A stretch of DNA of 20,000 bases. It comes from an uncultured virus (IMG/VR IMGVR_UViG_3300020047_006293). Lineage: Duplodnaviria > Heunggongvirae > Uroviricota > Caudoviricetes. The DNA lies in the IMG/VR virus record IMGVR_UViG_3300020047_006293; one strand, 5' to 3'. Each line of letters begins with the position of its first letter. Positions within the stretch are counted from its first letter, which is position 1. A program made the position numbers and the translations under genes. Shown one piece after another: positions 1 through 20,000 of the stretch. The notes beneath the pieces were generated by a model. The model saw nothing but the letters and a program-made list of their open reading frames with translations. It was not told the origin of the DNA and did not search any database.

Positions 1-1
1 T

Positions 2-610
2 GAAGACGAGACCGAATCAGAGGTTGAGCCCCCAGAGTCTACCGAAGATGAATCGCAAGAGGAATCAGAGGAATCAGAGGAACTAGACCCGAAGGAAGAA
101 GCTCGCAGACGATACGAGGAAAGGCAACGCGCTAAGGACGAATCAAAGCAAAAGATTCTCGAACAAACCCAGGACTACATCCAGGGTACGGACGACGAAA
201 CTGAGCAGCGCCTACGCACTATAGAAGTTAACGACTATATGCGGACAGTTGAGAGTAATCAAAACTCTCTCATCGGCGAATTTGAACGAGCCAAAGCGAA
301 TCCTGACCTGCAAATCTTTAACCCTGAGAACAAAGAACAGTTCAACGAGCGCTTGTACAACAAGGCTATCCAGGACTACAACGCCGGGTACCTCGACTAC
401 GACCGTTTCGGGAACATACAAGGGGTTAAGGGCTCACTATATGAACATTTAACCGAGATGGCAGCTCTCTACACAGATGCAGTCAAAGACGGGCAAGTTC
501 AGCAGGTGAGAGCAACTCGTCGTATGCGCTCTAGCGCAGATACAAAACCAGCGGCTCCACCCAAAGAAGCCCAAAAAGACCCAATCATGGAGATTCTGTC
601 GTCCGACTAA
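2..610 (+). CDS. Putative capsid scaffolding protein, 5'-truncated
   Basis: Frame is open from position 2 (EDETESEVEPPESTEDESQEESEE...), so the 239 start in the track is internal. Very acidic, helical, directly upstream of the capsid gene. Confidence 0.75.
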   Translation, partial: EDETESEVEPPESTEDESQEESEESEELDPKEEARRRYEERQRAKDESKQKILEQTQDYIQGTDDETEQRLRTIEVNDYMRTVESNQNSLIGEFERAKANPDLQIFNPENKEQFNERLYNKAIQDYNAGYLDYDRFGNIQGVKGSLYEHLTEMAALYTDAVKDGQVQQVRATRRMRSSADTKPAAPPKEAQKDPIMEILSSD

Positions 611-625
611 CAAAGGACGCTCACA

Positions 626-1474
626 ATGGCATCTGCACAAAACTACGCCTCAGCGCACCTGAAACAAGTTGACGAGCGAGTTTACCTCGAATCGCTAACA
701 ATGGGTGTGTTCGACTCAAAAGATGTTCGCCTTGACTTCAATGGCAAGAACTCTGTCACGATCTATAACGTTGACACCGTAGCCGAGAACGACTACGTCC
801 GAAGTGGCCTCAGCCGCTTTGGTGCTCTTATAGAACTTGGTACTGGTACTCAGACGATGACCCTTTCACAGGACAAGTCGTTCAGCTTCTCAATCGACCG
901 CGGTAACTACGAGGACTCTCAAATGGTTACTGAGGCTGCAAAAGCTGTTAAACGACAGGTTCGTGAAGTTTCAGTCCCTGCAACTGACGTTTACAACCTA
1001 GGTATCTTGACTGCTTACGCAATCGCTAACAGCCAGGGTTCTATCGGTTCTACCGCAGTAGCTAACACTACCGCTTACTCACTCATCCTTGCTCAGCAAG
1101 CAGCTCTTACAGAGCTCAAATACAGCAAGAAGGGTCGTACGCTTTGGGTTACTCCTACGGTTCTGAACCTCCTCAAGCGAGACCCAGAATTCAAGCTTGA
1201 CTGTGACTTTGCTTACCGCGACGGAAAAGAAGGAACGGTTGGTATGGTTGACGGTCTTGTGATCAAAGAAGTTCCTGCTTCTTACATGGTCGCTAAGTTC
1301 GAATTCATGATCACTTGTGAAGGCGTTGCTGTGGCTGTCAACAAATTCAACATGGTACGTACTATCGATAACGATAAAGACGTAGACGGTTGGATTTGTC
1401 AGGGTCGTCGATACCACGACATGTTTGTCCTCGGACAAAAAGGTACGGGTATCCGAATCAAGACATCACCATAG
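626..1474 (+). CDS. Major capsid protein (HK97 fold, N4-gp56-like)
   Basis: 282 aa; AAGGA RBS; motifs such as DFNGKNSVTIY..DYVRSG, MTLSQDKSFSFSID, GRTLWVTP..LLKRDPEF, VGMVDGLVIKEVP, QGRRYHDMFVL; position after scaffold. Confidence 0.85.
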   Translation: MASAQNYASAHLKQVDERVYLESLTMGVFDSKDVRLDFNGKNSVTIYNVDTVAENDYVRSGLSRFGALIELGTGTQTMTLSQDKSFSFSIDRGNYEDSQMVTEAAKAVKRQVREVSVPATDVYNLGILTAYAIANSQGSIGSTAVANTTAYSLILAQQAALTELKYSKKGRTLWVTPTVLNLLKRDPEFKLDCDFAYRDGKEGTVGMVDGLVIKEVPASYMVAKFEFMITCEGVAVAVNKFNMVRTIDNDKDVDGWICQGRRYHDMFVLGQKGTGIRIKTSP

Positions 1475-1522
1475 TTAATTAACATCCCGCTGATTTAGAG
1501 AGCGGAGAAATGGAGACTCCTA

Positions 1523-1726
1523 ATGTTCGAAAAACAAGAAGATGGTAACAGCAAGAGTGGCTGGTACAAACACGAAGAAACTGGCGCAGTTGTAGAACTC
1601 GTCAATGACTCAAAGTACGGTACACCACTCACTAACGCTTACATCCGCGCCGGTTACGTCTATGTAGGCGATACTGACCCACGCGAAAAGGCTTCTAAAG
1701 AAGACAAAAAAGCCTCCGAGAAATAG
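1523..1726 (+). CDS. Small hypothetical phage protein
   Basis: 67-aa ORF with GGAG 7 nt upstream; fills the gap after the capsid gene. Confidence 0.7.
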   Translation: MFEKQEDGNSKSGWYKHEETGAVVELVNDSKYGTPLTNAYIRAGYVYVGDTDPREKASKEDKKASEK

Positions 1727-1751
1727 CAATTTAAACCAAAGGACTTAAGAA

Positions 1752-2171
1752 ATGGCAAACCCAGCATTTTCAACCCGCTACCGCCTTCCTGATGGTCGCT
1801 ACGCTGTGAACGTCACAGAGGCTAAGACCCTGACGGCTGCTGATAGCGGTCTGGTACAAAACGTAACTGCTGCAAGTGTTACCGTTACTCTTCCTGCAAC
1901 CGCTACTCAGGGCGTATTTATCGTTCGTGACGGTGGTGTAAAGGGTACTAACGCTGCAACTGGTGCAATCGCTGCTGCTGCTGCTCCAAAGGTAGACCCA
2001 GACAACGCTGACACTGTACAAGGTTTCAACGTATCTGGTACGGCTGCTGACGGTAAATACCTCTACAGCACAAGCGCACGTGTCGGTGACGAACTTACTG
2101 TTATCAACACTGGTAACACCAACGGTGGAATCGTCGGCGCAAACGTCGGTGACTGGAGCCGCGAGGCCTAG
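1752..2171 (+). CDS. Putative head decoration/minor capsid protein
   Basis: 139 aa, Ala/Thr/Gly/Val-rich beta-type sequence (AKTLTAADSG...SVTVTLPATA), AAGGA RBS, capsid-like codon usage. Confidence 0.55.
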   Translation: MANPAFSTRYRLPDGRYAVNVTEAKTLTAADSGLVQNVTAASVTVTLPATATQGVFIVRDGGVKGTNAATGAIAAAAAPKVDPDNADTVQGFNVSGTAADGKYLYSTSARVGDELTVINTGNTNGGIVGANVGDWSREA

Positions 2172-2182
2172 TTAACCAACCC

Positions 2183-2248
2183 GGGGTGGTATTTCCCACG
2201 AAAGATGTAGCCTCACCAGCCAGAACATCGAGGGACATATACCACCCC
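2183..2248 (+). repeat. Long imperfect intergenic hairpin
   Basis: GGGGTGGTAT (2183-2192) pairs with ATACCACCCC (2239-2248); inner stems TCCC/GGGA and GATGT/ACATC. Confidence 0.75.
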
Positions 2249-2263
2249 ACCAAAGGAACACAT

Positions 2264-3229
2264 ATGGATTTAAACAAACGAGCTCCAGTACGCAACCACT
2301 ACAAAGCTCTAGAGGACTCTGCGCTTCTTACATCTCGACACACCGAGCAAGTGAAGCAACTCCAGTCCCTAGAAAATACTGTACTCACAGCGATAGCCTC
2401 GCTGGTTCGTTTTATGGACGGGAAGACTACTAAAACAGAGGTAGTTAACCAACTAAAATCCATCGCTACCCCAGATGTGGAAAAGGTAGTAAAGGCGGTA
2501 GAAAAGCTCGACCAATCTGTCCTCACCAACAAGATTGACCTCAAGCCCCTTGAAGACTTACTCAAAGGCGTACGTCGTGAAGTATCTCTGATACCTAAAG
2601 AGCACGCTAAACAGGAAAAGGTTGAGAGCGTTAAAGTATCTAACCTCTCGGAAGTGAAGCTCGATGTGTCTTCACTTGAGAAGGCAATTAAAGCCCTCAA
2701 ACTCGACCCGACTATAGATGTGAAAGCACCTGTCGTATCTGTTGACGCTCCTGATCTCAAGCCAATTCAGGATGTCATGCTTGATCTACTCAAAGCAGTT
2801 CGAGCTCAGAAGTACCCTGAGTTCCCTAAGATTCCCGAAACCGATCTATCCAAGGTAGAGAAGAAACTCGATGAGTCAAATAAGCATCTAAAGAAACTTG
2901 TTGATAAACCTGTTGGTGGAGGCGGCGGTGGCGGTAACGGAACACCCTATACAGATGACGTCGGTACGCCAAAGAATGTAGTGCTTGATAACGGCGCTAT
3001 CCCGGTCACTTCTGGCGGCATAGCTTCCTACCAAGTGAACGACATTGAAGAGAGTACGACATCATATTTTGGTTTTTCAACGTCAGCCGGGGAGTGGATG
3101 ATAAAAGCGCTCACAGATACATCGGTATCCTATGCAACTGTTTCAAACAATGGAACGGTTACATCGTACACCGATGCGTGGACGGATAGAGCAACACTAA
3201 CTTACGGCCGCTACGATGAGGCCTTTTAA
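2264..3229 (+). CDS. Phage virion-associated coiled-coil protein with poly-Gly linker and small C-terminal beta domain
   Basis: Start reassigned to ATG 2264 (AAGGA RBS; the 2186 GTG lies inside the hairpin). Repeated DLxxLE/DVxxLE helices, GGGGGGG linker, C-terminal ...AWTDRATLTY domain. Confidence 0.7.
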   Translation: MDLNKRAPVRNHYKALEDSALLTSRHTEQVKQLQSLENTVLTAIASLVRFMDGKTTKTEVVNQLKSIATPDVEKVVKAVEKLDQSVLTNKIDLKPLEDLLKGVRREVSLIPKEHAKQEKVESVKVSNLSEVKLDVSSLEKAIKALKLDPTIDVKAPVVSVDAPDLKPIQDVMLDLLKAVRAQKYPEFPKIPETDLSKVEKKLDESNKHLKKLVDKPVGGGGGGGNGTPYTDDVGTPKNVVLDNGAIPVTSGGIASYQVNDIEESTTSYFGFSTSAGEWMIKALTDTSVSYATVSNNGTVTSYTDAWTDRATLTYGRYDEAF

Positions 3230-3237
3230 GGAGACAT

Positions 3238-3390
3238 ATGGAAGTTAAACCCATTAACAGTAAGGTAGACGTTGCAGTCCGTCTACTAGAGGAAAAGCTA
3301 AGTCGCGAATACGATATGAGCCTAGAAGAACTGCGTAAGGCAATCATAACTATAAAAGACGGTGAAGTAACCGTGAAAGGCAAGAAATAA
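3238..3390 (+). CDS. Small hypothetical protein (50 aa, MEVKPINSKV...VTVKGKK), not in ORF track
   Basis: AAGGAG RBS; TAATG stop/start overlap with the next gene. Confidence 0.75.
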   Translation: MEVKPINSKVDVAVRLLEEKLSREYDMSLEELRKAIITIKDGEVTVKGKK

Positions 3391-3830
3391 TGAGTAAAAG
3401 TAACGCAGCAGAAACCGCACTACTGGCACTGCTATTTAACAACACTGACTTTGCTGGCATCGGTGATGCTGGTGGACTACAGAACAGCGCAACAGCAGGT
3501 TCACTCTACATATCACTACACACTTCCGACCCTGGCGAAGCTGGCGACCAAACAACCAACGAAACAGCCTACACAAACTACGGACGTGTGGCCGTAGCTC
3601 GAAGTGGTGCAGGTTGGACGGTATCGGGAAACTCAGCAACTAACGCAGCACAAATAACGTTTCCCCAGTGTGGCGCATCTGGCGCTACCCTAACCCACGT
3701 TGGTATCGGTACAGACTCTACTGGCGCTGGCGTTCTACTGTACTCTGGTGCATTGAACTCAAGTCTAGCCGTAGCGCTTAACATTACCCCACTCTTTGCG
3801 GCAAGTGGTCTAACCGTAACTGAGGACTAG
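3390..3830 (+). CDS. Phage structural (fibre/decoration-associated) protein
   Basis: 146 aa; LYISLHTSDPGEAG...ETAYTNYGRVAV...ITFPQC...THVGIG pattern typical of small phage virion proteins. Confidence 0.7.
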   Translation: MSKSNAAETALLALLFNNTDFAGIGDAGGLQNSATAGSLYISLHTSDPGEAGDQTTNETAYTNYGRVAVARSGAGWTVSGNSATNAAQITFPQCGASGATLTHVGIGTDSTGAGVLLYSGALNSSLAVALNITPLFAASGLTVTED

Positions 3831-3831
3831 T

Positions 3832-3909
3832 ATGACAGGCCAAGAACTCGGCGAACCCATCTTTGTAGAAATAAGTGCAGGGCTTGAAGGAAAAAGCAAG
3901 GTTAACTAA
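3832..3909 (+). CDS. 25-aa micro-ORF MTGQELGEPIFVEISAGLEGKSKVN, translationally coupled
   Basis: GAGGA upstream; exactly fills the gap and ends in a TAATG overlap with the 3909 gene. Confidence 0.55.
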   Translation: MTGQELGEPIFVEISAGLEGKSKVN

Positions 3910-4769
3910 TGGCAATCGTCAATACCAAACAACTAATAGACGCGGAACTTGAGGGACGTGTACGACAGTACGTCTGGCGTAAAACTCCCTCTCAGGCTTC
4001 TACGGCTGGTATTTGGTTTGACTTGTCAATGAGCCCCGGCAACCCACCGGCACAGTATTACATCGGTTCAATTCTCAGTTCGACTGTTTTAGCTCGTTCA
4101 ACGGATGGTGGCTTTCAGCACGGGGCAAACGTGACCCCAAGTACGAAGTACCTCCGCTCAGTGACGGCTATGACATCAACTGCTACGGCTCTACCAATGC
4201 CCCTCATACTTTGCGATTACTTGATGGTCTACCCATTCGTAGATATGTCAGTAACCGACCAGCAGGACATGACAAACACTAATGTCTTAACGAGATATAC
4301 GGATGGCAAGGGTGTTCAGGTTATGGCAGTCCTAACTAACGCAGGGGTCGGCGGGCAACAGTTCTTCTTTACCTACACCAACCAAGACGGTGTTTCAGGT
4401 AGAACCTCACGGACTGTAACTATGAACGCAGCAACTGCTATTGGCTCGGTTGTTACTAGCTCAGTGTCTACCGCCAATCAATCAGGCAACCCATTCATCG
4501 GACTACAAGACGGTGATTCAGGAGTGCGAAGTATAGAGTCGGTAACTATGCTCGGGGCAGACGTAGGACTATTTGCACTTGTTCTAGTAAAACCTTTGCT
4601 TTGGACGGCCATAAACGAGATAACAGCACCATACGAAAAGGACGCCCTCTTGATAGGTGGAGACATACCTCGCATCTACGATGACGCGTTTTTAGGTATG
4701 TTGGCGCTACCGAGAGGGACATTAGCAGCAACGGCCCTTGTAGGCGATATAAAAGTAATTTGGGATTAG
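3909..4769 (+). CDS. Phage virion structural protein (paralogue of 4780-5952)
   Basis: 286 aa; shares RYTDGKGVQV, YTNQDGVSGRT, LQDGDSGVRSI, PRIYDDAFL, GDIKVIWD motifs with the downstream gene. Confidence 0.75.
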   Translation: MAIVNTKQLIDAELEGRVRQYVWRKTPSQASTAGIWFDLSMSPGNPPAQYYIGSILSSTVLARSTDGGFQHGANVTPSTKYLRSVTAMTSTATALPMPLILCDYLMVYPFVDMSVTDQQDMTNTNVLTRYTDGKGVQVMAVLTNAGVGGQQFFFTYTNQDGVSGRTSRTVTMNAATAIGSVVTSSVSTANQSGNPFIGLQDGDSGVRSIESVTMLGADVGLFALVLVKPLLWTAINEITAPYEKDALLIGGDIPRIYDDAFLGMLALPRGTLAATALVGDIKVIWD

Positions 4770-4779
4770 GAGATAACCA

Positions 4780-5952
4780 ATGCCAGGATTTTCAAGCAGC
4801 GATGCAATCGTAAACGCCCTCACCGCAGGGCAAACATTCAAAACGAACTGGACTAAGCAGTTCAACCCAACTACCGCTGCGGTAGCAGGAGAGGTACATA
4901 CCCTCTTTAGGGGCGCGGGTAACCCAGGGTCAGACGCGCTCTTTGACACAGGCTCTAACCTCACCTTTCAGGGTGTAACTGACCTAACAACTTCGGCAGG
5001 CTGCATGCAACACGGGGGCGACGTACAACCAACCTATTATAAGAGTTTGGCAGCAGCTTCAGCAGTAACAAGTGCAGCAACCACCGTACCAGGCTGGTTA
5101 GTATTAGTAGACGTAGTAGGCTTTTACCGCAAGACTTCAGTTACAACCACAACCGCAGAAGCCACCACAAACACACTAGGCTTTGGCGATACGTTTACCG
5201 CAGACGACACCACAGACGTTTGTACTTGGGGAACAAGGGTTAATAACCCTAGCAACGTTCTAACAGGTACACGGACTCGCCTGACAACAACGACTACACT
5301 CCCAGCAGGGCTGTCTCTAGCAACAGACTATTACTTCATCAAGATAGACGATAATACGTTTAAGCTAGCCACCTCGTATGCCAACGCAATAGCAGGGACG
5401 GCTATCAACATCACCTCTACCGGTACAGGCACACATACTATTTCACGCTTACTGCCTCGACATACAAACGGTGCGGGTGTCCAGGCGGTGATTTTCAACC
5501 CAGCAGCTACCGCCCTTGGTGCAGCAACGCCTAACCTTTCACTTGGTTACACGAACTCAGCCCAGACAGCATCACGGGCTACTCCTACTGTATTGCCCGT
5601 AGGCAAAACCGCAGCCTCCAACTCACTCGTACTTTACTCAGGTGCTTCGGGTGCGGGTAAGTTCAACTACACCGTACCGCTTGCAGCGGGTGACGCGGGT
5701 ATAGCTGAAATCAACACGATTCAGAACTCAACTAGCTATGTATCTGGTACTTACACGGTCGCCATGGTCAAGGAGATTACTCGTGTTCCTCTCAACGTCC
5801 TCGGACAGGCGGCAGAACGTAACCTACAGTTTGACTACCCATCACTACCTCGAATCTATGACGGTGCAGCGCTGTACTGGATGTACATGAGTTCAACGAC
5901 AACACCAGCTAACGCAACCTTCTCAGGCGATTTGACCTTTATTTGGAACTGA
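4780..5952 (+). CDS. Phage virion structural protein with inserted beta domain (paralogue of 3909-4769)
   Basis: 390 aa; RHTNGAGVQA, YTNSAQTASRAT, LAAGDAGIAEI, PRIYDGAAL, GDLTFIWN; AGGAG RBS. Confidence 0.75.
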   Translation: MPGFSSSDAIVNALTAGQTFKTNWTKQFNPTTAAVAGEVHTLFRGAGNPGSDALFDTGSNLTFQGVTDLTTSAGCMQHGGDVQPTYYKSLAAASAVTSAATTVPGWLVLVDVVGFYRKTSVTTTTAEATTNTLGFGDTFTADDTTDVCTWGTRVNNPSNVLTGTRTRLTTTTTLPAGLSLATDYYFIKIDDNTFKLATSYANAIAGTAINITSTGTGTHTISRLLPRHTNGAGVQAVIFNPAATALGAATPNLSLGYTNSAQTASRATPTVLPVGKTAASNSLVLYSGASGAGKFNYTVPLAAGDAGIAEINTIQNSTSYVSGTYTVAMVKEITRVPLNVLGQAAERNLQFDYPSLPRIYDGAALYWMYMSSTTTPANATFSGDLTFIWN

Positions 5953-5960
5953 GTTATACA

Positions 5961-6437
5961 ATGAAAGAAGAATATCGTCAACTAGCGGGCAACAGAGGAT
6001 TCGTATCTAACTACGGAAACTACAAGAACAAACACGGAGTACAGTTGCAAGGTACGACCAATAAAGGTTATTTGTTGGTTTATACTGGTGTGCGCCAAGA
6101 GCGTATTCACCGCCTAGTTGCCGAGGCATTCTTACCAAACCCCGAAAACAGGGAAGAAGTCAATCATATAGACGGACACAAAAACAACAACTCTGTAGAA
6201 AACCTTGAGTGGGCGACACACCTAGAGAATATGCAACACGCAGTACGAACAGGCTTGCATACGTTTGGTTTTGGAGAAAACTCTCGTAGGGCTATTCTTG
6301 ACAATGAAAAGGTTGCTTATATAAGAAAGCACTTCATTAAAAGACACCACGAGTTCGGGCTAACTGGACTTGGCAAGAAGTTTGGTGTAACGCCAACCAC
6401 AATATACAGGGTTGTGTATAACAAGAACTGGAACTAA
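5961..6437 (+). CDS. Free-standing HNH homing endonuclease (HNH_3 type) with C-terminal HTH-like DNA-binding domain
   Basis: IHRLVAEAFLPNPENREEVNHIDGHKNNNSVENLEWATHLENMQHA motif; LGKKFGVTPTTIYRVV HTH-like end; ATG 5961 preferred over the overlapping TTG 5943. Confidence 0.9.
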   Translation: MKEEYRQLAGNRGFVSNYGNYKNKHGVQLQGTTNKGYLLVYTGVRQERIHRLVAEAFLPNPENREEVNHIDGHKNNNSVENLEWATHLENMQHAVRTGLHTFGFGENSRRAILDNEKVAYIRKHFIKRHHEFGLTGLGKKFGVTPTTIYRVVYNKNWN

Positions 6438-6440
6438 ACT

Positions 6441-7196
6441 ATGTTACTCAATAACTACGCAATCAGAAACGCCAGTCAATCAAGGGCACTAGGGGGGAAC
6501 GTAGACCCTACCTATAACTTCAACTTGGCAAAGAGGAACACCTTTTATGTAGGTGCTAATAACGTAGTTGACGTAACAAATAGAACCTCACAGCCCGCAC
6601 AAGGACTACGCCCACCGTATTCACTTGTCTTAGCCCCTAAGGCTGGTGGCATGAGCATGTGGAATGGTGGGACTGGAGCGACTACTGGTACTGGCGTAGC
6701 TGGTCTATTCGGTACGGCAGACCTTGCGGGTGTTGGGACAATAACAAACGCCGCCGCAGGACTTATTGTTGAGATGGTCGCAGCTATCGCAGGACTCGGA
6801 GGCCTGACGGGTAGTGTTATCGGGCAGATACAGGCTTCCGCTTCACTTGCTGGTTCAGGTACGCTTACGGGTGCACAATCTGCGCTCGCTGGTATGGTCG
6901 CCGCGTTAACTGGAACTGGCCTATTATCTGACGCACAACAAGAGGCCTTAGGGCAAATGAGCGCCGAAATATACGTAAACCAGTCGCAAGCAACCGTACA
7001 AGAGATAGTGGACGCCGTGTGGAACGCCCTTGCAGCTGAATACGATCTTACGGGGACAATGGGAGAAGCGATGAATGGTGCAGGTTCAGCGGGCAACCCT
7101 TGGATAACTGATCTATCTGGTTACAACACAGCGAACACTGCTGGAAAGATTTTGAAAGACCGCTTGAGCAAGACACAGTTCCTTGGCCTCAAGTAA
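6441..7196 (+). CDS. Gly/Ala-rich phage virion protein (fibre-like)
   Basis: 251 aa with repeated xLxGxGxLT units and a C-terminal IVDAVWNALAAEYDLTGTMGEAMN motif. Confidence 0.65.
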   Translation: MLLNNYAIRNASQSRALGGNVDPTYNFNLAKRNTFYVGANNVVDVTNRTSQPAQGLRPPYSLVLAPKAGGMSMWNGGTGATTGTGVAGLFGTADLAGVGTITNAAAGLIVEMVAAIAGLGGLTGSVIGQIQASASLAGSGTLTGAQSALAGMVAALTGTGLLSDAQQEALGQMSAEIYVNQSQATVQEIVDAVWNALAAEYDLTGTMGEAMNGAGSAGNPWITDLSGYNTANTAGKILKDRLSKTQFLGLK

Positions 7197-7198
7197 TA

Positions 7199-7207
7199 TG
7201 GTATAAT
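7199..7207 (+). promoter_or_regulatory. Extended -10 promoter TGGTATAAT
   Basis: Perfect TGn-TATAAT directly after the stop codon at 7196, at the start of a non-coding stretch. Confidence 0.65.
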
Positions 7208-7212
7208 GTAGG

Positions 7213-7331
7213 TATCACAGTTCTGCCTCGTCGCAGATGAACTCTGAAGGTTTGCCCCGTCGTGGGAGCCCCGCTTGTGCCTCGTCGAAGATCAAACGGA
7301 CATTAACAAGTTTTAATGTCTGTTTTTCTTT
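7213..7331 (+). ncRNA. Candidate small structured RNA with three TGCCYCGTCG motifs
   Basis: Lies between the extended -10 and an intrinsic terminator; motif at 7224-7233, 7253-7262 and 7278-7287; the first two sit in hairpins (TCTGC-CTCGTC-GCAGA; GGTT..CCC-CGTCGT-GGG.AGCC). Confidence 0.5.
7294..7331 (+). terminator. Intrinsic terminator
   Basis: AAACGGACATTAA-CAAGTT-TTAATGTCTGTTT stem running into TTTTTCTTT. Confidence 0.65.
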
Positions 7332-7355
7332 ATAAACAGATACGCTAATTAAAAA

Positions 7356-7371
7356 CTAGGGAGATTTGTGA
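7356..7371 (+). repeat. Left arm of 16-bp inverted repeat CTAGGGAGATTTGTGA
   Basis: Exact reverse complement of 8121-8136. Confidence 0.85.
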
Positions 7372-7392
7372 TACTAGGGCTATACTGTTCCT

Positions 7393-7563
7393 ATGAGCAA
7401 CAAAATTGACTGGTGGGTATTAGTAATATCAGGCCTTCTTTTGATGCTGTTCTCTCATGGCAGCACGAATACCGTTGTAGGTGCGTTAGCTAACATAACG
7501 GGTCAGATAACGATATTGTTTGGTATAGTAGCGTTCATTAGACAACGAAGACGCAAGTCTTGA
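7393..7563 (+). CDS. Small two-TM membrane protein (56 aa, MSNKIDWWVLVISGLLLMLF...IVAFIRQRRRKS), not in ORF track
   Basis: Two hydrophobic segments and a basic C-terminal tail; TATACT 6 nt before the ATG suggests leaderless expression. Confidence 0.75.
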   Translation: MSNKIDWWVLVISGLLLMLFSHGSTNTVVGALANITGQITILFGIVAFIRQRRRKS

Positions 7564-7588
7564 CAAATTCTGTTATCTGTGGTAACAT
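7560..7588 (+). promoter_or_regulatory. Sigma70-type promoter for the CAP gene (probably leaderless)
   Basis: TTGACA (7560-7565), 17-nt spacer, TG-G-TAACAT (-10 at 7583-7588), ATG 6 nt later, no SD. Confidence 0.7.
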
Positions 7589-7594
7589 CTGGTC

Positions 7595-8107
7595 ATGAAA
7601 GTAAGCAAGACCGAAATACTCCTCATCGTACTAGCGATAGTTTCGATAGGTGGTTATATAGTCTACGCTACTCGACCCGTAGAGACTAAACCAGTCGCTC
7701 AGGTGTCTGAATATGATGTAGGTGCTCCAGATGCAACCGAAATACTCGAACTTGTAAACCAAGAGCGAGCAAAATACAATGTTGCACCATTAGTACTTGA
7801 TGATCGACTAAATAAATCAGCTGCTACAAAAGCTACTGATATGTATGAAAACCAATATTACGAGCACGTGAACCCATTAACTGGCAAGCAGGGCTACACA
7901 TACATATTTGATCAAGCACCAGAGTTATGTACGCATGCAAGCGAAAATCTGCTTGATTTTAGGGAAGGGGCTACTTCACGTGATATGTTCAACTCTTGGA
8001 TGCGATCTAAACCTCACAGAGAAGCTATGTTAGATGCACGCTACGATCTTATTGGTGAAGCGTATATAAATGGTTTTGGTGTTCAGCACTTCTGCGATGT
8101 AAAGTAA
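7595..8107 (+). CDS. Membrane-anchored CAP/SCP domain protein
   Basis: N-terminal TM; LELVNQERAKYNVAPLVLDDRLNKSAATKATDM..YYEH, SENL, WMRSKPHREAML CAP motifs. Confidence 0.9.
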   Translation: MKVSKTEILLIVLAIVSIGGYIVYATRPVETKPVAQVSEYDVGAPDATEILELVNQERAKYNVAPLVLDDRLNKSAATKATDMYENQYYEHVNPLTGKQGYTYIFDQAPELCTHASENLLDFREGATSRDMFNSWMRSKPHREAMLDARYDLIGEAYINGFGVQHFCDVK

Positions 8108-8120
8108 TTTAACCCTCGTT

Positions 8121-8136
8121 TCACAAATCTCCCTAG
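8121..8136 (+). repeat. Right arm of 16-bp inverted repeat TCACAAATCTCCCTAG
   Basis: Exact reverse complement of 7356-7371. Confidence 0.85.
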
Positions 8137-8154
8137 AAAACAGGGAGATTTTTT
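8125..8154 (+). terminator. Terminator-like hairpin that also contains the SD of the 8155 gene
   Basis: AAATCTCCCT-AGAAAAC-AGGGAGATTT running into a T-tract and then ATG; GGGAG (8143-8147) is in the stem. Confidence 0.65.
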
Positions 8155-9258
8155 ATGGATTTTGGAACTTTAGGACGATACCTCTCATATGGCCTTCCAG
8201 GGATAGGAACAACTAAGCTCGTAGGCGACATCATCAGCGGGACGGATGTTATACCCGGTATCTCAAAACAGGGCGTATTTAACGCAGCCACAGGTACAAC
8301 TCAGGGTGGGTCTAAACCTTTCTCAAGCGTGAACTACAACCCTATGAGTGGACCCACTGGGACGGCTAAGAACGCCGAAGGTGATGGCGGCGCTTACACA
8401 GGTTCCGGTCAGTATACTCTTGGCTCTAGCGCGACTGGTGCGGGTGCTCCTACCGCAGCAGACGAACGCGCTTACTACGACGACCAGATCAACGCCCTCA
8501 ACCAACTTCTCGGTATCACTGACACTCAGAAAAACACTGGCCTCACCCGCCTCAACGAGTCCTTCGCTCAACAGCAAGCACGCCTTAACGAGCAAAAAGA
8601 CAAGACAATGCAGGGTTACGACCAGCAGTCACTCACGAACTCCCAAGACAAACAACGCGGCGTAGAAAACGTTGACCAGTTCGCTAACAACTCGTACAAC
8701 AGCCTCCAAAGGCTTCTTCAGGGTGGAAACGCTGGAAACTCTAGTGTTGGACGTGAACTCATGCCTTACCTTGTTTCTAAAGCAGCTGGAACTCGCCGAC
8801 AGGGCGTCTTTGACACAGCCGGAAAGAACGAACAAAGCATCGTATCTGCTCGCGGTGACGCACAAGACCAGTACCAGTACAGTGCCGAAGACCTTGGCAA
8901 CCAACGTAAAAACCAAGAGCAATCATTCCTCGAAGGTATCCTCAACAAGCAGAACGACCTCACGAGCCAGCGTCGAGCCCTCGAAATCCAGAAAGCGCAA
9001 GCTAACGGTTCAGGGTATGAAGCCGCTCGTGCAGCAGGACAAGCAAGCCAGGGCAGCATTAACGACCGTATGGCTCAACTTAACGCACTCTTTGGTCAGT
9101 ACGCACCAACCTTCACAACTCGTGCCGTAAACACGAAGACTCCTGAACTCGGTAAATTCACCGTTGACCCAGGCCAGATCAAGGCAGATAGCAACCTCCC
9201 AGCTGAATCAAGTTACTACCTATCACAACTCAAGAAGAAACAGGAAGGGCTAGTCTAA
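8155..9258 (+). CDS. Putative internal virion/ejection protein (coiled-coil)
   Basis: 367 aa; Gly-rich N-terminus, then Gln/Asn/Ala-rich helical region; position before the large internal protein. Confidence 0.6.
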   Translation: MDFGTLGRYLSYGLPGIGTTKLVGDIISGTDVIPGISKQGVFNAATGTTQGGSKPFSSVNYNPMSGPTGTAKNAEGDGGAYTGSGQYTLGSSATGAGAPTAADERAYYDDQINALNQLLGITDTQKNTGLTRLNESFAQQQARLNEQKDKTMQGYDQQSLTNSQDKQRGVENVDQFANNSYNSLQRLLQGGNAGNSSVGRELMPYLVSKAAGTRRQGVFDTAGKNEQSIVSARGDAQDQYQYSAEDLGNQRKNQEQSFLEGILNKQNDLTSQRRALEIQKAQANGSGYEAARAAGQASQGSINDRMAQLNALFGQYAPTFTTRAVNTKTPELGKFTVDPGQIKADSNLPAESSYYLSQLKKKQEGLV

Positions 9259-9605
9259 TGGACGTTCTAGGAAACCTCTTTAAGTTACTTGGTGGCCCTC
9301 AGCCTAAACAGCAAGCTCACTTACAACAACAGTCCAATATCCCAACGATACCTGTACGCATGGCAAACCAGCAGCCACGACAAGGTGCTGGTTGGAGCGG
9401 GGTACAGCCATCGACCAGTTTTGACGGAACTATACAGAACAAATATGTAGACCCCCAGAACCAGGGATATGGCCAGAATACCTACGATGCATCAGCTCTC
9501 CAGGGACTACAGAACCCTGGCTATGTTCCACTTCAGCAGACTACTTTTGCTAATAGAGTCCAGCCTAATTCAGTTCAGGACTATTTCAAAAGATACGGAT
9601 ACTAG
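9258..9605 (+). CDS. Gln-rich hypothetical protein (possible small ejection protein)
   Basis: 115 aa; TAATG coupling to the previous gene. Confidence 0.6.
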   Translation: MDVLGNLFKLLGGPQPKQQAHLQQQSNIPTIPVRMANQQPRQGAGWSGVQPSTSFDGTIQNKYVDPQNQGYGQNTYDASALQGLQNPGYVPLQQTTFANRVQPNSVQDYFKRYGY

Positions 9606-9619
9606 GGGGAAAGGGTAGT

Positions 9620-12600
9620 ATGTTCGACCTCCGAAAACTACTCGAAGCCGGAATAGCCCAAGTTAACCCTTTCGACGGCGGTAAAAACTGGAACACTGTA
9701 TACGCACAGAAGCAACCTCAGCAAGTGCAACGCCCAGTTCAACGACAGCCTCAAGCACAACGCCCACAGCCAAACCTCTTCGATCAAGCAGCTAATTTCG
9801 CTACAAAAGCGAACAATGCTGTATATGGTACAGGAATCAACGTCGGGAAAGCACTTGCAGAAGGCATAGCGCAACCATATGACTACTTGTCTAAGGGTAT
9901 CGGAGAAACTCTCGGCTACAACACTCAAGACGCTGTTAACGCTCGTCAGGCTCAAACAAACCTCCAGAACCAAAGTATTGACCTTACTCGTCAAGCAGCT
10001 CAGAAACTACGAGACCCAAGTACTACGCCTGACCAGAAGCAGCGTTGGCAGAGTTTCCTAAACAAACAGCAGCAACTCAACCAACTCAACTTCCAAGACA
10101 CAACAAACCGAAACAACGAGATTATCCAGCGCACAGACCCTATCAAGGGCGCAGCAAGTGTTGGCTCAATCGGTGCTGACGTAGCAACCCTCGGAATCGG
10201 TACTGGTGGTGTTCAGGCGGCAAAGACAGCAGCTCGAACAGGTGGACGAGGCGCACTCTATAGAGAACTCACAAACCAAGCAGTTAAATCAGGCGCAACC
10301 GCGCTTCCTTCTGGCTTTCTTCAGCCATACATAGATAAAGGGAACCAGGCAACAGCTCAGGATGTAGCCCTAAGTGGTGCAGCGGCTTTTGGACTCGGTG
10401 CAGCAATCCCTGGGGCAAGTTATGGACTATCAAAAGCATCTCCAGTAGTTGCAAGCGCAGCCAACGAAGCTCGACCATCTGTTATAGCTAAGAACCAAGC
10501 TAGGCAACACCCCGAAGTTCTCGGATATGACGACCAGTACGCTCAGTTGCAGCGACAATTCGATTCAACCCTAGACCCAGTAGCGCGACGTGCTACTTCT
10601 ATGGCTATGGCCGACAACCGTATGCAACGGCTACAGACCATGCGTCAGGTAGAGCAGCAGTATTTGCAGGGTGGGTATGTAAAAGTCCCTGGAAGTGAGC
10701 CTACACCAGCAAAGACATCCATAGGCTCACAATCCCCACAATCCCCATTGCAAGCAGGGGTATCCCCGCAAACAACAGTACCGGTGCCTTCTCAGACATC
10801 GCGTGCCATGAATAATATAGGCCAAGTAGGACAAGCGGAGAGAGCACAAAAGTTAGCGCCAGAACAACAATCAGTTCCATTTGATAATAGTATACCTCAA
10901 AACACCTCTCAGTTTGTCAAGAGTGCTAAGCGCTCCAAAGAACTTAGTGGTGACTTTAAGACCGAGCTCTCACAGCGCGTCTACACTCCAGAGGTGAATA
11001 AAGAACAACTCGCTAAATCAGCTCAATTCATCCAAGAAAACGGTGTAGATAATGCCGCAGCAGACGTTGTAGCACGCCTCAATACTAAGACTCGCAAGGT
11101 AGAGGCTCAGACTGTTTCAGACGCGATTGAAGCTGGTAAAGCGCTCGATGTAGTGGGTGACGAGAAATCACTCCAAAAAGCCACTGAAATATACGAGAAA
11201 CTTGCCGAAGAACTCACTAAAGCGGGTCAGACAATTCAGGCGGCCTCATTACTCAACAACCGCACTCCGCAAGGTCTCTTGTATGGAGCTGTTAAAAGCT
11301 TTAAGAAAGCTGGAGTTGAGATCACTCCTAAAATGCAGCAAGAGCTAGGCGGACTGATTGATCAGGTTAAAAAGACTACTGCTGACACCTACGATGGACA
11401 GCTGGCACGTTATAAGGTTGCTCAGTTTGTCAGTAAGAACATACCAACCAAGACTACAGATAAACTTGTCAACTTCTGGCGAGCCGGACTCCTCACGGCC
11501 CCAACAACAACCGGAGGAAATATCCTTGGTAACACCGTTGGAGCTATAAGCAAGGGAGTCGCACGGCCGGTCTCAATAGCATCTGATGCAATTATGAGCA
11601 AGTTCACAGGCAAACGTACTATCGCTATGCCCCAAGAACTCGCTTACTCCAAGGGCGCAGTGGAAGGAATATCCAAATTCAAACAATACATGGATACAGG
11701 TTTTGACGAGCGTAACGCCCTCAGCAAATACGACTCCAAAGAGATCAACTATGGTAATGGAAAAGCCGGAAAAGCCCTTAACGTCTACGTAAACGGGGTT
11801 TATCGTCTCATGTCGGCAGCTGACCAACCATTCTGGTATGGAGCTCGAAATAGCTCACTTAGCTCGCTTGCTAAAGCAGACGGCCTCAATAAAGGTCTAA
11901 GAGGAGAAGCGCTCGATGCTCACATCAACCAGATGATGAAATCTCCGCCAACTGACATGATGGAGCAAGCAACTCAGGAGGCCATGTATGCTACTTTCCA
12001 GAACAAGACAGGTTTGGGTGATGCGGCTGTTGGGTTTAAGCACGGACTCAACAAAATCGCCCCTGGACTCGGTGACTTCATTGTTCCATTCACCCAGGTT
12101 CCAGCTTCGATTGCTACTCGTATATTCCAATCAACCCCAGCAGGAACAGCAGCTGAACTGGTCAAACAGGTTATCAACACTCGAAAAGGCGGGAAGTTTG
12201 ATCAGAAGGCTATGGCTGATGCTATCGGAAACGGGGCATTTGGTACGGCAATTCTCGCCTCTGGGTACGCACTCGCCAACTCTGATGCTCTAACCTTTGG
12301 CTATCCACAAGACCAAAAAGAACGCGACCTGTGGGAACTCCAAGGGAAGCAGCCATACTCCGTAAAAGTCGGTGATAGGTGGTACTCACTCAACTACATG
12401 CAGCCTATCGGAACACTCCTCGCAATCGGTGGAAATGCCGCGAAAGAAACTAAGGATGGCTCAGATGCTTTAAGTGCTATCTCTAAGGCAATTGCGACGG
12501 GTGGACAGGCAATGATGAGCCAATCATTCCTAAAGGGTGTCAGTGGCGTACTCGACGCTATAGACGACCCTAAACGCTACGCTGAAACCTTTGTAGAGAA

Positions 12601-13711
12601 CACGGCCGGTTCACTGATTCCTAACTTCTTTAGGTCAGCTGCTCGCTCTATCGACCCAATGCAGAGAGATGTAAAGGGGCCAATAGAAGGCTTACAGGCT
12701 GGAGTCCCAGGACTTCGACAAGGACTCCCAGAAAAACAAGATGTGTTTGGTCAGCCGCTTCCAGCAAAGGACAACGCTCTCAACCAATTCCTCAACCCAC
12801 TACGACCATCTAAGACGAAGGGGGATGCGGTAACGACGGAACTTCAAAGGCTATTTGATAGTGGAAACGGTGTCATGCCAACAAACGCTAAAAAGGATGC
12901 CTTCAAAGACACGACGCTCACAGATCAGCAAGTACGTGAGATTAACGCCGCAGCAGGGCCAAAGATCAAAGACGAGTACATGAAACTCCTCTCTGACCCT
13001 GAGTACGACAAATTGAGCGATGAGCAAAAAAAGAAAGCCTTGTCGGACGTAAACGACACAGTATACGGAGCATTGAAAGCTAAGTATGGAGTTGAGAACG
13101 GTCTTATCTCTAAAGATAAAGTAAAGCTTGATTCTAAGCAGCGTAGCTATCTTGCAGGTGATGGAGTCGCTTCACTTGGGGAGGGTCAAACATACAAGCA
13201 GAAATACGATGCTGCGCTTTCTGAGTACAACGATAACAAAGACACATGGTCTCCTATCGAACGTGCCAAGAAGGAAAAGAACCTCAAATACTTAACTGTC
13301 CAGAAGGACTTTGAGAACGACACGGTGACTCTCTATGGAATGTCTAAAGATGATGTCTATAACCTCGTCTCCAATGACAAAGACGGTAATAAATTCGTTG
13401 AACAAATCCTCGCGTATGGTGATGCACTCGTAGCCGCTGGACTCTCTAAGACTAATAAATTCCGAGATAAATACGGAAATGTCTCTTTGTATGCTTCTGG
13501 AACCTCAAGCAGTGGCGGCTCAAAAAAGAAAACAGGCTCAAGCTCTCGCAAAGGCCTTACCAAATACCCAACGACTGACATAGCCAATACCGCCGCCAAA
13601 GATACCTACTCAACCCTCTCTCGATTACTCGCCGGAACTACAGCAAAAACATCCAAACCGAAACAAATAGGACGAAAAGTCGCACTAAAGAAGATAACGG
13701 TAAGGAGTTAA
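9620..13711 (+). CDS. Large internal virion/DNA ejection protein (large polyvalent protein-like)
   Basis: 1363 aa, mostly helical; FIVPFTQVPASI, QPYSVKVGDRWYSLNYMQPIG, QSFLKGVSGVLDAI, LPEKQDVFGQP motifs recalled from podovirus internal proteins; basic C-terminal tail. Confidence 0.7.
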   Translation: MFDLRKLLEAGIAQVNPFDGGKNWNTVYAQKQPQQVQRPVQRQPQAQRPQPNLFDQAANFATKANNAVYGTGINVGKALAEGIAQPYDYLSKGIGETLGYNTQDAVNARQAQTNLQNQSIDLTRQAAQKLRDPSTTPDQKQRWQSFLNKQQQLNQLNFQDTTNRNNEIIQRTDPIKGAASVGSIGADVATLGIGTGGVQAAKTAARTGGRGALYRELTNQAVKSGATALPSGFLQPYIDKGNQATAQDVALSGAAAFGLGAAIPGASYGLSKASPVVASAANEARPSVIAKNQARQHPEVLGYDDQYAQLQRQFDSTLDPVARRATSMAMADNRMQRLQTMRQVEQQYLQGGYVKVPGSEPTPAKTSIGSQSPQSPLQAGVSPQTTVPVPSQTSRAMNNIGQVGQAERAQKLAPEQQSVPFDNSIPQNTSQFVKSAKRSKELSGDFKTELSQRVYTPEVNKEQLAKSAQFIQENGVDNAAADVVARLNTKTRKVEAQTVSDAIEAGKALDVVGDEKSLQKATEIYEKLAEELTKAGQTIQAASLLNNRTPQGLLYGAVKSFKKAGVEITPKMQQELGGLIDQVKKTTADTYDGQLARYKVAQFVSKNIPTKTTDKLVNFWRAGLLTAPTTTGGNILGNTVGAISKGVARPVSIASDAIMSKFTGKRTIAMPQELAYSKGAVEGISKFKQYMDTGFDERNALSKYDSKEINYGNGKAGKALNVYVNGVYRLMSAADQPFWYGARNSSLSSLAKADGLNKGLRGEALDAHINQMMKSPPTDMMEQATQEAMYATFQNKTGLGDAAVGFKHGLNKIAPGLGDFIVPFTQVPASIATRIFQSTPAGTAAELVKQVINTRKGGKFDQKAMADAIGNGAFGTAILASGYALANSDALTFGYPQDQKERDLWELQGKQPYSVKVGDRWYSLNYMQPIGTLLAIGGNAAKETKDGSDALSAISKAIATGGQAMMSQSFLKGVSGVLDAIDDPKRYAETFVENTAGSLIPNFFRSAARSIDPMQRDVKGPIEGLQAGVPGLRQGLPEKQDVFGQPLPAKDNALNQFLNPLRPSKTKGDAVTTELQRLFDSGNGVMPTNAKKDAFKDTTLTDQQVREINAAAGPKIKDEYMKLLSDPEYDKLSDEQKKKALSDVNDTVYGALKAKYGVENGLISKDKVKLDSKQRSYLAGDGVASLGEGQTYKQKYDAALSEYNDNKDTWSPIERAKKEKNLKYLTVQKDFENDTVTLYGMSKDDVYNLVSNDKDGNKFVEQILAYGDALVAAGLSKTNKFRDKYGNVSLYASGTSSSGGSKKKTGSSSRKGLTKYPTTDIANTAAKDTYSTLSRLLAGTTAKTSKPKQIGRKVALKKITVRS
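10701..10880 (-). CDS. Nested antisense two-TM membrane protein (59 aa: MELIVVLALTFVLSPLVLLGLYYSWHAMSEKAPVLLFAGIPLLAMGIVGIVSLWMSLLV)
   Basis: ATG at 10880, TAG at 10703-10701; two hydrophobic helices and a short polar loop; coincides with the P/Q/S/T linker of the host gene; promoter elements immediately upstream. Confidence 0.65.
   Translation of the reverse strand: MELIVVLALTFVLSPLVLLGLYYSWHAMSEKAPVLLFAGIPLLAMGIVGIVSLWMSLLV
10889..10920 (-). promoter_or_regulatory. Antisense promoter-like element inside the 1363-aa gene
   Basis: Minus strand reads TTGACA (10920-10915), 20 nt, TATACT (10894-10889), 8 nt, ATG. The spacer is longer than canonical. Confidence 0.5.
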
Positions 13712-13712
13712 T

Positions 13713-14597
13713 ATGGACGCAGAAACACTACTAATCGAAGCTTACACAGCTTACAGGGGTAAGGGGCTTTCAAAAGTCCCAGTATGGGGCACGGAGAAAT
13801 CAGCAACCGCTCTTCGTATAGCAAACCGAAAGAAAAACGAATGGGCTAGGGATTCTAACCAGGCATGGCGACAGAATTTCCGCTCAGACATAACCTCAGT
13901 AGATCAGCCCGGAACGGTTAGTACAGCCGGAACTACTACCTTAACTGGAACAGGAACCTACTTTGAAGACTTTGCTGTAGGGGACAAGATAACCGTATCT
14001 GGTGAGACCGAACGAATCATCGCAACAATCACGGACAACACGACACTCACTGTCACCGTAGCCTTCTCGAACACCGCCAGTGGGAAGACGTTTAAACGAC
14101 GCCCAATCATCACTGCTGGAGTTCAGGAGTACAGCCTCCATCGCAACTTCTTTATGTCATCTGACTACGCAACGGTCGCTCTCACATCCCAGGATGTGCC
14201 ACTCACTTTTGCTAAGCCTCAAGATCGCATCTCGGGTGACGTCTACATATCAGGTATGCGCCCTAAAATGCTGACTTTCTACCAGGACATTGAGTCGGGT
14301 AGTTTCCTCGAAGGCGGAGAGTTACAAGTGCCTGGCTACTACATCCCAAGTGACCTTTCTGCTACTACAGACCTCGTACCAGAAGGAATAGAAGAATGGC
14401 TTATGTATGCCGTTGCTGCTGAACTTGCCCGAAATGACCCAGCGAAAGACTCTGAGTTTCCAAACCTCCTTGGTATGGCTAACGACAACTACCGAAAGCT
14501 TATCGATGCCAATAACAACCTAGGATTTATGCAGGGTGGAACTGTGCCATATAACGTACCGTCAGTGGGTGAAGCACCTGACGCCTGGAGTCTGTAA
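13713..14597 (+). CDS. Putative head-tail adaptor/tail tubular protein A with inserted beta domain
   Basis: 294 aa; helical termini, ITAGVQEYSL..F and DLVPEGIEEWLMYAVAAELA motifs; AAGGAG RBS; precedes the nozzle gene. Confidence 0.65.
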   Translation: MDAETLLIEAYTAYRGKGLSKVPVWGTEKSATALRIANRKKNEWARDSNQAWRQNFRSDITSVDQPGTVSTAGTTTLTGTGTYFEDFAVGDKITVSGETERIIATITDNTTLTVTVAFSNTASGKTFKRRPIITAGVQEYSLHRNFFMSSDYATVALTSQDVPLTFAKPQDRISGDVYISGMRPKMLTFYQDIESGSFLEGGELQVPGYYIPSDLSATTDLVPEGIEEWLMYAVAAELARNDPAKDSEFPNLLGMANDNYRKLIDANNNLGFMQGGTVPYNVPSVGEAPDAWSL

Positions 14598-16609
14598 TGT
14601 TTACCCCGAGTCCTAAACCAAAGGCTCGAAAGCCAATCAGCATTACCCAGGGTGCACCAAGTGGTAAGGGATTTAAACGTGGCTACCAAAGTTTCGTAAC
14701 CGATAGTCGCACGCCTTTCGACGCGCTCTCAGACATGACCAACGCCACTTTAGACCAAGACAACCTTCCTCGACCTCGTGAATCACTTGTACTCTTTGGA
14801 GAACAGCCTACTGGTGCAGTGTTGGGAGCAGGAACGTTTATAAAGATCGTCTCTGGTCGTCCTGAAAAATGGGACATCATCATGCAAGTAGACGGTGGAG
14901 TAGGAAAAATCTATGTTCGCAAAGATGGGGGAACCTGGGCAGCTGCTACTGGGGCGGGGAACTCATATGACTCAGAAGCGATCGCCACTTTCTGCCAGTC
15001 TGGGAGCCGTGTATATGTCTCCAATGCTACAAATGCGATGAGCTACTACAATATCTCTACTGGAGCGATTGTTGTCTACTCGGCGCTCGCTACCCCATCT
15101 ACCCCAACTGCTACCGGAACAGGACTAACAGGAACAAACTATACCTACTACTACCGAGTAACTGCTAACAACGCTGTTGGTGAATCTGCCGCTTCTGTTG
15201 CTGATACCGAGCAGGTAAGCAAGGTACGGGATAGCTGGATAGCTGCGAGCGAGTACATAACGGTCTCGTGGAGTTCAGTTGCTGGCGCTACTTCCTATAG
15301 CATTTATGTTGGAACGGTGGCGGGGTCAGAACAGTACCTCACAAGCACTACTGGGCTCACGTTCAAAGACGACGGAACGCTCACCCTCAACGCCTTCAAA
15401 CTCGCCCCAGCTGGAAACTCAACTGCTGGCCCAACGCTTTCATACATGTGGAACAAGGACGGTCAGTTGTTCGGAGTAGGGGATATAAACAACCCCGACT
15501 ACCTATGGTATGACGCTGGAGCTACAGCAGTCGGTGACTTCTCGCCATTTAATGGTGGTGGTAACGTCGGTATTAACTCGGGTGGAGATACTGTCCCACA
15601 AGCCGTGAGAACCTTCCGAACAGGTAAGGGTGACCCTGCTGTTACGGTACTTTCAAGCGGTGTAGCAGGAACAGGAAAGATGCACCACGTCGTCTTTACC
15701 AGTACCACCTTTGATAACAACGTCATCACGATACCAAACGTTCAAGAAGCTAACGGACAGGGTGGTACACTCTCGGCTCGTGCAGTACTGGAGATTAATA
15801 ACTCAATCGTCTATCCAACCGGACAAGACTTTAAGGGCACAGGTACCGCTGCAAACGTTCAGAACATCCTCTCTACGAGTTCAATCAGTAATGACATCAT
15901 CGAAGATGTTAGACGCCTCAACCTATCAGCTATGAGTGGTGCTTGTGGGCTTGTATACGAAGGAAAAGCATACTGGGCTGTACCAGTCGCAAGTTCAAGT
16001 AATAACCAAATCTGGATAAAAGACTACACCCGAGGTGGTATATGGATTATGCCGTGGATTATCTCAGCTAAGTTCATGTGGCTTTCTGAGAACAACACTA
16101 CTGGAAAGATTAGCTTCTGCATCTACGATGGTACAAACATCCTAGAGTTCTCGCGGTCTGTCGCGACTCAGGACAATGGCATACCGTTTAGAACTCGTGT
16201 CGCTCACGAAGGCCTCGTATGGTCGGACAGCGGTATGACAATGGGCGCTATCCAGGAGCAGAGATTCAAACTCCTCCAGCCAGCTGGAACTATCCAGATT
16301 AACTCATTTGGACTTGACGAAGATGGTCAGGTGAATACCCTTGCAACCGACACATTCACCCAAACAGCCTCATTTACTGGATGGGGACAACTACTTTGGT
16401 CTGACGGTGAACTCCCGAGCATGTGGTCTGACGACGTGGGAATGATCAACTTCACCACTACCCAGGTACACGTCACCTCGCTAGAGATAGATGAAACCCT
16501 GAATCAGCTAGGGTGGGAAGTAATAACCGATACCGCCGGATGTGACTACTCACTCAGTACTGTCAACACCCGAGGCATTGAAATTCCTAACAGTTTCTAT
16601 GGAGACTAA
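14597..16609 (+). CDS. Putative tail nozzle/DNA stabilisation protein (tubular B / P22 gp10-like) with Fn3-like insert
   Basis: 670 aa beta-rich, propeller-like; YYYRVTANNAVGESAAS...TVSWSSVAGATSYSIYVG Fn3-like segment. Confidence 0.65.
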   Translation: MFTPSPKPKARKPISITQGAPSGKGFKRGYQSFVTDSRTPFDALSDMTNATLDQDNLPRPRESLVLFGEQPTGAVLGAGTFIKIVSGRPEKWDIIMQVDGGVGKIYVRKDGGTWAAATGAGNSYDSEAIATFCQSGSRVYVSNATNAMSYYNISTGAIVVYSALATPSTPTATGTGLTGTNYTYYYRVTANNAVGESAASVADTEQVSKVRDSWIAASEYITVSWSSVAGATSYSIYVGTVAGSEQYLTSTTGLTFKDDGTLTLNAFKLAPAGNSTAGPTLSYMWNKDGQLFGVGDINNPDYLWYDAGATAVGDFSPFNGGGNVGINSGGDTVPQAVRTFRTGKGDPAVTVLSSGVAGTGKMHHVVFTSTTFDNNVITIPNVQEANGQGGTLSARAVLEINNSIVYPTGQDFKGTGTAANVQNILSTSSISNDIIEDVRRLNLSAMSGACGLVYEGKAYWAVPVASSSNNQIWIKDYTRGGIWIMPWIISAKFMWLSENNTTGKISFCIYDGTNILEFSRSVATQDNGIPFRTRVAHEGLVWSDSGMTMGAIQEQRFKLLQPAGTIQINSFGLDEDGQVNTLATDTFTQTASFTGWGQLLWSDGELPSMWSDDVGMINFTTTQVHVTSLEIDETLNQLGWEVITDTAGCDYSLSTVNTRGIEIPNSFYGD

Positions 16610-16631
16610 GCATGCGAATCAAGCAAATTTA

Positions 16632-16693
16632 TGATAAAATAACACTAAGAAAGACATGCCCCGTCGCGGATTGTCCCATAAAGGAACAATCCC
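16632..16693 (+). promoter_or_regulatory. Extended -10 (TGATAAAAT) plus structured leader with TGCCCCGTCG motif and SD-sequestering hairpin
   Basis: -10 at 16635-16640; motif at 16657-16666; GGATTGT (16668-16674) pairs with ACAATCC (16686-16692) around AAGGA. Confidence 0.6.
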
Positions 16694-17971
16694 ATGGCCG
16701 CAGATACAAATGACTACTTCAAGAAGGTTGGACCAGCAACCGTTACAACGCTTTCAGCACCTGGAAAAGCGCTTGCCGCAACGAGTATAACAGTCGGTTC
16801 GACTACGAACTTTCCTACCGACACAGGCATCATAATTGCCATACGTGTCGTCGGAACAGATGGTGAATTAGTCGCTGGAACCTATACAGAATGGTCAGCA
16901 ACGGTAACCTCATCTACAAGCCTCTCAATTGTAGCTACTCCTGTATACGGAAGCGACCAAGTATACCCAGCTGGTTCTACTACTCAGGTATACATCCCAA
17001 CTTCTTCGTACGCCCAGAATAAGCTTATAGATGGTCTCCTCGTCCACACTAACCAAGACGGAACCCTAAAAACTGGCGCAGTAGATAACGCAGCAGTTCT
17101 CGCAAGTGACGTGGTAGAGACGGCAAAGATTAAAGACTCTAACGTCACTGAAGCAAAACTAACCCATCGTCCATCTGAATACATTTTTGACCACGTAGCC
17201 TCTGGCTGTGTGTGGTCTGGAGATTCATATGGTTCTACACGCGCCGCTTCTATGACATCTGGTGTTGTGTATATAAGTGGTCTCCGAATCACAGTAGCCT
17301 CAGTCACCGCCCGATCGTTCACCGCTTCAAAAGACACTTACATCGACGTAGATAACACGGGAACACTTGTATACACAGAAGTCACTAACAATGCTGCATC
17401 TCCCGCTCTCGCCGCAAACTCTATCCGACTTGGGATTATCGTTACCGGAGCCTCAAACATCGCAAACGTTGGCTCAGTAAACCAGGGACAATTTGATAAA
17501 GTACTTCCAATTGCTTCATCTATTGCATACTCAGTTACCGATTCACTCGGAAACCTAATCTGTCCACGTGACCCACAACGAAAGATTCTTGGGTATAGGC
17601 AGATAGTTACTAACTTCACGACAACAAACAATACACCGACCGACATTACTGGGTTAAATTTCAACTGCAAACCTCCTACTGGTAGGAAGGTAAAAGTGAC
17701 TGGGTATATCGGCAGTGGGTCATCTTCAGCCATAAACAATGCCGTTCTCATGCAGCTATACGATGTAACGGCTGGTGCTCAACTTACGCAGGCTTCAGGC
17801 TCTACTAACGCTTCCGGTGATATTGCACAAGTAAATCCATCTGCACTTACTACTCCTTCTTCCGCGACTCAGAACTACAAGGCGCAAATGCAAAGGGGTA
17901 CTAATGCTGCAACAGCTAATAGTAACGGTTCATCTACCAACCCTAACTACATAATTGCAGAGCTTGTATAG
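16694..17971 (+). CDS. Tail fibre/receptor-binding protein
   Basis: 425 aa, Thr/Ser-rich; VETAKIKDSNVTEAKL fibre repeat; modular C-terminal beta domain; position between nozzle and lysis genes. Confidence 0.7.
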   Translation: MAADTNDYFKKVGPATVTTLSAPGKALAATSITVGSTTNFPTDTGIIIAIRVVGTDGELVAGTYTEWSATVTSSTSLSIVATPVYGSDQVYPAGSTTQVYIPTSSYAQNKLIDGLLVHTNQDGTLKTGAVDNAAVLASDVVETAKIKDSNVTEAKLTHRPSEYIFDHVASGCVWSGDSYGSTRAASMTSGVVYISGLRITVASVTARSFTASKDTYIDVDNTGTLVYTEVTNNAASPALAANSIRLGIIVTGASNIANVGSVNQGQFDKVLPIASSIAYSVTDSLGNLICPRDPQRKILGYRQIVTNFTTTNNTPTDITGLNFNCKPPTGRKVKVTGYIGSGSSSAINNAVLMQLYDVTAGAQLTQASGSTNASGDIAQVNPSALTTPSSATQNYKAQMQRGTNAATANSNGSSTNPNYIIAELV

Positions 17972-17980
17972 GAAACAAAC

Positions 17981-18187
17981 ATGACACGACCAGAAGGAGA
18001 AAGGTTAGCACGAATGGAGCAACGACAGGACGACATGGCGAGTGACATTGCTGACATCAAACAAATGCTGAAAGACCGAGAGAACAAATATATTACTCGT
18101 GCAGAAGCCGCCGTCGTTGGAATTGTGCTTACTGTACTCGCCACTGGTATCTCAATTTGGGTGAACATCAAAGACCACATTAAGTAG
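17981..18187 (+). CDS. Holin-like/XhlA-like protein (coiled coil plus single C-terminal TM)
   Basis: 68 aa; ERLARMEQRQDDMASDIADIKQML coiled coil, then AAVVGIVLTVLATGISIW TM; upstream of the endolysin. Confidence 0.6.
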   Translation: MTRPEGERLARMEQRQDDMASDIADIKQMLKDRENKYITRAEAAVVGIVLTVLATGISIWVNIKDHIK

Positions 18188-18195
18188 GAGGATCT

Positions 18196-18972
18196 ATGAC
18201 ACTAGGCGAATTTCAAACCTGGTCGCTCTCACAAGGCTCAGTCGCTAAGTACAATGATGGCCAGTATAAAGGCGAGTGTGTCAGCCTCATCAACCAATAC
18301 TGCTACCGAGTCCTCAACGTTCCAGCTGGAGCATGGGGAAATGCCGCAGATTGGGGAAGTAGCAATAATACTTCTGTAACTACCTACTTTAATAGGGTTA
18401 GTTCCATTCAGACAGGAGACATCCTCGTATACACGAACTTAGCAGTTCCGTACGGGCACATCGAGATCGCTCTCGGCAATGGTCAAGCTCTCGGTCAGAA
18501 CCGAAACCTAGATGGACGAGTGAGGGTATCAAATGTATTAGCGGGGTACTCAGTAATTTTAAGACCTAAAACATCACCTATAGGAGGTACAGCAGTGGAC
18601 ACTATCAAGTCAATGTACTGGCGTCTTCTCGGACGCGAAGCAGATCAAAGTGGAATCAACACCTACGTCAAAGCAGCGGGCGAAAGAGGCTGGGAGTTCG
18701 TCTATAACGACCTAAAGAACTCACCAGAAGGTCAAGCTGACTGGGACAGGCGTAACCCTACCCGAGTCGCAGCGCTCGAACAGCAGCTTGCAGACGTTAA
18801 AGCAGCCCTCGTGACCGCCCAGAATAAGCCACCAGTCGAAGTCATCAAAGTCGTAGAGAAGATCGTTGAAAAACCAGTTGGAGGAATTGACGAGGCTACT
18901 AAAGCAACCATTAACGAAACTAACGCCGTAGTGAAGTGGATTCAGTCACTACTGAGCAAAATATTTAAATAA
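18196..18972 (+). CDS. Endolysin: CHAP domain plus C-terminal helical (DUF4214-like) and coiled-coil region
   Basis: GECVSLINQY (Cys), WGNAADW, GDILVY, YGHIEIA (His) CHAP motifs; IKSMYWRLLGREADQSGINTY C-terminal module; AGGAGG RBS. Confidence 0.85.
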   Translation: MTLGEFQTWSLSQGSVAKYNDGQYKGECVSLINQYCYRVLNVPAGAWGNAADWGSSNNTSVTTYFNRVSSIQTGDILVYTNLAVPYGHIEIALGNGQALGQNRNLDGRVRVSNVLAGYSVILRPKTSPIGGTAVDTIKSMYWRLLGREADQSGINTYVKAAGERGWEFVYNDLKNSPEGQADWDRRNPTRVAALEQQLADVKAALVTAQNKPPVEVIKVVEKIVEKPVGGIDEATKATINETNAVVKWIQSLLSKIFK

Positions 18973-18981
18973 GGAGCAATC

Positions 18982-19014
18982 ATGGGACGTTGCAAAAAAG
19001 GTGGAAAAAAGTAA
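18982..19014 (+). CDS. 10-aa basic micro-ORF MGRCKKGGKK coupled to the holin
   Basis: AAGGAG (18971-18976) before ATG 18982; TAATG overlap with the holin start. Confidence 0.55.
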   Translation: MGRCKKGGKK

Positions 19015-19253
19015 TGAACGATCTAGTAATTTCAACTATCAGAACCTTCGTACCAGCCTTCGTAGGGGCTGTAGCAGCTATTCTAGCAGGGTGGGGTATA
19101 CAACTGGACGATGTAGCCCTCCAAGGTTTCCAGGCCTTCGTATTTGGCTTCACAAGTGCCGCTTACTATCTACTTGTTCGTATGGCTGCACAAAAGTACC
19201 CAAAACTAGAATGGTTGCTCGGTTCGCCTAAAGCACCAACTTACAAAGGTTAG
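19014..19253 (+). CDS. Putative two-TM holin
   Basis: ISTIRTFVPAFVGAVAAILAGWGI...AAYYLLVRMAAQKYPKLEWLLG holin-like pattern; ATG 19014 preferred over TTG 18990. Confidence 0.75.
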   Translation: MNDLVISTIRTFVPAFVGAVAAILAGWGIQLDDVALQGFQAFVFGFTSAAYYLLVRMAAQKYPKLEWLLGSPKAPTYKG

Positions 19254-19255
19254 TC

Positions 19256-19402
19256 ATGGAAATGCGGGATGAACACGAACGATTCGTCGAAGGTGTCATC
19301 CCGCATGACATCGACCCTGAATCAATCGCTACTCTCATAGCCTTTCAAAAAGCTATAGAAGACAACAAGCGAGCAGAAACTTTACCGGACATCTGGGACT
19401 GA
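19256..19402 (+). CDS. Small hypothetical protein (48 aa, MEMRDEHERF...TLPDIWD), not in ORF track
   Basis: Fills the gap between the holin and the next ORF with 2-nt spacers on both sides. Confidence 0.6.
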   Translation: MEMRDEHERFVEGVIPHDIDPESIATLIAFQKAIEDNKRAETLPDIWD

Positions 19403-19404
19403 CT

Positions 19405-19677
19405 ATGCGTGGTGAATGTCCCAACCCTAAGCCAGACTGCAAATACGCAGACAAGGGCGGGTGCTTTAGCGACGTTCATCATCAGTACTACCCCAGACGT
19501 GCATACGTCAGAAGCGAGGAAAAGGAGTTTAGAGAACTACCTGACCACAAAGAAGTACTCTGTCGAGCAGAACACGACGAACTTCACGCTACTGAGTTTC
19601 CACCACCTAAACCATCAAGAGAAGTAATGCTCGGTGCTATCTCAACATACTGGGCTAACAATAGGAGAGTTTCATGA
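19405..19677 (+). CDS. Small HNH-like Zn/His nuclease-fold protein
   Basis: C..(PKPD)C...C.SDVHH...LCRAEHDELH pattern. Confidence 0.55.
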   Translation: MRGECPNPKPDCKYADKGGCFSDVHHQYYPRRAYVRSEEKEFRELPDHKEVLCRAEHDELHATEFPPPKPSREVMLGAISTYWANNRRVS

Positions 19678-19931
19678 GTGAATTTGCACCACAAGGGGGC
19701 GAACGTTTCCCTAACTTATTTGCAGATAGCAAAAGAGTCGCCGAACTCTCAGAGTGGACGACTCCCATGCTTGAAGAACGAGCCACGCAGTACGTCGCGT
19801 TCTTACAAAGCGATAATCTCATGCCTCGCGCCCGAGAGCAAGCTACCAGGTTTCTTGACCATGTGATGTTTGAACTTTCATACAAAGCCTCTCGCCCATA
19901 TGCGAACACTCCTCGTCATTACTGCCGCTAA
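19674..19931 (+). CDS. Hypothetical protein
   Basis: 85 aa; AGGAG RBS; ATGA overlap with the previous gene. Confidence 0.65.
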   Translation: MSEFAPQGGERFPNLFADSKRVAELSEWTTPMLEERATQYVAFLQSDNLMPRAREQATRFLDHVMFELSYKASRPYANTPRHYCR

Positions 19932-20000
19932 TGAATCTGTAGGATTTTGGAGTGTACGAACCTTGCTTGCTATCTACCTACTAACTAGCAACTAGGGGGA

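Follow-up and report, generated by a model that had tools for sequence, protein, structure and literature searches.

A putative exchangeable slot for antisense membrane-protein genes inside the ejection-protein gene of podovirus-like phages

SieA of phage P22 is encoded by a separate gene that lies beside the ejection genes, and the morons of tailed phages are inserted between genes. Escape mutants in gp16 and gp20 tie SieA to the ejection proteins, and both SieA and these proteins are highly diverse (PMC10883804, partial text); T4 Imm is listed as an injection blocker (PMC11436027, partial text). The olg1/gene 10 pair of Pseudomonas phage Fc02 is an opposite-strand overlap with a 7.9-kDa product that has exclusion activity (PMC9936078, partial text), and in the S. 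aureus Tha/Ith system a small antisense gene is read from a constitutive promoter of its own, while transcription from the other direction switches it over the phage life cycle (PMC11087260, partial text). In viral overprinting, overlaps are favoured where one of the two products is disordered (PMC8227390, partial text).

Here we describe an antisense gene that lies within an ejection-protein gene, in a 20,000-nucleotide stretch of DNA from an uncultured virus (hereafter, the window). The features at this site are as follows.

9620..13711, plus strand: 1363-aa internal virion (ejection) protein, with a mosaic N-terminal region (~1-420) and an all-helical conserved core from ~426 (from PHROG, tblastn, fold and identity profile)
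10700..10894, plus strand: P/Q/S/T-rich linker, codons ~361-425, the sense read-out of the antisense cassette, at the variable N-terminus/core junction
10701..10880, minus strand: nested antisense gene, 59 aa, predicted two-helix membrane hairpin (MELIVVLAL...; from the ORF, codon bias, recoding null, AlphaFold and the orthologue in the relative L045)
10889..10894, minus strand: -10 box TATACT, 8 nt 5' of the ATG, giving a near-leaderless start; sense read-out Ser-Ile; kept in L045
10915..10920, minus strand: TTGACA at a 20-nt spacer, probably incidental; CTCACG in L045

The window's gene resembles that of P22 SieA in encoding a phage membrane protein (predicted here), in belonging to a short-tailed phage and in its association with an ejection protein, but it is nested inside an ejection gene instead of beside one, SieA is prophage-expressed, and we found no sequence link between SieA and the window's protein. 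Like morons such as HK97 gp15 (PMC10883804, partial text), it appears to be an independent, horizontally exchanged unit that encodes a membrane protein within the late operon; unlike them, it is contained entirely within another gene, the complementary strand being translated into a stretch of a virion protein, and no terminator is evident for it. It shares with Fc02 olg1 the overlap of phage genes on opposite strands, although olg1 lies in a lysis-lysogeny switch region, overlaps an accessory gene and has an SD-led start, and the partial text of PMC9936078 does not describe an exchangeable slot within a virion protein. The likeness to Tha/Ith is that of a small antisense gene with its own promoter, to which a switch by opposing transcription can be added here only conjecturally; Ith, in contrast, inhibits a HEPN RNase in a lysogeny module and is not described in the partial text of PMC11087260 as a membrane protein nested in a structural gene. 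As in viral overprinting, the overlap falls at a low-complexity linker, where a disordered product favours overlap (PMC8227390, partial text). Overprinting, however, usually places one new frame in an old gene, whereas here the constraint lies on the antisense frame, whose content varies between relatives at a fixed site and promoter position. Morons and overlapping genes are both known kinds; a nested antisense slot in an ejection gene is a variant for which we found no prior description, and a full-text literature search, with most subscription journals and supplements outside its coverage, returned no account of membrane genes that lie antisense within those for ejection proteins.

The antisense frame and the gene that contains it

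By homology or fold, the 1363-aa protein is an internal virion protein. It matches PHROG 6651 (internal virion protein, E=2e-16) and, by tblastn, internal virion protein D of several podophages. The core, modelled at pLDDT 87, has its fold matches among predicted internal virion and polyvalent proteins, the Foldseek match to a Pelagibacter phage internal virion protein model having E=4e-18 and TM 0.56; the PDB returned no match to the core by sequence or Foldseek. Among the homologues listed (120 of 137), the core from about residue 426 is shared and the N-termini are highly variable. ART-PolyVal or Zeta-like Pfam domains were detected above cut-off in the N-terminal regions of 5 of 12 homologues scanned, with weak ParB matches in 2 of the 12; P0046, P0055, P0058, P0091 and P0105 carry ART-PolyVal, Zeta-toxin-like or PARP-like domains in the variable N-terminus. 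A domain scan of the window's own protein found no ART-PolyVal, Zeta-toxin-like or ParB-like domain.

The minus strand of the window reads TTGACA (10920-10915), 20 nt, TATACT (10894-10889), 8 nt and an ATG at 10880 that opens 59 codons and a TAG, ending at 10701. The letters are thus as the initial annotation gave them, as are its count of NTN codons (33/59) and its placement of the frame precisely over the low-complexity P/Q/S/T linker (10701..10880 within 10700..10894). Sense position 3 coincides with antisense codon position 2 in the overlap. By the genetic code, an antisense NTN codon therefore forces an A-ending sense codon, and antisense positions 1 and 3 set sense positions 1 and 2 to give Pro, Gln, Ser, Thr, Ala and Lys. 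Since this register converts hydrophobic NTN codons into A-ending polar ones, a membrane gene would read on the sense strand as a tolerated polar linker.

The sense codons carry the expected mark. Third-position A reaches 0.54 in the overlap compared to 0.30 elsewhere in the gene (binomial P=3e-5), in agreement with the excess that had been claimed, and the highest A-ending count in any non-overlapping 59-codon window is 28, versus 33 here. The bias persists within amino acids: Gln is CAA in 9/10 cases in the overlap versus 46/96 elsewhere in the gene, and Thr is ACA in 5/5 versus 27/89. We then kept the linker peptide and redrew its synonymous codons from the gene's own usage 5000 times. Observed antisense mean hydropathy was 1.72, against 0.41±0.37 under this recoding null (P=0.0002), so the linker peptide itself does not force antisense hydrophobicity. 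AlphaFold returned a helical hairpin for the 59-aa product (H2-30 and H33-58), an outcome expected for any hydrophobic hairpin; from hydropathy and this fold, the product is predicted to be an integral membrane protein. Its only Pfam match was a sub-threshold one to DUF6463, and no intrinsic terminator was called 3' of the antisense stop in the window.

Comparison with L045, the closest relative (74.5% identical in the core), adds evidence from substitutions. L045 retains TATACT-N8-ATG, has an extended -10 (TGG) and no TTGACA, and its cassette product is a 65-aa, two-helix protein 39% identical to the window's. Over the ungapped overlap, antisense identity is 39% and sense-peptide identity 19%. 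Differences at sense positions 1/2/3 run 0.52/0.60/0.38 in the overlap versus 0.16/0.09/0.57 in the core. When four promoter-anchored pairs were pooled, antisense position 2 differed in 45 of 195 codons and position 3 in 83 of 195 (P=6e-5). Judged by these substitutions, selection in the overlap follows the antisense frame, as the initial annotation had proposed; its central claim, a dual-coding antisense membrane gene within a variable linker of the ejection protein, is likewise supported by comparison. We conclude that the antisense ORF is very probably a real protein-coding gene.

One site, one register and unrelated products

Neither the core nor the 59-aa protein retrieved any locus as a single query sequence; alignment queries were needed. 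These yielded 123 loci, of which 87 (window included) were left after duplicates and loci cut before the linker had been dropped. To count as a cassette, a register-1 ORF had to start with ATG, reach 25 aa or more and contain a TM-like stretch close to the core boundary. A membrane ORF at the same site and register was present at 21 of the 87 loci; the other 66, many of them with P/Q/S/T/A-rich linkers, have none. Hydropathy over the whole ORF lies within the recoding null (P>0.25) for 7 of the 21. The N-terminal region does not differ in length between proteins with and without a cassette (P=0.55).

The 21 loci were chosen by the TM criterion alone, independently of the -10 box. A -10-like hexamer stands at exactly N8 in 17 of them, as against 0-4 at any other gap tested and a background of 1.4%. 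The combination of register 1, linker, TM and -10 at N8 was found for 17 of 104 linker-window ATGs versus 1 of 1364 register-1 ATGs elsewhere, and TGnTAYAVT occurs near the site at 13/21 cassette loci versus 1/66 others. TTGACA or TCGACA at a 17-nt spacer precedes 7 of the 21 (background 6/3050). The window's TTGACA was rejected as a working -35: it is not conserved, and because the orthologue in L045 has CTCACG at that place it probably does not function as one. In the proposed promoter, the TATACT half, which L045 keeps, is supported, and the -35 at 20 nt, which L045 lacks, is not; in relatives that have a -35, its spacer is 17 nt. Our promoter scan allows 16-18 nt spacers only and hence did not call the antisense promoter as written; it called 10 sites in the window compared to 19.5 in shuffles, so that the case for the promoter comes from comparison with relatives. 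At the sequence level, then, the cassettes have the own host-type promoter of morons (-10 at N8, -35 at 17 nt), and we infer that they are read from it with almost no leader.

A second search returned 80 loci. Of these, 45 were absent from the first set and of sufficient length, and served as the held-out set. The same rule identified cassettes at 3 of the 45, one belonging to the already seen family ending FGGPV, and none of the three passed the preset test for a -10 at N8. TTGAC(A/T) at 17 nt was present in all three versus 3/1334 in the background, by a test defined after the data had been seen. The held-out set thus confirms the slot, at a lower frequency and with weaker -10 boxes.

In total, 24 of 132 distinct loci carry a cassette and 108, most of the relatives, do not by the criteria used; the linker is variable, and L045 keeps the ORF and the -10 box. 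All 24 are fully nested within an open sense frame, and none is inserted between genes as a moron would be. Their products, of 29-92 aa with 1-2 TM helices, form several unrelated groups. In L018 and L079 two antisense membrane ORFs lie in tandem, 6 and 9 nt apart, as a nested two-gene operon. A sense-peptide signature of the promoter, widened after inspection, caught 18 of the 21 cassettes with one false call in 66 on DNA-checked loci; it flags 26 of 117 protein-only homologues, compared to a 4% background. Some phages of this podovirus-like family, as their sequences read, carry an antisense gene for a 1-2 TM protein in the linker before the conserved core, always in one register. The initial annotation had seen correctly a single nested gene but missed this family-wide slot.

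Database searches connected the products to little. Pfam at E<=0.01 had no match for 20 relatives' cassette proteins, PHROG none for 11 of them, no homologue of a known Sie protein or sequence link to known exclusion families was found among them, and the ESM Atlas gave only leads under 0.9. Searches for free-standing homologues with a two-sequence profile and with L104 found none. Three repeat-protein matches were judged spurious; the L081 search recovered its nested relative only, plus two matches judged to be chance, one of them inspected. Within the fetched loci no cassette copy lies outside the ejection gene. Three 46-aa members of the P0012 cluster were set aside, having no match to the P0012 protein. 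No hairpin is shared among 21 folds 3' of cassettes, and Rfam gave nothing relevant near the site.

Few antisense protein genes that lie completely within another gene have comparative support in phages. At this site the arrangement recurs with different gene families, across proteins only ~30% identical, offering a natural series for how overlapping genes arise and persist. Low-complexity linkers of virion proteins can thus reflect concealed membrane genes that annotation leaves out.

Cassette turnover, host and timing

Cassette presence is patchy among related phages, as is that of morons (24/132 loci). On a FastTree of the core covering 85 of the 87 rows it requires 11 changes, at least 10 of them forced by supported branches; presence is clustered (shuffled mean 19) and includes near-copies, so the 24 loci are not 24 independent events. 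L095 has a cassette, and L094 and L098, with 79-82% core identity, do not. Conversely, the FGGP-type cassette sits on cores 48-58% identical whose N-termini are largely unrelated (mostly short local matches, 25-46%). The initial annotation had proposed that the antisense gene is genetically locked to its ejection protein; both patterns speak against this. Several unrelated families, tandem copies and patchiness on the tree together argue that the site is probably an exchangeable accessory-gene (moron) slot within an essential ejection-protein gene.

Contigs of one run, X1, bear on a candidate swap:

10682..10888, no strand assigned: segment unmatched by a close relative's contig from run X1, with matching flanks; candidate allele swap, judged from its flanks

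One contig of run X1 follows the window's allele across 10441-10814. A second aligns to 10889-11070 and to 22 nt whose last position is 10681, leaving out 207 nt; its break falls exactly at the -10 box, though the short side is 22 nt and the likeness threshold was 80. All 13 flank differences checked in the X1 contig are synonymous. The flank matches suggest a second allele in the sample of this run.

One homologue lies on a phage-sized contig within a Saccharibacteria-labelled MAG, and the other seven genome matches bear other labels or none, making binning weak evidence for the host. We sampled 15 non-phage regions of this MAG (G004, L142-L156; ~297 of 800 kb). A strict -10 box stands 6-9 nt before the first ATG of 54 of 247 MAG ORFs, with 8 and 7 at control offsets, and before 4 of 307 phage ORFs; SD-like motifs precede 9% of the MAG (host) ORFs versus 42% of phage ORFs. 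The cassette is thus built like a host gene and differs in this from the surrounding late genes. CPR bacteria are the probable hosts; for one such group, the Saccharibacteria, means of genetic manipulation are available (PMC10633639). The -10 box near the ATG in about a fifth of G004 ORFs, with few SD motifs, suggests widespread leaderless genes; a full-text search returned no description of this, and the partial texts of PMC12641261 and PMC12641178 have nothing on leaderless CPR genes.

CPR phages are reported to be mostly temperate (10.1101/2025.02.25.640227, partial text). Expression in the lysogen had been proposed for the antisense gene, a claim for which the records give no support: no tyrosine integrase was found in 8 of 8 cassette-bearing phage records, nor a resolvase or HTH_3 in 5 of 5, most records being partial and two at least 90% complete. 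One cassette-bearing record is flagged as a provirus, and the copy in L005 lies in a 353-kb contig. The record from which the window comes (P0001) has 81,356 nt, compared to 38-42 kb in most complete relatives among the homologues listed, an excess that a doubled assembly, or flanks around a provirus, might explain.

Possible function and competing readings

We propose the following working scheme. The sequence that encodes the core's first residues also holds the promoter. Where the mosaic N-terminus meets the core, a polar linker would be tolerated and recombination is likely, which would let cassettes be gained, lost and swapped. Host sigma-70 RNA polymerase would make a near-leaderless mRNA on DNA entry, or in a provirus, so that antisense expression would be independent of the late programme. 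The small protein would insert in the cytoplasmic membrane, and later sense transcription of the virion operon would probably damp the antisense gene (cf. tha/ith; PMC11087260, partial text). As a guess, cassette proteins may act at the membrane to keep out competing phages, in the manner of P22 SieA. Superinfection exclusion is our best guess for the function, held tentatively by analogy with SieA and Fc02 olg1; the products are unrelated to one another, and one shared function is therefore an assumption. The boldest reading, possible but less likely than not, is a standing cargo slot of probable CPR phages in which backward membrane genes read as harmless linker, unrelated exclusion microproteins are gained, swapped and stacked, and late transcription serves as an off-switch. 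If it holds, each phage would shut out rivals early and avoid jamming its own injector, and cassette gain would leave gene number unchanged, so that gene callers would miss the whole repertoire. The set offers some two dozen microproteins, from phages of barely studied CPR bacteria, as candidates for entry blocking or envelope modification.

The cassettes could instead be real nested morons that remodel the host envelope (pili, receptors, transporters or attachment to the host's own host), the site being a safe harbour only. We consider this rather unlikely, even though the cassette families have no relation to one another and follow neither core nor N-terminus, the acidic, Cys-bearing tails that follow one TM helix in L005, L018 and L042 suggest outside-facing binding domains, and the operon is closely preceded by membrane and CAP morons that stand free and share the promoter type. 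No partner in the host is known, and a constant slot at the ejection core boundary would be explained by nothing but linker tolerance and recombination. Improbable to a greater degree is that they encode small membrane toxins, of an abortive-infection or type I toxin-antitoxin-like kind, which the sense mRNA across the same site would restrain. Single-helix members of 29-39 aa do resemble type I toxins in size and hydrophobicity, complementarity to the late mRNA is full and built in, and antisense operons switch off phage immunity in S. aureus (PMC11087260, partial text). The sense RNA, however, is late and so would be absent when the host-type promoter first fires. Type I systems have a small antitoxin RNA and a structured, repressed leader; here only 8 nt separate the -10 box from the ATG, leaving no leader to hold translation shut, no Rfam match lies near the site, and no family match was found for the cassette proteins.

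A cognate immunity protein or plug, neutralising a membrane-active or toxic part of its own ejection protein, would fit the absolute physical linkage and the ART-PolyVal, Zeta-toxin-like or ParB-like domains in some relatives' N-terminal regions. It is nevertheless very improbable, given that the window's protein lacks any such domain, that sister proteins with 79-82% identical cores do without a cassette, and that the FGGP-type cassette pairs with largely unrelated N-termini on cores 48-58% identical. In our judgement the least probable reading is that no protein is made, the ORF being either incidental to a promoter for antisense RNA or a by-product of the linker's composition. The register is often open opposite P/Q/S/T linkers (by recoding, P(open) is 0.09 for the window's linker and up to 0.84 in GC-rich genes), but such a by-product would leave unexplained the sparing of antisense codon position 2 by substitutions, the fixed distance from ATG to -10 box, a hydropathy far above the recoding null and the 66 of 87 loci, many P/Q/S/T/A-rich, that have no such ORF.

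The free-standing genes upstream of the operon are these.

7393..7563, plus strand: free-standing 56-aa membrane-protein moron, TATACT-N6-ATG, in an ordinary intergenic position, with a promoter type like the cassette's
7595..8107, plus strand: CAP/SCP-domain protein with an N-terminal membrane anchor, TTGACA-17-TAACAT-N6-ATG

The morons at 7393-8107 sit just before the first putative ejection gene, and the phage of L005 has a CAP-like gene at the equivalent site on the opposite strand (L127:4688-5143). At 7200-7330, a TGG-TATAAT promoter-like site is followed by ~120 nt of non-coding DNA with two GCCTCGTCG copies; a terminator-like hairpin (7294-7325) closes the segment, a candidate small RNA with no Rfam match. 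An HNH endonuclease gene (5943-6437) is inserted between tail or fibre genes. In the provirus record G007, a 494-aa P-loop ATPase (L133:13409-14890) that matches PHROG 5156 (unknown function) lies near the end of the record.
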